Origin: Helicobacter cetorum
GTDB lineage: Bacteria > Campylobacterota > Campylobacteria > Campylobacterales > UBA6016
Assembly: GCA_022729705.1 (NCBI GenBank)
Contig: DZAX01000010.1
Location: 5,037-69,036, forward strand
Length of the DNA: 64,000 nt
Reading direction: 5' to 3'
Below, in pieces: positions 1-64,000 of the stretch. Position numbers and translations under genes: made by a program. The notes below the pieces were generated by a model. It did not search any database. It was not told the origin of the DNA and saw nothing but the letters and a program-made list of their open reading frames with translations. Within the stretch, counting starts at the first letter, position 1. Each line of letters begins with the position of its first letter.

Positions 1-620
1 ATTGGTTCCGCCCTCGGAAATAGAAACTCTCTAGTTTTATTGCCAGTGCTTCCGGTAAAAACAATAAAACCATTATCAATCTCTCTAATATATCCACCTA
101 TAGCCTTATACTTGTCAAATGCGGTTGCTCTTTGTTTTTTGATCGCCTCCACCTGTTGTTTATCAAAATATTTTGCCATATCGGTGTATTTGATTCTTGT
201 GTTGCCCTCCGTGACTTTTCCAAGATTCTGAATACTCCATTTTTGACCATCCCTTAATAACCAACCCATATAAATTTTATTTGTATCCATTGCTTTTGCT
301 TTATATGACGGGTGGTTCAAATCTCTGTACGAAAGAGTTTTATCTTGCAATCGTAGTTTTGAAAAACTCAAAATCTCCAAAACATTTCTTACCATCCCCT
401 TAACGCTAGAAGACGGTATATAATACTCTCCGTTATGCTGGCAAAACTGCTCCTGATTGGCGTGGTCACGGATAAAAATCGGACTTTTGGCAGTGATGGT
501 TATCTCTACCTCCCCGCTCTCGCCGTCTTCAAACGGTATATCGTGGCTTACCTGTTCGCCCCACGATGGATAAAAAACCTCTTTGTTTAGCGGGATAAAA
601 TTATACGGCGCCGTTATCAT
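1..620 (-). CDS. CRISPR-associated RAMP (Cas7-like) protein, 5' part only (206 codons visible; gene runs off the left edge)
   Basis: Absent from the ORF track because it has no stop in the window. Manual minus-strand translation from ATG 620-618 gives MITAPYNFIPLNKEVFYPSWGEQVSHDIPFEDGESGEVEITITAKSPIFIRD...GEYYIPSSSVKGMVRNVLEILSF..., open to nt 1. The APYNF(I/V)PL start and the IPSSSxKGxxR loop are RAMP signatures; from memory it resembles the family labelled TIGR03986. Its ATG overlaps the stop of the upstream Fic gene (ATGA). Confidence 0.7.
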   Translation of the reverse strand, partial: MITAPYNFIPLNKEVFYPSWGEQVSHDIPFEDGESGEVEITITAKSPIFIRDHANQEQFCQHNGEYYIPSSSVKGMVRNVLEILSFSKLRLQDKTLSYRDLNHPSYKAKAMDTNKIYMGWLLRDGQKWSIQNLGKVTEGNTRIKYTDMAKYFDKQQVEAIKKQRATAFDKYKAIGGYIREIDNGFIVFTGSTGNKTREFLFPRAEP

Positions 621-1399
621 CTTTTGCTCCTTGTGGCGTCTAGTAGCTCTTTTGAGTTTTTGTATTGGTCTTTAAAAAATTCTCTCAACTCGTAGTATGC
701 TTGGTTTTTTTCCAGTAACGTTTTTGTGTTTTGGTCAAGCGGTTTTGCCGATAGGTTGTAGTCTGATAGAAGCTTGATATACTCGTCTCTGTGGTTGCAA
801 TCAATAATAATCGGTAGAAAATTACTCTTTAAAAGCGGGATATTTGACATTAACCTCCCGACTCTGCCGTTACCGTCAAAAAAAGGATGAATAGCCGTAA
901 AAGCTATATGCATATCCGTATATACATCTACGCATGTATCAAAACTTTCACACTCTTTTAGCTCCCCAAACTCTCTAAACCACAAGCCCATAAGATGCCG
1001 TATATCTTGCGGGTCTGGATACGGAAAATACTCGGCTTTGCCGCTTGGCAGTTTGACGTATCTCCCGTTTTCTATCGCCTTATATTCGCCGATTGGACAA
1101 TCTATATCTATGACCAAATTGGTTTGAACCGCTTTGTGCATCAAAAACAGATCCTCTTCACCTATAACCTCTTTTTTTATCAGCCCATAAATTAGATCAA
1201 TAGCTCTAGCATGCCCCAAAACCTCGTTGTGTTCGATTATTGATTTGCCCTTTACAGTCAATCCGTACTGAATGATGTATGCCGTATCGCCTAGCGAAAT
1301 AGTGTTTCCCTCTATCGCATTTGAGTTGTATGTCCAATTAATTTTTAGTATCTCTTTTGAGGCTATCGTATCTCGGCTTGTTAGTTTTTTCTCGCTCAT
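617..1399 (-). CDS. Fic-domain protein (predicted AMPylase) with canonical active site and N-terminal auto-inhibitory motif
   Basis: HPFFDGNGRVGRL matches the Fic motif HxFx(D/E)GNGRxxR. N-terminal S-N-A-I-E-G-N matches the inhibitory (S/T)xxxE(G/N) motif. ATGA overlaps with both neighbouring genes. Confidence 0.9.
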   Translation of the reverse strand: MSEKKLTSRDTIASKEILKINWTYNSNAIEGNTISLGDTAYIIQYGLTVKGKSIIEHNEVLGHARAIDLIYGLIKKEVIGEEDLFLMHKAVQTNLVIDIDCPIGEYKAIENGRYVKLPSGKAEYFPYPDPQDIRHLMGLWFREFGELKECESFDTCVDVYTDMHIAFTAIHPFFDGNGRVGRLMSNIPLLKSNFLPIIIDCNHRDEYIKLLSDYNLSAKPLDQNTKTLLEKNQAYYELREFFKDQYKNSKELLDATRSKR

Positions 1400-1785
1400 T
1401 TCTCAAACCCTGCAAAAACTACTTTTTTGAGTTTTAAAACTTTCATATTTTCGCACAGCGGGTCAACTTCTGGCTCCCATATTTGAGCCATTTTGACTTT
1501 TAATCCATTGATTACATGGTATGTTTGCTTGTCGCTCTCTACGACATTCGATATATCGGTTTTTGAAACCAGCCAATCGCTATTTATCTGTTTGATAGCT
1601 ATAGACTCGGTACCGTTGCAAAAATGAGCTTCATATACAAAACCGCTTTTGACTACTAGGTTTATATCGCTATGCTCCGCCCAAATATCCGTTATCCGCC
1701 TATCGCTCATTTGGACATAACCTTGATAACTTTTGAGGGTATTGATAAAATCGATAATACCCTGTTGCGTGTATTTATTTTCCAT
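1396..1785 (-). CDS. Hypothetical 129-aa protein between the two Fic-fold genes
   Basis: ORF with a 4-nt overlap downstream and an 11-nt overlap upstream, so it sits in the same translational chain. I recognised no motif. Confidence 0.6.
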   Translation of the reverse strand: MENKYTQQGIIDFINTLKSYQGYVQMSDRRITDIWAEHSDINLVVKSGFVYEAHFCNGTESIAIKQINSDWLVSKTDISNVVESDKQTYHVINGLKVKMAQIWEPEVDPLCENMKVLKLKKVVFAGFEK

Positions 1786-2542
1786 TATTTGCTTCCCTGA
1801 TTAAGCTATCCATTTTTTCATAACATCTGATAAAAAACTCTTTTGATTTCGTATAGACTCCGCTTTCGTAATACTCCAAAATTCCGTCGATATAAAGCGA
1901 TATGTGCTCCTCTTTGGGGATAAGAAGCATTTTATCGTCGCATTTGAGCGATAGATTTAGCATAGTTCTAGCCGTTTGCTTGTTGACATCTACGAAATAT
2001 TGCAGATACGCTAGGTTGTTGTGTAGGTACAAAGCCTTGTCAAATGGGTTTTTGATAAGCTCAAATATACTCAAAAGTCTATCTAGTTCACTATCCAGCG
2101 TCAAACTATCATTTGGCGGCACATAGTCGCTCCCTTTGATTAGTACCCCTTTTTTTCGCACGCATCCCAAATCTTCGTCGTCTACTAGGTCGTCGGCTAG
2201 TATTTGATGGATGGTTCTTATTTTGTGGCGGTTGATATGGCAATCGTCGCTTAGTATGTATCTAAACGCTTTGTTTAGGTTTATCAGCATTTTAGCGTCG
2301 GCATAGCTTTTGCCGCCGCTTGTTTTGCCATATTCTAGTAGTGTGAGCGCATCGGCTTTTGAATAGGTATTACCTTCTATTTTTGCGCTTGTGTAGACAA
2401 AATCAAAACCGAATTTTTCTACTAGATTTTTGTTTTGTAAAAAATTTCTTAGCGATAGGTTTGAGTTTATTTTTTCGAGTATTTCAAGCTCAGTATCGCT
2501 AAATATTGGCGAATAGACTAAAAAATCAGGATTATAGTTCAT
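1775..2542 (-). CDS. Fic/Doc-fold protein with degenerate active-site motif (likely catalytically inactive)
   Basis: N-terminal YTSAKIEGNTYS is a typical Fic-family (S/T)xxxE(G/N) element. At the core-motif position it reads QYFVDVNKQTAR. This is Doc-like (HxFxDxNKRxA), but the catalytic His is Gln and the Arg is Gln. I place the start at MNYNPDF (ATG 2542-2540, ATGA overlap with the upstream RAMP stop). The Arg-rich 35-aa extension in the track ORF lies inside the upstream gene. Confidence 0.7.
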   Translation of the reverse strand: MNYNPDFLVYSPIFSDTELEILEKINSNLSLRNFLQNKNLVEKFGFDFVYTSAKIEGNTYSKADALTLLEYGKTSGGKSYADAKMLINLNKAFRYILSDDCHINRHKIRTIHQILADDLVDDEDLGCVRKKGVLIKGSDYVPPNDSLTLDSELDRLLSIFELIKNPFDKALYLHNNLAYLQYFVDVNKQTARTMLNLSLKCDDKMLLIPKEEHISLYIDGILEYYESGVYTKSKEFFIRCYEKMDSLIREANNGK

Positions 2543-3789
2543 AATTTTTTCCCATTTTTTAGCGCCTCCCCGATAAATACGCCGTGCCCTTTTGTAGTAG
2601 CGCCGCCGAGTGGAAGCATACCTGTGGCTACATCTTTTAAAGCGCATTCAAAGGCTTTTGCTATGGTTTCATCATCAATTTTTTCAAGCAAGATTTCTAT
2701 CTCGTACCCTCCGTCGTCGGCGATTGTCTTCTCTTGAAACAACGCCCCATCTATCGCCCCACCCGTGAAACGATCTATGCTCACATGGTCAAAAGTTTTG
2801 GTTTGTTTGGTTTCATCAAAAGCTTTAAAACAGTCAGATATGAGGATTTTCCCTTTTGAACCGTCGATATTTTGTTTTGAGTTTTTAGCCTCTCCAAATA
2901 TTTCAGGTATTGAGTTTCTAGCTTCCGGATTGTCGATATAAAATTTCTTTAGTAGATTATAATGATATGTTGTTCGATGAGCCAAAGCGCCCTTTATGCC
3001 GCTAGCGGGTATGAGTATTTGTTTGCCCGTTAGCTTTTGCGCTTTATAATCTACCGTTTGTTCAAATACAGGTGTCATATCGGCTTCATCATCGCCAAAA
3101 CCGCCGCCAAACATAAAAAAATCGTCCGGTTTGATTTTGAGAGTATACTTTGTATGTTTTGTAGTGCTTCCTTGCGGAGTATATGTTTCGCCGATTGTCT
3201 GATTGAGAGAGCTTGAGTATTGCCCCAAATTGACAAGGGCTGTTTTTATCTCAATAACTTTTAGCTTCCCAAACCCTCTAGTGCTCCCGCCGCCTAGCCT
3301 AAACGTAGGATTTGATAGTAAATCCAATATCTCCGTGAAAACCTCTTTTTGCTCTTCGATAAACTCTATGCTAAATTTAAAACGGCTCCCTTTGTAGATC
3401 ACCTCTTCGTCAAATTTTGCGCCGTTTTCGGCTGTTCCTTTTGAATTTATCCTCACATGCTCACGCACTGGAAGATTGTCAAATATCTTTAAAAAATCTG
3501 ATTTTTCCGATAGTAGCTCCTCGCATACATCGCCTTTGTTGTCGAGCAGTAGGGCGTTTGAGATGATAACCTTTGAACCTTCTCCGTCTTCGCCATCCTG
3601 AAAACCAAAAAGTTTTTTATCGCCAAAATCTTTTCTCAAAACTCCAGCTATAGAGGTTCCCAGTATCATAGGCAAACCGTTCCAATCTTTTTGTGCGGGA
3701 GCGTCTTGCAAAAAAACCATTGCGTTACTACCTACCCTCAAAGGCGTATCGGCTTCGACGATGATATGGGCTATGTGTCTTTTAGTCAT
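2539..3789 (-). CDS. CRISPR-associated double-RAMP protein (two Cas7-like modules fused)
   Basis: Two copies of the RAMP loop (ILGTSIAGVLRKDF and IPASGIKGALAHRT). Two C-terminal glycine-rich loops (FRLGGGSTRGFGKL and LPLGGATTKGHGVF). A Csm3/Cmr4-like HVSIDRFTGGAIDGALFQEK segment. Confidence 0.8.
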   Translation of the reverse strand: MTKRHIAHIIVEADTPLRVGSNAMVFLQDAPAQKDWNGLPMILGTSIAGVLRKDFGDKKLFGFQDGEDGEGSKVIISNALLLDNKGDVCEELLSEKSDFLKIFDNLPVREHVRINSKGTAENGAKFDEEVIYKGSRFKFSIEFIEEQKEVFTEILDLLSNPTFRLGGGSTRGFGKLKVIEIKTALVNLGQYSSSLNQTIGETYTPQGSTTKHTKYTLKIKPDDFFMFGGGFGDDEADMTPVFEQTVDYKAQKLTGKQILIPASGIKGALAHRTTYHYNLLKKFYIDNPEARNSIPEIFGEAKNSKQNIDGSKGKILISDCFKAFDETKQTKTFDHVSIDRFTGGAIDGALFQEKTIADDGGYEIEILLEKIDDETIAKAFECALKDVATGMLPLGGATTKGHGVFIGEALKNGKKL

Positions 3790-5152
3790 TTTTGCCTCCC
3801 ATTTTCATAGCCAGTAGTTTGGTAAAATTTTGCTTATTTATTTTGTGATTTTCGATGGCGCTCATCAGCGTAACGACTTGACTATCTTCCCATTTTTTTG
3901 AACCGCTACCGATATATGAATTGATTTTTTCTATATAGTCGCCTTGATTGCTAGAGGCTATTGAGCGGATATTTCCCCATTGAGAGGGTTTGATATTTGA
4001 CAAAGTGGATTTTTTATGCGTGTCGACAAAAACGGCAATTTCATCTGCTATAGCTAGCATATCAATATTTGCATTGTGACGATTTGCCAAAAACTGCACA
4101 GCCGTATTTTCAAAATTTTCGGTTATCCTTTTTCGCTTATCTTTTTTCGCCTCTCCGCTTGGTTTTGGCGCAAATTTAAACTCTTTCTCCGTCAAAAAAC
4201 TAGGATTGACAATTATCTCCCCAAACCCCTCGCAAAGATACGCCCCAACGCCGTTTTTGATTTGCTCCAACTGCTCTTTTGTAATATTTTTTAGGACTAT
4301 TACGCTCCCTTTGTTAACACATATTCTCTCGCAATCTCTGGTTTGTCGTTTGTTATTGTATGGGGTAAATGTACTGGTTCGGATTTGTGTTTTTTCATGG
4401 ACAACTTCGGCACCATCGCAAAGATGTGTTAAATCATAAGTTGGATTTCCACATTCATCAATCAAAGCCAAACGGCTATTGCAATACAAAACGACTTCGT
4501 CAAGTTTTGGGTTTTTTTCGTTGAGATTTTCTTTTTTTTGATTTTTTAGATATGTGATTTTTACCGAGCCGTATTCTGCTGATTTTGATCTGCCCAGTCT
4601 ACCGCTTGACTCCAATGTCTTGATAAGGAGCGCTTCATCATCGCTTTTTATGTCGTCCATTTTGACTGTAAAGCGCCATTTTGACCCTTTTTTTATGGCG
4701 CTGTAGCCGTACATTTGGCTATCCATACTTCGCCTTTTTGTCTTGTCATAAGCCGATTTTTGGGAGTAAACATAATCTACAAATACCTGTTCTTTATTGC
4801 TTGCGATGTAGCCGTTTCGGAGCTGTTTTAGTTGACCTAGCTTTTCAAAATCTTCTTTTTCTAGCTTATGATGGTTATAAATAGGTTCCGACTGGAGCTT
4901 TTTATAAACATGCGAATAAGGTATTTTGTAGGTCATTTTTCCATTCTTTAGGATATGCCCGTCTCCAAACCGGACTTTACCGCTGTGAAATATCTCAAAA
5001 CCATCGCTAAATTCATCATAGTTTTTTGCCACCATCCCCAAAAAGCTAGATCCAGGCACAAAGTCTAATCGATCGATTTTTCCCTCCGTATTTGACGAGG
5101 CGTGGAGGACTATATCGCTCAAAAACTCCATGTCAAACAACAACTCTCTCAT
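3782..5152 (-). CDS. CRISPR-associated RAMP protein (possibly Cas5/Cmr3-like) with a C-terminal ~130-aa helical extension
   Basis: N-terminal FVPGSSFLGMVAKNY RAMP loop and a G-rich CEGFGEIIVNP loop near residue 310. Overlaps both neighbours (8 nt and 4 nt). Confidence 0.65.
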   Translation of the reverse strand: MRELLFDMEFLSDIVLHASSNTEGKIDRLDFVPGSSFLGMVAKNYDEFSDGFEIFHSGKVRFGDGHILKNGKMTYKIPYSHVYKKLQSEPIYNHHKLEKEDFEKLGQLKQLRNGYIASNKEQVFVDYVYSQKSAYDKTKRRSMDSQMYGYSAIKKGSKWRFTVKMDDIKSDDEALLIKTLESSGRLGRSKSAEYGSVKITYLKNQKKENLNEKNPKLDEVVLYCNSRLALIDECGNPTYDLTHLCDGAEVVHEKTQIRTSTFTPYNNKRQTRDCERICVNKGSVIVLKNITKEQLEQIKNGVGAYLCEGFGEIIVNPSFLTEKEFKFAPKPSGEAKKDKRKRITENFENTAVQFLANRHNANIDMLAIADEIAVFVDTHKKSTLSNIKPSQWGNIRSIASSNQGDYIEKINSYIGSGSKKWEDSQVVTLMSAIENHKINKQNFTKLLAMKMGGKND

Positions 5153-5676
5153 TTTGCCCCCTCAATCACAAATTCGCACCTGCCAAGCCCACGGTTGCGA
5201 TTTAGCCCCATCCGTTTTATCATCTCTAGCGATTTTTGCATAGCCTCAAAATACCTTTGATTTGGTATATCTCGTATCTCGCCGTATAAAGTAAGCGGTA
5301 TGACAACCTCTATCTCCCTAAGGCTTTTATCCTCCGCAATGCCGTTTTCTCCGATTTTTGTGGAGGCGATAATGTCGTAGAGATTGTCTTGCAAGTCATT
5401 GCTTTTAATCTGTTTTGCGGCACTTTCATCTAAAACGGCGTTTGAAAAATAGCACTCCCCAGTTGCCGCCCCTTCTTCACCAAAACACTCCCTAACAAAC
5501 TCACAATCCTCCAAAAGCTCCGCCATCTCCCTAACTAACCCCTTGATAATTTTTCCAGCCACATACGGCAATTCGTCGCCGTCTTTTATCACAGAGCTAT
5601 CCAGTTTTGCCCCTGCGCTAAGACCGCTAGAGATGTGCCAATAATCATAGAATTTGAGCTCGTATTTTAGAATCAC
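5149..5676 (-). CDS. Small RAMP protein (minimal Cas7/Csm3-like, 175 aa)
   Basis: DSSVIKDGDELPYVAGKIIKGLVRE loop and C-terminal MGLNRNRGLGRCEF glycine-rich loop. GTG start overlapping the cas10 stop (TAGTG). Confidence 0.75.
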   Translation of the reverse strand: MILKYELKFYDYWHISSGLSAGAKLDSSVIKDGDELPYVAGKIIKGLVREMAELLEDCEFVRECFGEEGAATGECYFSNAVLDESAAKQIKSNDLQDNLYDIIASTKIGENGIAEDKSLREIEVVIPLTLYGEIRDIPNQRYFEAMQKSLEMIKRMGLNRNRGLGRCEFVIEGAK

Positions 5677-7082
5677 TATTTTACCTCCGTAACAGATAAG
5701 ATTTGGAGCACGTCATAGATTGGGGTTTTTCTCATACCGTCCTTGTCAATAATGAGTTCTTCATTTGAGAGTTTGGTTTTGAAGTTTTTAAGATTTTTAT
5801 CCATAATGCAACTACTCCACTTACTGTTTTGAGAAGCCATTTCATTAATTCTTTTGAGCAAATTATCGGCGTACGTTTGGCTTTTGTGCAGCCCTCCTAT
5901 CCACTCTCTTAGCCTGCTTATCGGGCTACCCTCGCATCTATAAGCCTCTACGATATGGATAAAATCTTGTATTTTTGGCTCTCCGTCTTGACTCAAATAG
6001 TACGGACCAAAATCACATCTGATTGTCTCTTGATCATTTATGATAGTAAGCTCATCGGCGATAAATTTTTCCCAACTCTGAAAATTTGAACTTTGAATAT
6101 TGTGAAACATAAGACTAGACGGAGCCGGATTGTTTGTATTTTCGATGAGTTTTTTGGCGTGTTTTTTTGTGGCGACGCATAGCGCTTCTGCTAGACTCAC
6201 AGCATAGTGAAACGGGTATTTTTCGTTGCAGTAGGCAATTCCGGCGCAAGCGGTCAAACCGCCATTACCTAATTCTTTCGTCTCATTTTCAAAGTTGGCT
6301 AAAAAGTTTTTCGTAAACGCTAACGCATTATTAGCATTACAAATGACCGTCAAATCATCTCCGCCCAAAACAACTTCTCTTATATCCATCGTATCGTCTC
6401 TGGCTTCATCAAATGCTTTTCTTGTGGCAATATCAAGTTTTTTAGAAAACTCATTAAGGGGCATTTTAAGATTTGGAATAAGCTGACCCAAGCCATTTCC
6501 GTCGGCATGTATAACCGCTATTTTCCCTTTGCCATTTGAAAAATCTGAAATATCGACAAACTCCCGATTTCTGGGATTTTTTTTATAAAATTCTTCGTTG
6601 ACTTTTCTTTTTAATGACGAAGCCTTATCTAGTCTGTTACCGTTTTTATCTATCTCAAAAAGCGCTCTCGCCGTCTTAGGTGCTAACTCCATAATGCCGA
6701 TACTCAAATCAAGCGGAATAGAGGGTTTGTTTCGTTGGATTTTCAGCCTTTTTTCAAGCTCAAGTATCTCCTCTGTTGTTTGCTTTTCGCCGGACATTTT
6801 CACAACCGCTTGACTAATAGTGATCCCGCAAGCTTTTTGCATAATAAGCTTTGGAAATTCCATTACGACCCTCTCAAGGCTACTTCTGTCCTCAAAAATC
6901 GCCTTTATATTTCCCGCCGCATTGAGCAATATCTTATCTTCGGCGATATTTTCGAAATCAATAAACTCCCGCTCCAAGCTCTTAACTATCTCACTAGCCC
7001 CGACAATCTCTTGCAATTGATTGGTCTTAAATATAAAATCCTGAATCCCCTGAACCGACGCCCCATACAGATATTTACTCAT
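5676..7082 (-). CDS. cas10: Cas10-like large subunit, short form without HD domain, cyclase palm with GGDD
   Basis: Begins directly with YLYGASVQGIQDFIFKTNQLQEIVGASEIV, a Cmr2-type palm-1 signature. Contains VIHADGNGLGQ and VLGGDDLTVICNAN (GGDD). About 468 aa from MSKYLY (ATG 7082-7080), which overlaps the cas6 stop as ATGA. Confidence 0.85.
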   Translation of the reverse strand: MSKYLYGASVQGIQDFIFKTNQLQEIVGASEIVKSLEREFIDFENIAEDKILLNAAGNIKAIFEDRSSLERVVMEFPKLIMQKACGITISQAVVKMSGEKQTTEEILELEKRLKIQRNKPSIPLDLSIGIMELAPKTARALFEIDKNGNRLDKASSLKRKVNEEFYKKNPRNREFVDISDFSNGKGKIAVIHADGNGLGQLIPNLKMPLNEFSKKLDIATRKAFDEARDDTMDIREVVLGGDDLTVICNANNALAFTKNFLANFENETKELGNGGLTACAGIAYCNEKYPFHYAVSLAEALCVATKKHAKKLIENTNNPAPSSLMFHNIQSSNFQSWEKFIADELTIINDQETIRCDFGPYYLSQDGEPKIQDFIHIVEAYRCEGSPISRLREWIGGLHKSQTYADNLLKRINEMASQNSKWSSCIMDKNLKNFKTKLSNEELIIDKDGMRKTPIYDVLQILSVTEVK

Positions 7083-7912
7083 TCCTTCTCCTCCAGCTTT
7101 ATCTCCCCAAGCCCAAAAACACAAGACTTCCCAACCCCAACTATCTCACCCAGCCTCAAAGCCGTCGCCATCTCCTCTTTCATATCTGCGCACTCTATAG
7201 CGCCCACATATCCGCCAAGTCCCATTTTTGTTTTTTGGCGATTGCTGTACCTCTCTAGATCCAAAAACTCTAAGTTGGCTTTTTCGTTTTCTCTAGCGTA
7301 CTCATGGCGTCTTCTTTTGGCGCCCTCGCCTTTTAGCTCGTCGTAGCGTCTTTGCGCCGATAGGGCTATGCTAAGCGCGGTTATCTCCTCTTTTTTTACC
7401 ATTTTGCCGTCTGATTTTAGTCTTAGAGGAGTTTTTAGTGTGATTTTTGAGATTTTTGAGGCGGTTTTGGGGTCAAATAGCGCGGGTTTTGAGTCTTTGA
7501 GGTCGTATCTTCCGTTTTTATATATGTCGGCGCCGTTTGCTTTTACGCTCTCTATCTTTGGCGTTTGCCTCTTTGCTCCTAAACCGATTGTCGTTATGGC
7601 GGAGTCTAGCGCCGATATGACGTACGGCGCCTTGTCGCACGCCTCTTCGTATAGATATATCCCAAAACTCCAAGAAGAAGCCGGCATATCTATACAAAAG
7701 CGGTACCCATGCGCCCCCTCGCGCTTCTCAAAAAAATCCCAATAAAGACAAGTAGAAGAAGCAAAACACCCCTCGCACTCTTCCTTAGGATTAATACAAC
7801 ACACTTTTTTGAGACTATGCCCAAAAGCGCCGCGAAGAGCCGAACCAATAAAAAAAGGAGCCTCACCGCCCAAAAGCGCAAAATCAAGACGCAAATATCT
7901 AAGAGCGGTCAT
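7079..7912 (-). CDS. cas6: Cas6-type RAMP endoribonuclease with a Cys-rich insert
   Basis: N-terminal IGSALRGAFGHSLKKVCCINPKEECEGCFASSTCLYWDFFE and C-terminal G-rich loop GVGKSCVFGLGEI. First gene of the operon. Confidence 0.75.
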   Translation of the reverse strand: MTALRYLRLDFALLGGEAPFFIGSALRGAFGHSLKKVCCINPKEECEGCFASSTCLYWDFFEKREGAHGYRFCIDMPASSWSFGIYLYEEACDKAPYVISALDSAITTIGLGAKRQTPKIESVKANGADIYKNGRYDLKDSKPALFDPKTASKISKITLKTPLRLKSDGKMVKKEEITALSIALSAQRRYDELKGEGAKRRRHEYARENEKANLEFLDLERYSNRQKTKMGLGGYVGAIECADMKEEMATALRLGEIVGVGKSCVFGLGEIKLEEKE

Positions 7913-8044
7913 AAGCGTAAAGCCTCTTTTGTATAATTTTTACAAAACTACATAATATGTAAAAAGCATACTATTTTTTTACTTTATCGGTGTTTCCATC
8001 GTTCCCACCCTCTGAGTGAGAACGCATAGTAAAGTCAGGTCTAG

Positions 8045-8328
8045 GTGTTCAAATTAGCCGCAGCCGTACTAGATGCGATACTAAGCGAGTATATAGACGA
8101 AGCCCTTAAGTGCGCATTGTATGAGATTATCGAAGACGAAGAGCCGTATTACGGAGAAATACCGTAAATAAAGGGCGTATGGGTAGCCGGAAAACATTAG
8201 AAGAGTGCAGAGCAAACCTAAAAGAAACGCTTGATAACTGGATACTTTTGGCAGTTCGCCGCTCACTGCATATTCCGCCGATAAACGGCTATGAAGTTCG
8301 TGTGCCACAAGCAGAAGAAGCAGTCTAA
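8045..8328 (+). pseudogene. HicB-family antitoxin remnant (in-frame stop plus frameshift)
   Basis: Reads ...LSEYIDEALKCALYEIIEDEEPYYGEIP, then TAA at 8165-8167, then IKGVWVAGK. A 1-nt frame change in the A-run near 8191-8194 is followed by TLEECRANLKETLDNWILLAVRRSLHIPPINGYEV. The pattern matches a HicB family as I remember it. Confidence 0.6.
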
Positions 8329-8521
8329 TGTCCCCCTCTTTGCGCTCGATGTCGCCAAAAGAGCTTGTTGCAAAATTGCGCATTTTGGGTTTCGGCGGTC
8401 CTTATGCAGGAGGCAAGCATCTGTTTATGACAAAAGATGATTTGCAACTGACATACACCAAGACGAGTTAAAAGAGATGTGGGAAACGCAAAATTTTCAC
8501 AAAATAGAACCATTAGAGTAA
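8328..8521 (+). pseudogene. HicA-family toxin remnant (internal deletion/frameshift)
   Basis: MSPSLRSMSPKELVAKLRILGFGGPYAGGKHLFMTKDDLQLT... stops prematurely at 8469-8471. The C-terminal ELKEMWE piece continues in another frame to 8521. Confidence 0.5.
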
Positions 8522-8524
8522 ATT

Positions 8525-8695
8525 ATGAAACTTAGAGATTATAAAATAATTGACGGCTATACGTTTAGCTTAATCTTTGAAGACGGTACAAATAAGGTTA
8601 TTGATTTGTCACCCTTGATACAATTCAAAGTTTCAAAATCAGAATTTTTCATAACATCCGTCTGCCGATTTTGCAACTCATTGTTTTTCTCATAA
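8525..8695 (+). pseudogene. DUF2442-like small ORF, probably truncated (56 codons)
   Basis: MKLRDYKIIDGYTFSLIFEDGTNKVIDLSPL resembles the N-terminal half of DUF2442 proteins. The remainder diverges. Confidence 0.35.
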
Positions 8696-8830
8696 AGTTC
8701 ATCGTTTCATAAAAATTGTAGCTTTTTAGGAAATAAGTTTTGGCGAAAGATTGTTTGGAAATTTAGGGGCATTATAGGCTCAATTACTACTTAATTTTGC
8801 TAAAATAATCTCAAAAATTGGGTGGCGTAA

Positions 8831-10540
8831 ATGAAAAAATATTTCTTGGCGGGCGTTGGAGCCGTTGTAATTGCGGTAGCTCTTGTTTTTAGCTTTAATT
8901 CAAAAGCGAGCAAAGCGACGGATGCGAATGTCTCTAGTTTTTATATTGCGACATACAACGTCGAAAATCTCTTTGATATGGTTCCAAACGGTAGCGAGTA
9001 TCCTGAGTATATACCAAATTTCAAAGGGTGGGACGAAGATTCGCACAAAGCAAAACTTGCAAATGCGGCGCAAGTAATAAAAGATATGAACGCCGATATT
9101 GTCGTGCTTCAAGAGATAGAAAATGAAAACGCCCTAAAAGAGTTGCTCTCAGAGATAAAAAAATCAGGAGTCGTATATCCGAACTTTATAATCACAAAAA
9201 ACGAAAAGACGGCGGTTCAAAATGCGCTTATATCCAAATTCAACATACTATCCCACAAAGAGCTTGACATTGCCGGACAGTATAGAGATAGACCGATACT
9301 AAAAGCGACTTTGAGCGTTGGGGGTGCTGAGCTTATAGTATATGCAAACCACTGGAAGGCAAAAACGGGACCTGAGAGCAAAAGAATCGAGTATGCAAGC
9401 GTTTTGGCGCAAGACATAAAGAGTCTATCTGGTGACGCTGATTATGTTGTAATGGGTGATTTAAACTCAAATTACAATGAGATGGAGACTTTCCAAAATA
9501 ACACAAAACTAAACAATACAAACGGTCTAACCGCCATAAACCACATCATCAAAACCGCCAAATCAGCCCCAAACGAGAAGCCGCAACTAGCGACCAAAGC
9601 AGATGTTATGGCAAATCAACACAGCGAATATCTCTACAATCTATGGCTTGAAATCCCAAAGTACGAGAGAGTTAGCGAATGGTTTGGAAAAGAGAGAAAC
9701 ACACCGGACAACATCATTGTCCCAAAAGCGATGTTTGATAGAAAAGGTATATCGTATGAGGATGAAAGCTTTAAGATATTTGCGCCCTCATATCTACTAA
9801 AAAACGGTAGAGCCTTTAGATGGGAGGGTAAAGGAAAATCAAAAACCCTTAGCGTACCGCAAGGCTACTCCGACCATCTTCCTTTGTTGGCAAAATTTAG
9901 AATCGGCGCTTTTGAGTCAAAAGACGACCCAAAAGCGCCTGAGCAAAAAAGTCCGGGAGTGTTGGCTCCGCACAAAGAGAGCCCAAAAACACAGCTAAAA
10001 CCAAAAGCGGCGGAGCCGATAAAAACCGTCAACATATCTGATTTGTACGGCATGGACGGCTCTGTAGACGCGCTTATCAAAAACGCCGTAGTTATCCACA
10101 AGCATTTTAACGATGCGGTACTAAAACAAAAAAACGGCAGAGCGGTTTTTGCCTACAACGCCCCCGCCGATATGGAGATTGGCGGCGTATATGACGTAAG
10201 AGTCGGTAAAGTCGAGGATTATCACGGACTAAGAGAGATAAAACGGATAATCGACCACAAAAAGAGCGGCAAAGCAGACCCGTCAGAGCTTATGCTAAAA
10301 TCCGCTACAGACCTAACGGACAAATCTCTGCAAAATGAAGTAATTAGCGGCATAAGCGGGCTTGTCAGCAAGGGTAAGTTTTTGTACAACAACGGCAAAG
10401 AGATAAAAATATACTTCAAAGACAAAGCGCTTCGCCCAAAAAATCTATCAAAAATCACGCTAAAATCAGCTCATCTTAGCTTTTACAGTGAGCCTCAAAT
10501 CGTCATTTACCAACCAAGCGACTTTGAGTTAACAGAGTAA
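8831..10540 (+). CDS. Secreted endonuclease/exonuclease/phosphatase (EEP) family nuclease with a Pro/Lys linker and C-terminal OB-like domain (ExeM/NucH-like)
   Basis: Signal-peptide-like N-terminus. EEP motifs YNVENLFD, VVLQEIEN, GDLNSNYN, SDHLPL. GGTGG Shine-Dalgarno upstream. Confidence 0.8.
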   Translation: MKKYFLAGVGAVVIAVALVFSFNSKASKATDANVSSFYIATYNVENLFDMVPNGSEYPEYIPNFKGWDEDSHKAKLANAAQVIKDMNADIVVLQEIENENALKELLSEIKKSGVVYPNFIITKNEKTAVQNALISKFNILSHKELDIAGQYRDRPILKATLSVGGAELIVYANHWKAKTGPESKRIEYASVLAQDIKSLSGDADYVVMGDLNSNYNEMETFQNNTKLNNTNGLTAINHIIKTAKSAPNEKPQLATKADVMANQHSEYLYNLWLEIPKYERVSEWFGKERNTPDNIIVPKAMFDRKGISYEDESFKIFAPSYLLKNGRAFRWEGKGKSKTLSVPQGYSDHLPLLAKFRIGAFESKDDPKAPEQKSPGVLAPHKESPKTQLKPKAAEPIKTVNISDLYGMDGSVDALIKNAVVIHKHFNDAVLKQKNGRAVFAYNAPADMEIGGVYDVRVGKVEDYHGLREIKRIIDHKKSGKADPSELMLKSATDLTDKSLQNEVISGISGLVSKGKFLYNNGKEIKIYFKDKALRPKNLSKITLKSAHLSFYSEPQIVIYQPSDFELTE

Positions 10541-10581
10541 ACCAAGCAATATTATTGTCCAGTTTCACCACATTATGGTCG

Positions 10582-10603
10582 CTGTTTAGTCCCCTCAACT
10601 TCA
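10582..10603 (-). repeat. Solo copy of an IS-end-like motif (TGAAGTTgAGGGGAcTAAACAG on the minus strand)
   Basis: Matches the right terminal sequence of the IS481-like remnant at 41232-41253 with 2 mismatches. Confidence 0.55.
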
Positions 10604-10760
10604 TTAGGCCGGTATCTTTTGCATTTTGAGTATAGAACTACTGCTATTATTAGGAATGAAATAGTTCAACAAGTGATAGCAAAACTCAAAAATATAGAGC
10701 CTCATAAATTTGCCAGTTTAAATAGAGATAATATAAAAAACGTAACCACTCACCTACCCA

Positions 10761-11216
10761 CTAAAAAGCAGGAATTTTACCAATAAGTGGCATAAAAGGC
10801 TTTCCCTGCATAGCATCTAAAAGCGCTTGCATAATATTAACCCCGTTCTTCTTGGCAGTGAGAATATAGGAGTAGATATTCATAAAGATTCTACCTCCTT
10901 TTTGAGACATAAAACATCCTGATATTTTCTCTTTTACTTTCATCATCCGCAAACCCCGTTCTGCTGCATTGTTGGTAAAAGGTACAGTAAAGTCTGTTGC
11001 GAATCTAAGTGTCTCATCTTTGTACTTTATCAGTCTATCCAAAAGGTTCTTGGCAAAGGTTTGCTTGATCCTACCTCTTTTTCCAGCTTCTTGTTGATTT
11101 ATCGTATGGTAAACACTAGCTGATGTAACAATAGATATAATACCCCAAAAAAAAGAACTGTCCTCTGGAGGCAGTGCGTCAAGCATGGCGGAGAGCATTT
11201 GCGTCGCTGTTGTCAT
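10761..11216 (-). pseudogene. IS66-family transposase C-terminal fragment
   Basis: VPFTNNAAERGLRMMKVKEKISGCF...YSYILTAKKNGVN is the conserved C-terminal IS66 transposase region. Only about 150 of roughly 500 aa are present. Confidence 0.75.
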
Positions 11217-11250
11217 TTTTGCCCCATTTATAGAGTATTATGCTTTACGC

Positions 11251-11877
11251 TCAAATCCTACTCACAACCTCTTGCAAATTTTTCTTTCGTTCCCACCGTA
11301 TTTTTAACAGCTCCGGTTCGTCTAAAAATTCGCTTACATACCCAATAGTTAAGTATCCGATTAGTTTGTGCTCTTTTGAAATTCCAAGAATTTGTTTTAC
11401 TTTTTTTGGTTTTAGGATACTTACCCAGCCTACGCCGATATTGTATGCTCTAGCCATAAGCCATAGGTTTTGTATGGCGCATACGACGCTGTATTCTCCG
11501 GTTTGTTTTTGGGTCGTTTGCCCTAGGATATGCTTTGTTGGTTTTTCATACAAGACGGCGATGTTTAAGTGCGCCTCTTTGATGCCTTCAAGTTTTAACG
11601 AGGAGTAGAGCTGATTGTCTTTAAAAATCTCTTTTGCTTTGTTGTTCTCTTTTAAAAACTCTTGGTAAATCTTTTCTCTTATCTCCATATTTTCTATGAC
11701 AATAAACTTCCAAGGCTGAGAAAAACCGACAGATGGCGCCATAATTGCGGCACCCAATATCTCCTCCAAAACATCGTCTTCTATCTTTTTATCCAAAAAT
11801 CGATTACCGCGAACGTCTCGCCTTGCCGATAGTATTGATTTTAGGATTTGCGCATCTTGCTTATCTATATCATCCAT
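11251..11877 (-). CDS. bluB: BluB-like nitroreductase-fold protein (5,6-dimethylbenzimidazole synthase candidate)
   Basis: ARRDVRGNRF...IMAPSVGFSQPWKFIVIE is a BluB-type signature. I place the start at MDDIDK (ATG 11877-11875), because the longer track ORF overlaps pilT. Confidence 0.65.
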   Translation of the reverse strand: MDDIDKQDAQILKSILSARRDVRGNRFLDKKIEDDVLEEILGAAIMAPSVGFSQPWKFIVIENMEIREKIYQEFLKENNKAKEIFKDNQLYSSLKLEGIKEAHLNIAVLYEKPTKHILGQTTQKQTGEYSVVCAIQNLWLMARAYNIGVGWVSILKPKKVKQILGISKEHKLIGYLTIGYVSEFLDEPELLKIRWERKKNLQEVVSRI

Positions 11878-11881
11878 CCCG

Positions 11882-12964
11882 CTACAATCCCCCAAAAGAA
11901 GCACCCACCCCAAAAGCTCTCTCCGCCTCTTCTTTGTTTGTCGCAAATCTCAACGCATCCTCTTGTGTGATAGTTTTTGACCTTACAAGATTGATTAGTG
12001 TTTGTGAGAGCGTTTGCATGCCTGTTTTGCTTTGTCCTAATTGAAGCTGGGGGTAGATTTGATGGATTTTGTCGTCTCTGATTAGATTTGCTATTGCTGG
12101 GTTGTTGATTAGTATCTCGTGCGCCGCTACTCTGCCGCCGTCTATTTTTGGTATTAGTATTTGCGATATTACAGCTGATAGGCTCATGGATAGTTGCGTT
12201 CTTATAAGGGATTGTTCTTCTGCAGAGAAGACGTTGATGATTCTGTTGATGGTTTGCGTTGTTGAGTTGGTGTGTAGCGTGGCAAACACTAGATGTCCGG
12301 TCTCCGCCGCCGTTAGCGCCGCGCGTATAGTCTCAATATCTCTCATTTCGCCGACCATTATTACATCTGGGTCCTCTCTTAGCGCGTATTTGAGAGCTGT
12401 TGAGAAGTCGTCCGTGTCTTCGCCTACGCCTCGTTGTGATATGATTGAGTTTTTGTGTTCGTGATAAAACTCTATCGGGTCTTCTATGGTGATAATGTGT
12501 TTTTGCTCATTGCGATTTATCTCGTCTATCATAGCCGCTAGAGTCGTGGATTTGCCGCTTCCTGTTGGACCCGTGACCAAGATAAGCCCTTTTTCTTTTT
12601 TGGTTAGTTCGCCAAATATAATAGGGGTGTTTAAATCATCAAGGGTTGGGATTTGCTCTGGTATCGTCCGAAACGCTGCGGCTATAGAGCCTCTCTGAAA
12701 GTAGTAGTTTGCCCTAAATCTACCTGCGCCAGCTATAGCAAAAGTAAAATCAAGCTCTTTTGTCTCTTCAAAACGCCTCTTTTGACTCTCATTGATGAGG
12801 GGGTAACAAAGAGACTCTATTGCTTGTGGTTGCAACGCCTCTGCATCAAAAGAAGTTAGTTTGCCGGCTATGCGTATTTTTGGTTTTGCTCCGGCTATTA
12901 GGTGGATGTCTGAAGCTTTGCTTGCCGCCGCTGATTGAAGTAAGCTTTTTAGTGTTGGCGACAT
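11882..12964 (-). CDS. pilT: PilT-type twitching-motility/retraction ATPase
   Basis: Walker A GPTGSGKSTT, IITIEDPIEF, MVGEMRD, HLVFATLHTNS. Confidence 0.85.
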   Translation of the reverse strand: MSPTLKSLLQSAAASKASDIHLIAGAKPKIRIAGKLTSFDAEALQPQAIESLCYPLINESQKRRFEETKELDFTFAIAGAGRFRANYYFQRGSIAAAFRTIPEQIPTLDDLNTPIIFGELTKKEKGLILVTGPTGSGKSTTLAAMIDEINRNEQKHIITIEDPIEFYHEHKNSIISQRGVGEDTDDFSTALKYALREDPDVIMVGEMRDIETIRAALTAAETGHLVFATLHTNSTTQTINRIINVFSAEEQSLIRTQLSMSLSAVISQILIPKIDGGRVAAHEILINNPAIANLIRDDKIHQIYPQLQLGQSKTGMQTLSQTLINLVRSKTITQEDALRFATNKEEAERAFGVGASFGGL

Positions 12965-12975
12965 AACTCCCCCCT

Positions 12976-13263
12976 TTATTCTATGATTTTTGGTACCACA
13001 AAAAAGTTCTCTTCCGTCTTTGGGGCGTGTGCCATGATGGAGTCTATAATCTCGTTTTTAGACGGCTCGTCCGCTCTAAAAGGCAAGCTCTTATCAACCC
13101 TTGGAAACTCTATGCCGCCAAGTCTATCGTCAAGCTCTGAGAGACTATCTACAAATGTAATAATATTTTCTATTTGAGTTTTTATCTCGTGTCTCTGCTC
13201 TTCTTTTATTGAAAGCGCTGAGAGCTTCTCTAGTTTGCTTAAAAGCGTGTCGTCTACTATCAT
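12976..13263 (-). CDS. gatC: Asp/Glu-tRNA amidotransferase subunit C
   Basis: MIVDDTLLSKLEKLSALSI...FRADEPS...APKTEENFFVVPKIIE is typical GatC. Start at ATG 13263-13261; the upstream part of the track ORF is spurious. Confidence 0.8.
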   Translation of the reverse strand: MIVDDTLLSKLEKLSALSIKEEQRHEIKTQIENIITFVDSLSELDDRLGGIEFPRVDKSLPFRADEPSKNEIIDSIMAHAPKTEENFFVVPKIIE

Positions 13264-13318
13264 CCCGTTAATTCCTACTATTGTATAATCTTGCCATATA
13301 TATATTAGCAAAGGTTTT

Positions 13319-14614
13319 TTGAAAATGAGGTTTGATAAAAGTATCGCGGCGTATGAAGAGGCAAAAAAAGTTATTCCCGGAGGCGTCAACTCCCCTGTTA
13401 GAGCCTTCAAAAGCGTAGGCGGCACACCGCCGTTTATCGCAAAAGGCGAGGGCGCTTATATGGTTGACATGGACGGCAACCGATATTTAGACTATATCCA
13501 AAGCTGGGGACCCCTTATATTTGGGCATTGTGACAAGGATATAGAAGAGGCGATTATAGCCGCCGTTCGCACGGGTGTCAGCTACGGTGCGCCGACAGAG
13601 GCGGAGACTGCTTTGGCAAACGCCATTATAGAGCTTTATGAGCCGGTAGAGGCGCTTAGGTTTGTAAGCTCCGGTACTGAGGCTGTGATGAGCACTATTC
13701 GTGTGGCCAGAGGCTATACGGGCAAAAATGGGATAGTAAAATTCAAAGGGTGTTATCACGGACACTCAGACTCTCTTTTGGTGCAAGCGGGAAGCGGCGC
13801 CGTGACGTTTGGCTCTCCATCAAGCCCAGGCGTGCCCGCAGACGTTACAAAGCATACACATTTGGCTGAATACAACGACATTGAGAGTGCAAAAAGATGT
13901 TTTGACGCTTCAGACGACATAGCTTGCATTATAGTCGAGCCAATTGCCGGAAATATGGGCTTTGTTCCCGCAACTGATGAGTTTTTGCAAGGGCTAAGGG
14001 CTCTTTGCGACAAACACGGTGCACTTCTCATTTTTGATGAAGTAATGAGTGGTTTTAGGGCTTCTCTTGCGGGTTCTTTGGCGTTTACGAGTGCTAGACC
14101 TGATATGGCGACGTTTGGCAAGGTGATAGGCGCTGGAATGCCGTGTGCGGCGTTTGGCGGCAAATATGAGATTATGCAGATACTTAGTCCGGTTGGGGCG
14201 GTGTATCAGGCGGGAACGCTTAGTGGAAATCCTGTGGCGATGGCGGCAGGACTAGCGCAACTCACAAAGCTAAAAAACGATGCGACGCTCTATGCTAGAC
14301 TGGGTGCTTTGTCCAAAAAACTAACAGATGGACTAAAGCAGATTGCCGCTTCTTACGATACGCCGCTTCAAACAGGCTATGCGGGCAGTATGTTTGGCTT
14401 TTTCTTTAATGACAAACCTGTAAGCTCTTTTGCAGACGCACTTACGAGCGATACGGCGTTTTTTGGCAAATTTCACGGCGAGATGTTGGCGCGCGGCGTT
14501 TATTTGGCTCCTAGTCAGTTTGAAGCCGGCTTTATGTGTGCTGTTATGAACGATGAGACGGTAGAGTTTACGCTACAAGCGGCACAAGGCGCTTTTGCCA
14601 CGCTAAAAGGATAG
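13319..14614 (+). CDS. hemL: Glutamate-1-semialdehyde 2,1-aminomutase
   Basis: [35 protein letters not shown]. Confidence 0.9.
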
Positions 14615-14616
14615 AG

Positions 14617-14898
14617 ATGCAAGAAAATAACGAAACCAAAGAGCCAAAGTACAAAAAAGCGATAGAGGGGCTAGACCAGCTCTCCCTTGGGATTTCGATA
14701 GGGGTTGCGATACTTATAGGCGTAGGGCTTGGCTTTGGGCTAAAAGCTCTATTTGGGCAGCCTTGGCTATTGTGGCTCGGCGTATTTTGGGGTGTGGGCG
14801 CCGCTGTAAACAACATATATAGAGCCTACAAAAAACAAAAAAGAGAGCTTGACGAACTAGCCAAAGACCCAAGATATAGTAATGATAGTAATAAGTAA
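14617..14898 (+). CDS. AtpZ/AtpI-family small membrane protein
   Basis: Two TM helices, with LSLGISIGVAILIGVGLGFGLK ... WLGVFWGVGAAVNNIYRAYKK. Confidence 0.55.
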   Translation: MQENNETKEPKYKKAIEGLDQLSLGISIGVAILIGVGLGFGLKALFGQPWLLWLGVFWGVGAAVNNIYRAYKKQKRELDELAKDPRYSNDSNK

Positions 14899-15301
14899 GA
14901 TAGTAGCCGCTCTTTTTGCTCTTTTGCTAGCGGTTAGTTTTACTTTTTGGGGAGCCATTGGAGTCGCCAACTACTCCGCTTCTTTTATCGCTTTCTCTCT
15001 TGTCGCCGCCGCTTCGTTTGCCGGATATAGGCGAGTAGTGTTAGCCTCAGGCGCAAAAGAAGAGCCCGCAAGCAAAGAGGAAGAGGAGGACGAACCAAAA
15101 GAGTCCAAAATGTCGCTTCTGCTCAAAACCTACAAAGGGTGGCTATTTCCATTTCGTCTAGCCTCTTATGCGCTTTTTGTGCTTGTATTTTTCTATTTTG
15201 CAAACAACAATCTTCTAAACGTGTTTGCATTTTTGACCGGAATAGCCGTGCTACCTATTTCGGCTCTTATTTTTATACTTTTTTTTAGGAGGAGTTTTTG
15301 A
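14882..15301 (+). CDS. Membrane protein with an acidic central loop
   Basis: Hydrophobic N- and C-terminal segments. Overlaps both neighbours. Confidence 0.5.
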   Translation: MIVISKIVAALFALLLAVSFTFWGAIGVANYSASFIAFSLVAAASFAGYRRVVLASGAKEEPASKEEEEDEPKESKMSLLLKTYKGWLFPFRLASYALFVLVFFYFANNNLLNVFAFLTGIAVLPISALIFILFFRRSF

Positions 15302-15519
15302 TAAAAGTTTTAAAAAAAGAGGCTCTTATTTATCTTGCTATTTTGGTTGTTTTGTCTTTGTATATACACCCAAGTCGCATAGGTATGGTTGAGAGCCTAA
15401 TGCAGATTTTGCATGCGTTTGCGTGGAGTTTTGGGGCGTACGCTATTGTTGCGGCGCTTAGAGGGGTTGTTTATCTTGTGATGAAAGTTTTTAGGAAGAA
15501 GAGCACCGAGGTGAGCTGA
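15298..15519 (+). CDS. Small membrane protein
   Basis: Two predicted TM helices. 4-nt overlap with the upstream ORF. Confidence 0.45.
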   Translation: MIKVLKKEALIYLAILVVLSLYIHPSRIGMVESLMQILHAFAWSFGAYAIVAALRGVVYLVMKVFRKKSTEVS

Positions 15520-15696
15520 TTTTTTGAGCGATAATATGAGACGCAGTTAGGGGCATAAAAATTAAAAATAAACAATCAAAGATCTTCGCCGCTTGGTAGC
15601 GGCTAGCTTTGGCGCCTAAGCGGTCAACGTAGATTTCGGCGGGCTTTTATCTGTTAAAGTTCCACCACATATTAAATTTTAAGAAGAGTAAATAAA

Positions 15697-16842
15697 ATGA
15701 GTAAAATTTCACAATCAATTTTGGCGGTATCAGTTGTCTGCGCATCTCTGCTTTTAAGTGGTTGTGAGCGTCCAAAAGCTCCCGGCATGGAGCCACCTCC
15801 CCCAGGTCCCGTTCCGGTGACGCTAGAAGAGGTAAACAAATCAAATCTACCCGCTCTTTTGGAAGCCACAGGACAGACAGCGGCTTTTAACACCGTCTCT
15901 ATTTATACTAGAGTAAACGGTTATCTTCAAAAAAGAAACTACACAGAGGGCGCAAAAGTAACAGCCGGAGAGACTCTCTTTACAATAGACCCATCCGACT
16001 TGCAAAATGCAAAAGAGTCTGCAAAAGCGCTCTTGGCGCAAGCAGAGGCGAATCTCATAAACGCACAAGCGGTACTCGCAAGAGTAAAACCGCTAGCAGA
16101 GGCAAATGCGGCAAGCCGTCAAGAGCTTGACAACGCAACGGCAAACGAAAGAAGTGCGACGGCGGCGATGCTTAGCGCCAAAGCGAGCTTAGCGCAAGCG
16201 GAGCTAAATTTGGGCTACACAAAAATCAAATCTCCGATAACCGGATATGCGGATAAATCAAAAGTTGACGTAGGGACATATATCCAAGCCGGAGCCAACG
16301 GACTTTTGACGACCGTATATCAGACAAACCCGATGTATGTAAATTTTAGCTTTAGCGAAAACCAGAGACTTTTTATTCAAAACGCTCTATCCTCAGGCAA
16401 ACTTATCACCCCAAAAGACGAAAAATATGAAGTAGCCTTGACGCTGGGTGACGGCAGCGTGGTTAATAGAATGGGGAGTATTAGCTTTACCTCCCCATTT
16501 TTTGACCAAGGCACGGGAACTATGAGTTATCGCGCCACATTTGACAATCAAGACGCAAGGCTCTCTCCGGGGCAATTTGTGAGAGTAACGCTAAAAGGTC
16601 TTGTGTGGAAAGAGTCTGTTTTTGCGCCGCAAAAAGCTGTGCTTACAAACGCCAAGGGCAAATTTGTATATGTGTACGAAAAAAACGACACCGTATCGGC
16701 TAGACCTATAGAGGTAGGCGAATGGGTAGGCAAAAACGTAGTAGTCACAAAAGGCTTAGAGACTGGTGAAAAAATAGCGGTGGACGGACTGGTCAAACTA
16801 AAACCGGATGCGCTGGTTAAACCAACCCCCGCCGCCAAATAA
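15697..16842 (+). CDS. RND efflux periplasmic adaptor (membrane fusion lipoprotein)
   Basis: Lipobox LLLSGC, a coiled-coil hairpin region, and LGYTKIKSPITGY. Confidence 0.85.
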   Translation: MSKISQSILAVSVVCASLLLSGCERPKAPGMEPPPPGPVPVTLEEVNKSNLPALLEATGQTAAFNTVSIYTRVNGYLQKRNYTEGAKVTAGETLFTIDPSDLQNAKESAKALLAQAEANLINAQAVLARVKPLAEANAASRQELDNATANERSATAAMLSAKASLAQAELNLGYTKIKSPITGYADKSKVDVGTYIQAGANGLLTTVYQTNPMYVNFSFSENQRLFIQNALSSGKLITPKDEKYEVALTLGDGSVVNRMGSISFTSPFFDQGTGTMSYRATFDNQDARLSPGQFVRVTLKGLVWKESVFAPQKAVLTNAKGKFVYVYEKNDTVSARPIEVGEWVGKNVVVTKGLETGEKIAVDGLVKLKPDALVKPTPAAK

Positions 16843-16856
16843 GCCGGAGTTATTAG

Positions 16857-19800
16857 ATGTATAGTAAATTTTTTATAAACAAGCCGGTGCTCTCTGCTGT
16901 TATAGCCATAATTATTATGATTTTGGGAATTACGGCGATTAAGAGTCTGCCTATATCACAATTTCCAAACCTAACACCGCCAACCGTGGTCGTAACAGCT
17001 TCATATCCCGGCGCCGATGCAGAGACTATCGCAAACAACATCCTAACCCCGCTTGAGGCTCAAATCGCCGGAGCGGACGGACTTATGTATGTAAACGGCA
17101 AAGCCTCCGCCGCGACTGGTACGGCAAGTATTACGTGTACTTTTAATATTGGCGTAAATCAAGATTTGGCGGCGGTGGAGATACAAAACCGTATCAATCC
17201 CGCCCTTGCCTTGCTACCTCAAACTACAAGAGATTTAGGGATTAGCGTCCAAAAAAGAACCTCTGATATTTTGCTTATCTCAGCTATTACATCCCCCGAT
17301 GGAAGCTTTTCTGATACGGATATAAGCAACTACATCTTGACAAATATGCTAGATGAAATCAAAAAAATTCCCGGTGCCGGAAGGTCAATGATTTTTGGGC
17401 AACGAGACTACGCTATCAGAGTCTGGCTAGACCCCGACAAAATGGCAAAACTGGGCGTTACAAGTTCGGATGTATCCCTTTCGATAAAAGACCAAAATAT
17501 ACAAGTAGCCCCAGGTAGGCTTGGGCAAGCTCCGACAAAAGACGACCAGATGTGGACGATGCAGCTAACGAGCAAAGGTAGATTCTCCACGCCTGAGGAG
17601 TTTTCAGAAGTTATCATCAGATCAAACCAAGACGGCTCCGCAATTCGTCTAAAGGACGTGGCAAGAGTAGAGCTTGGAAGTCAAAACTACGAGTACTTCG
17701 GGCGCGTAAAAGGCAAACCGGCGGCTATGATAGGAATATTCGCCGACGTAAACGCAAACGCACTTGATACGGCGGACGCCGTCCACAAAAAGATGGAGGA
17801 GCTATCCAAAAAGTTTCCTCCCGGAATAGAGTACAAAATCCCTTACGATACGACGGATTTTGTGCGAATATCTATTCAAGAGGTTGTTAAGACGCTGTTA
17901 GAGGCTATTCTTCTAGTTAGCCTTATTATCTATCTGTTTTTGCAAAGCTGGAGAGCGGCTCTTATCCCCATACTATCCGTTCCGGTATCGCTCACGGGGG
18001 CTTTTATCGGAATGTATCTGCTTGGTTATTCCATCAATACGCTCACACTCTTTGGACTGGTGCTTGCAATCGGAATAGTCGTGGACGACGCTATTGTTGT
18101 TATTGAAAATATGGAGAGGATACTTCAAACCGAAAAGCTCCGCCCAAGAGAAGCCGCTATCAAGGCTATGACGCAAGTCTCAGGTCCCGTAATCGCGATA
18201 GTTCTTGTAATGTGCGCCGTCTTTATTCCCGCCACTTTTATGGGCGGTATGACCGGACAACTCTACAAGCAGTTTGCGGCGACAATCGCCATATCGGTCA
18301 TCTTTTCCGGTTTTATGGCTATCTCGTTTGCGCCCGCTATCGGAGCTTTGATTTTAAAACAACATCACAAAGAGCCGGCTAGATTTTTTAGATGGTTTAA
18401 CGCCAAATTTGCAAAGATGACCGACAACTATGTAAAACGCTCCGGTTGGATGATAAGAAAATCGGCTATTGTGTTTGTAATCTATCTATCCACATACGGT
18501 TTTATATACTTCTTCAACAAAACCTTACCGACGGCGTTTGTGCCGATGGAAGATCAAGGCTATTTTATTACCAGTATAAATCTACCGGACGGCGCCTCGG
18601 TCAATAGGACAAAAGAGGTCGTAAAAGAGGTTGAGGCGATACTAGCAAAAGAAGAGGCGGTATCCACATACACGGCTATCACCGGACTCAACATCATGAC
18701 GTTTTCGCAAGAGCCAAACTCAGCCGCTGTGTTTGTAAGGCTAAAGCCGTGGAGCGAGAGACCGACAAAAGCTCTAAGTCTTTTTGGAACGCTTAGAAGC
18801 GTGGGATCAAAATATGGAGCGATAAAAGAGGCGAATGTCATCGCAATGCCGCCGCCGCCTATACGCGGCATGGGGCCATCTGATATGTTTAACTTCCATC
18901 TATTGCAAATGGGCGACGCCAATATGACAAAAATGGCAAACTCTACAAACAACTTTTTAAAAGCGCTCAAAGACGAGAAGAGTCTTAAAATGTCGTTTTC
19001 GACGATGAGAGCGGACACCCCTACCCTACTTGTAAATGTAGACAGGGAAAAAGCAAAATCGTTTGGCGTCTCTATCGCCGATATATTTGGGACATTGCAA
19101 TCAACTATTGGCTATATGAACATAAACCAGTTTGATAAAAACGGCAAAACATATTGGGTTCAAGTCCAATCCGAAAAAGAGTACAGAAGCAAACCGGAAG
19201 ACATAGGCAAAGCGTGGGTTCGCTCGTCATCCGGCAAAATGCTTCCGCTAAGAAATTTTGTAACCGTATCACAATCAAGCGCACCCTCAACCATAGAGCA
19301 CTTTAACGGCGCTTTGGCGACTACTATCATGGGTTCTCCAGCGCAAGGATACAGCTCGGGAGATATTATAAAAATAGTTGAAAATTTGGGCGACACGATA
19401 CTGCCGACGGGAACGACATACGACTGGGACGGCATCTATCTACAAGAAAAATTTGTAGGTTCCAAAACTCTTATTATTATGGTGTTTGCCCTCTCTTTGG
19501 TGTATCTGATTTTGGCGGCTCTGTATGAAAAATGGATACTTCCAATATCTATTATGCTGGCTGTTCCATATGGGATTATGGGCGCATACACGGTGGTTTG
19601 GCTCATACCGTTTTTAAATAACAACGTCTTTTTCCAAATAGGCTTGCTGACTCTTATAGGACTATCGGCAAAAAACGCCATTTTGGTTGTAGAGTTTGCC
19701 GAGGAGCAGAGAAAAGCGGGTAAAAACATCTATGATGCGACAATGGAAGCGGCAAGACTAAGGTATAGACCGATGATGATGACCTCTGTGGCGTTTTTGG

Positions 19801-19994
19801 CGGGGATGATACCGCTTATTATGAGCTCAGGCGCCGGAGCCGCTAGTAGGTTTTCTATCGGTGTGGCTATGTTTGGCGGTATGATGGCGGCTACGTTTAT
19901 CGAGAGGTTTTTTATACCTTTTCTTTACTACTGGGTAGCTACAATAAGCGCCAAATTAATATCCGAAAAGGAGGTTTTTCATGAAGCGGAGTAA
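16857..19994 (+). CDS. RND multidrug efflux transporter, inner-membrane permease (AcrB/CmeB family)
   Basis: 1045 aa. MYSKFFINKPVLSAVIAIIIMILG...LPISQFPNLTPPTV. The VVDDAIVVIENMER motif. Confidence 0.9.
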   Translation: MYSKFFINKPVLSAVIAIIIMILGITAIKSLPISQFPNLTPPTVVVTASYPGADAETIANNILTPLEAQIAGADGLMYVNGKASAATGTASITCTFNIGVNQDLAAVEIQNRINPALALLPQTTRDLGISVQKRTSDILLISAITSPDGSFSDTDISNYILTNMLDEIKKIPGAGRSMIFGQRDYAIRVWLDPDKMAKLGVTSSDVSLSIKDQNIQVAPGRLGQAPTKDDQMWTMQLTSKGRFSTPEEFSEVIIRSNQDGSAIRLKDVARVELGSQNYEYFGRVKGKPAAMIGIFADVNANALDTADAVHKKMEELSKKFPPGIEYKIPYDTTDFVRISIQEVVKTLLEAILLVSLIIYLFLQSWRAALIPILSVPVSLTGAFIGMYLLGYSINTLTLFGLVLAIGIVVDDAIVVIENMERILQTEKLRPREAAIKAMTQVSGPVIAIVLVMCAVFIPATFMGGMTGQLYKQFAATIAISVIFSGFMAISFAPAIGALILKQHHKEPARFFRWFNAKFAKMTDNYVKRSGWMIRKSAIVFVIYLSTYGFIYFFNKTLPTAFVPMEDQGYFITSINLPDGASVNRTKEVVKEVEAILAKEEAVSTYTAITGLNIMTFSQEPNSAAVFVRLKPWSERPTKALSLFGTLRSVGSKYGAIKEANVIAMPPPPIRGMGPSDMFNFHLLQMGDANMTKMANSTNNFLKALKDEKSLKMSFSTMRADTPTLLVNVDREKAKSFGVSIADIFGTLQSTIGYMNINQFDKNGKTYWVQVQSEKEYRSKPEDIGKAWVRSSSGKMLPLRNFVTVSQSSAPSTIEHFNGALATTIMGSPAQGYSSGDIIKIVENLGDTILPTGTTYDWDGIYLQEKFVGSKTLIIMVFALSLVYLILAALYEKWILPISIMLAVPYGIMGAYTVVWLIPFLNNNVFFQIGLLTLIGLSAKNAILVVEFAEEQRKAGKNIYDATMEAARLRYRPMMMTSVAFLAGMIPLIMSSGAGAASRFSIGVAMFGGMMAATFIERFFIPFLYYWVATISAKLISEKEVFHEAE

Positions 19995-21408
19995 AATTTT
20001 TGCTCTCTCTTTTGCCGCCTCTATACTTCTTGGCGGATGCGCGATAGGTCCCGATTATGCAAAACCGGCGTTGCAAATTCCAAAAGAGTATAGAAACGCA
20101 GACGCAAACAAAAGCGTAGTAGATAAAAAATGGTGGACAAGCTTTGGCGATGAGGGGCTAAATGCGGCGGTAGAGAGCGCCATTGCGGCAAACTACGACA
20201 TCCGCATAGCAGAGGCGCAAGTTGAGGCGGTGCTTGGGCAGTTTGACGAGGCGAAATCATATCTCTATCCGCATATCAACGGCGGCGGCTCGCTTCAAAG
20301 ACAAGGCGTAACGGGTTCTACAAACTCCAATCTAAAAAACGGAGTCACAAACACATTTGCCGCCTCCCTTACGATGGCAAGCTATGAGATAGACCTTTTT
20401 GGCAAAGTCAGACGAGCCACCGAAGCGGCAAGAGCAATGCTTTTAGCCTCAGAATACAACACAAGAGCGGCGAGGCTATCAATCGCTGCCAGCGTCGCCG
20501 CCTCATACACAAGGCTCTCCTCAATCAACGCTCAAATAGAGGTCGCCAAAGAGAGCATAAAAGCGGCGGCAGAGATAGAGAAGATAACAAAAGTCAAATA
20601 CAATTTAGGCTCGTTTAGCGAGATGGAGTGGCTTCAGTCCGTGGCGCAACTTGAAAGCTCAAAAGCGGCTTTATCAGCCTTGCAAGCTACAAAAATGAGC
20701 GAAGAGGCGCTATTTAACACGCTACTAGCCGAAAACCCAAAAACGCCAAACGTCTCACAAATTGACAAAATCAACGCACCAGTCGTTCCGGCTGGAGTTC
20801 CAAGCGATATTTTGACTCAAAGACCGGATATTGGAGCGTCTGAACAAAACCTAATAGCCGCAAACGCAAAAATAGGCGTAGCAAAAGGAGCCTACTTTCC
20901 AAGCATAAGCCTAACGGGAATGTTTGGAAACCAAAGCGGCGAACTTAGCAAGCTTTTTGCCTCTCCAACTAGAATTTGGCAGTTTACCCCGTCTCTCAAC
21001 CTACCGATTTTTAGTGCCGGACTAATAGCCGGACAGGTAAAAGAGGCTGAGGCGACAAAATCACAGGCGTTAGCGCAATATCAAAAAACCATAGTATCGG
21101 CGTTTAACGACGCAGATAGCGCAATAGGTCAAAACTATCAAGCAAAAGAGCAGATGAGCGCCAACAAAAAAAGAGCGGAAGCGATGGAAAAAGCGTTTGT
21201 AAACGCAAAGCTAAGATACAAGCTCGGCTCCATATCATATACAGACATGCTAACCGTGGAGCAGAGCTGGCTTAGCGCAAAACAACAAGAGATTATCTCA
21301 AAACAAAACGCAATTACGGCGACAATAAATCTCTACAAAGCCTTAGGCGGGGGATGGGACAATAAAGATTTACCGGATTTGCCTAGTTTGCTACCGGCGG
21401 GAGTATAG
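19981..21408 (+). CDS. Outer-membrane efflux lipoprotein (NodT/CmeC family)
   Basis: Lipobox LLGGCA, PDYAKP, and the C-terminal LYKALGGGW signature. Confidence 0.85.
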   Translation: MKRSKIFALSFAASILLGGCAIGPDYAKPALQIPKEYRNADANKSVVDKKWWTSFGDEGLNAAVESAIAANYDIRIAEAQVEAVLGQFDEAKSYLYPHINGGGSLQRQGVTGSTNSNLKNGVTNTFAASLTMASYEIDLFGKVRRATEAARAMLLASEYNTRAARLSIAASVAASYTRLSSINAQIEVAKESIKAAAEIEKITKVKYNLGSFSEMEWLQSVAQLESSKAALSALQATKMSEEALFNTLLAENPKTPNVSQIDKINAPVVPAGVPSDILTQRPDIGASEQNLIAANAKIGVAKGAYFPSISLTGMFGNQSGELSKLFASPTRIWQFTPSLNLPIFSAGLIAGQVKEAEATKSQALAQYQKTIVSAFNDADSAIGQNYQAKEQMSANKKRAEAMEKAFVNAKLRYKLGSISYTDMLTVEQSWLSAKQQEIISKQNAITATINLYKALGGGWDNKDLPDLPSLLPAGV

Positions 21409-21447
21409 CCTCCCGTAAGATGCTTGAAATCTTCAGATAAAGAGATT

Positions 21448-21476
21448 ATCCGAGTTGTTCGTACTCTAACTCGGAT
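21448..21476 (+). terminator. Candidate stem-loop after the efflux operon
   Basis: ATCCGAGTT-11 nt-AACTCGGAT, a 9-bp stem, 40 nt after the stop. The T-tract is weak. Confidence 0.35.
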
Positions 21477-21589
21477 GGATTTAGATGATTTGATTGATTG
21501 CGTTAGCTAGAATATCAAAGAGCAAAAAGAAAAAGCCAAGAAATTTAAGAGTATAAACCTAGATTTCACATACTGATGTAATGGGATGG

Positions 21590-21621
21590 TGTAATATGGT
21601 AAAACTTGATAAGTTGATTGT
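21590..21621. repeat. Copy A of a 32-nt intergenic repeat (AATGGGATGGTGYAATRTGGTAAAACTTGATA)
   Basis: Differs at 2 positions from copy B at 48107-48138. Confidence 0.7.
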
Positions 21622-21741
21622 TGCCGAATATTACCATAATAGACGGTAACAATGAAGAAAAAATGAAGTTTTTGATACAAAACGTATATAATTTCGGTAA
21701 TATTTTACAAAAGAGCTATGCAACTATACGGGGAATAAACA

Positions 21742-23238
21742 ATGCCAAAAGATTTTTTGGAAAAGATACCAAATAAGTATGAGATTTTATATGGATTTTT
21801 AAAATCAACTATATACGGCGTTATATTGGCGGACGCCACAAAAGAGAGTATGCCTATTCTTTACGTCAATAACGCTTTTGTGAGTATTTTTGGATATACA
21901 AAAGAGGAGCTTATCGGCAAAAGCGCAAAACTTTTAAGAGGCAAACAAACAAACGCCGATAGCGCAAACTATATAGACGAACAGATTAAAAATTTAAAAG
22001 AGGTTGATATAGATTTGATGTACCACACAAAGTCAAATCTACCGTTTTTTTGCAACCTTATCGCGACTCCAATATTTGACGAAAGAAGTCATATTAGATA
22101 CTATCTATTTTTGTTTAGAAACATCTCCTATAAAGAGGAGATAAAAACCCTAAGAGACGTGCTAAATGAAGAACTCAAGCTCTCCATGGAGTACAAAGAT
22201 GCGATAGATGAAGCGTCAATCGTCAGCAAAACGGATATAAACGGTGATATCACCCATATAAACGATGCTTTTTGCAATATCTCCGGCTACATGCACTTTG
22301 AGCTTTTGAGGGCAAAACACAATATCAACAAACATATAGATATGCCAAAAGAGAGTTTTCACGATATGTGGAAGACGATACTCTCCAAAAAAGTATGGAA
22401 AGGTATAGTAAAAAATATATGCAAAGACGGCTCGTCGCGGATTATCAACACCACAATAAGACCGATACTAAATACAAAAGGCGAAATAGTAGAGTTTATC
22501 TCCATAGGACACGATATAACCGAGCAGATACTAGCAAAGGAGGCGGCGCAAAAAGCGTTGGAGTCAAAAAGCGCATTTTTCGCAAGAGCTTCACATGAGC
22601 TTAGAACCCCTCTAAATGCGATTATCAATTTTACGGAGATTATGATTGAAGAGTTTGATGAGATGTTCCAATGCGACGATGTGAGAGCGCAGCATATCGA
22701 CTTTTTGAATAGAATAGATAAAAACTCAAAACATCTACTCTCTTTAATAAACGACTTGCTTGATATATCAAAATTTGAAAAAAGAAGACAAGAGCTAAAC
22801 CCTGTAGACGTGCATAAAGTAATCAAAAATGCTTCCGAGGCTTGCATGCTCGCCGCAAAAAAGAAAAACTTGGAGCTTATTTTTTGTCATAACTCCGCAG
22901 AGACGCTTGTGATGGCTCATGAGAGAATGCTTTTGCAAGTGCTGTTAAATCTTTTGTCAAACGCTATCAAATTTACAAACAGCGGCTATGTGGAGCTATA
23001 CTGTGAAAAAACCGACGACGATGTGGAGATAAAAATAAGAGACACCGGTCGCGGCATACCTAAAGAAAAAATAGATAAGATATTTGAACCTTTTGAGCAA
23101 GCGTCCGAGAGTGACGAGGGAACAGGGCTTGGGCTCAAACTAGTAAAAGATATGTGCGAGGCGATGAATATTAAAATAGAGATTGAAAGCAAAGAGGGTT
23201 TTGGAACCACTTTTACGCTTTTGGCAAGGAGAGTATAA
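21742..23238 (+). CDS. Cytoplasmic PAS-domain sensor histidine kinase
   Basis: Two PAS-like segments. H-box SHELRTPLNAI, N-box LLSNAIKFT, DTGRGIP, GTGLGL. No TM segment. Confidence 0.85.
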   Translation: MPKDFLEKIPNKYEILYGFLKSTIYGVILADATKESMPILYVNNAFVSIFGYTKEELIGKSAKLLRGKQTNADSANYIDEQIKNLKEVDIDLMYHTKSNLPFFCNLIATPIFDERSHIRYYLFLFRNISYKEEIKTLRDVLNEELKLSMEYKDAIDEASIVSKTDINGDITHINDAFCNISGYMHFELLRAKHNINKHIDMPKESFHDMWKTILSKKVWKGIVKNICKDGSSRIINTTIRPILNTKGEIVEFISIGHDITEQILAKEAAQKALESKSAFFARASHELRTPLNAIINFTEIMIEEFDEMFQCDDVRAQHIDFLNRIDKNSKHLLSLINDLLDISKFEKRRQELNPVDVHKVIKNASEACMLAAKKKNLELIFCHNSAETLVMAHERMLLQVLLNLLSNAIKFTNSGYVELYCEKTDDDVEIKIRDTGRGIPKEKIDKIFEPFEQASESDEGTGLGLKLVKDMCEAMNIKIEIESKEGFGTTFTLLARRV

Positions 23239-24567
23239 ATGCAAAAAAACGAGATAAATATCCTAATCACCGACGACATTGAGGACAACAGACTGGTATT
23301 AAAGACAATCTGTAAAAAGTTTAAAGACGTAAAGATATTTGAGGCTAGCAACGGACTTGAGGCTGTAGAAATAGTCGAGTCTGAAGATATAGGTATAGTT
23401 TTGATGGACGTGATGATGCCGTTTATGGACGGTTTTGAGGCTTCCAAAATCATCAAAAGTATGAAAAGCTCCCCGTATATCCTAATAGTGACGGCGGTAA
23501 CAGACAAAGAGACTGAGTATAAATTTACAAAACTAGGGATTGACGGATATGTCAGAAAACCTATAGATAGAGAGAGCTTTAAGGCGAGACTTGAGAGCTT
23601 AAAAAGCTCTTGTCTTATCAAAAAAGGCGCAAACGTAGGAATGGCGACCAAAAAACCGCTCTCCAAACAAGCCACATATTGTAGAAATTTTAAAACATAC
23701 TTTTTGATAGAAAACGAAGAAGACGCAATGAATTTAGGGCTTTGGTTAACGGAGTATAGAGCGAGGGTTGATGCTGATATTACTTTTGAGTTTGAGGATA
23801 GTCTCGCCGCCACTTACAAAATATGCGAAGCGGCTCACAAAAAATCGGAGACCCTTACCGTGGTAGTGGAAGAAGATTTTGAAAAAATGTATCTTACTTT
23901 TATACCATCAAACTCGCTAGATTGCAGCCATGCGGTGGAAAAAATAACGAATAGCGTAAGAGCGAACATACTGTGCGAAACTACCATCATTTACCTCACA
24001 ATCAATATAAGCTCCGACGCAAAAAGCTCAAAAACGCCTGACGCTGCGTCAAAAAGCGAAGCCGAAAAAGACGACAGAGTGGATTGCGATAAAACGATTC
24101 ATAAAACAGTGCGTCGCATTGCAAATGAGAAAATATCAGCTCCGGAGTTTATGCTTGATCTGCACGACTCCCCAATAATAGAGGAGATGCTGGAGTTATC
24201 GGAGATAGAGGGTAGATGGAGAGAGTGTCTTTTGGAATCGACGCACAAAATAACCAAAGCAAATATCAATCTACTTGTTGATAGCGCAATAGACGAATAT
24301 GCAAGATTTATCAACAAAATTTGCGAATTTTCATCAATAGGATACGCCATTAGCTCTCTTGGTGCATCTCTTCGAGGGGTTGACGAACAGAAACTAACAG
24401 AGATAGCGCCAAAACTAAAACTGCCATTAGAGAGTATGCTAAACGACTTGATGCATTGGAGAAACTCTATATTTATAAATCGAAATACAAAAGATATTCA
24501 CTTTTTGGATAGCTCAATAATAGCCACCTGCATACAAATAGACGCTTTAGTTGGCGAGAAGAAATAA
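23239..24567 (+). CDS. Response regulator receiver domain fused to a ~310-aa uncharacterised C-terminal region
   Basis: REC motifs ITDDIEDN, VLMDVMMPFMDG, YVRKPI. Start abuts the kinase stop. Confidence 0.8.
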   Translation: MQKNEINILITDDIEDNRLVLKTICKKFKDVKIFEASNGLEAVEIVESEDIGIVLMDVMMPFMDGFEASKIIKSMKSSPYILIVTAVTDKETEYKFTKLGIDGYVRKPIDRESFKARLESLKSSCLIKKGANVGMATKKPLSKQATYCRNFKTYFLIENEEDAMNLGLWLTEYRARVDADITFEFEDSLAATYKICEAAHKKSETLTVVVEEDFEKMYLTFIPSNSLDCSHAVEKITNSVRANILCETTIIYLTINISSDAKSSKTPDAASKSEAEKDDRVDCDKTIHKTVRRIANEKISAPEFMLDLHDSPIIEEMLELSEIEGRWRECLLESTHKITKANINLLVDSAIDEYARFINKICEFSSIGYAISSLGASLRGVDEQKLTEIAPKLKLPLESMLNDLMHWRNSIFINRNTKDIHFLDSSIIATCIQIDALVGEKK

Positions 24568-24581
24568 CCTAAGGAGAACAT

Positions 24582-26261
24582 ATGAGAAGCGATATAATAA
24601 AAAAAGGATGGGAGAAAACCCCGCATAGAAGCCTACTTCGAGCTACTGGATTAAAAGATGAAGATTTTGACAAGCCATTTATCGGCATAGCAAATAGCCA
24701 TATAGATATTATTCCCGGACATTTTTTTCTTCAAGAGTACGGCAAAATAGTCAAAGAAGCGATAAGAGAAGCCGGCGGCGTACCGTTTGAGTTTAACACC
24801 ATCGGCGTGGACGACGGTATCGCTATGGGGCATGACGGAATGCTCTATAGTCTGCCTAGCCGCGAACTAATCGCCGATAGTATAGAGACGGTGATGAACG
24901 CTCACAAGCTAGACGCTCTAATCTGTATACCAAACTGCGACAAGATAGTCCCTGGGATGATAATGGGTGCTCTACGCGTCAATGTCCCGACTGTATTTGT
25001 AAGCGGCGGTCCTATGAAGGCGGGGTATCTAAAAGACGGAACCGCTATAGATCTTGCGACGGCTTTTGAAGCGGTTGGCAAAAAAAACAACGGCACAATA
25101 ACAGATGAAGAGCTATACGAAATAGAGTGCAATGCGTGTCCTGGCGGCGGCTCATGTAGCGGGATGTTTACGGCAAACTCCATGAATACGCTTTGCGAGG
25201 CGATGGGTATAGCGTTGCCTGGAAACGGCACCGTACTTGCGATGACTCCTGAGCGAATAGGGATGATAAAGACGGCGGCAAAAAGAGTCGTGCAAATAGC
25301 TTTGGACGATAAATATAAAATCAGAAATATTCTAAACGAAAAAGCGGTACACAACGCATTTGTAGTAGATATGGCAATGGGTGGAAGCTCAAACACGGTA
25401 CTTCACATGCTTGCAATCGCAAAAGAAGCAGGGGTAGACTTCCCAGTAGCACACATCAACGACATAGCGGGCAAAGTAGCACACATAGCCAAAATAAGCC
25501 CCTCACTTAGCACGGTGCACATGGAAGACATCGGTAAGGCGGGCGGCGTAAATGCGGTCATGAAAGAGGTAAGCAAAAGAGGTGACATCTTGCAAATAGA
25601 CGCGCTTACCGTGACAGGCGAAACTATCGGAGAGAGAATCAAAGACGCAAATATCAAAGACACAAGCATTATCCACACCAACGAAAACGCATACTCTGCG
25701 GTGGGTGGGCTGGCGATACTGTTTGGCAACCTAGCAGAACAAGGGTGTGTCGTAAAAACTGCCGGAATACAGCCAAGCATGAGAAAATTTACTGGCAAAG
25801 CGATATGCTTCAACTCCCAAGACGAAGCGATAGCGGGCATCATGGGCGGCAAAGTAGTTGCGGGACATGTGGTAGTCATCAGATACGAAGGCCCAAGAGG
25901 CGGTCCCGGAATGCAAGAGATGCTTACCCCCACAAGCCTAATAGCGGGTATGGGTCTTGGCGAGTCCGTAGCTCTTATCACGGACGGCAGATTTAGCGGC
26001 GCAACGCGAGGGGCGTGTATCGGTCACATCAGCCCTGAGGCGGCGGAGGGCGGACTCATCGGACTGCTTGAGGACGGTGACGAGATAAGCCTAGATGTGG
26101 ATAGCCATATGCTTCACGCCAACCTAAGCGAAGAGGTCATAGAGGCAAGACGAGAGAGCTTCAAAGGGCACAAAAAACATATCAGCTCAAAATGGTTAAA
26201 AAGATATGCACTTCTGGTCTCAAATGCGAGTAGCGGAGCAGTGCTGAAAACCGAACTATAA
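24582..26261 (+). CDS. ilvD: Dihydroxy-acid dehydratase
   Basis: [48 protein letters not shown]. Confidence 0.95.
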
Positions 26262-26277
26262 GAAGAGGATTTTTAAG

Positions 26278-27465
26278 ATGGCAGAAAAAATAGAAAAAAT
26301 TGAGTGGTTCGAGGATTTAATTTCAGTAGATGAAGAGGAAGATTCATATGGAGAAATAGCGGAATATGACATATCTGCATCGCCAAATGACTTTAATATT
26401 AAGACATTGTTTTCTTTTATTGAAGGCGGTTTTTTCAAGATTCCTGGCTTTCAAAGAAACTATGTTTGGGATATAAAAAGAGCGTCTAGGCTTATAGAAT
26501 CTTTAATACTGGGTATACCAATACCACAAATATTTTTATATGAAGAGGGTAAAAATAAGTATCTAGTTGTTGATGGGCAACAAAGGCTTATGACTATTTA
26601 CTATTTTTTAAAAGGCAGATTTCCAAGAGAGCAAAAAAGAAACGAACTCAGAAAGATTTTTGATGAAAATGGAAAAATACCAGAGACTATTATTCAAAAT
26701 GATGAGTATTTTGTTAAGTTCAACTTAAAACTATCGCAAGGTTTGCCTGGAAAAACAAACCCATTGAGTGGTTTAAATTATTTTACACTTGAAGAGCATG
26801 TATCGACATTGGACTTTAGGACTATACGTAATATTATAGTTAAGCAAAATTATCCAGACGGAGATGATTCAAGTATTTTTGAGCTATTTAACAGGCTTAA
26901 TACAGGGGGAGTAAATCTTAAGCCGCAAGAAATTAGAACCAGCCTATATCATTCAAATTTCTACGATATGCTATATAAAATAAATCTAAACCCCACTTGG
27001 CGAACACTTATCGGTTTGGAAAGTCCAGACTTATATATGAAAGATATTGAGGTTTTGATTAGGGTTTTCGGTTTGTTGCTAAAGGGTACCGACTATAAGC
27101 CCTCAATGACAAGGTTTTTAAATTCGTTTTCAAAACAATGCAAGAGTCTTCCGACCACAGAGATAGAGTATCTGGAGGGTTTATTTATATATGTGATGAC
27201 CGCATGTGAAAGCTTAGATGTAACTGCTTTTCAGATAGCAAAAGGTAAATTTAGTTTCTTATTGTTTGAAGCTTTCTTTTGCGCAATATGCAAGGATAAT
27301 GTTGCCAATAAAAAACATCCAGTAATAAACGCTAATGTTGTATTAGATTTAATATCAAAAATCAAATCTAGTGAAAAATTTAGTAATGCCAGCAAGGATG
27401 CTACGGCAAGCAAAGAGAATGTAACAAATAGGCTAAGTGCGGCTTATGAGTTATACAATGCATAA
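26278..27465 (+). CDS. DUF262 (ParB-like NTPase/nuclease superfamily) protein without a recognisable DUF1524/HNH C-terminal domain
   Basis: IPGFQRNYVW and VVDGQQRLMTIYYF motifs, plus FELFNRLNTGGVNLKPQEIR. Visibly more AT-rich than ilvD. Confidence 0.8.
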   Translation: MAEKIEKIEWFEDLISVDEEEDSYGEIAEYDISASPNDFNIKTLFSFIEGGFFKIPGFQRNYVWDIKRASRLIESLILGIPIPQIFLYEEGKNKYLVVDGQQRLMTIYYFLKGRFPREQKRNELRKIFDENGKIPETIIQNDEYFVKFNLKLSQGLPGKTNPLSGLNYFTLEEHVSTLDFRTIRNIIVKQNYPDGDDSSIFELFNRLNTGGVNLKPQEIRTSLYHSNFYDMLYKINLNPTWRTLIGLESPDLYMKDIEVLIRVFGLLLKGTDYKPSMTRFLNSFSKQCKSLPTTEIEYLEGLFIYVMTACESLDVTAFQIAKGKFSFLLFEAFFCAICKDNVANKKHPVINANVVLDLISKIKSSEKFSNASKDATASKENVTNRLSAAYELYNA

Positions 27466-27985
27466 AATAAACTTTAGTATTGTAGATGAACTGTATGTAA
27501 ATTTTCTAGAAGTAATTTCTTCTATTCCAGTCGAGGAAATTACTAGAAAAAATTTAACTACAAACGAACTTACAAAAAATTATGTATTGGCTATAGGTAG
27601 TTTTTTTGAGCATACAATTACAGAATTGCTTGTGGACTATGTATGCAATGCAACCAATAACAATGAAACTATTATTAGTTTAATTAAAAATAAAGCCATC
27701 AAAAGACAATTTCATACATACTTTAATTGGGATGGGAATAATGTCAATACTTTTTTGACTCTTCTTGGAGATATAAAAACTAAACAATTTAATAAAGAAT
27801 TAAAAGATAACCAAGAACTAAAAGATGGTGTTGCTAGTTTTTTAACGCTTGGTCGAAAGAGAAACGAACTTGTTCACACAAATTTTGGGGCAATATCCAT
27901 TGAAAAGACAATAGAGGAATACGCTGAAGAGTTTGGGCGGTCAAAGTTTTTTTTAACATTTACGGCTTCTTTGCTATTTCAATAA
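27446..27985 (+). CDS. HEPN-like protein (Rx4H motif)
   Basis: GRKRNELVHTNFG contains R-N-E-L-V-H, which fits Rx4-6H. Predicted all-helical, about 180 aa. Overlaps the end of the DUF262 gene; alternative starts are GTG 27437, ATG 27446 and ATG 27458. Confidence 0.6.
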   Translation: MSYTMHKINFSIVDELYVNFLEVISSIPVEEITRKNLTTNELTKNYVLAIGSFFEHTITELLVDYVCNATNNNETIISLIKNKAIKRQFHTYFNWDGNNVNTFLTLLGDIKTKQFNKELKDNQELKDGVASFLTLGRKRNELVHTNFGAISIEKTIEEYAEEFGRSKFFLTFTASLLFQ

Positions 27986-28298
27986 AAGCTTCTTTATTAA
28001 TGACTCCGCACAAACACCCTCTCCTATTATTCCTTTATACTCCGCATGGTCCAGCCCTGTCAAATCAGCAATTCTAACTGATTTTTTTATGCCCTATAAA
28101 TAAGGGGTTCTGCGGTTGTCGTATAAGCAAAATTAGATATTTTTTTCACATAATTTTTATAATATTTTTATTGCCGCTCTTATCTAAAAGACTCAATAAA
28201 GAGTTTACAGACGAGTGCCCCAAAGAAAAGCTATATTTGGCAAAGTTGTGCTTTTGTTAAAAATATCGGTTAGAATTGCTGTTGCCAAATCCCTCACG

Positions 28299-28327
28299 TT
28301 GACATTTAGCCTCAATAAGTATATACT
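28299..28327 (+). promoter_or_regulatory. Sigma70-type promoter for vapBC
   Basis: TTGACA (28299-28304), a 17-nt spacer, then TATACT (28322-28327). AAGGAG Shine-Dalgarno at 28348-28353; ATG at 28360. Confidence 0.6.
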
Positions 28328-28359
28328 CTAAAATATATATTAAAAACAAGGAGTTTATT

Positions 28360-28602
28360 ATGACGGCAACAGCAAAACTCTTTCAAAACGGTCAAAGTCA
28401 AGCTGTAAGACTTCCAAAGGAGTTTCGGTTTAACGGTGAGAGCGAGGTGGATATAAGTAGGCTGGGGGATTTTGTCATCCTTAGCCCGCACAAAAGCAAC
28501 AGATGGCAGAATCTCGTCGAAGCGGTGGGCGAGTTTAGCGATGATTTTGCTCTTGCGAGAGAAGATTTGCCGTCGCAACATAGAGCGGAGCTGTTCTCGT
28601 GA
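28360..28602 (+). CDS. vapB: VapB antitoxin (AbrB/SpoVT fold)
   Basis: KLFQNGQSQAVRLPKEFRF. 4-nt overlap with the PIN gene. Confidence 0.85.
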   Translation: MTATAKLFQNGQSQAVRLPKEFRFNGESEVDISRLGDFVILSPHKSNRWQNLVEAVGEFSDDFALAREDLPSQHRAELFS

Positions 28603-29006
28603 GCTATATGTTAGACACCAATATCTGCATCTACATCATCAACAACAAACCAAAAGCGGTACTAGATAGATTTTTGGCTCTTGGCGAAAGTGAAAGAGTC
28701 TATATATCGGCTATCAGCGTGGCAGAGTTGTTCTATGGACTGGCAAAAAGCTCATCGCCAAAAAAAGAGCAAAACAAACTCGCCCTCATAAAATTCCTCT
28801 CGCCCCTTGAGACAGTGCCGTTTGATGATAAAGTCGCCATAGAATACGGAAGCATAAGAGCAACGCTAGAAAAATCAGGTAGCCCTATCGGCGCAAACGA
28901 CCTCTTCATCGCCGCTCACGCCGTCTCTATGGGTGTTACGCTTGTCACGAACAATACAAAAGAGTTTGAGAGAGTGGACGATTTGAAATTAGAAAATTGG
29001 GCGTGA
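28599..29006 (+). CDS. vapC: VapC PIN-domain toxin
   Basis: MLDTNICIYIIN, SAISVAELFYG, ANDLFIAAHA, LVTNNTKEF. Confidence 0.9.
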   Translation: MSYMLDTNICIYIINNKPKAVLDRFLALGESERVYISAISVAELFYGLAKSSSPKKEQNKLALIKFLSPLETVPFDDKVAIEYGSIRATLEKSGSPIGANDLFIAAHAVSMGVTLVTNNTKEFERVDDLKLENWA

Positions 29007-29008
29007 TT

Positions 29009-29027
29009 AAGTTTAGGGGACTAAACA
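29009..29027 (+). repeat. Solo copy of the IS-end-like motif (AAGTTTAGGGGACTAAACA)
   Basis: 18/19 identical to 41234-41252. Lies 3 nt after the vapC stop. Confidence 0.55.
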
Positions 29028-29112
29028 ATTGCAGTGTTTATAATTATGAGGTATTAATTTTTTGACATTTATTATGCAACTTTGGTTCCTGAAGTTGCAG
29101 GGTGGTAAATGG

Positions 29113-29754
29113 TTACCTTTGTTTGGTTTTACTTTTAGTAACTTTTTTGGCGGGTTGTTTTTTCTTTGATGATTTTTTCAGTTTTTTGGACTTCTTTGAT
29201 GATTTCTTTGATAATTTCTTGCTGGTGCTTGCCTTAAACACATCGCTTGTATCCGCTCCAATTAAGTTTGTGTTTGAAGTTTTGGCTCCCACCATATTTG
29301 CATTTTTGAGATTAGCCCCGACCATTTCTGAGTTTTCTAGGTTTGCCTCTTTGAGGTAAGCACCCTGCATTTTTGAGTTTTTGAAGTTTGTATTTGATAG
29401 GTTGGCGCGCTTGAATATAGCTCCGCTAGCATCCGCACCCTCAAAATCAGAACCAGATATGTTTGAGCTTCTAAAACTAGCTCCCTTTAAATTTGCTCCC
29501 TTAAAATTCACCTTTTTTACGTTTGCGTCGTCTATGCTGGCGCCAAGTAGGTTTGCCCCCTCAAAATTAGCGCCTTGCAAATCCGCACCGCTAATATTTG
29601 CAAACTCCAAAAATGAGTTTTGCAGATTGACGCCTTTTAGGTCGCATTTTGCGCACTCTTTTGTCTCCAGAAGTCTTTTTACGTTATCGTCCACATCCGC
29701 AAAAGCGCAAATGCTTATGCCCGATAAGACGACCAATATAAAAAATTTATTCAT
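29113..29754 (-). CDS. Secreted pentapeptide-repeat protein with a Lys/Ser-rich basic tail
   Basis: Signal peptide MNKFFILVVLSGISICAFA. About 25 A(D/N)LxG-type pentapeptide units. C-terminal KKLSKKSSKKSKKLKKSSKKKQPAKK. Confidence 0.8.
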   Translation of the reverse strand: MNKFFILVVLSGISICAFADVDDNVKRLLETKECAKCDLKGVNLQNSFLEFANISGADLQGANFEGANLLGASIDDANVKKVNFKGANLKGASFRSSNISGSDFEGADASGAIFKRANLSNTNFKNSKMQGAYLKEANLENSEMVGANLKNANMVGAKTSNTNLIGADTSDVFKASTSKKLSKKSSKKSKKLKKSSKKKQPAKKVTKSKTKQR

Positions 29755-29967
29755 ACTTTCTCCTTGTTGAACCTCTTGCGAACTCGCAATACACTATGAG
29801 TTTATGATAACGAAGCTTTTATAAATTCACAACGTTGTTTCTTGTTCAAAGCTATCCTCTTAGCTGGGTATACCCCATTTTTTCATTGTGACTTCACAGT
29901 CGTTATGCTCATTGTCGCTAAAGCTTTCATAGCAGATTCCAAACTTCGTAGCCTCTAGATGCTTTTT

Positions 29968-30807
29968 TTAATCTCTGTTTAATCCGCCTTTTTTAAGCGT
30001 CAAAAGGGCGTTTTTATATATCGGAGCGTCTATAAAACCAAACCTCTCATCTTTAAAACCGCCTATACCAAGGGCTTCATTTTTTTCGTAAATCTCTTTG
30101 ATATAAAGCGCGTCTTTTAACATATTAGGCGAAGGCGCAAAAAACTCGTTTACTCTTTTTACCTGAGCGGGAGAGATACACGCTTTTGCCTCAAAACCTA
30201 TATTTTTTTCTATTGATAGCCACTCCTCAAAACCGTCCATATCTGTGTAGTTTTGCCATACAAAAGAGACGGGAGTAAAGCCAAAACTTCGCGAATCAAC
30301 AACAAATTTACTCATTATGTATCTAAGCGTGTCACTTTTTGTCTCTATCATCCACGACCCAAGCCCCAAATCTTCCAATAAATCTATAGCTCCCAAAAAA
30401 AGCGTTGTTACCCTTTTACTCACTTTTAACTTCTCAATTTTGTGAAAAGCCTCTTTTGTTTCTATCGTTAGGTGTATGTCGATAGATGGGTTAATCGCCT
30501 CCTCTATCCTCAAAAGTTCATCAACGCTTCGCAATTTTGGAATTCTAATAGCGTTTAACGCCGTTTTGTTTAACGCCTCTATCTCTTTTACAAAAAATGG
30601 AGAGTCTATGGGATTTGTTCTCACGCACATCATCGCTTTAGCGTTTTTAAGATGCGATAGGACGTTTACGGTAGCCGTCAACGCCTCTTCTTTTTTTGCG
30701 TCCGCCACCCCGTCTTCGAGATTTATGATCGCTACATCGGCTTCGACGACAGAGAGTTTTTCCAAGTGTTTTGGATTTGTGGGATTTATCATAAGGGAGC
30801 TTCTCAT
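29968..30807 (-). CDS. HpcH/HpaI aldolase / citrate-lyase beta (CitE)-like protein
   Basis: INPTNPKHLEKL...ADVAIINLEDGV and IRIPKLRS are CitE-like N-terminal signatures. Confidence 0.6.
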   Translation of the reverse strand: MRSSLMINPTNPKHLEKLSVVEADVAIINLEDGVADAKKEEALTATVNVLSHLKNAKAMMCVRTNPIDSPFFVKEIEALNKTALNAIRIPKLRSVDELLRIEEAINPSIDIHLTIETKEAFHKIEKLKVSKRVTTLFLGAIDLLEDLGLGSWMIETKSDTLRYIMSKFVVDSRSFGFTPVSFVWQNYTDMDGFEEWLSIEKNIGFEAKACISPAQVKRVNEFFAPSPNMLKDALYIKEIYEKNEALGIGGFKDERFGFIDAPIYKNALLTLKKGGLNRD

Positions 30808-30910
30808 ATAGCTTGCCTTGTTTTTACGCTTATTTTATCATATAGAGTTCAATATACAAACAAAGTTTATTTGGGTGTAAAATATAATTTGTTAATTATT
30901 TGTTAATTTA

Positions 30911-30924
30911 TTGACTTACATCAA
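30911..30924. promoter_or_regulatory. CRP/FNR-type palindrome upstream of nosZ
   Basis: TTGAC-TTAC-ATCAA versus the consensus TTGAT-N4-ATCAA. It is centred about 90 nt upstream of the nosZ ATG and flanked by four TTGTTAAT repeats (30889, 30900, 30937, 30961). Confidence 0.45.
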
Positions 30925-31007
30925 GGTTTTAATTTATTGTTAATAATAGAATTGTATCGCTTGTTAATGTATTTTTGCACTAAAGTAAAAAAAATAGGAG
31001 TCCATAT

Positions 31008-33602
31008 ATGCGAATATCTCTCACGAAAAGTGCTATTATAGCTTGTGCTATGCTAGTCGGTTCCGAGATAGGTTTTGCTGCAAATACTCTTCAGGATGTG
31101 ATGAAAGCAAGAAAACTTTCAGAAAAAGATGTTTTGGCAGCCGCCAAAACATACCAACCATCAGGTAGAAAAGATGAATTTGTAGTGTTTAGTTCTGGCG
31201 GACAATCTGGTCAGGTTCTTGTTTACGGTGTGCCTTCCATGAGAATCTACAAATATATCGGTGTTTTCACACCGGAGCCTTGGCAAGGATACGGCTTTGA
31301 CGAAGAGTCAAAAAAGGTTCTTAGACAAGGTAATATTAGAGGCAAAGAGATAAATTGGGGCGATACTCACCACCCTGCGCTTACAGAGAAAAATGGTGAA
31401 TATGCAGGCGATTACCTGTTTATCAACGACAAAGCAAATCCTAGAATTGCCGTTATAAACCTTCACGATTTTGAAACGGTACAAATTGCTACAAACCCTA
31501 TTTTAAAAAGTGAACACGGCGGAGCGTTTGTAACTCCAAACACCGAGTATGTTATTGAAACTAGCCAATATGCGGCTCCGCTTGATAACGACTACCACCC
31601 TATAGAGGATTATGCAGAAACCTATAGAGGCGCTGCTACGCTTTGGAAATTTGACTACAAAAAAGGTCGTATAGACGAAAAAGCCTCTTTTTCGCTTGAA
31701 CTTCCACCGTATATGCAAGACCTTAGCGACGCCGGAAAAGGCGAATCTATGGGCTGGGCATTTACAAACTCGTTTAATAGCGAAATGTATACCGGCGGTA
31801 TTCAAAAAGGATTGCCTCCATTTGAAGCGGGTATGAGTAGAAACGATACGGACTATATGCATGTATATAACTGGCAAATGTTAGAAAAACTTGCAAAAGA
31901 CCCAAAAAATGTTAAAGTAATTAATGGACATAGAGTTGTTACTATAGAAGCTGCGGTAAAAGCCGGAGCGCTATTTTTGATTCCGGAGTCAAAATCACCG
32001 CACGGCGTGGATGTAAATCCAGACGGTAGATTTATTGTTGTTGGCGGTAAACTAGACACGCACGCTTCAGTTTATGACTTTAGAAAAATCAAAGCAGCGA
32101 TCGATAAAAAAGACTTTATCGGTAAAGACCCATACGGTATTCCAATTATTGATATGAAAAAAGCTCTTCACGGGCAGCTTGAGCTTGGTCTTGGGCCTCT
32201 GCATCATACATACGATGCAAAAGACGGTGTTATTTATACGTCTTTGTATGTTGATAGCCAAATCGTAAAATGGGATTATAAAACTCTCAAGATTATTGAT
32301 AGAATAAATGTCCATTATAATATCGGACACTTGGACTCTATGGAAGGCAAGTCTACAAAACCAAAAGGTCAATTTGCGATAGCTCTTGACAAATTGTCTA
32401 TCGATAGATTTAACCCAGTTGGACCGCTTCATCCGCAAAATCACCAACTTATCGATATTAGCGGACCAAAAATGGAGTTACTATACGATATGCCGATTCC
32501 TTTGGGTGAACCGCATGATGTAATCTCGATTGCGGCTAGCAAAATAAAAGCCGCTACAACTTACGAAATGGGTACCAACAGCAGAACCGGAATAAAGCAT
32601 GAGGGTATGACGCTTGCGGGGCAAGAAAAAATCGTTAGAAACGGCAAAGATGTAAAAGTATATGCAACTTTGGTTAGAAGCCATATTAACCCTGAGCATA
32701 TTACCGTAAACAAAGGCGACAATGTCACTATATATCTAACAAATCTAGAGAGAGCTCAAGACGAGACTCACGGTTTTGGAATCGACGGACTAGATGTTCA
32801 CGCCTCTGTTGAGCCTGGTAAAACAGTTTCTGTTAAGTTTAAAGCAGAGCAAGAAGGTGTTTATCCATACTATTGTACTGAATTTTGTTCAGCTCTTCAC
32901 TTAGAGATGATGGGCTATTTGATGGTTAAAGATCCAAGCAAGAAGTATGAGCCGGCTAAAAAGATGATGTTTAAAACGATGTCAAAAGAGCAACTTGAAG
33001 CAGAATACAGAAAAACTATCGCTACTAACAAAGCTACGGACGATGTAATCCAAAGCGTTGTTAAATTTCTAAAAGAAAAACACTTTGAGAAATATCCGGT
33101 AGTTAAAAAGCTTGTTGAAGATGCGCTTGACCAATACGGTAAAATTCCAGCTGAGAAGAAAAAAGCTGATGCTGAATACAAAAAAGGCAATATTGAACAA
33201 GCCTTGTTGTGGGAAGGTCAAATTTGGCAGTATATGGTTAAGACGGCAGACGTTGGTCTAAGAGCCAAAGGTCAACTAGCAAAAGAGCTTGCAACTAAAA
33301 TGTCTCCGGCTGCGGCAAGAGGAGAAGAAGCTTTCCTAAGAGGCGGTTGCTCTGGATGCCATGTTATTGGAAAAGTAAGCTCGGGTCCAGACTTGACGGG
33401 TTCTCTAGCGAGACACGAGAATGGCGAAAAATGGGTTGCCGAATTTATTAAAAATCCTCAGTCTAAATTTAACGAGGATTATGTAAAAGCGATGATTAAC
33501 TTCTTTAACCTAAGAATGCCAAATCAGAATATGAAAGATAGCGAGATAAAAGATATTATTGAGTATCTAAAATGGGCGGATAAAAACGCAGGACTATTTT
33601 AG
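31008..33602 (+). CDS. nosZ: Nitrous-oxide reductase, clade II, with a C-terminal monohaem cytochrome c domain (cNosZ)
   Basis: Sec-type signal peptide. CuA site CTEFCSALHLEMMGY. C-terminal CSGCH haem motif. 864 aa. Confidence 0.95.
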   Translation: MRISLTKSAIIACAMLVGSEIGFAANTLQDVMKARKLSEKDVLAAAKTYQPSGRKDEFVVFSSGGQSGQVLVYGVPSMRIYKYIGVFTPEPWQGYGFDEESKKVLRQGNIRGKEINWGDTHHPALTEKNGEYAGDYLFINDKANPRIAVINLHDFETVQIATNPILKSEHGGAFVTPNTEYVIETSQYAAPLDNDYHPIEDYAETYRGAATLWKFDYKKGRIDEKASFSLELPPYMQDLSDAGKGESMGWAFTNSFNSEMYTGGIQKGLPPFEAGMSRNDTDYMHVYNWQMLEKLAKDPKNVKVINGHRVVTIEAAVKAGALFLIPESKSPHGVDVNPDGRFIVVGGKLDTHASVYDFRKIKAAIDKKDFIGKDPYGIPIIDMKKALHGQLELGLGPLHHTYDAKDGVIYTSLYVDSQIVKWDYKTLKIIDRINVHYNIGHLDSMEGKSTKPKGQFAIALDKLSIDRFNPVGPLHPQNHQLIDISGPKMELLYDMPIPLGEPHDVISIAASKIKAATTYEMGTNSRTGIKHEGMTLAGQEKIVRNGKDVKVYATLVRSHINPEHITVNKGDNVTIYLTNLERAQDETHGFGIDGLDVHASVEPGKTVSVKFKAEQEGVYPYYCTEFCSALHLEMMGYLMVKDPSKKYEPAKKMMFKTMSKEQLEAEYRKTIATNKATDDVIQSVVKFLKEKHFEKYPVVKKLVEDALDQYGKIPAEKKKADAEYKKGNIEQALLWEGQIWQYMVKTADVGLRAKGQLAKELATKMSPAAARGEEAFLRGGCSGCHVIGKVSSGPDLTGSLARHENGEKWVAEFIKNPQSKFNEDYVKAMINFFNLRMPNQNMKDSEIKDIIEYLKWADKNAGLF

Positions 33603-33618
33603 TAGATAGTTTTCTTCT

Positions 33619-33656
33619 GGCAAGCAGAGGCTTTATGCTTTTGCTTGCCTTTTTTA
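33619..33656 (+). terminator. Rho-independent terminator after nosZ
   Basis: GGCAAGCA ... TGCTTGCC stem followed by TTTTTTATTTT. Confidence 0.6.
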
Positions 33657-33757
33657 TTTTTATTATTTGATCTGCGTCAATAAAAAAAAGATGGTAAAGT
33701 TGTATATTTCTGTGTGTCTTATTATAAGCACAGATAAATATACAATAAGGATGGGTT

Positions 33758-34522
33758 ATGAAGAAATCTATTTTGTTCGCCAGTGTTGCGCTGGCGCTAT
33801 TCACCATATGTTTTACTTTGCCAACGCTGGGTTTTCATGGTGTCTTAGATAAAATAAAGAGTGGACAAAGCGATAAAATCTCAAGTTTTGTATATCCCAT
33901 GTGGAATCTATATCAAACGGGTAGATATGTAAGCTCTACAACGCCAAAAGGCGCTGTAGGAGATTTGAAAAAAATGATAGAGGCAAACGGAGAAATAGGC
34001 GTGGCTTCTATGCCTATATGGTATGTTTCGCTTGAAGCTCCAAACTATCCAAAAGAAGCGTTTCCAGATGGAATTCCTGTGTATTTTCATCTTGACGGAT
34101 ATAGCGGCGACGTGCATGAAATGAATACGATAAACCATTATATTGGTATGTTTCCGATGGAGCATGGCGGACAATTGGAGCGAAAAATAGTTCCATATCT
34201 TTTACTGGTAATTACTCTTATGATTATATGGTTTAATTTTATTAAAAGCAAATGGGCGTCGCTACTTATGATTCCTACCGTGGTTATGCCAATAGGTTTT
34301 ATGATTGATTATTCCGGATGGCTTTATTGGTTTGGACACAATATGCAAAATTTTGGAGCCTTCACTATAAAACCGTTTATGCCTACCGTTTTTGGAGATG
34401 GTAAGGTGGCACAATTTACTACGCACTCCTATCCAAGTATTGGATTTTTTGTATTAGTGATTATCGCTATTTTTTCACTTTTAGCTATTATGTCAAAAAA
34501 CAAAGAGTTAAAAACTCAATGA
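33758..34522 (+). CDS. nosB: NosB-type integral membrane protein
   Basis: Position directly after nosZ, multiple TM helices, and a periplasmic N-terminal domain. The name is assigned by synteny with Wolinella-type nos clusters. Confidence 0.65.
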   Translation: MKKSILFASVALALFTICFTLPTLGFHGVLDKIKSGQSDKISSFVYPMWNLYQTGRYVSSTTPKGAVGDLKKMIEANGEIGVASMPIWYVSLEAPNYPKEAFPDGIPVYFHLDGYSGDVHEMNTINHYIGMFPMEHGGQLERKIVPYLLLVITLMIIWFNFIKSKWASLLMIPTVVMPIGFMIDYSGWLYWFGHNMQNFGAFTIKPFMPTVFGDGKVAQFTTHSYPSIGFFVLVIIAIFSLLAIMSKNKELKTQ

Positions 34523-35841
34523 AATATGTACTTTTGATTTTTTTGGCTTATTTTCAACTAAATACGGCGTGTGCGTATATAAGAGGAGACTCTTGTGATA
34601 GTGAAATTAATGACAAAAATAATACAAAAGCAACGATAAACAGTAGTCGCTCCACAGAGGCAAACGTTTTGCAAAAAGTTATAGACGATGCGGAAAATGG
34701 GGCGGTTATCAAGCTTCCAAAGGGGTTGTATAGGGGTAAGATAGTTATCAATAAACCGCTTACAATCGACGGAATTGATAAAGGTGCTATTATTCACGGT
34801 AACGGGGTTGGTAGCGTAATTGAAATCAACTCCCCAAATGTAACAATCAAAAACCTGACCATAAGAGGAAGCGGTAGCGGACACGATGGTATAGATAGTG
34901 CTGTATCGATAAAAAACGCTTTTTTTGTAAATATTTTAAATAATCGCATAGAAGATTGTCTTTTTGGTATTAACCTAGACAAAGTCAATCAATCAAAAAT
35001 AGAAGACAACTATATCACCTCAAAGCCGGTAAGTTTAGGTATTAGGGGCGACGCTATTAGAATGTGGTATAGCAATGAAAACTCTATTGCTAGAAATAAA
35101 ATATATAAATCAAGAGATTTAGTTATTTGGTACTCTAGCGGAAATAGAATAGAAGACAATGTGGGAAGTTATTGTAGGTATTCGCTTCATTTTATGTATG
35201 CCGGCAAAAATCTAGTACAAAATAACTATTTTGAGCATAACTCGGTTGGTATATTTTTTATGTACTCTAGTGGCACGACGGCAATTAATAATACAATCAA
35301 AAATTCTATAGGCTCTTTTGGGGTGGGAATAGGAATGAAAGACGCTTCAAATTTTAAACTTTACAACAATACGCTTGTCTATAACGCAAGAGGACTATAT
35401 ATTGACCAGTCACCATATCAACCTGGTTCGGTAAATAGCTATGAAAAAAATAATATTCTTTATAATACGGTCGGAATACAATTTCACGCCACACTGCATA
35501 GAAGTTTATTTTATGATAACAATTTAAAAGGAAATATGGAGACCGTCGTAAACGATACTCCTCAATCAAAAATGGCCTCCCTTAACGAGTGGGCTGGAAA
35601 TTATTTTGACGACTATGAAGGGCTTGATAGAAACAAAGACGGCATAGGAGATATACCATATATCAACAAAGCGTATGCAGATAAACTATGGCTTTATAAT
35701 AGCAGTATTAAGTTTTTTTACGGCTCTCCAGCGATGAGCTTGTTAAATTTTTTGGCAAAACTTATACCTTTTTCAGAACCAAATCTGCTTATAAGAGATG
35801 ATAAACCAAGGCTGAAGGCGCAATACGATGGAAACTATTGA
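34519..35841 (+). CDS. nosD: NosD periplasmic beta-helix protein (copper-centre maturation)
   Basis: Repeated parallel beta-helix units (NNxI.. repeats). 4-nt overlap with nosB. Confidence 0.8.
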   Translation: MKYVLLIFLAYFQLNTACAYIRGDSCDSEINDKNNTKATINSSRSTEANVLQKVIDDAENGAVIKLPKGLYRGKIVINKPLTIDGIDKGAIIHGNGVGSVIEINSPNVTIKNLTIRGSGSGHDGIDSAVSIKNAFFVNILNNRIEDCLFGINLDKVNQSKIEDNYITSKPVSLGIRGDAIRMWYSNENSIARNKIYKSRDLVIWYSSGNRIEDNVGSYCRYSLHFMYAGKNLVQNNYFEHNSVGIFFMYSSGTTAINNTIKNSIGSFGVGIGMKDASNFKLYNNTLVYNARGLYIDQSPYQPGSVNSYEKNNILYNTVGIQFHATLHRSLFYDNNLKGNMETVVNDTPQSKMASLNEWAGNYFDDYEGLDRNKDGIGDIPYINKAYADKLWLYNSSIKFFYGSPAMSLLNFLAKLIPFSEPNLLIRDDKPRLKAQYDGNY

Positions 35842-36562
35842 GACAAACAATAGAAGAGATTTTGTAATAAAAGCCGCCACGGTCGGCGCTTTTGTCGCAC
35901 TGGGCGGAATAAGTGCTTTTGTCGCACCAAGATTAAAAGCTAGCGAGATTTTTTTGCGCCCACCCGGCGCTGTTGAAGAAGAAGATTTTTTGGCTACTTG
36001 TATTAAATGCGGTCAATGTATACAAGTTTGCCCATACCACACTCTCTCTTTTTTGGATATTGGAAAGGGACATTTGGTGGGTACGCCATATGTTGACGCA
36101 AGAGCGCGCGGATGTTATTTGTGCGACTTATTACCATGTGTCTTGGCTTGCCCTAGCGGAGCTTTGGATCATCATGTAAGCGTGGCAAAAGACGTAAAAA
36201 TGGGTGTCGCTTTTTTAAAACGACCAGATACCTGTCTTGCTATGCGTGGTGAAATGGTAAAGGCAAAAGACCTTGAAAGAGTCCTCTCTCACTCGTCTGC
36301 AAACGAGCGAGAGATAAAAGTATTACAAAATTATAAGAAATATGAGAATAAACCTTGCACTATCTGTGCGGATATGTGCCCATACCCGCAAAAAGATAAA
36401 GCGATAGCTATGATGCAAGACAAAAAAGGCAGGTGGTATCCGCAGATAAGAGATGAATGTGTCGGTTGCGGAGTGTGCGAAGAGTTGTGTCCCGCCACAG
36501 AAGCGTCTTTGGTGATACTTCCTAGGGTGTCGTATGCTTCGATTTATAAAGGACAAATATGA
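35828..36562 (+). CDS. nosG: NosG (NapG-like) periplasmic 4Fe-4S ferredoxin
   Basis: Tat-like NRRDFVIKAAT. Cys clusters CIKCGQCIQVCP, CVGCGVCEELCP and others. Confidence 0.8.
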   Translation: METIETNNRRDFVIKAATVGAFVALGGISAFVAPRLKASEIFLRPPGAVEEEDFLATCIKCGQCIQVCPYHTLSFLDIGKGHLVGTPYVDARARGCYLCDLLPCVLACPSGALDHHVSVAKDVKMGVAFLKRPDTCLAMRGEMVKAKDLERVLSHSSANEREIKVLQNYKKYENKPCTICADMCPYPQKDKAIAMMQDKKGRWYPQIRDECVGCGVCEELCPATEASLVILPRVSYASIYKGQI

Positions 36563-37116
36563 AAAAAAATTTATTACCGCTACTACTATCTATTTTTATT
36601 TTTGCGGGGTGTGATAAAAAAAATAGCGATGAGAATGCTACAATGTCTGGGATAGAAGAGATAAAAGACGGTTCAAAAATATCCGTGTCCGGCGGTAAAA
36701 TAGGAGACGCCAACTCTACGATAAATCAGTTTATGACTTACAATATTGAAGGTGAGAGAGTTGTAAGTATTGCTCCTAACGGTGAAGAAAATGCTACGAC
36801 AAGACAATTAGGAGCGGTAATAACCATCAAAAATCAGTATGAAATGCTGAATGCCGACATTCTTAAAAATAAACTTAGTCAAAACTTTATCCGTAAGTGC
36901 TCAGCTTGTCATGACCATTATGCAAACGGTATTATCGGCCCGTCTCTTTTGACAAAGACTGAAGACGATATATTTAAAATGATAGCTTCATATAAAAATG
37001 ATACAAAAAAAAATGTATTAATGGTGCAACTCGTAAAACAGATGGATGATAAAGAGATAAGAGCTCTGGCAAAAGAGATCGCCGAATTTAATAAGGAAAT
37101 TAGGAGTAAAAAATGA
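36559..37116 (+). CDS. nosC1: Monohaem cytochrome c lipoprotein NosC1
   Basis: Lipobox FAGC and haem motif CSACH. Confidence 0.75.
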   Translation: MKKNLLPLLLSIFIFAGCDKKNSDENATMSGIEEIKDGSKISVSGGKIGDANSTINQFMTYNIEGERVVSIAPNGEENATTRQLGAVITIKNQYEMLNADILKNKLSQNFIRKCSACHDHYANGIIGPSLLTKTEDDIFKMIASYKNDTKKNVLMVQLVKQMDDKEIRALAKEIAEFNKEIRSKK

Positions 37117-37559
37117 ACATAGGAAAACTAATAGGCGTAGCGGCGTCTTTCGTCATAGTTGGAGCGATAGGATATATGGCGCTTAGCGAAAACTCTTCGT
37201 CAAAAATAGTAGAGAAAAATCAAACTAACACCACGATTCAAGCTCAAGACGATGCAAATCAGGCACCTGCTTTAAGCGAGGATGAAAAAAAGATACAAGC
37301 CCTTAAGGAGAGTACTCAGTCTAAAGATTATACTGTGAGCGATCTGTATATGGTTAAATGCAAAGCTTGTCACAGCGTAAGCGGGAAAGGTGCGGTCGGA
37401 CCAAGTCTTGTGGGTAAAACAGAGCAAGAGTTGCTAAAAAAATTAAATGATTACAAGGAAGGAAAAGTCAAAAACTCTCTTATGGCGGGACTACTTGTAA
37501 ACTCAACAGATGAAGAGTTAAAATCTTTGGCGAGTGAAATTTCAAAGTTTGGCAAATAA
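37113..37559 (+). CDS. nosC2: Monohaem cytochrome c NosC2
   Basis: TM anchor and haem motif CKACH. Confidence 0.75.
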   Translation: MNIGKLIGVAASFVIVGAIGYMALSENSSSKIVEKNQTNTTIQAQDDANQAPALSEDEKKIQALKESTQSKDYTVSDLYMVKCKACHSVSGKGAVGPSLVGKTEQELLKKLNDYKEGKVKNSLMAGLLVNSTDEELKSLASEISKFGK

Positions 37560-37562
37560 AAG

Positions 37563-38456
37563 ATGGATAAATACACCCAAAGATGCACAATAAAAAATAT
37601 CTCTTTTTGGGATACATTTTTTGTTGTAAATAAAAACGGCAAAAAAATACCTAGTCTTAGGCTCTATAGGTGGCTTAGTATTATAGGGTTTCATCTGCTT
37701 TTTGTGCTATCTTATTGGGCTGATATTCAAATATTAGAAGGGACGCTCAGCGGGTCAAGGCTTCTGGGGTTTCATCTGATAGATCCATTTGTGACGTTGC
37801 AGGTATTTTTAGCCTATCACCATATACCGACAAATCTCATTATAGGCGTTGTCACTATGATATTGGTATATCTACTTATCGGCGGTAGAGCATACTGTTC
37901 TTGGGTATGTCCATATGGTCTGATAAGCGAGATAGGCGAAAAAATTAATAGAGATCTTGTGGCAAAAAAGATAATAAAAGCAAGAGTATTTGACCATAGA
38001 GTGAAGTATCTTTTTTGGATTTTATTTTTATTTTTAGCTTTTAGCAGCGGTTATTTAGTGTTTGAGAGTATAAATATTGTAGGAATACTTAGTAGAGCTA
38101 TAATATACGGTTGGAGCGTAGCTTTGTCTTTTGTGGTCGCCACCTTTTTGATAGAGGTTTTTTACTCTCAAAGAGCATGGTGTAGATATGTGTGTCCGGT
38201 TGGTACAACTTACGGTTTTATTGGATGGCCGAGCGCTCAAAAAATAGAGTGGGATGATTCTTGTGATCATTGTGGCGTATGCTCAGATGTCTGCCTTGTG
38301 CCTCACGTTCTTCAAATATCCAAAAAAAACACCGATACACAAGGCAAAAGCCATGTATATATAGAAAGCGGTGATTGCACTTTGTGCGGTAGATGCGTGG
38401 ATGTGTGCCATCATGATGCGTTAAATTTTAAAAATAAACTAAAAAAGATTGTATGA
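37563..38456 (+). CDS. nosH: NosH (NapH-like) membrane-bound iron-sulfur quinol dehydrogenase subunit
   Basis: Four TM segments. CSWVCPYG and CRYVCPVG motifs. C-terminal CDHCGVCSDVC / CTLCGRCVDVC. Confidence 0.8.
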   Translation: MDKYTQRCTIKNISFWDTFFVVNKNGKKIPSLRLYRWLSIIGFHLLFVLSYWADIQILEGTLSGSRLLGFHLIDPFVTLQVFLAYHHIPTNLIIGVVTMILVYLLIGGRAYCSWVCPYGLISEIGEKINRDLVAKKIIKARVFDHRVKYLFWILFLFLAFSSGYLVFESINIVGILSRAIIYGWSVALSFVVATFLIEVFYSQRAWCRYVCPVGTTYGFIGWPSAQKIEWDDSCDHCGVCSDVCLVPHVLQISKKNTDTQGKSHVYIESGDCTLCGRCVDVCHHDALNFKNKLKKIV

Positions 38457-39091
38457 TGATTGAAATTTTTAACGCAACAAAGAGATTTGGCGATAAGACT
38501 ATTTTGGATAATGTCAGTTTGTCTATCAAAGAGGGTGAGAGTATTATTTTGATGGGACAAAACGGAGCCGGCAAAACATCCCTTATTCGCTCTATACTCG
38601 GCGAATATATACTAGATAGCGGACACATCACAATAGATGGTGTAGATGTTGCAAAAAATCGTATTGAGAGTCTAAGAAAAATATCTTTTGTGCCGCAACT
38701 TCCGCCTCCTCTCAAAATTACCGTAAACGAACTGCTTGAATATACCTGCACTGTCGCAAACATAGATAGAGAGAAGATAAAAAGATGCGCCGAAAAACTA
38801 CAGTTTGATCTTGAATTTAATCTAAATAAATCATTTATAAAGCTCTCCGGCGGTATGAAGCAAAAGCTTCTAATCTCTATAGCAATAGCCAAAGAGAGCG
38901 ATATTTTTATATTTGACGAACCTACAGCAAATCTTGATTTAGGCGGCAGAGAAGCATTTTATTTATTGCTTAACGACATAAAAGCAAAAGTATTTATTTT
39001 TATAAGCCACAGAATTGAAGAAGTTGGACATATTGCAAATAGGGCTATTACAATGGATTTAGCAAGGGTGGTAAGAAATGAACGAATTTAA
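38453..39091 (+). CDS. nosF: NosF ABC-transporter ATPase
   Basis: Walker A GQNGAGKTS, signature LSGGMKQK, Walker B IFIFDEPT. Confidence 0.85.
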   Translation: MMIEIFNATKRFGDKTILDNVSLSIKEGESIILMGQNGAGKTSLIRSILGEYILDSGHITIDGVDVAKNRIESLRKISFVPQLPPPLKITVNELLEYTCTVANIDREKIKRCAEKLQFDLEFNLNKSFIKLSGGMKQKLLISIAIAKESDIFIFDEPTANLDLGGREAFYLLLNDIKAKVFIFISHRIEEVGHIANRAITMDLARVVRNERI

Positions 39092-39503
39092 AGCTCTTGT
39101 TTTATTGCTGATAACTCTATTTTTTGTCTCGTGCGACTCCAAGCAGATTCATTATGACAGAGATGCGTGCGAGAGATGCAAAATGATTATCAGCGATAAA
39201 AATTTTGCGGCTTCGGTGACAAACGAGCAAGACGGAAAGATATATTATTTTGATGATATAGGGTGCGTAATACTTTGGTTTAAAGAGAAAAATATCAAAT
39301 GGAGCGATAGCGCAAAAATTCAGGTTGTAGATTTTGATACCCAAAAATGGATAGATGCCAAAAGCGCATTTTATAGCTCCCCAAATATAACGCCGATGGC
39401 ATACGGGTTTGCCGCATATAGCGAAAAAAGTAAAATCACAAAAGACAAAGAAGTCGTTAATTTTGCAGAGGTGCGAGCTAGAGTGTTAAAGGTAGGAAAA
39501 TGA
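39078..39503 (+). CDS. nosL: NosL copper-chaperone lipoprotein
   Basis: Lipobox FFVSC, then DACERCKMIISDKNFAA...YYFDDIGC. Confidence 0.75.
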   Translation: MNEFKALVLLLITLFFVSCDSKQIHYDRDACERCKMIISDKNFAASVTNEQDGKIYYFDDIGCVILWFKEKNIKWSDSAKIQVVDFDTQKWIDAKSAFYSSPNITPMAYGFAAYSEKSKITKDKEVVNFAEVRARVLKVGK

Positions 39504-40327
39504 AAAATCTAATTTTAATTATGAAGCTTGATATTTTAGAGTCATTTAAGACAAAATGGTTTTTAATATATACGATAGTTTTTGGCGGTACGGTGGCTCT
39601 ATTTTTGATAGCCGGAGTTACAGAGTCAAGAGTGCTTGGATTTAGCGGTCTTAGTCGACTACTTTTATCATTTATCCAAATTTGTATCGTTATTTTGCCG
39701 ATTTTTATTTTGATTACGACGGTTAGAAGTATCGCCGGAGACAGAGATAACTCTGTTTTGGAGTATATGCTTTCTTTTCCTATTTCTCTTAAGCAATACT
39801 ATATGGGTAAGTTTTTTGGGCGACTTTTTGTGGTTATAGCGCCGGTTTTTGGTGCCTTGCTATTTTCACTTCTTTACGCACTTGCAAGAGGGGCTGAGGT
39901 CGATTATTTTGTATTCATTTTTTATATCGCTCTGCTTTTTGCCATCAGCGTAAACTTTTTGGGTATTAGCTTTTTTATTTCTAGTCTTGTTAAGTCTCAA
40001 GAGATCGCTCTTGGCGTCGCATTTTTTGTTTGGCTAAAACTGCTGGCTTTTATCGACATTATACTTATAGGCGTAATGATGCAAGACGGGGTAAATGAAA
40101 ATGTTATATTTGCAATAGCCCTTTTAAATCCAATGCAAGTTTTTAGAGTAGGGGCTATATCTCTTTTTGATTCAGAGCTCTCCGTAATTGGTCCCGCATC
40201 TTATTTTATACTAGATATATTTGGTAAAAATATATTTATGGCATATTCTCTTGTATATCCTATTGCTTTGGGTATGCTGTTTCTAATTGCCGGATATGTG
40301 ATTTTTAGAAAAAAAGATTTGATATAA
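39500..40327 (+). CDS. nosY: NosY ABC-2 type permease
   Basis: Six hydrophobic segments. 4-nt overlap with nosL. Confidence 0.75.
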   Translation: MKNLILIMKLDILESFKTKWFLIYTIVFGGTVALFLIAGVTESRVLGFSGLSRLLLSFIQICIVILPIFILITTVRSIAGDRDNSVLEYMLSFPISLKQYYMGKFFGRLFVVIAPVFGALLFSLLYALARGAEVDYFVFIFYIALLFAISVNFLGISFFISSLVKSQEIALGVAFFVWLKLLAFIDIILIGVMMQDGVNENVIFAIALLNPMQVFRVGAISLFDSELSVIGPASYFILDIFGKNIFMAYSLVYPIALGMLFLIAGYVIFRKKDLI

Positions 40328-40338
40328 GGAATAATATA

Positions 40339-40800
40339 ATGAAAAAAATAGTTTTAAGCCTACTTTTTGGAGCTATGCTGTTTGGCTCTAGCGATAATTT
40401 TGTAGGTAAGAGCATTACTCAGCTAAAAGATGAAAATACTACTTGCATAGTTAGGTTTAAAGATACAAAACAGTATCCGCAATATGCGGCTGGTATAGTA
40501 TATAAAAATGGTAAAAAAGAGTTTTATTCGTCTACAAAATATATGTTTAGATACTATTTCGGACAAGAAAGTAATATATCGTCCATTGTAGTGTCAGACT
40601 ATAATAGTTCAAAATTTATAGCCCCCCAAAGTGCGTATTTTGTATTTGGAAGTCATATTATGAGCTTGGGCGGCGATGATTTGATAGTATTTGCAAAAGA
40701 GAAAGACGCAAAAGAGTTTAGCACTAAAAACGGCGGTAAAAAAATTATAAAATTTAATCAAATTTCAAAAAAGCTTATTGAGCTTTTGGATATGAAATAA
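40339..40800 (+). CDS. Second NosL-family-like periplasmic protein lacking the CxxCxM motif
   Basis: Signal peptide. The C-terminal part AYFVFGSHIMSLGGDDLIVFAKEKDAKEFSTKNGGKKIIKFNQI resembles the NosL C-terminal region. Confidence 0.5.
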   Translation: MKKIVLSLLFGAMLFGSSDNFVGKSITQLKDENTTCIVRFKDTKQYPQYAAGIVYKNGKKEFYSSTKYMFRYYFGQESNISSIVVSDYNSSKFIAPQSAYFVFGSHIMSLGGDDLIVFAKEKDAKEFSTKNGGKKIIKFNQISKKLIELLDMK

Positions 40801-40848
40801 CCTCAGACACCACTCCATCATTTACCCTAAGAATTCTATCAAATAGAG

Positions 40849-41253
40849 GTGTTTGACCCCCATTCTTCAGGCATAATACACAAACACCATATGGAAGCTA
40901 ATTTATGGGAAATTTATTGCACGCTAACGCCAAAACCACGCCAAGAATCAGAAAAGAAATTCAAGACTCTTGTGAGAGTATCGCAAAGTTAGCAATCAAA
41001 TATAATCTTAATCCAATGGACAAGTGGAGATATTTAACAAAACCATCAAGAATGCCACCACTAAAACATATCATTACGAGACGGTAGACGAGCTTAAACA
41101 ACACCTGATGAGTTATCTTCTGTATTATAACCACCAGAAGAAATTAAAAGCTTTAAAGTTTAAGACCCCTTATACTATATTGCTAGAAAAGTTTGACTCC
41201 AGCCCTGAACTTTTTAAAGATAATCCGTATTTGAAGTTTAGGGGATTAAACAG
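40849..41253 (+). mobile_element. Internally deleted IS481-like element (about 405 bp) retaining both imperfect terminal inverted repeats
   Basis: Left end GTGTTTGACCCCCATTCTTCA (40849-40869) against right end TGAAGTTTAGGGGATTAAACAG (41232-41253). ORF fragments HANAKTTPRIRKEI...ESIAKLAIKYNLNP (HTH part) and FNKTIKN...YYNHQKKLKALKFKTPY (C-terminus of a DDE integrase). Confidence 0.65.
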
Positions 41254-41367
41254 TTTTTTTTGGATGGGGTTTACTTGGGGGTTACTGAAATTCTAAGAGC
41301 GGCTAGCCGCAAGAGCCGTCTGCTGAAGACCTCATTTTGGGGCAATGCTTCAAAATGAGAGGATTAA

Positions 41368-42696
41368 TCAGATAGATATACTTTTGTAAAACTCCAAAGC
41401 GTCCGCATTGACTTTGACGTCGCGTTCGCTCAAATTTCTAGCTAGCCTCATACCGCTGACACGACGGCAACGCGAAAGGGCGACATACGTCTGCCCATCT
41501 GAAAATGCGCCGCCTCCAAGGTCAATTACGGCGTTTTCTAGCGTCATTCCTTGTGATTTATGAATAGTGAGAGCCCATCCCAAAGTAAGCGGAAATTGCT
41601 CAAAAGCGCCTATCTCCTCCTTGTCTATCGTCTGCGTCTTTTCATCATAAATATACGCATAACGCTCCCAACTCATACGCCCAACCTCCAAAGCCTCTCC
41701 GCTAATATCGCTTTTTACCACCACCGTATCGGAGCCTAAGAAAATCACTACGCCCGTATCGCCGTTTATCCACCCCTTTGGTTTGTTGTTTCTCAAAAAT
41801 ACGACTTTGGCACCCGCTTTAAGCTCCAATCTCTCGGGTGCGGCGAGTCTCCATTTTGATGCGGGTGTTTCGCCGCTTATTTTTGCGTCATACGTCGTTG
41901 TCTCTCCGGCTAGACCGGCTAATCTTTTGGAGTTAATCGAGTGCGCAGCGGCGTTTGTTGCGACTAGCCACAATGGGGTGTTTAAATCCGTGTGAGATTT
42001 GAGGCAGTTTTGGTTGAAGTATGAAAGAGCCGCTTTTTGGTTTGAGCCATCCCGTATCCAGCCAAGCGCCTCAATAAACTTTGCGTCCTCTTGTCGTCTT
42101 ACGCGCGTCAGATGCACGGGGGTTATGGCTATGTCGCCAAATGCATCGGCGGAATAAAAAAACTGCGTCTTATATCTATCTTTAAAATACACCCTCTCTT
42201 CATGCGTAGACACAACGGGCGGAAGTTGCAATAAATCCCCCACAAATACAACGGCGACTCCGCCAAAAGGCTCTACGCTTTTTCTTGTGCGACGAAGCAG
42301 TATATCTATCACGTCTACAATATTTGGGGTCACCATCGACGCTTCATCGATAATAAGAGCGCTCATTTTCGCGGCAATCTCTTTTGATTTTGGAGTAAGC
42401 CTGAGTTTTTCGCCTGGGTCTATGTGGCGTGCTGGAAGCGAGAAAAAAGAGTGTATCGTATCGCCTCCGGCGTTGATAGCGGCGGCGGCTGTTGGAGCCA
42501 AAACGACGCAGTTTTGTAAAGAGCTTGATAGATAGCGAATAAGTGTAGACTTTCCGGTTCCCGCTTTGCCGGTCACGAATACAGCCGCACCGCTCACGGC
42601 AAGCTCTAAAGCCTTTTTGTATTCCGGTATTATCTCTATCTCTTCCAAATCAAATCCTATTAAGCTGTAAACTATCTTGGTTTTGATTATACGCAA
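41368..42696 (-). CDS. Pif1/RecD-family (AAA_30) DNA helicase
   Basis: Walker A VTGKAGTGKST, Walker B LIIDEASMV, FVGDLLQLPPV, TIHKSQGMTLE, YVALSRC. Confidence 0.8.
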   Translation of the reverse strand: MRIIKTKIVYSLIGFDLEEIEIIPEYKKALELAVSGAAVFVTGKAGTGKSTLIRYLSSSLQNCVVLAPTAAAAINAGGDTIHSFFSLPARHIDPGEKLRLTPKSKEIAAKMSALIIDEASMVTPNIVDVIDILLRRTRKSVEPFGGVAVVFVGDLLQLPPVVSTHEERVYFKDRYKTQFFYSADAFGDIAITPVHLTRVRRQEDAKFIEALGWIRDGSNQKAALSYFNQNCLKSHTDLNTPLWLVATNAAAHSINSKRLAGLAGETTTYDAKISGETPASKWRLAAPERLELKAGAKVVFLRNNKPKGWINGDTGVVIFLGSDTVVVKSDISGEALEVGRMSWERYAYIYDEKTQTIDKEEIGAFEQFPLTLGWALTIHKSQGMTLENAVIDLGGGAFSDGQTYVALSRCRRVSGMRLARNLSERDVKVNADALEFYKSISI

Positions 42697-42828
42697 TACT
42701 TGCTACAATAAAAATAAGCACACACCACCATTCAGATAAGGGGGGGCAAATTGTGAAACTATCGTTAAAGTGGTTTTGTAAAAATAGGTGTCAGGCAATC
42801 TTTTGTAGTAAGGGTTTGAAATTGTGGG

Positions 42829-42855
42829 AGCAAAAAGGTGTGGCGCCTTTTTGCT
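42829..42855. terminator. 10-bp stem-loop downstream of the flagellin gene
   Basis: AGCAAAAAGG-TGTGGCG-CCTTTTTGCT, about 50 nt after the flagellin stop. Confidence 0.45.
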
Positions 42856-42906
42856 TTGTAATTCAAAAGTTATTGGACTGTAGAAGTTTTAGAATAGTTA
42901 TTAAAG

Positions 42907-44448
42907 TTATTGCAGTAACTTCATAACATTTTGTTGAATTGTATTTGCTTGCGCCATTGCAAACGACCCTGATTGTGCTAGAAGATTTCTTTTTGAGAAG
43001 TTGGCTGACTCTTCTGCGAAGTCTACATCTCTGATATTTGATTCTGCTTGCGTTACGTTTACCCTTGTGACTGATATGTTGTTGATAGTAGATACTATCT
43101 GATTTTGTACCGAACCAATATCCGCTCTGATTCTATCTAGCATTTTCATCGCTGATTCGGCTATATCCATAACCATCATAGCTCCCGTTCTAGTCGTAAC
43201 GCCTGAACCCATTACCGTTACCGCCGCGCCGGATTCGGCTGCATTTGCATAAGCCCCCGCCGCTCTACCTGTTTTTGATAAGAAGTTACCTCTTACATCT
43301 CTTAGGTTTGCTATTGCTGCGTGACTTGTTGCATTTAGGTTGCTATTCATATATGTACCGCTTGCGCCACTCACGACTATATCCCTTGAGCCATGCCCTA
43401 TGAGTGTTAGTCTACCAAAATTCATATTTTTGAGGTCACCGCCTGCGGCTCCACCGCTTGTTGTTTGCATACCCATAATTGCGCCCGCAACCCCATAAAC
43501 TGCTCCAGCAGAAGAACTCGCCTCTATTTTCATACCCCTTCCGTCTACAGATGTAAGCACAAGTCTACCCCTTACGTCTAGACTCGCATAAGCACCGGTT
43601 TGGTGTGTAACGGCATTAATTGCATTTACAAGGTTTCCATTTGCGTCGCTTGCTTTTACATCTAGTACGTCGCCTATCGTAATATCATTGATTCTAAGAT
43701 TTTTAATATTTCCCGCCGCAACAGCTTGCGAGCTTGTTGTCACAACCCTATAGCTCGCTCTTACGCCTGTAGCGTCTGAAGATCTATTGATAGCTTCAGC
43801 CAAAGCTCCAAGACCTGTTGAGGCTGAATGCGATATGACAACCCCTTGAATTTGCGTATAAGTGCCGTCAGGATTTGTGAATTTCAGAGCTGCAGCACCT
43901 GCTGATGTGATTTGAGTAGTCGTCTCAAATCTTGTAGAACCTATCTTATCAGAGCTAGTGGCACCGATAGAAGCTTTAACTGTTTGATTTGAATAAGCAC
44001 CTATTTCGAACTCTTTGTTTGTAAAGCTTCCGGCTAGTAAACTCATACCATTAAACGATGTAGTAGTCGCGATATTATCAAGCTCTTCCATTAGTCTTAC
44101 GATGTCGTTTTGAATAGCTTGTCTTGACAATGAGCTTTGACCATCCGCCGCAGCTTGAGTCGCTTTTGTTTTTATAGTGTCAAGAATCTTGATTTGCTCA
44201 TCCATCGCTTTATCAGCTGTTTGCAAGATACCAATCGCATCGTTTGCATTTTTGATAGATTGACCAAGGCTGTTTGCTTGAGACTTCAAGCTATCAGCGA
44301 TAGCCATACCAGCCGAGTCATCCGCCGCTGAGTTGATTCTAAGACCGCTTGAAAGTCTACTTAGCGAGCTATCAAGTTCTCTATTGTTCATTATACCATA
44401 ATTGTGTGCGCCCATTGCCGCTACGTTTGTATTTATTCTAAAGCCCAT
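42907..44448 (-). CDS. Flagellin
   Basis: [12 protein letters not shown]...[26 protein letters not shown]...[22 protein letters not shown], with C-terminal [17 protein letters not shown]. Start taken at ATG 44448-44446. Confidence 0.95.
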
Positions 44449-44483
44449 TTTATCCACCTTTGAATTTGTATTTGCAGACTAGT

Positions 44484-44499
44484 AGCATAAAGTGTTCCA
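44484..44499 (-). promoter_or_regulatory. Sigma54 (-24/-12) promoter of the flagellin gene
   Basis: The minus strand reads TGGAAC-ACTTT-ATGCT, against the consensus TGGCAC-N5-TTGCW. It lies about 36 nt upstream of the ATG, as I recall for sigma54-dependent flaB-type flagellins in Campylobacter. Confidence 0.6.
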
Positions 44500-44510
44500 A
44501 AAATGAGTGT

Positions 44511-44786
44511 ATGGCAAATGCAGAGATGGCAATGGAACCATCTCGTGCAGTAAAAGAGTACAAGGATGAAAACATCAAACTACAAATACAACTAGATGAG
44601 TATGCAAAAGCTCTAGGTAAAGTCACGGTAGAGAGAGACTGGCTTGAAAAAAAGCTAAACAGCTTGGACTCATTAAATAAAAAAGAGCTTGTGGAGTCTG
44701 GGCTAAAAAAGATAAGTATCACAAGACAATGTGAACTATTGGATATTGCAAGAAGTAGTTTGTACTATACACCAATTATTAATAAC
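44511..44786 (+). pseudogene. IS3-family transposase fragment (end of OrfA leucine zipper plus the first residues of OrfB)
   Basis: KENIKLQIQLDEYAKALGKVTVERDWLEKKL...ISITRQCELLDIARSSLYYTP. No DDE domain follows. Confidence 0.65.
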
Positions 44787-44837
44787 ACGGAACTTGCAAC
44801 TTTAATTCTTTTTCAGATCGCTCTGATTTTCGGATGG

Positions 44838-45095
44838 TCATTTTTGAGGAATACTATCTATAAAGTTATCCATCTCATCCCAAAATGCTTCGTCTAGTGG
44901 TGTAGTTTTCAGCTCACCTCTGCAATATGCTTCAATGTCTCGCTGGATCTCTATTGCTGATTGTGGCATTGGGTTATTTGTAGCTACAAGATGAGCTTTG
45001 TTTAGTGCAATAGCCTCCAGTGCATGAAGCATTTCGTCCGTGCTGGAGTGAAAATAGTTTTCTATGACGGGGTTATCAATATTTAGTGTTAGCAT
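44838..45095 (-). CDS. Hypothetical 85-aa acidic protein (orphan)
   Basis: ORF only. I recognised no motif. Its 3' end abuts the IS3 remnant. Confidence 0.4.
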   Translation of the reverse strand: MLTLNIDNPVIENYFHSSTDEMLHALEAIALNKAHLVATNNPMPQSAIEIQRDIEAYCRGELKTTPLDEAFWDEMDNFIDSIPQK

Positions 45096-45180
45096 GCATT
45101 ACCTCGTATTTTTGTTTTGTTGATTGTAGCAAAAAATATTAATGTCAATGAAATTGACATATGTTTTAGGAGAGGTGGAT

Positions 45181-47991
45181 TTAATCCATGCCGACAAGCA
45201 AAAGCCTCCCGCCCCTATTGAGCGCCAAATATGCGAGACTCTTAAGCCCCAAAATCTCTTCGACAATATTGCGATATGTATTTAGCTGTTTTTTGTACCC
45301 CTCTTTTGCCTCAAACGAACTCTTAAAATCAACAATAACAGCCCTATCTTCAAATACAAGCAGGAGGTCTATTCTATATAGCTTTAGCTCTCCATCCTCT
45401 TCTTTGCAGACGCTTATCTCTTTGTGTATCTGAGGGGTCTTAGAACCAGACAGTAGCTTTGTCGCGTCAAAACTACGCGCCAAATCAAGAGCCGACAAAA
45501 GAGAGTCGCCAAGCGCCATGCCATACTTGTTTTGCACATATATTTTTGCTTTTTCGCCATCTTGCAAGCCGTTGATACTCTCAAAATAGCCGTGCATCGC
45601 AAGTCCGAAATTTATAGCGCCGTAGTCGCTTGGGGCAAACGTCCCCTCTTTTATATACTCATCTTGCGCTTCTAGCTTTGCGCTGAGCTTTACACCGTGA
45701 TAGCTTTTTTTGTCCGGCTTATTTTCACCACTCTTTTTAAACTCTTTTTTGTTTGCGCTTTTTGCGTCAAGCCCCAAAGCCTCTAGCTTTGAATACCCCT
45801 CCCCTTTTTGAATCACGCAAAGACCGTATTTGGCTCTTGTCATCGCCACATAGTTTGCGTTTAGGAGGTCGATTTTGCTCATTCTCTCCTCTTCTTCCAT
45901 CGCTTCTCTCACATTTGAAAGCATGATTTTTGCGCTTTTGGAGGTTACTACTAGCTCTGTTAGTTTGAAGTTTTTGTGGCGTTCTAGTATTGGCGGAGTT
46001 CCCTTGCCGTCTCTTTTTTTTAGCGTATCGCAGACGATACAATACGCAAACTCCAAACCCTTTGATTTATGCACCGTCATTAGGTTTACGCCGCCGGAGC
46101 GAATAGATATTTTTTGCTGACTCTGCACGGCTTTGGAGGTCAAAAAACCAAACAAATCATCGTGTGTTGCGGCTATTTCGATAAGTTTTACGGTATTTGG
46201 GGATGCTAACGCAAAAAAATCTACCACACAAAACGCTATTTTGGAAGGCGAATATACAGATGAGAGTTGCGCAAAAAGCTCGTCAAACTCATCTTCTCCG
46301 CTTTTTGTAAGAGCCAAAAATTCAAGCTTAGCAAGCCTGCAATCTCGCCCCAATCTCTTAAGAGCCGCATACTCCAAAAAGCTCATTACAGCGGCTACGC
46401 CCTCGTCGCTGTGAAGTGTTTTTGAGCTTTCCTTTTGCGTTTTTACGCCGTTTGTTTCCAAAAATGAAGCTATCTCCTCCACGTCGTCGTTTGTGTAGGC
46501 AAGTATCGTAATATCATCAGCCTTTGCGCCGCCCTCCAAAAATGAGTTTACTTTGTTTAGCGTAGCGCTCAAAATATCGTCGCCGTTTACCGTCTCAACC
46601 TCCGCAAAACCATCGTCAGAGCTTGCGCTTTTTTGTGTTTTGAACACATCTTTGTATTGCGCCGCAAAGCTCTCGTTTACAAAAGTCACAGGAGCTTTAG
46701 AGCTTCTAAAGTTTGTATCCAAATACATCTCTTCATATCTGCCAAGAGCTTTTGATTTCACATATCCCGTAGCGTTTTCAAACATCCCCGCCGCCGCTCC
46801 GCGAAAGCGATATATCGACTGCTTTGGATCGCCTACTAGAAAAAAGCTCTTAAACTCGCCCGTACCCACACCCGAGACTATCTCATCTAGTAGCGGGCGG
46901 ATAATACGAAACTGCAAAATACTCGTATCCTGAAACTCGTCTATCAAAATATGGTCGATTTCGCCGTCAAGCCTAAAATACAAAAAGTCGCTATCTATTT
47001 TGCCATCTTCCAAAAGCTCTCTTACGAGTTTGGCGACGTCGTCAAAACCAAGTGCGTTTTTTTCTTTGTTGATACTCATTCTGGCGCTTCTATACGAGTC
47101 AAAACTATCAAGCAAAAACGCTATCGTATCCCTAGCACCGCTCCTTAGATATTCGGCAAACAAAGCCTTAAGAGAGGCAAACATCCGCTCGCTCTCATCA
47201 TCTGAAAGCGCCTTATAATCTCTATGTGCGCTAAGCGTCTCGCGCTCTGTTAGCAATTTTTCAAAGCTGTTTGATTTTAAAAATTCATGCGGCGAGGTAA
47301 AAAATCTAAGCGGATATTTAGCTGGCTTTTTACGGTTCAAAAACTGATAAAAACCGTTTGCCTCATCCAAAAAAAGCTTTGAAGAGGCGAAAAACTCCGC
47401 TCTATCATACCCTGCAAACCCCTGTTTAATAACGACAAGGTCGCTCTCTTCTTCATAAAGCGCTTCAAATAGCGACATTATCTTCAAAACGCTCTCGTTT
47501 TTACTAAGCAGATAACCAATAAACCTCTTCTTATCCGGCAACATCTCCAAAAATCTCTGCTTTAACTCCCCCTCGTCAAGCATAAAAAGCTCAAAGTCAT
47601 GCCGCACATTTGCATAAAAACAAAACTTGCGCAAAATCTGATGCACAAAACTATCTATTGTAGAGATTTTGTTGTTTGAGGATAAAAACTTTTCAAGCAG
47701 GAGTTTTGCCTTTTTTTGCACATCTCCATCATAAAGCGAATCTATCTGTTCGTAAAGCGAAGAGCCCGCACCTATTTTGCCATCAGACAGCCCTATAAGC
47801 GTCTGGGCAATTCTCTCCCTCATCTCTTTTGCCGCTTTTTTTGTAAATGTAACCGCCAAAATCTTAGACGGGTGCGCACCCAAAAAAAGTAGGCTAAGAT
47901 AGCGCAAAGTAAGCTGATAAGTCTTACCGCTTCCCGCACTTGCATTGATGGCTAAGATGTTTTTGAAGTCGGTTTTTATTTTTTTATCCAT
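45181..47991 (-). CDS. addA: AddA/RecB-like UvrD-family helicase-nuclease
   Basis: Walker A ASAGSGKTYQL, ILIDEFQDTS, VGDPKQSIYRFRGA. C-terminal PD-(D/E)xK-like RIDLLLVFEDRAVIVDFKS. Confidence 0.85.
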   Translation of the reverse strand: MDKKIKTDFKNILAINASAGSGKTYQLTLRYLSLLFLGAHPSKILAVTFTKKAAKEMRERIAQTLIGLSDGKIGAGSSLYEQIDSLYDGDVQKKAKLLLEKFLSSNNKISTIDSFVHQILRKFCFYANVRHDFELFMLDEGELKQRFLEMLPDKKRFIGYLLSKNESVLKIMSLFEALYEEESDLVVIKQGFAGYDRAEFFASSKLFLDEANGFYQFLNRKKPAKYPLRFFTSPHEFLKSNSFEKLLTERETLSAHRDYKALSDDESERMFASLKALFAEYLRSGARDTIAFLLDSFDSYRSARMSINKEKNALGFDDVAKLVRELLEDGKIDSDFLYFRLDGEIDHILIDEFQDTSILQFRIIRPLLDEIVSGVGTGEFKSFFLVGDPKQSIYRFRGAAAGMFENATGYVKSKALGRYEEMYLDTNFRSSKAPVTFVNESFAAQYKDVFKTQKSASSDDGFAEVETVNGDDILSATLNKVNSFLEGGAKADDITILAYTNDDVEEIASFLETNGVKTQKESSKTLHSDEGVAAVMSFLEYAALKRLGRDCRLAKLEFLALTKSGEDEFDELFAQLSSVYSPSKIAFCVVDFFALASPNTVKLIEIAATHDDLFGFLTSKAVQSQQKISIRSGGVNLMTVHKSKGLEFAYCIVCDTLKKRDGKGTPPILERHKNFKLTELVVTSKSAKIMLSNVREAMEEEERMSKIDLLNANYVAMTRAKYGLCVIQKGEGYSKLEALGLDAKSANKKEFKKSGENKPDKKSYHGVKLSAKLEAQDEYIKEGTFAPSDYGAINFGLAMHGYFESINGLQDGEKAKIYVQNKYGMALGDSLLSALDLARSFDATKLLSGSKTPQIHKEISVCKEEDGELKLYRIDLLLVFEDRAVIVDFKSSFEAKEGYKKQLNTYRNIVEEILGLKSLAYLALNRGGRLLLVGMD

Positions 47992-48106
47992 AATATTTGC
48001 TTGCTCAGTTTTACTTTCGTTGTGTCAAATCTATCACTCTAATATTTTGAACTTACCAGTATGTAAGAGATATTATATACCTGATGAGTTTTATGCTACT
48101 CTTTTA

Positions 48107-48138
48107 AATGGGATGGTGCAATGTGGTAAAACTTGATA
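48107..48138. repeat. Copy B of the 32-nt intergenic repeat
   Basis: AATGGGATGGTGCAATGTGGTAAAACTTGATA; see copy A at 21590-21621. Confidence 0.7.
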
Positions 48139-48144
48139 TTGACG

Positions 48145-48867
48145 TTAAATGGCTAAGTTTGATAGAAATATCTCTTCAATTTTTGTAGCGTTTTTTAAAA
48201 AAAAGTAGTGGTCTCCATCGAAATCATAAAATTTTGAGTTTGTGATTAGCGAGGCTATTTTTTCACCGCTTTCTAATCGTGTGGCTTCATCTTGTCTCCC
48301 CCAAAATATTAAAGCTTTGTTTTGAAACTCTTTAAAATTTGGCTCAAACTCTTCATCTACGACATTTTTGAGCGTTTCGTACATATTTTTTGGCATACCA
48401 TCAGCGTCTTTTGTCGCAAAGAGTTTATAAAGAGAGTCGCCGAATATCTTTTTTAACATCTTAAAAACTCTGATTTTAAGGCGTACTTTTAACGGTTTCG
48501 GCTCAACTATACCCGATGAGCTAAGCAGGCAAAGGAGAGATGGGGAGAGTAGGGTCGCCACTTTGCCGCCAAAAGAGTGTCCAAAGATGCAAAAAGGCTC
48601 CAATCCAGACTCCGTCAAAAACTTTTTCATAATCTTTGCGTAGTCGGCGGTTGTAAGCGTATACTGGTTGTGGCTCTTGCCAAACCCGGGCATATCGACA
48701 AAAATCAGCGAAAAATCAGCAAATCTATTTGCCAATGCGCTCTTCATAACCTCTTTATTGCTACCCCAACCGTGCAAAAAGAGAATTTGACGTTTGCGCC
48801 CCTGATTTACAATATCGTACGCTATGTCAAAGCTTTTGCCGTCAATCTCAACGTGTTTTAAAGCCAC
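48145..48867 (-). CDS. Alpha/beta-fold hydrolase
   Basis: FLHGWGSN and the nucleophile elbow GHSFGG. Confidence 0.75.
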   Translation of the reverse strand: MALKHVEIDGKSFDIAYDIVNQGRKRQILFLHGWGSNKEVMKSALANRFADFSLIFVDMPGFGKSHNQYTLTTADYAKIMKKFLTESGLEPFCIFGHSFGGKVATLLSPSLLCLLSSSGIVEPKPLKVRLKIRVFKMLKKIFGDSLYKLFATKDADGMPKNMYETLKNVVDEEFEPNFKEFQNKALIFWGRQDEATRLESGEKIASLITNSKFYDFDGDHYFFLKNATKIEEIFLSNLAI

Positions 48868-49911
48868 TTATAGTTTGCCCTTTGCGCTTTTGATGTCGTT
48901 GATATATTTGTAGTCTACTTTGACGCGTCTACTATGCGGAAGAGAGCGCTCCATATTGGTAAGTAGCGCATTAAAATCCGTGAATAAATAGTTTGCAAGA
49001 CTTCCGGGAATCGGGTTTACCTCGTTTAGATATATCTCGCCCTCAACCAAGAAAAAGTCACATCTGATGATAGCTCCGTCAAATCCAAACTCATATATTT
49101 TTGCAAACGCCTCTTTGAGTTTTGTCGCCAACTCCTCGTCTATCGGGGCGGCGTCAACTTCGCTTGTTCTGGAAAAGTCCATATATTTTTTCTCAAAGTC
49201 CAAATACCCGTCTTTTTGCGGCTCTTCGATATTTGAGTAGACTATCTCACCTTTTACTTTTGCGCCCGCCACGTTAAACTCTCTGACGTTTTCGATAAAA
49301 GGCTCGACTATAACGGCATCGTCAAACTCAAACGCCACGTCAAGCGCATAATCCGTCTCTTTTTGAGTTTTTAAGATACTAACGCCGATGGAGCTTCCAA
49401 GGCGAAGCGGTTTTACGATAAGCGGATAAGCAAGAGATATTTTTTTGTCTTTATCTTTTTTTGTAATCAAAATATGCTCTATCGTTTTTACGCCGCATAT
49501 ATCTCCTAAGAATTTTGTGTATAGCTTGTTAAAGCTCATGACGCACGCCTCTAGTCTTGGGCCTATATACTCCACGCCGTAAAAGTCAAACATAGAGGCG
49601 AGTCGTCCGTCTTCGCCGTCCCCGCCGTGCGCTAGATTTACTACGCACACTTTTTCAATCTCTGAGAGTCCAAAAAATGTTTTTTTAAAAAAACCGCCTT
49701 TTTGCAAAAATAGCTGTTTTGCTTTTTTATACTCTTTTTTGGCAAAGTATGTTGATTTCATATTTGCGGACTCTATTAGCCAAAACTCTCCGCCCTCGTC
49801 CAAAAACACAAATAAAGGCTCTCTAGTAATCACCTTTTTTAAAGCGATAGCGCTTACTATACTAATTTCATGCTCATAACTATTGCCGCCAAACACACAA
49901 GCTAATCTCAA
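48868..49911 (-). CDS. ddl: D-alanine--D-alanine ligase
   Basis: FGGNSYEHEISIVSA, an ATP-grasp region, and NEVNPIPGS. Confidence 0.85.
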   Translation of the reverse strand: MRLACVFGGNSYEHEISIVSAIALKKVITREPLFVFLDEGGEFWLIESANMKSTYFAKKEYKKAKQLFLQKGGFFKKTFFGLSEIEKVCVVNLAHGGDGEDGRLASMFDFYGVEYIGPRLEACVMSFNKLYTKFLGDICGVKTIEHILITKKDKDKKISLAYPLIVKPLRLGSSIGVSILKTQKETDYALDVAFEFDDAVIVEPFIENVREFNVAGAKVKGEIVYSNIEEPQKDGYLDFEKKYMDFSRTSEVDAAPIDEELATKLKEAFAKIYEFGFDGAIIRCDFFLVEGEIYLNEVNPIPGSLANYLFTDFNALLTNMERSLPHSRRVKVDYKYINDIKSAKGKL

Positions 49912-49914
49912 TTT

Positions 49915-50469
49915 TTAAATCCTCTGTAGTTTTTTTAACGCTTCTTTGACGAGTATGCCGACGTCTTCGCCGCTTACTCCTTGCATCGCTTTTGTTATCT
50001 CTTCTTTTTTGAAGCCCAAAGTTTCAAGAGCTAGCGTGGCGTCGTTTATGGCGGTATTTTTTGGATTTTGGTCTTCAACGCTAAAACCGCCCAGCTCCAC
50101 AAGTATCCTACCCGCGCTTTTTGGACCTATCCCTACGACTCTTTTTAGATTGGCTATATCGCCTCTTGAGATAATATCGGAGAATGTGGCGGGGCTAAAG
50201 GTGGAGCATATCGCCAAAGCCGCTTTAGCGCCTATGCCGCTGATTTTGATTATGTTGTCAAACATCTTTTTTTCGCTTCTATCCAAAAAGCCGTAGAGTA
50301 GATTTGCGTCTTCCCTGATAATTTGTGTTATAAAAAGTTCGACTATTTCATTTTTGATTTCGTTGTAACAGTTTACGGAGATATTTACTTCATACGTCAC
50401 GCCGCCGACTTTGAGCCATACCGATGTCGGCTCTTTGCGGACTATTTTACCCTCAAGCATCGCTATCAT
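49915..50469 (-). CDS. ruvA: Holliday-junction helicase subunit RuvA
   Basis: MIAMLEGKI...GVTYEV, and the HhH region ISGIGAKAALAI / VVGIGPKSAGRI. Confidence 0.9.
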   Translation of the reverse strand: MIAMLEGKIVRKEPTSVWLKVGGVTYEVNISVNCYNEIKNEIVELFITQIIREDANLLYGFLDRSEKKMFDNIIKISGIGAKAALAICSTFSPATFSDIISRGDIANLKRVVGIGPKSAGRILVELGGFSVEDQNPKNTAINDATLALETLGFKKEEITKAMQGVSGEDVGILVKEALKKLQRI

Positions 50470-50512
50470 AGATTTATTTCCATTTTTTTGCGAATTTTAC
50501 CAAAAGAGGGTT

Positions 50513-52324
50513 TTAAATAGTGAACACCTCGTAATCACCCTCTGAGACTTTTCTCAAAACAACTTCTTTGATGTATGAGCCCTCCGGAACTTTTAGGCTA
50601 TACTCTCTAGGCGGGTATAAAAGTGAAAATGAGACGTTGTTAAAGCCTTGCCACATTGAGAGGGCGGTTATTTTTGCGTTTAGAACTCTGGATTGAACGA
50701 TGTCCGCTTCTCTTAGTTGCTCGTTAAGGGCTTCTTGCTCCTCCTCAAGCTCCGCTTTTATGTGCTTAACCTTTTCTATATTTTGCGCAAAATGTTTTAG
50801 TTTTGCGACAAGCACATTTGCAAGAGGCGAATTTTTTTTGCGCTCCTCTTCTATTTTTACCTTTAGATCTGTCGCATTTTTTGATTGCGCTTCGATGGCT
50901 TTCATCTCTTTTGATACAAACTCCTCTTTTTCAGAGACGCTTTTTTGTAGTTCAAAGATTTTTGTCTCCATCTCGCCAAGTGCTATCAAGGCTTCCGCAT
51001 TTGCCGCCGCCTCTATGGAGAGTTTGTTGTCGCTTCCCTGTGGAGTTCTTATCTCAATGAGTTTTGTCGCTTGTATAGCGTTGTTTGATCCTAATATTTT
51101 TATATAGCATTCATCCGCTTTTATTTTGGCACCCGTCGCTCTGCCGATTGTTGCTTTTTTGGCTACTACTTCGCCACCGTCTAGTACATCTATCTCTACT
51201 TCATCCGCTTCAATGTAGCCTTTATGGTTTTTGATATACGCTTTTGTGGCGGTTATTTTTGATGTTTTGTGGGTGTGTCCGCCGATTTTTACATCTTTTG
51301 CGACAACCGAGGCGTTGATTCCGACGTTGCCAAGCACATTTACCATAGAGGCTCGAACAGACATGTTGTCGCCTATCGCTTCAGAGTCGGGATTTGTCTC
51401 TGATATGCCGACTTTTGAGTCTGAGTCCATTCCGACGTCTATTGAGCCGGTTTTGATATTTACTTCTTTTAGTTGCACCTCTTCGCTTATGTATATCTCT
51501 GTCTTATCAAGGATTACAAAGCCGTTTTTTTGCGCTCTATATACTTTCTCTTTATCGTTTTCGACTATCTCAACGCCTTTTCCGGCTATATAGTCGCATT
51601 TTTTCATTTTTTTGTATTCAGCGGGCTTTATCATAGCACCTCTAGCGTCCCTTGAGGCTCTACCGGCTCTAGCTTTTTTATATACTATAAGGTTTGCGCC
51701 TGTTTTTACGGAGTAAATCTCTCCTTTTGAGGCTGCGTCCGCATATTTTTTAAACAAAAACTCCAAACTATCGTTTCTTGATTGAACAAAGCTCGGTGCA
51801 CGGAAAAGGTCTATTCTGATTTGTTTATCTAGCGTTTTGTTTTCTCTTAAATATTCACAAAAAGCCGCAATATCTCTCTTCGTAACACTGTCATATAGTC
51901 CTATCAAAAACCCCAAGCGCAACTTTCGCTTATTGAGCTCATATTCAAGGATGCTCTCAAGCGATTCAAGAGAGTTAAAAACGGACGTAGGTTGAACGGA
52001 GGCGGTTAGAGAGGTTAAGTTTTCATTGCCTGCAATCTTAATATTTAGCGTCATATTTTCGTTCGGATGGGCGAAGCATATAAATATTTCGTATGTTTGA
52101 CGTATAGCAACTCTCTCATCAAGCCATATTGATACGTCCATCGGAGCGGTAAGCAGTTTTGGCTCAAGATCGTCAATATAGACTATCTCTGTTCTGTATC
52201 CCAATAAATCAAAATCGATTTGGGCTGGAGGTATATTTTTCTCTTTACAAAATTTTTCAATTGTCCTAGTGACTGAAGTCGTCACAACTTTGACGCCTTT
52301 TTTCTTTTGAGTCTCTTGCTGCAT
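50513..52324 (-). CDS. FapA/DUF342-family protein
   Basis: Central beta-helix-like repeats followed by a C-terminal coiled coil. Sits upstream of ruvA. Confidence 0.55.
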   Translation of the reverse strand: MQQETQKKKGVKVVTTSVTRTIEKFCKEKNIPPAQIDFDLLGYRTEIVYIDDLEPKLLTAPMDVSIWLDERVAIRQTYEIFICFAHPNENMTLNIKIAGNENLTSLTASVQPTSVFNSLESLESILEYELNKRKLRLGFLIGLYDSVTKRDIAAFCEYLRENKTLDKQIRIDLFRAPSFVQSRNDSLEFLFKKYADAASKGEIYSVKTGANLIVYKKARAGRASRDARGAMIKPAEYKKMKKCDYIAGKGVEIVENDKEKVYRAQKNGFVILDKTEIYISEEVQLKEVNIKTGSIDVGMDSDSKVGISETNPDSEAIGDNMSVRASMVNVLGNVGINASVVAKDVKIGGHTHKTSKITATKAYIKNHKGYIEADEVEIDVLDGGEVVAKKATIGRATGAKIKADECYIKILGSNNAIQATKLIEIRTPQGSDNKLSIEAAANAEALIALGEMETKIFELQKSVSEKEEFVSKEMKAIEAQSKNATDLKVKIEEERKKNSPLANVLVAKLKHFAQNIEKVKHIKAELEEEQEALNEQLREADIVQSRVLNAKITALSMWQGFNNVSFSLLYPPREYSLKVPEGSYIKEVVLRKVSEGDYEVFTI

Positions 52325-52485
52325 AAAACTTGCCCTTTTGCTTTTGATAAGTCCGAATTACCGACGTTTTTAAAATTTTTGCTCTTAGATAGTAGTTTAT
52401 CATCAAAAAGCTTATCATTTATCGCAAAGTTAGATGTTATGCGTACGACAGGCTTAGTTAACCACCATTTAGGTAAAATGGCAAA

Positions 52486-53898
52486 ATGTTTAAATCCATC
52501 TTTACAAATTCGGCGGGCATTCTTACGTCCAGAGTGTTAGGTTTTGTGCGGGATATGCTAACCGCAAGTGCGCTTGGGGCGGGTGTTTTTAGCGATATTT
52601 TTTTTATAGCTTTTAAGTTGCCAAACCTATTTCGTAACATTTTTGCGGAGGGCGCTTTTAGCCAATCTTTTATTCCATCTTTTGCCGCTTCGCCAAATAA
52701 GCCGCTTTTTAGCGTTGTCGTGTTTGTTAGATTAATGGCTGTTATTATGCTTATGTCCATTTTTGTTACGATTTTTAAAGAAGCGTTTACGGCGTTTACG
52801 GCGTTTGGGTATTCGGATGAGATAAAAAAGATGGCGGCTCCAATCGTGGCTATTAACTTTTTTTATTTAGACCTTATCTTTATCGTAACATTTTTGGGCG
52901 CCTTGCTCCAATATCGAAAGCATTTTGCTACTACGGCTTTTTCTACCGCACTTCTCAATGTCGCTATGATAACATCGCTTTTTATCGCAAAAGATATGGA
53001 AAAGCTAGAGGTCGTCTACGCTCTTAGTTGGGGCGCACTTGTCGGCGGAGTCTTGCAAGTCGCCGTGCATATATTTGCCGCAAAAAAACGGGGTGTACTT
53101 AAGCTTTTGAGTGTCGGCGTGTTGCGGGCGTTTAGGGGCGACAAAAGAGCGAATGGAGACGTAAAAAAGTTTAACAGAAACTTTTTACCCTCTATCGCCG
53201 GAAGTTCAACGTCGCAAATATCGGCGTTTGTGGATGTGTGGCTAGCTACGTTTTTGGCGACGGGAGCTATTAGTTATCTTTACTATGCAAACCGTATTTT
53301 TCAGCTTCCGCTAGCCGTATTTGCGATAGCAGTCTCCATGGCTCTTTTCCCCTCTATCGCAAGAGCTCTCAATAGAGGCGAAGAAGCGGCGGCGCTTTTG
53401 CAGCTCAAAAAGGCGTTTTGGTTTTTATCGTTTTTGCTTCTTGGCTTTACGATAGGCGGTATTATTCTCTCAAAAGAGGTTATTTGGTTGGTTTATGAGC
53501 ATGGGCGTTTTACTAGAAGCGATACTGATAATACGTCGATTGTTATGGCTATGTATATGATAGGTCTTGTGCCGTTTGGGCTTTCGCGCCTTTTTTCGCT
53601 TTGGCTTTACTCAAAACATCAGCAGTTAAAAGCAGCTAAAATATCCGCTATATCGCTTTTGTTTAACGTAGTTTTTAGCTTGATTCTTATGCGGTTGATG
53701 GGTGCCGCTGGCTTAGCTTTATCCGGCTCTCTTACTGGATTTATACTATTTTTCTTGACGCTAAAAGCGTTTGGCTTTGAGAGATTAAAAACATTTTTTG
53801 ACGCGCGCTACGCTATAGCCCTCGCTATTTCTTTGACGGTTTTGGTAGTGACGCTTTTATTTGCAAAAGGGATTATTGATGCGTATTTACGACTCTAA
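52486..53898 (+). CDS. murJ: Lipid II flippase MurJ (MviN)
   Basis: SRVLGFVRDMLTASALGAG...FKLPNLFRNIFAEGAFSQSFIP. Multi-pass membrane protein. Confidence 0.9.
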   Translation: MFKSIFTNSAGILTSRVLGFVRDMLTASALGAGVFSDIFFIAFKLPNLFRNIFAEGAFSQSFIPSFAASPNKPLFSVVVFVRLMAVIMLMSIFVTIFKEAFTAFTAFGYSDEIKKMAAPIVAINFFYLDLIFIVTFLGALLQYRKHFATTAFSTALLNVAMITSLFIAKDMEKLEVVYALSWGALVGGVLQVAVHIFAAKKRGVLKLLSVGVLRAFRGDKRANGDVKKFNRNFLPSIAGSSTSQISAFVDVWLATFLATGAISYLYYANRIFQLPLAVFAIAVSMALFPSIARALNRGEEAAALLQLKKAFWFLSFLLLGFTIGGIILSKEVIWLVYEHGRFTRSDTDNTSIVMAMYMIGLVPFGLSRLFSLWLYSKHQQLKAAKISAISLLFNVVFSLILMRLMGAAGLALSGSLTGFILFFLTLKAFGFERLKTFFDARYAIALAISLTVLVVTLLFAKGIIDAYLRL

Positions 53899-55258
53899 AA
53901 CAAAACAACCAATAGAAATCAAAAACGATGAGATAAGGCTCTATGTATGCGGTCCAACCGTATATGACGATGCACATCTAGGACACGCCAGAAGCGCCGT
54001 ATCGTTTGACCTTTTGGTTCGTGTATTAAAGGCTTTGGGTAAAAAAGTCATTTTTGCGCGCAATATCACCGACATAGACGACAAAATCTTAAAAAAAATG
54101 AGAGATACGGGCGAAAGTCTTGAAGAGATAACGACAAAATACCTCAAAAGCTATTCTGACGAGCTTGCAAAACTAAACTGCTTGGCGCCTGATATTGAGC
54201 CAAAAGCCACGGAGTGCGTCGGCGATATGATAGAACTAATACAGACGTTAATTGGCAAAGACTACGCATATATCACGCCTAGCCGCGATGTGTATTTTGA
54301 CGCTGAAAAAGACGATAAGTATCTGAGCCTCTCAGGACACAAACTAGACGAGGCGCAAAGCCGCCTGGAGAAGAGCGAAAAGAAAAATATAAAAGATTTT
54401 GTCCTTTGGAAGAGCGCAAAAGAGGGTGAAGCGGTAAGTTTTCACTCTCCTTTTGGGCTTGGAAGACCGGGGTGGCATATAGAGTGCTCGGCGATGATAA
54501 AAAAATATTTGGCGAGAGAGGGTGAGTATCAGATAGATATTCACGGCGGCGGAAGCGATTTGCTGTTTCCTCATCACGAAAACGAGGCGGCGCAGAGTAG
54601 ATGCGCTTTTGGCGTTGAGCTTTCGCATATATGGATGCACAACGGCTTTGTGACGATAGGCGGCGAAAAGATGAGCAAAAGCCTTGGAAATAGCTTTTTT
54701 CTCAAAGACGCTCTTGGGCTTTACGATGGAGAGGTTATCCGTTTTTATCTTCTCTCGGCGCAATATTCGGCAAACTTCAATTTTAGCTTAGAGGATTTGG
54801 AGGCTTCCAAAAAAAGACTTGACAAACTCTATCGCCTCAAAAAAAGAGTCGGCGAGGCGGAGGCGCTTGAAGATGCGGAGTTTAAGGCGGAATTTTTGAG
54901 CTCTCTTGAAGATGACCTCAATATCTCAAAAGCGCTTGCGACTTTGGATATGTATATCGCAAAAATCAATGAAGCGTTGGATAAAAATCCAAAAGATGCT
55001 AGCGTAAAACAAAAAGCCGCTTTTGCGCTTTCGCTTGCGGCGGACACTTTGGGCGTGGGCGCCAAAGAGGCTACAGAGTATTTTCAGCTTGGGGTCGCGG
55101 ATGATGAAAAAACAAAAATAGAGGAGCTGATAGCCGCAAGAGCCGACGCAAAAAAAGTAAAAGATTTTATAACGGCGGACGCTATAAGAAATGAACTTAA
55201 AAATATACAAATAGAGCTTTTGGACACACCTAGCGGGACGCTGTGGGAAAAGGCGTAA
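53879..55258 (+). CDS. cysS: Cysteine--tRNA ligase
   Basis: CGPTVYDDAHLGHARS (HIGH motif) and KMSKSLGN (KMSKS motif). Start at ATG 53879. Confidence 0.9.
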   Translation: MRIYDSKTKQPIEIKNDEIRLYVCGPTVYDDAHLGHARSAVSFDLLVRVLKALGKKVIFARNITDIDDKILKKMRDTGESLEEITTKYLKSYSDELAKLNCLAPDIEPKATECVGDMIELIQTLIGKDYAYITPSRDVYFDAEKDDKYLSLSGHKLDEAQSRLEKSEKKNIKDFVLWKSAKEGEAVSFHSPFGLGRPGWHIECSAMIKKYLAREGEYQIDIHGGGSDLLFPHHENEAAQSRCAFGVELSHIWMHNGFVTIGGEKMSKSLGNSFFLKDALGLYDGEVIRFYLLSAQYSANFNFSLEDLEASKKRLDKLYRLKKRVGEAEALEDAEFKAEFLSSLEDDLNISKALATLDMYIAKINEALDKNPKDASVKQKAAFALSLAADTLGVGAKEATEYFQLGVADDEKTKIEELIAARADAKKVKDFITADAIRNELKNIQIELLDTPSGTLWEKA

Positions 55259-56965
55259 ATGTTTAAGTTTTTAAACTCCTATTCGCATTTTTATAAAGAG
55301 TATAAAAAAGAGTTTGTGATTGTGTTGATAGGCGTGCTCATGGCCTCGGCGGCTACGGCGGCTATAGCGTATCTCATAAAGCCGGTGCTTGATGAGATAT
55401 TTATCAAAAAAGACACGGCTATGCTGACCATTCTTCCGCTAGCTCTTGTGGCGGTCTATACCGCTAAGAGTTTGGGGGCATTTCTTGAGACTTACTACAT
55501 CTCATATATCGGAAAAGATATTGTAAGGCGGGTAAGAGACAATCTATTGTCGCACTTGATGGATGCCGATATATCGTTTTTTGTCAAAGCCAGGGGCGGA
55601 GAGCTAATAAGCCGCCTAACAAGCGACATCAACCGCATACAATCGGCTGTTTCAAGCTACCTCGCTTCAATTATCAAGGAGAGCTTAACCGCCGTAAGCC
55701 TCGTGGGGATGGTCATATATCAAAGCCCAAAGCTCGCTTTTATCGGGCTTGTTGTGCTTCCGATAGCATTTTATCCGCTTACGCTTTTGGCAAACAGAAT
55801 GCGAAAACTCTCCAAAAAATCGCAGGAGATAAACTCAGACATTACGGCTCATCTTAGCGAGGTGTTTAATAATATCGAGATGATAAAGGCTAGCCGCACG
55901 GAGCGCTATGAGGGCGCGAGATTTGAAAAACATACCGCCGCCTCTTTGCAAATAGATATGAAAAGCGTCAAAACAGCCGAATCAGTCAATCCTTTGATGG
56001 AGATTTTGGGAGCCGTGGCGGCAGCGGTTGTCATCTATATCGGTGGTTTGGAGGTGATGGAGGGTCGTCTTAGCGTGGGCGAGTTTTTTTCCTTTTTGAC
56101 CGCTCTATTTTTGCTATACACTCCTATCCGTCAGCTTTCCAGCGTGTTTAATAAATTCCAAGACGCGATAGCGGCAAACGCCAGAATAAGAGAGCTATTT
56201 GACATAAAAGCGCAGATAGTCGACGGCGAAAAAGAAATAGAGGGCGCCCCAGGTCGCATTGAGATAAAAGAGGTAAGCTTGTCTTATCAAGACGCGCAGG
56301 CGCTAAAAGGGGTCTCTATCACTTTTGAAAAAGGGGTGACAACAGCGCTAGTCGGTCAAAGTGGAGGAGGTAAAAGCTCTCTTGTGGGGCTAATACTACG
56401 TTTTTATGACGCAAACAGCGGCGAGATACTGTTTGACGGCAAAAACATAAAAGAGTTTACGCTTTCGTCGCTACGCTCAAAAATATCAGTGGTAAGTCAA
56501 AGGGTCTACATAATGAACGATAGCGTTGCCGCAAATGTGGCGTATGGCGAGGAGATTGACGAAAAAAGAGTCAAAGAGGCTCTTAGGGCCGCTCACGCCG
56601 ATATATTCGTTGAGGCTTTGCCAAAGGGAGCCGAAACCATGCTTGAAGAGTTTGGCGCCAATCTATCCGGCGGGCAGAGGCAACGTATCGCAATAGCAAG
56701 AGCTCTTTATAAAAATCCCGCTATTCTTATCATGGATGAGGCGACAAGCGCACTTGACAACGAGAGCGAAGCGGAGGTGATGAAAGCCGCCGCCGAAATA
56801 GCTAAGGAGCGCATAGTAATCCTCATAGCGCATAGGCTCTCCACACTAAAAGCCGCCTCAAAAATAGCTCTTTTCAAAGACGGACGCATAGTGTGCCAGG
56901 GAAGCGAGGCGGAGCTTTTAAGAAGCTGTGAAGAGTACGCGAGCCTCTACGCCGCAAAGGAATAA
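55259..56965 (+). CDS. msbA: ABC exporter, fused permease-ATPase (MsbA-like)
   Basis: Six N-terminal TM helices. GQSGGGKSS, LSGGQRQRIAIARA, ILIMDEATSALD. Confidence 0.75.
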   Translation: MFKFLNSYSHFYKEYKKEFVIVLIGVLMASAATAAIAYLIKPVLDEIFIKKDTAMLTILPLALVAVYTAKSLGAFLETYYISYIGKDIVRRVRDNLLSHLMDADISFFVKARGGELISRLTSDINRIQSAVSSYLASIIKESLTAVSLVGMVIYQSPKLAFIGLVVLPIAFYPLTLLANRMRKLSKKSQEINSDITAHLSEVFNNIEMIKASRTERYEGARFEKHTAASLQIDMKSVKTAESVNPLMEILGAVAAAVVIYIGGLEVMEGRLSVGEFFSFLTALFLLYTPIRQLSSVFNKFQDAIAANARIRELFDIKAQIVDGEKEIEGAPGRIEIKEVSLSYQDAQALKGVSITFEKGVTTALVGQSGGGKSSLVGLILRFYDANSGEILFDGKNIKEFTLSSLRSKISVVSQRVYIMNDSVAANVAYGEEIDEKRVKEALRAAHADIFVEALPKGAETMLEEFGANLSGGQRQRIAIARALYKNPAILIMDEATSALDNESEAEVMKAAAEIAKERIVILIAHRLSTLKAASKIALFKDGRIVCQGSEAELLRSCEEYASLYAAKE

Positions 56966-56966
56966 G

Positions 56967-57635
56967 TTGAAAAAACAAATAGACATAAACAGCTTTTGGG
57001 GCTACCTCTATGCTCAGACGTACGCGATGATTGTGGAGCACAACTTTACAAACGTGTTTCGCGCAAACTTTCACCGCATAGACGAGTCGGCGTTTCGCTC
57101 TAGCCAGCCGACAACCTATCAGCTTAGACGCATCATCAAAAAGCAAGGCGTAAAGACGGTGCTAAACCTAAGAGGATACGAAAAAAACTCACCTCTAAGA
57201 GCCCTTGAAGAGAGAGTATGCGAAGAAAACGGCGCAAAACTCGTCTACATCGAGGCGTATTCGCGCAAAATCCCAGAGGTAAAAACTCTTGAAAAATTCA
57301 AAGAGGTATACGCAAATATAGAGTATCCGGTACTAATTCACTGCAAATCAGGAGCCGATAGAGCGGGGCTTGGAAGTATGCTATATCTGCATTTTAAGCG
57401 CAAAACGCCGCTTGAGGCGACAAACCAGCTAAAATTTTGGCCTTACGGACACATCAAACACGCCCGCACAGGGCTTATCGACCTCTTTGTGGAGCTATAC
57501 GCCGCAAGAGACAAAGATGCACCAAGCGATATTATAGAGTTTGCTGTGACGCTTGATCGGGAAAAAATAGAGAGAGAGTTTAAGGCTGTACCGTTTTTTG
57601 AGGGTGTTGTGGATAGGGTGTTAAGGAGGGAGTAA
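56967..57635 (+). CDS. Protein tyrosine/dual-specificity phosphatase-like protein
   Basis: CX5R loop HCKSGADRAG. Start uncertain: TTG 56967 just after the msbA stop, or the track start 56928, which would overlap msbA. Confidence 0.65.
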   Translation: MKKQIDINSFWGYLYAQTYAMIVEHNFTNVFRANFHRIDESAFRSSQPTTYQLRRIIKKQGVKTVLNLRGYEKNSPLRALEERVCEENGAKLVYIEAYSRKIPEVKTLEKFKEVYANIEYPVLIHCKSGADRAGLGSMLYLHFKRKTPLEATNQLKFWPYGHIKHARTGLIDLFVELYAARDKDAPSDIIEFAVTLDREKIEREFKAVPFFEGVVDRVLRRE

Positions 57636-57695
57636 GCGACGGTTTTATCTAAAGCTTAATGCGCCGCTCGATATTGAACCCTTTTTTGTTTTCCT

Positions 57696-59804
57696 TTAAG
57701 CCGTGTACGACTCTTTTAGCGTTACATAATCCACTTTGCCCGTACCAAGCGACGGAATAGCGTCTACCACTATCCGTTTTTTTGGTATAGCCATCTCGGG
57801 ATACCCTATCTCTTTAGCTTTTGATAGCAGCGCTTCGGTTGTCAAGCTCCCATCCGTGGTAAATAAAAGCAGAGACTCGCCCCTGTTCTCACTAGGTACA
57901 GATATAACGGCGTGAGACAGGTCTGACACACTTTTTACAAAGTTTTCCACAGCTTCCAAAGAGATCATTTCGCCCGCGATTTTTACAAATCTTCTTAAGC
58001 GTCCTTTGATAAATATATAGCCATCCTCTATCTCCACTATATCCCCAGTCGAGTACCACCCCTTGCCAAATATCGATTCGCAATGTGCGATAACGCCCGG
58101 ATTGTCCGCTTTGATATAGCCCTTCATGACGTTTGGACCTTGCACATGTAGGATTTTGCCCTCCATGCCGTCCACGTCTTCAAGCATATAAGACATACCC
58201 GGCAAAAGCTTGCCAACAGAGCCAACCGCCGATGATAACGGTGTATTGACGGAGATTACAGGTGCGGTTTCGGTGGCTCCATACCCCTCCATGATGTCAA
58301 TATCAAATTTCTCTGACCATAACTCTCTTGTTTGTGATGATAGCTTTTCAGCTCCTGCGACGACGTAGCGAATGGTTGCGAAGTCTTTTTCGTCTGCGCT
58401 TTTGGCGTAGTTTTGCAAAAATGTAGAGGTTCCAAAAAGTATGGTGCAACTTTTTTCTCTAATAATGCTCGGAATGATTTTGTAATGCAAAGGGTTTGGA
58501 TACAAAAATATCTTTGACCCTGACAAAATAGGCAAAACACAACCGCAAGTAAAACCAAACGAGTGAAAAATAGGCAGTGCGAGAAAAAACTTATCGTCCT
58601 CGCCAAAGTCTGATACGGCACGTAGTTGTGCAGCGTTTGAGATGATGGAGCGGTGCGTGTGAACCACCGCTTTTGGCGCACCCTCGGAGCCGGAGGTGAA
58701 GAGCATCACAAGCTCTTCTGGCTTGTCGCGAACTTTTTGCGGAAATTTTGTCTGCAAAAATACTTTTATCTTGTCAAATAGAGTTAGGCTTTCTTTTAAA
58801 TCCTCAGCGTAGATGATATTTAACCCCAAATCATCAAGGCTTAGACCCGCTTTTTCCAAAAAAGCTCTGGAGGTGATTACGCTTTTCATATTTACGCTCT
58901 CAGCGCAAGCGCGTATGCTTTTCATGCCCGACGTGTAGTTGAGCATGGCGGGAATACGCCCCTCTTTTGTCGCACCGAGTATCACGCCAAGCGTCGCTAT
59001 CACGTTTGGCAACATCAGCCCCAGTGCTTCGCCCTCTTTTGTGTGTCTATTTAGCGCTATACCTACGGCGTTGGCTATTTTTAGGAGTTTTGAGTATGAA
59101 GCCTCTATCTGATTGTGATCTTCTATAAAGTTTTTGTCGCCGTAAAGAGCCGTAGACTCCAAAAATAGATTAAATAGATAATCCATCTTGTGAGCCTCAA
59201 GAAGCGCGTCTTGCATAATCTCTTTTAGCTTAGTCGCGCATACCATCCTAGCCTCGCGAGAGCCTACGCCGCTTGGTGCGTCTATGAAGGCGTCTTTCAG
59301 AACTCGCAAATGGATTTTTGGAAAAAATATCTTTGGCAAAGAGAGTTTGGCAAAGTATGAAAAACCAGGCCCCTCAAGTCTTATCGGAACTATTTTAGCG
59401 TTTGTCTTTGCGACTATAAAAGCCGCCGCACCATATATTTTCATCAAAGCGTCGCCATCTGTGAGCTTGCCTTTCAAAAAAATAGCGGTCGGTTTTTGGC
59501 TTATAGTTTGCAAGACTCTTCGTATTGTCAATGGGTTTTTATCGTCAATCGTCAGATACTCTACAAAACTTAGCACAAATCTAAAGAATGGATTGGAGAG
59601 CGTCTTATTGTCTACTATAAAAACGATAGACGGAAAGTTGAGTGCTAATATTAAAGCGTTTAAAAAAGTGTTGTGGTTTGAGATTATCAGCGTATTTGGA
59701 GTTAGGTTCGTTGCGCCGTGTACGCAGACTCTGAAAAGTGAGTTGATAAGCGTCTTAAGCATATTTGGTAAAAATCCTCTATTTTGGTGCGGAACATTCA
59801 GCAT
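57696..59804 (-). CDS. Acyltransferase-like domain fused to an acyl-ACP/acyl-CoA synthetase domain (Aas-like)
   Basis: AMP-binding motif LFTSGSEGAPKAV, GYGATETAP, TGDIVEI. The N-terminal ~200 aa are PlsC-like. Confidence 0.75.
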   Translation of the reverse strand: MLNVPHQNRGFLPNMLKTLINSLFRVCVHGATNLTPNTLIISNHNTFLNALILALNFPSIVFIVDNKTLSNPFFRFVLSFVEYLTIDDKNPLTIRRVLQTISQKPTAIFLKGKLTDGDALMKIYGAAAFIVAKTNAKIVPIRLEGPGFSYFAKLSLPKIFFPKIHLRVLKDAFIDAPSGVGSREARMVCATKLKEIMQDALLEAHKMDYLFNLFLESTALYGDKNFIEDHNQIEASYSKLLKIANAVGIALNRHTKEGEALGLMLPNVIATLGVILGATKEGRIPAMLNYTSGMKSIRACAESVNMKSVITSRAFLEKAGLSLDDLGLNIIYAEDLKESLTLFDKIKVFLQTKFPQKVRDKPEELVMLFTSGSEGAPKAVVHTHRSIISNAAQLRAVSDFGEDDKFFLALPIFHSFGFTCGCVLPILSGSKIFLYPNPLHYKIIPSIIREKSCTILFGTSTFLQNYAKSADEKDFATIRYVVAGAEKLSSQTRELWSEKFDIDIMEGYGATETAPVISVNTPLSSAVGSVGKLLPGMSYMLEDVDGMEGKILHVQGPNVMKGYIKADNPGVIAHCESIFGKGWYSTGDIVEIEDGYIFIKGRLRRFVKIAGEMISLEAVENFVKSVSDLSHAVISVPSENRGESLLLFTTDGSLTTEALLSKAKEIGYPEMAIPKKRIVVDAIPSLGTGKVDYVTLKESYTA

Positions 59805-60077
59805 ATAATGATATATTCTTTATACTTCACAACTGTTGCAATTTTTTTTGTTAGACAATGAGCGATTAGACTTCTCGCAAAACTCTCTATGAAATGAGCG
59901 CCTCAAAGAGCTATGAGATTAACATTTTGGATAAAGAAGATATTGATTTTATTTCGCAAAGCAAAATATTGGAATTACATGGCAAGGAACCAAAACATTG
60001 GTTGTCCAGTTTTGGTTACTTAATGGTCGTAATCATTGTATATTTTGTATAATCCAAAAAAAGAGGATTAGAAAAGA

Positions 60078-60260
60078 TTGTTTTGGGGGGCGTGGTTGAA
60101 AATATTGTATACAGGCGGACAAAAAAGCGGCAAAAGCCGTCTTGCTGAAGCTAAAGCACTATCGCTAGTCAAAAGCCAAAAACCTTATTATGTCGCGACT
60201 AGCGAAGCGATGGATGCTGAGATGATAAAATTGATTTTAATAAAAATTCGGAGTCACTAA
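60078..60260 (+). pseudogene. cobU: cobU/cobP (adenosylcobinamide kinase / guanylyltransferase), 5' remnant only
   Basis: LKILYTGGQKSGKSRLAE...YYVATSEAMDAEM matches the CobU P-loop N-terminus (about 45 of roughly 175 aa). It then switches to AT-rich sequence and stops at the Fic ATG (TAATG). Confidence 0.7.
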
Positions 60261-61543
60261 TGGCATACATAAATATATTAAAAGAGTTTGCCGATTACCC
60301 AACAAGCGATAAAGAGTGGGTTAGATATTTCACAATATCGAACTACTTTACAGAAAATGAGATGGAATATCGTCGTAAAAGAGTAGATGAAAATAGTTGT
60401 AATTTTGAGAACATTATTGAAGAAGTTAAAAAGTATAGAGCAGAACAAAAAAAAGTTATTTTTGAGTACAAAAACAAAAAATTTATGCTTTGCGAAACAA
60501 AAAAACTAAAAGACTCTGTGGCGACAATGAAAGAGTTTTATAAAAGCATCGAATATCATTTTAAGGACAGGTTTAACAATAAGCTTATTGTTGATTCTTT
60601 AATACTTGAGGCGTTTTCTTCTTCCTCCATAGAAGGGGCGCATAGTACAATCAAAAGAACCAACGAGCTTGTTGTCAAAAAAGAAGAGCCAAAAGACAAA
60701 AGCGAAAAAATGATTTTAAATAACTACGAAGCCCTTGATTTTTTGCGTAAAAAAAACGACGACTTAAGTAGCGAGTTTGTATGCGAAATCCACAAAATAG
60801 TTTCAGCAGGTACGCTAGACGAGAATAAAGATGAGGGAGTATACAGAACAGAATCTGTAGAGATAATGAATGACAAAGGCAAAGTAATCTTTTCTCCTAC
60901 GGCAAGCATAGTTGAAATGCGAAACATGATAAATAAACTTTATGAGTTTTTATCAGATGACGACTTTCAAACACCTATTGAAAATATATACAAAGCGATA
61001 GCGTTTCACTTTATCTTTAGCTATATCCACCCTTTTATGGACGGAAACGGTAGAACCGTGCGGGTACTATTTACATATATGCTCAAAAAATACGGCTTCG
61101 ATATGTTTTATTTTATATCGCTTTCAGAGGTAATATACAAACCAAAAAATATCAAAAACTACTACGAGGCATTTGTGCAAGTCGAGCGCAGTGAGACAAA
61201 CGGCGTACTTGATATGACATATTTTTTTTACTACATGACCCATGTTATGCAAGAGGGGATAGGGATATTAAAAGATAGGGTTAAAAACTATATGCGAGAG
61301 GATTTTACCATTGATAAAGTAAAGAAAAGTTCGCTTGACTTAACGCCTAGGCAAAAGCTAATCATAAAAATACTATCCAACTCTAAGCGTTCTTTTATGC
61401 AAACATCTGATGAAATAGCAAAACAAATCAAAGTATCAAAGCAAACAGCTGTTAAGGATTTAAACTATCTTATACAGTTTGAGCTAGCTAGAGTAAAAAA
61501 AATAGGGCGAAACAACTTCTATAGCCTGAGCATAGAATTATAG
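60260..61543 (+). CDS. Fic-domain protein (427 aa) with a C-terminal winged-helix DNA-binding-like domain
   Basis: HPFMDGNGRTVRV canonical Fic motif. SSSIEGAHS inhibitory-type motif. C-terminal LTPRQKLIIKIL...TSDEIAKQIKVSKQTAVKDLNYL is HTH-like. Visibly AT-rich. Confidence 0.9.
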   Translation: MAYINILKEFADYPTSDKEWVRYFTISNYFTENEMEYRRKRVDENSCNFENIIEEVKKYRAEQKKVIFEYKNKKFMLCETKKLKDSVATMKEFYKSIEYHFKDRFNNKLIVDSLILEAFSSSSIEGAHSTIKRTNELVVKKEEPKDKSEKMILNNYEALDFLRKKNDDLSSEFVCEIHKIVSAGTLDENKDEGVYRTESVEIMNDKGKVIFSPTASIVEMRNMINKLYEFLSDDDFQTPIENIYKAIAFHFIFSYIHPFMDGNGRTVRVLFTYMLKKYGFDMFYFISLSEVIYKPKNIKNYYEAFVQVERSETNGVLDMTYFFYYMTHVMQEGIGILKDRVKNYMREDFTIDKVKKSSLDLTPRQKLIIKILSNSKRSFMQTSDEIAKQIKVSKQTAVKDLNYLIQFELARVKKIGRNNFYSLSIEL

Positions 61544-61547
61544 GTTT

Positions 61548-62288
61548 ATGATAAAACACCACATAGCGGGCTTTCGCATAGCGTTTTCGATGATGACGGT
61601 ATTGCCGTTTTTCAGGCTCCATGAGTTTAAGACGGGGTGCAACGGATATGCAGCGGCTTATTATCCCATGATTGGGCTGTTTTTGGGCGTTCTTATCTAT
61701 ACCATTTATGCTGTATTCCACGGATTTTTGCCCGAAAATTTCCTTAGAGTAGGGCTTTTTGCGCTTTTTGTCTCTCTTTACGGTGCGCTTCATTTGGACG
61801 GTTTTGTGGATACGATAGACGGACTTTTTGCGCCGCCTCATCGCGCTCTTGATGTGATGAAAGAGCCTACTATCGGGGCGATGGGGGCGATATATGGGTT
61901 TTTATTTTTATCGCTCAAACTCGCCGCTTTTTTGGCTCTTGCGGACTTTGCGCTTTTTTTGCTTGTTCCTATGTTGTCTCGTTTTGGCGGGACGCTTGCG
62001 ATATACGGCTTTTCATATGTGCGTCCAAGCGGTATGGGGTATATGGCAAAAAAAGAGCTGACAACGCCTCTTTTTATATACTCCGCCGCTCTTGTATGCG
62101 CTGTTATCGCCCTTGTCAATCCGCTGTTTTTTGTGTTTTTGGCGGTTGCTATTGCGGCGTCCATTTGGGTTTCAAAATATCTAGTAAAGCGCTTTGGCGG
62201 TCTTAGCGGGGATATGTACGGGTTTGTTATTGAGGTTGTGGAGTTTGTTTTGCTTTTTGCTATTGTTGTATTTGAGTCTTGCAAGTAG
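61548..62288 (+). CDS. cobS: Adenosylcobinamide-GDP ribazoletransferase (cobalamin synthase)
   Basis: Polytopic membrane protein. ...MMTVLPF..., HLDGFVDTIDGL, GGLSGDMYG. Confidence 0.85.
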   Translation: MIKHHIAGFRIAFSMMTVLPFFRLHEFKTGCNGYAAAYYPMIGLFLGVLIYTIYAVFHGFLPENFLRVGLFALFVSLYGALHLDGFVDTIDGLFAPPHRALDVMKEPTIGAMGAIYGFLFLSLKLAAFLALADFALFLLVPMLSRFGGTLAIYGFSYVRPSGMGYMAKKELTTPLFIYSAALVCAVIALVNPLFFVFLAVAIAASIWVSKYLVKRFGGLSGDMYGFVIEVVEFVLLFAIVVFESCK

Positions 62289-62353
62289 CTTTGGTTAGAT
62301 TGAAACTTTATTCTTGCATAATACGTTATAAAAAATGAATATTAGGTTTTGAT

Positions 62354-64000
62354 TTGAGCAAAAATGTACCGATAAAAGAGACACCATTTGCCTTGCGACC
62401 ACGCGAAAAGTTCAAAAAATACGGCTCTTCGTTTTTGGACAATAGCGAGCTTTTGGCAATACTGCTCGGCTCTGGCGTAGCAGGGAAAAATGTCTCCGAG
62501 GTTTCAAAATCAATTTTAAAAAAATATGAAAGCGGGCTTGTTGACACGAATTATAAAGAGCTAATGGGCGAAAGAGGCATTGGCGAAGTCAAGGCTATCC
62601 AACTCCATTGCGCTTTTGAATTATCAAAAAGATTGTTAAAAACAGACGATACTAAGCCGCTTATCCAGAGCGTAGCCGATTTGGAGCCGCTTTTAAGACC
62701 TTTTAAAATAGAGAAAAAAGAGCATTTAATAGCCTTTTATCTTAGCGCTACAAATCATCTTTTGGCGCAAGAAACGATTAGTATAGGTACGGTCGAGGCA
62801 AATCTTATCCACCCAAGAGAGGTCTTTGCGCCTGCTTTTGAGTATCGAGCCACCGCTGTTATTATTGCGCATAATCACCCTTTTGGAGATAGTAAGCCAT
62901 CCAAAGAAGATATTGAGATAACAAAAAAAATAGTCGAAGCCGGAGAGGTATTGGGTATTAAATTGATCGACCATATTATAGTTTCTCAGGCGGAAAACTA
63001 TAGTTTTTTTGGTGAAAGTCAATTGCGTTTGGGTGTTGCCGAGCCGATGTTGTATCTAAGGCAGGGCGCAGTTCAAAGGTCTTTGTTTGAGCTTGATTGT
63101 GTTGAGATTTCTGTTACAAAAGTTGCCAAAGCCACAAAAGCGACCCCATTTGTGGCGACTCCTAATAAAGTCGCTATTCAGCAAAGACGTTATTTGGGTA
63201 ATAAATATGGCGTTTTGAACTTAATAGATGAAGTGGTAAAAAGTGAAATAGGTGAGTTTGAAAGTCTATGCGATATTTTTGCGGGAACAGGCGTGGTTGG
63301 GCATCGATACAACACGGAAAATAGACGGATAATATCAAACGACCTGCTATTTAGTAACTACATAACGACTAGCGCTTTTTTGGGCTCTACGAATATTGAC
63401 GAGCTAAAAATGCTACAGATAATCGATGAGTTAAACAATCTAAAAATGACGGAACTAAATTATGTATCTATTTTTTTTGGCGGCAAATATTTTACAAGCG
63501 AAACGGCACTGCGTATAGGCGACATACGAGAAAAAATAAATCAGCTCTTTATCGCAAATACAATCAATTTTCAAGAAAAATCAATACTTCTGACATCATT
63601 ACTATACGCAATGGATAGAGTAGCAAATACCGTTGGGCACTATGACGCATATATCAAAAAAGAGCCGACAAGGGATAATTTTGTTTTGAAACTCCCTAAT
63701 ATAAACTACAAAGCTAATCAAGGCAACCAAATATACAATCAAGATGCAAATACGCTAATAAGGCAAATAGAGTGTGATGTCCTATATATAGACCCTCCAT
63801 ACAACTCTAGGCAATATTGCGATTCTTATCATTTGCTTGAAAATATAATGCGATGGGAGAAACCGGAGCTACACGGTGAAGCTAGAAAATTTGACAGGAC
63901 GCATATCAAAAGTGAATATAGCCTAAAAAGCGCAACAAGGGCTTTTGCCGATTTGATAGAAAACGCCAAGTGTAAATATATATTGTTTTCATACAACAAC
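62354..64000 (+). CDS. RadC-like JAB domain and D12-class N6-adenine DNA methyltransferase in a single open frame (3' end beyond the window)
   Basis: Absent from the ORF track (TTG start, no stop in window). Manual translation gives LSKNVPIKETPFALRPREKF...SELLAILLGSG...ERGIGEVKAIQL...VIIAHNHPFGDSKPSKEDIEITKKIV (RadC JAB motif HNHPxGxxxPSxxD). It continues without a stop through ...YSFFGESQLRLGVAEPMLYL... into RRYLGNKYGVL, DIFAGTGVVG (motif I) and VLYIDPPYNSRQY (motif IV, DPPY). I checked the frame codon by codon across 62941-63127. Confidence 0.75.
   Translation, partial: MSKNVPIKETPFALRPREKFKKYGSSFLDNSELLAILLGSGVAGKNVSEVSKSILKKYESGLVDTNYKELMGERGIGEVKAIQLHCAFELSKRLLKTDDTKPLIQSVADLEPLLRPFKIEKKEHLIAFYLSATNHLLAQETISIGTVEANLIHPREVFAPAFEYRATAVIIAHNHPFGDSKPSKEDIEITKKIVEAGEVLGIKLIDHIIVSQAENYSFFGESQLRLGVAEPMLYLRQGAVQRSLFELDCVEISVTKVAKATKATPFVATPNKVAIQQRRYLGNKYGVLNLIDEVVKSEIGEFESLCDIFAGTGVVGHRYNTENRRIISNDLLFSNYITTSAFLGSTNIDELKMLQIIDELNNLKMTELNYVSIFFGGKYFTSETALRIGDIREKINQLFIANTINFQEKSILLTSLLYAMDRVANTVGHYDAYIKKEPTRDNFVLKLPNINYKANQGNQIYNQDANTLIRQIECDVLYIDPPYNSRQYCDSYHLLENIMRWEKPELHGEARKFDRTHIKSEYSLKSATRAFADLIENAKCKYILFSYNN

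Follow-up and report, generated by a model that had tools for sequence, protein, structure and literature searches.

Type III-D CRISPR-Cas systems are the closest described relatives of the locus analyzed here. III-D1 and the III-Dv system of Synechocystis (PDB 8s9t/8s9u; PMC11026444) share with it an HD-less cas10, a csx10-type cas5, cas7-2x, csx19 and a TIGR03986 cas7 in the same order, and assembly of the III-Dv complex requires Csx19 (PMC11026444). III-D modules also have Cas6 and CARF-HEPN (Csx1/Csm6) accessory genes alongside, as is the case here. A second precedent is the nesting of genes within defense operons, the property by which the PDC families were defined (10.1101/2024.01.29.577857; PMC12988326). 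The guilt-by-embedding genes of Payne et al. 2024 (PDC-S02, S04, S05, and S23) are, like the inserts described below, small, single, in the same orientation, nested and variably present, and Fic, RhuM-Doc, DUF1016, and ORF6N are common to both sets. However, their hosts are Hma, BREX, DISARM, and type I restriction-modification systems, and the word CRISPR is absent from the text (10.1101/2024.01.29.577857), whereas here CRISPR-Cas operons serve as hosts (III-D as well as III-A and I-C) and the inserts lie at two exact junctions. DUF1016, RhuM, and Fic/DOC genes are also located between hsd genes (PMC9881135), and in the EcoprrI hsd locus, the back-up paradigm, the gene of the latent toxin PrrC is nested between core defense genes, as Fic genes are here.

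The first 7912 positions of the window (the whole 64 kb stretch that was analyzed) are the interference operon of a III-D (III-D1-like) CRISPR-Cas system on a Campylobacterales chromosome, with the gene order cas6, cas10, cas7, csx10/cas5, cas7-2x, FicA, csx19, FicB, and TIGR03986 cas7 (Table 1). The initial annotation had read this region as a minus-strand chain of nine genes encoding a type III effector module with Cas6, an HD-less Cas10 carrying GGDD, and several RAMP proteins. An ORF check recovered the nine minus-strand ORFs, independent gene calls on identical contigs gave the same nine, and profile searches with Pfam, NCBIfam, and PADLOC confirmed the assignments and narrowed the type to III-D. 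By motif scan, the GGDD of Cas10 occupies residues 240–243 (encoded at 6354–6365), and no HD dipeptide occurs among the first 150 residues. The insertion-type cas7, truncated by the window edge, is complete on the identical contig L001 (688 aa, TIGR03986 1.4e-86) and has a weak sequence match to the TIGR03986-family chain 8s9t_E. In contrast to III-Dv, which has a cas7-cas5-cas11 fusion, the cas7, cas5, and cas7-2x genes are separate. The composition had been thought to match no described type III subtype, but the core is that of an ordinary III-D system and the Fic genes are optional.

Table 1. Features of the III-D operon and its upstream flank, in window positions.
Feature	Position	Strand	Length	Description	Profile matches
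promoter match	7936..7963	-		sigma-70-like, just upstream of cas6; 9/12 consensus positions, with TG; weak match	
cas6	7079..7912	-	277 aa	first operon gene	Pfam CRISPR_Cas6 1.7e-10; PADLOC Cas6 4e-50
cas10	5676..7082	-	468 aa	III-D type	PADLOC Cas10d 6.3e-165 (full length); Pfam Cas10-Cmr2_palm2
small cas7	5149..5676	-	175 aa	III-D	PADLOC Cas7_IIId 8e-69; Pfam RAMPs
csx10/cas5	3782..5152	-	456 aa	type III-D	PADLOC Cas5_IIId 6.9e-148 (full length); TIGR02674 Csx10 (weak)
cas7-2x	2539..3789	-	416 aa	double Cas7 fusion	PADLOC Cas7_IIId 1e-158; Pfam RAMPs 4.5e-38 (two stretches)
FicA	1775..2542	-		optional cargo at cas7-2x/csx19 junction	Pfam Fic 4e-9
csx19	1396..1785	-	129 aa	III-D core subunit	NCBIfam TIGR04423 3.2e-19 (above cut-off); PADLOC Csx19 3e-30
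FicB	617..1399	-	260 aa	optional cargo at csx19/cas7 junction	Pfam Fic; PADLOC PDC-S04 7.6e-29, SoFic 2e-18
TIGR03986 cas7	1..620	-	N-terminal 206 codons	"insertion" cas7	TIGR03986 2.3e-30 (fragment)

What distinguishes the locus from known III-D systems is the pair of Fic-family genes interleaved around csx19. The initial annotation had treated the 129-aa gene between them as unknown and all three as a Fic cassette. The middle gene is Csx19, by TIGR04423, by PADLOC, and by structure: the only convincing PDB matches of its AlphaFold model (pLDDT 94.7) are to a chain of the III-D effector complex, 8s9u_B (probability 1.0, TMq 0.60) and 8s9t_B (probability 0.99, TMq 0.57). In relatives without Fic genes, csx19 keeps its place between cas7-2x and the TIGR03986 cas7, and the three-gene cassette was rejected on these grounds. 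Since the middle gene is a core subunit, the Fic genes represent two separate insertions that flank csx19.

Both insertions lie inside the cas chain rather than beside it, as had been claimed, and all eight start/stop overlaps read exactly as first described: ATGA at 7079–7082, 5149–5152, 2539–2542, 1396–1399, and 617–620, TAGTG at the cas10/small cas7 junction (5674–5678), ATGACTAA between csx10 and cas7-2x (3782–3789), and ATGGAAAATAA between FicA and csx19 (1775–1785). A Shine-Dalgarno-like purine run precedes each start, and the overlaps between start and stop codons imply that the operon genes are translationally coupled. The GC content of the Fic genes matches that of their neighbors. 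A sequence scan detected no promoter or terminator belonging to FicA or FicB, with promoter-like sites in 1–8900 not enriched over shuffles; transcription of the whole chain would start at the cas6 promoter.

In both sequence and fold, the Fic proteins match FICD and FIC-1 best, and these two are also the best PDB sequence matches of FicB. With SoFic and class II Fic proteins (FICD/HYPE, FIC-1, and CdFic) they share a Fic core (HPFxDGNGRxxR, degenerate in FicA) and an N-terminal inhibitory helix of the form (S/T)xxxE(G/N). The canonical motif claimed for FicB is intact (HPFFDGNGRVGR, encoded at 854–889), its inhibitory-helix motif SNAIEGN is encoded at 1304–1324, and FicB looks like a class II, autoinhibited AMP-transferase, with E30, the glutamate of its inhibitory helix, presumably keeping it switched off. 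Its role may be that of a second-line or abortive-infection toxin of the SoFic/PDC-S04 kind that works without the crRNA complex; SoFic is an abortive-infection AMPylase (PMC12249575). However, FicB is without the SoFic C-terminal domain and falls far under the equivalog cut-off of the NCBIfam SoFic model (34 vs. 550 bits). Its matches to defense models are modest, and PDC-S04 is a candidate defense family only. For FicA, described earlier as a degenerate Fic/Doc-like gene, the Pfam Fic match agrees with that description; the motif aligned to that of FICD is QYFVDVNKQTAR (encoded at 1967–2002), so the catalytic His is lost, Gln replacing it within a Doc-like NKR motif, a change conserved throughout the family. 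Its inhibitory-helix motif, SAKIEGN, is encoded at 2369–2389. Judged by its AlphaFold model (pLDDT 92.4; TMq 0.80 to FICD 4u04_B), FicA has a class II Fic fold resembling that of FICD, in which the active site is degenerate, and it looks like a catalytically dead paralogue that would be enzymatically inactive, at most a binding or regulatory partner.

Gene neighborhoods point to optional occupancy. Among 75 distinct related loci, neither slot is occupied in about 77%, and the rest carry FicA, FicB, RhuM-Doc, a DUF1016 nuclease, ORF6N, or MNT-HEPN. The upstream (cas7-2x/csx19) junction is empty in 49 of 64 assessable distinct loci and the downstream (csx19/cas7) junction in 50 of 66. Inserts longer than 300 nt occur at the former in 15/67 and at the latter in 9/63, and at the other four core junctions in 0/21, 0/32, 0/34, and 0/38, a restriction to two of six junctions (Fisher p = 4e-8, on counts that are non-independent samples, the loci coming largely from few metagenome projects). 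FicB was found in 11/66 related loci and FicA in only 2/64; they occur independently of one another (L114 vs. L129 and L137), and both are absent from L087, the closest metagenomic relative. Other cargo in the slots includes RhuM+Fic/DOC (PDC-S23, 5e-120), YhcG/DUF1016 (PDC-S02, 8e-128), ORF6N (PDC-S05, 1e-58), a nucleotidyltransferase with its partner, and decaying DUF1016 remnants. The nested Fic arrangement is also seen in loci with Cas proteins of only 41–77% identity, and therefore it is not a recent one-off insertion.

Both Fic families also have stand-alone chromosomal members, those of FicB in conserved murA-Fic-purL synteny and a FicA relative after aroE, and in 0 of 80 species-representative genomes holding FicB relatives do III-D genes lie beside them. 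A conserved position among housekeeping genes could point to a function in cellular regulation rather than in defense. FicB relatives are, in addition, nested in I-C operons and in a III-A operon. Between the window and L167, identity is 50% for Cas10, 43% for Cas5, 59% for Csx19, and 74% for FicB, and the window FicA is about 78% identical to P0250, putatively from L167; on these identities, the history of the Fic genes is decoupled from that of the cas genes. A narrow FicB clade (at least 59% identity) occurs in two type III subtypes and is always tightly coupled to adjoining cas genes, a pattern that also fits a genuine type III accessory protein.

Of the findings that the initial annotation had named as speaking against Fic genes as parts of the complex, two were found in part: the Fic genes are facultative, the slots of sister loci hold unrelated cargo, and stand-alone Fic members exist. 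As to a recent selfish insertion with its own promoter, relatives do carry the same cas genes without Fic genes, but neither a private promoter nor a recent one-off event was seen. As to homologues lying mostly outside cas contexts, both families have members there, while FicB relatives are found in III-A and I-C loci too. The neighborhood survey it proposed was similarly divided, with Fic nesting recurring in diverged loci but most loci lacking Fic genes and some slots holding unrelated ones. We favor, at a probability of roughly one half, an ordinary III-D operon with two optional embedded Fic toxin or defense-candidate genes flanking csx19: the csx19-flanking junctions would tolerate inserted genes in this III-D lineage, and FicA and FicB would be independent cargo from a small guild of toxin and defense candidates (Fic, RhuM-Doc, DUF1016 nuclease, ORF6N, and MNT-HEPN). 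The restriction to the csx19 flanks could, however, stem from contacts with Csx19 or with the insertion-type Cas7 rather than from mere tolerance.

The Fic genes had been proposed as an output replacing the usual HD or CARF/SAVED effectors. That replacement does not hold, as two CARF-HEPN Csx1/Csm6 proteins and Csx20 are encoded directly left of the window, together with a WYL regulator and the first part of an RT-Cas1 gene (N-terminus at L001 17910–18305), and therefore the usual cOA-signaling parts adjoin the operon. The left flank, indicated earlier as the place to look for an array or cas1, thus yielded an RT-Cas1 start. No CRISPR array and no cas1/cas2 occur anywhere in the 64 kb window, extending the earlier remark that no array was in view; in this the locus differs from known III-D systems, and the missing array is probably an effect of truncation.

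A more specific form of the effector idea, in which target-RNA binding or a Cas10 product relieves the autoinhibition of FicB, with or without FicA, and leads to AMPylation of a host or phage protein, seems to us unlikely. It draws on the translational coupling within the cas chain, the recurrence of the csx19-FicB-cas7 order in diverged III-D loci, the confinement of inserts to the flanks of csx19, the III-A locus in which FicB is likewise flanked by csm5 and a CARF-HEPN gene, and a conservation of FicB (59–86%, vs. 41–77% for Cas proteins) at least equal to theirs. However, FicB and the Cas proteins co-diverge weakly and non-significantly (Spearman rho 0.25–0.52), the slot is empty in most sister loci or filled with unrelated cargo, and close FicB paralogues reside at housekeeping loci. 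Csx1/Csm6-type CARF/SAVED effectors are likewise encoded with type III cas genes, two of them at this locus, but stand beside the operon, whereas FicA and FicB lie inside it, and Pfam, NCBIfam, and PADLOC searches detected neither CARF nor SAVED nor any other known cOA-sensor domain in them. No Fic family is named in a census of the accessory genes of type III systems (PMC6546367).

It is equally doubtful that the intact III-D complex keeps FicB inactive, for example via Csx19 or the insertion-type Cas7, such that an anti-CRISPR disabling or degrading the complex would free the toxin. FicB is embedded beside a structural subunit needed for assembly, its relatives are nested in three CRISPR-Cas subtypes, restriction-modification and BREX loci, where PrrC provides a precedent, harbor cargo of the same guild, and one report mentions toxin genes in CRISPR-cas loci as safeguarding CRISPR-Cas activity (10.1101/2024.10.29.618823). 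However, PrrC is an anticodon nuclease, another enzyme class, and FicB is predicted to be self-inhibited by its own helix rather than held by a host complex; moreover, it has stand-alone copies without a Cas partner, and a specific protein-protein latch fits poorly with the mixed cargo found in these slots.

Improbable, too, is the absence of any defense role, whereby the genes are resident Campylobacterota paralogues, FICD-like regulators that persist in a tolerant spot by hitch-hiking or mild addiction. The housekeeping synteny of the stand-alone members, a third Fic gene elsewhere in the window, the lack of FicB relatives among viral contigs, the visible decay of DUF1016 cargo in the same slot, and a bootstrap of 12/100 at the ancestry node of the III-D FicB copies fit it, but the embedded FicB copies are highly conserved with intact active sites, and the families co-embedded with them are the ones enriched within other defense operons. 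Moreover, cas loci occupy well below 1% of a genome, so that separate captures by III-D, III-A, and I-C loci far exceed what would be expected of a neutral passenger.

Taken together, functional coupling of the Fic genes to CRISPR is possible, but under the favored reading of optional embedded cargo they look like hitch-hiking defense or toxin genes rather than a new CRISPR output.

The region 1–7912 of the window holds nine open reading frames, all on the minus strand, and their eight junctions overlap (by ATGA at five of them, and by TAGTG, ATGACTAA and ATGGAAAATAA at one each), exactly as in the initial annotation. The same nine genes were predicted by gene callers on 11 public contigs with an identical locus, and a Shine-Dalgarno-like purine run precedes every start in the chain. 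Such an overlapping nine-gene chain, with a strong profile match for each gene, is not a chance feature. A promoter-like match lies just 5′ of cas6; across the region, promoter-like sites were not in excess (19 found vs. 20.2 expected from shuffles) and no terminator-like site was found on the minus (coding) strand. Around the Fic genes themselves, internal promoters and terminators were not enriched over shuffles, with no minus-strand terminator-like site, and the GC and GC3 of the Fic genes are the same as those of their neighbours (GC of 0.37–0.40 for the Fic genes vs. 0.37–0.47 for the cas genes).

Gene identities were assigned using Pfam, NCBIfam and PADLOC profiles, which confirm the cas genes named in the initial annotation with the exception of Csx19. 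Cas10 has GGDD at residues 240–243 and no HD dipeptide in its first 150 residues, csx10 and csx19 are both present, and the several cas7 genes include one of the insertion type described by TIGR03986, whose full 688-aa product scores 292 bits (cut-off 161) on L001, a public contig that is identical to the window and extends leftward from it. These features are those of type III-D, and the cas module itself is an ordinary III-D module. No separate cas11 gene is present at the locus. By eye, the C-terminal ~120 residues of Csx10/Cas5 seem helical, and they may represent a small subunit resembling Cas11 that has been joined to Cas5, comparable to the Cas7-Cas5-Cas11 fusion of III-Dv.

The 129-aa gene between the two Fic genes had been left as an unknown and counted as the middle member of a three-gene Fic cassette. 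Its product matches TIGR04423 with 69 bits (cut-off 40) and the PADLOC Csx19 profile with 3e-30. Its sequence profile matched no chain in the PDB. When its structure was modelled with AlphaFold from 30 homologues (pLDDT 94.7), the convincing matches were confined to 8s9u_B (probability 1.0, TMq 0.60) and 8s9t_B (probability 0.99, TMq 0.57); both are the chain of ~180 residues from the type III-D effector complex of Synechocystis, and the third-ranked match has a probability of 0.12. The Synechocystis complex depends on Csx19, one of its core subunits, for assembly, and the published operon order is cas10, cas7-cas5-cas11, cas7-2x, csx19, cas7-insertion (PMC11026444). Because the order in the window matches that of a standard III-D operon with Csx19 in its core, we see two extra genes, FicA and FicB, flanking csx19, and not a three-gene cassette.

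Positions and profile matches of the genes and sites discussed in the text
Feature	Sequence	Coordinates (strand)	Details
Cas6	window		PADLOC 4e-50
Cas10, III-D type	window		PADLOC Cas10d 6e-165 across whole 441-position model
Small Cas7	window		8e-69
Csx10/Cas5-IIID	window	3782-5152 (-)	PADLOC Cas5_IIId 7e-148
Cas7-2x	window		1e-158
FicA	window	1775-2542 (-)	Pfam Fic 4e-9
Csx19	window	1396-1785 (-)	
FicB	window	617-1399 (-)	Pfam Fic 2e-10; PDC-S04 8e-29; SoFic 2e-18
TIGR03986 Cas7, N-terminus	window		2e-30
Promoter-like match	window	7963-7936	
Endonuclease/exonuclease/phosphatase-family protein	window	8831-10540 (+)	569 aa
IS66-family transposase fragment	window	10761-11216 (-)	151 aa
Third Fic-domain ORF	window	60260-61543 (+)	427 aa; Pfam Fic 4.5e-18
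cobS	window	61548-62288	
Phd/YefM-like antitoxin + PIN toxin pair	L001	12582-13177	directly after TIGR03986 cas7, before CARF-HEPN genes
First CARF-HEPN, Csx1/Csm6	L001		401 aa; PADLOC 7e-123; TIGR02221
Second CARF-HEPN	L001		447 aa; 1e-99
RT-Cas1-type reverse transcriptase, N-terminus	L001	17910-18305, contig end	PADLOC RT 3e-29; Cas1_IIIb 5e-19
Truncated DUF1016/YhcG remnant	L123	4560-4961	
Truncated DUF1016/YhcG remnant	L134	369-1046	
Truncated DUF1016/YhcG remnant	L136	848-1234	
cas10 part	L005	1-1164	76% identical to window Cas10
III-A locus with FicB	L168	1460-11747	
I-C locus with FicB relative	L023	4068-18195	

Csx19 homologues led to 80 metagenomic loci, 75 of them distinct at 97% csx19 nucleotide identity, onto which the window proteins were mapped. 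The core order cas6-cas10-cas7-csx10-cas7-2x-csx19-cas7 was kept across the surveyed loci. Because these loci come largely from a small number of metagenome projects, the proportions are rough: the cas7-2x/csx19 junction was empty in 49 of 64 assessable loci, and the csx19/cas7 junction in 50 of 66. The occupied cas7-2x/csx19 junctions held FicA (2 loci), a RhuM-N + Fic/DOC protein of ~330 aa with an HPFSDGNKR motif (7), a YhcG/DUF1016 PD-(D/E)xK nuclease (3) or decayed remnants of such a nuclease (3), and the occupied csx19/cas7 junctions held FicB (11), RhuM-Doc (2), a nucleotidyltransferase with its partner (MNT-HEPN-like; 2) or an ORF6N protein (1). Among the raw loci, inserts longer than 300 nt were found only at these two csx19 flanks (15/67 and 9/63, respectively), as opposed to 0/21, 0/32, 0/34, and 0/38 at the other four core junctions (Fisher p = 4e-8). 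Genes in these slots can degenerate where they stand; the three loci with truncated DUF1016/YhcG remnants also carry FicB downstream.

FicA occurs alone in L114, FicB alone in L129, L137, and L142, and both occur in the window and in L167, while the closest metagenomic relative (L087; Cas10 67%, Cas7-2x 66%) has neither. The Fic genes are nested, share the orientation of the operon, vary among homologous loci, and have non-embedded homologues elsewhere, which are the marks of “guilt-by-embedding.” Their nesting inside the cas chain, on which the initial annotation had built its reading, is indeed recurrent, but it is facultative, the two genes are independent of each other, and the slots hold unrelated toxin-type genes elsewhere.

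As for the proteins, alignments agree with the initial division into one canonical and one degenerate Fic. In FicB, the catalytic motif HxFx(D/E)GNGRxxR is intact (HPFFDGNGRVGR) and invariant in its family, while the corresponding loop of FicA (QYFVDVNKQTAR) carries Gln where the catalytic His would stand and belongs to a Doc-like NKR context, the His-to-Gln change being conserved across the FicA family. Both carry the inhibitory-helix motif (S/T)xxxE(G/N), with SNAIEGN in FicB and SAKIEGN in FicA aligned to TVAIEGN of FICD and FIC-1, and in both the helix is intramolecular. FicB residues 22–217 align best to FICD/HYPE and C. elegans FIC-1, spanning the helix motif and the catalytic loop. Homology to FicB extends along the whole of FicA (hhalign probability 97.7%, 25% identity), and the FicA model (pLDDT 92.4) has a plain FICD-like fold (TMq 0.80 and rmsd 2.6 Å on FICD). 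Class II Fic proteins use the histidine as their catalytic base, and the glutamate of the helix keeps ATP from binding productively; in the light of this, the motifs of FicB make it a predicted autoinhibited AMP-transferase, and FicA is predicted to be catalytically dead.

SoFic has been reported as an abortive-infection AMPylase (PMC12249575). FicB is not a SoFic equivalog (34 bits vs. a cut-off of 550 for NF046030) and lacks the C-terminal domain of SoFic, aligning to SoFic structures in the Fic core only (residues 119–211). No small antitoxin gene of the Doc/Phd or VbhT/VbhA type is adjacent to FicA or FicB, whose flanks are overlapping cas genes. FicA as the antitoxin of FicB was also considered and rejected as a general model, since FicA is absent from most FicB-bearing loci.

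More than 1,300 homologues of FicB were found, the best 120 of which share 55–91% identity with it and are mostly from Campylobacterota. It had been recognized in the initial annotation that the proposed link to the complex would suffer if such homologues occurred overwhelmingly outside cas contexts. This holds in part. Of the 80 best GTDB loci (one genome per species), none has III-D genes beside the FicB relative; of eight close homologues looked up on long contigs, four lie in III-D loci (L167, L169, L170, and L173), one in a III-A locus (L168), and three on their own. The Campylobacterota copies among the GTDB loci are stand-alone, e.g., between murA and purL, and the recurrence of this synteny in L007, L172, and L174 points to a Fic gene resident in the chromosome as a possible source of the FicB copies embedded among cas genes. 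In a neighbor-joining tree, the III-D FicB copies are grouped beside the murA-purL clade with a bootstrap of only 12/100; FicB may have entered III-D loci once or several times.

The III-A locus consists of cas6, a short cas10, csm2-5, FicB, a CARF-HEPN gene, a DarT-DarG toxin-antitoxin pair, cas2, and cas1, with FicB as the last gene of the csm operon, overlapping the csm5 stop. A mobile cassette with conserved edges surrounding FicB was rejected: FicB is flanked simply by the terminal parts of the adjacent cas genes, and the flanks differ in this III-A locus. In I-C loci of Desulfobacterales (L023; also L016, L024, L033, and L040), FicB relatives of ~40% identity are nested with cas7c on one side and cas4 on the other; an AbiL/AriA-like ABC ATPase goes with the Fic gene in L023, where cas4-cas1-cas2 and a 59-repeat array follow. 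The FicA family comprises 366 proteins, shows conservation of the degenerate motif, and includes stand-alone copies after aroE (L175, 72% identical) or after a restriction-modification module (L176). No FicB relatives were found in viral contigs.

Within the FicB-bearing loci, FicB (59–86% identity) is at least as conserved as the Cas proteins (41–77%), and the co-divergence of the two is weak and not significant (Spearman rho 0.25–0.52). Cas identities are lowest between the window and L167 (Cas10 50%, Cas5 43%), yet the FicA proteins of this pair are ~78% identical and the FicB proteins 74%, which is among the higher FicB values. Far from the operon, directly upstream of cobS, the window has a third Fic-domain ORF that is ~24% identical to FicB, so that this genome has three or more Fic paralogues in a stretch of 64 kb.

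Left of the window, L001 carries, in order, the TIGR03986 Cas7, the Phd/YefM-PIN pair, a CARF-HEPN gene, a WYL regulator, the second CARF-HEPN gene, Csx20, and the reverse transcriptase N-terminus, whose RT match is to the model of CRISPR-associated RTs, the RT-Cas1 match spanning the first 126 positions of a 617-position model; adaptation genes start ~8 kb left of the window. Given the intact GGDD of Cas10 and the neighbouring CARF-HEPN genes, the locus encodes the components of the usual cyclic-oligoadenylate pathway, and we infer that this pathway operates here. The suggestion that a Fic output stands in place of the usual CARF effectors is not supported, as canonical CARF-HEPN genes are present alongside the Fic genes.

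Tandem-repeat, direct-repeat and k-mer scans revealed no CRISPR array in the 64-kb window, as had been noted from the sequence, nor in the 8 kb beyond or on the contigs L001–L003, and the repeat pattern of relatives (GACCCGAY...GGGGATTGAAAC) has no match in the window or the identical contigs. Neither cas1 nor cas2 was found on L001–L003 or in the 64-kb window, where tblastn with related-locus sequences gave chance matches only. In related loci, arrays with repeats ending in GGGGATTGAAAC lie 1–6 kb from the cas genes. The absence of an array probably reflects the ends of the window and contigs, and an array may perhaps lie just past the assembled sequence, beyond the end of L001. The genes surrounding the operon are chromosomal (nosZ, flagellin, pilT, and acrB), and the taxon names found in the protein clusters of two window products point to a Campylobacterales MAG as the host. 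Between cas6 and the housekeeping genes are the endonuclease/exonuclease/phosphatase-family protein, which is hydrophobic near its N-terminus in the manner of a signal peptide, and the IS66-family fragment; the genes of this stretch hint at a mobile or variable region next to the locus. In L005, which is otherwise 99–100% identical to the window, the divergent part of cas10 gives a mosaic, suggesting that related III-D loci have recombined in the population.

The cargo families at the csx19 flanks correspond to the PADLOC defence candidates PDC-S04 (Fic), PDC-S23 (RhuM-Doc), PDC-S02 (DUF1016), and PDC-S05 (ORF6N/RhuM-N). What made them candidates was “guilt-by-embedding”: they had been found within operons of the Hma, BREX, DISARM, and type I restriction-modification systems. 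The embedded genes had the orientation of the host operon in 96.7% of cases, and embedding was discussed as a genomic sink, as co-regulation, or as back-up as with PrrC (10.1101/2024.01.29.577857; PMC12988326). DUF1016, RhuM, and Fic/DOC genes between hsd genes were documented independently (PMC9881135). The text of the embedding survey does not mention CRISPR (10.1101/2024.01.29.577857), a census of the accessory genes of type III systems names Csx19 as core and includes a PD-DExK family but no Fic family (PMC6546367), and no account of Fic genes inside cas operons turned up in the searchable literature. A CRISPR-Cas III-D operon hosting nested single-gene toxin or defence candidates resembles type I restriction-modification, BREX, and Hma loci. 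Here, the inserts keep to two exact junctions, one on either side of csx19.

Taken together, we propose, with a probability of about 0.5, that the Fic genes are co-transcribed, embedded toxin/defence-candidate cargo in two insertion-tolerant junctions of the III-D operon. The restriction of inserts to the csx19 flanks and the repeated capture of one Fic lineage by III-D, III-A, and I-C loci would also fit a closer coupling. It is conceivable, albeit unlikely, that a FICD-like clade has been recruited repeatedly by these CRISPR-Cas operons through functional wiring, with FicA as a pseudo-enzyme regulator and with a role as a complex-triggered AMPylating output or as a guard toxin freed when the complex is disabled. 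Taken singly, a true type III-coupled effector and a PrrC-like guard are both improbable. The facultative, mutually independent occurrence of the Fic genes and the unrelated toxin-type genes in the slots of sister loci speak against the effector, which was the reading of the initial annotation and which faces the further objection that the Fic genes sit beside CARF-HEPN genes rather than replacing them; moreover, CARF/SAVED ancillary effectors carry a sensor domain, whereas no CARF, SAVED, or other sensor domain was detected in FicA or FicB by Pfam, NCBIfam, and PADLOC searches. What stands of that reading is the recurrent nesting. That the Fic genes are non-defence passengers of the operon is likewise doubtful.

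For a cas operon that hosts embedded cargo at csx19-flank junctions, and for the capture of one Fic lineage by three CRISPR-Cas subtypes, no prior description was found in the searchable literature. If functional wiring were true, CRISPR immunity would have in the Fic proteins its first arm that works by protein modification, and the csx19 flanks would serve as a dedicated site where exchangeable effector modules dock. The locus is a small system that bears on whether embedded toxins are co-regulated, serve as back-up, or are controlled by host immunity, and also on whether Fic proteins of the PDC-S04 type defend against phage.
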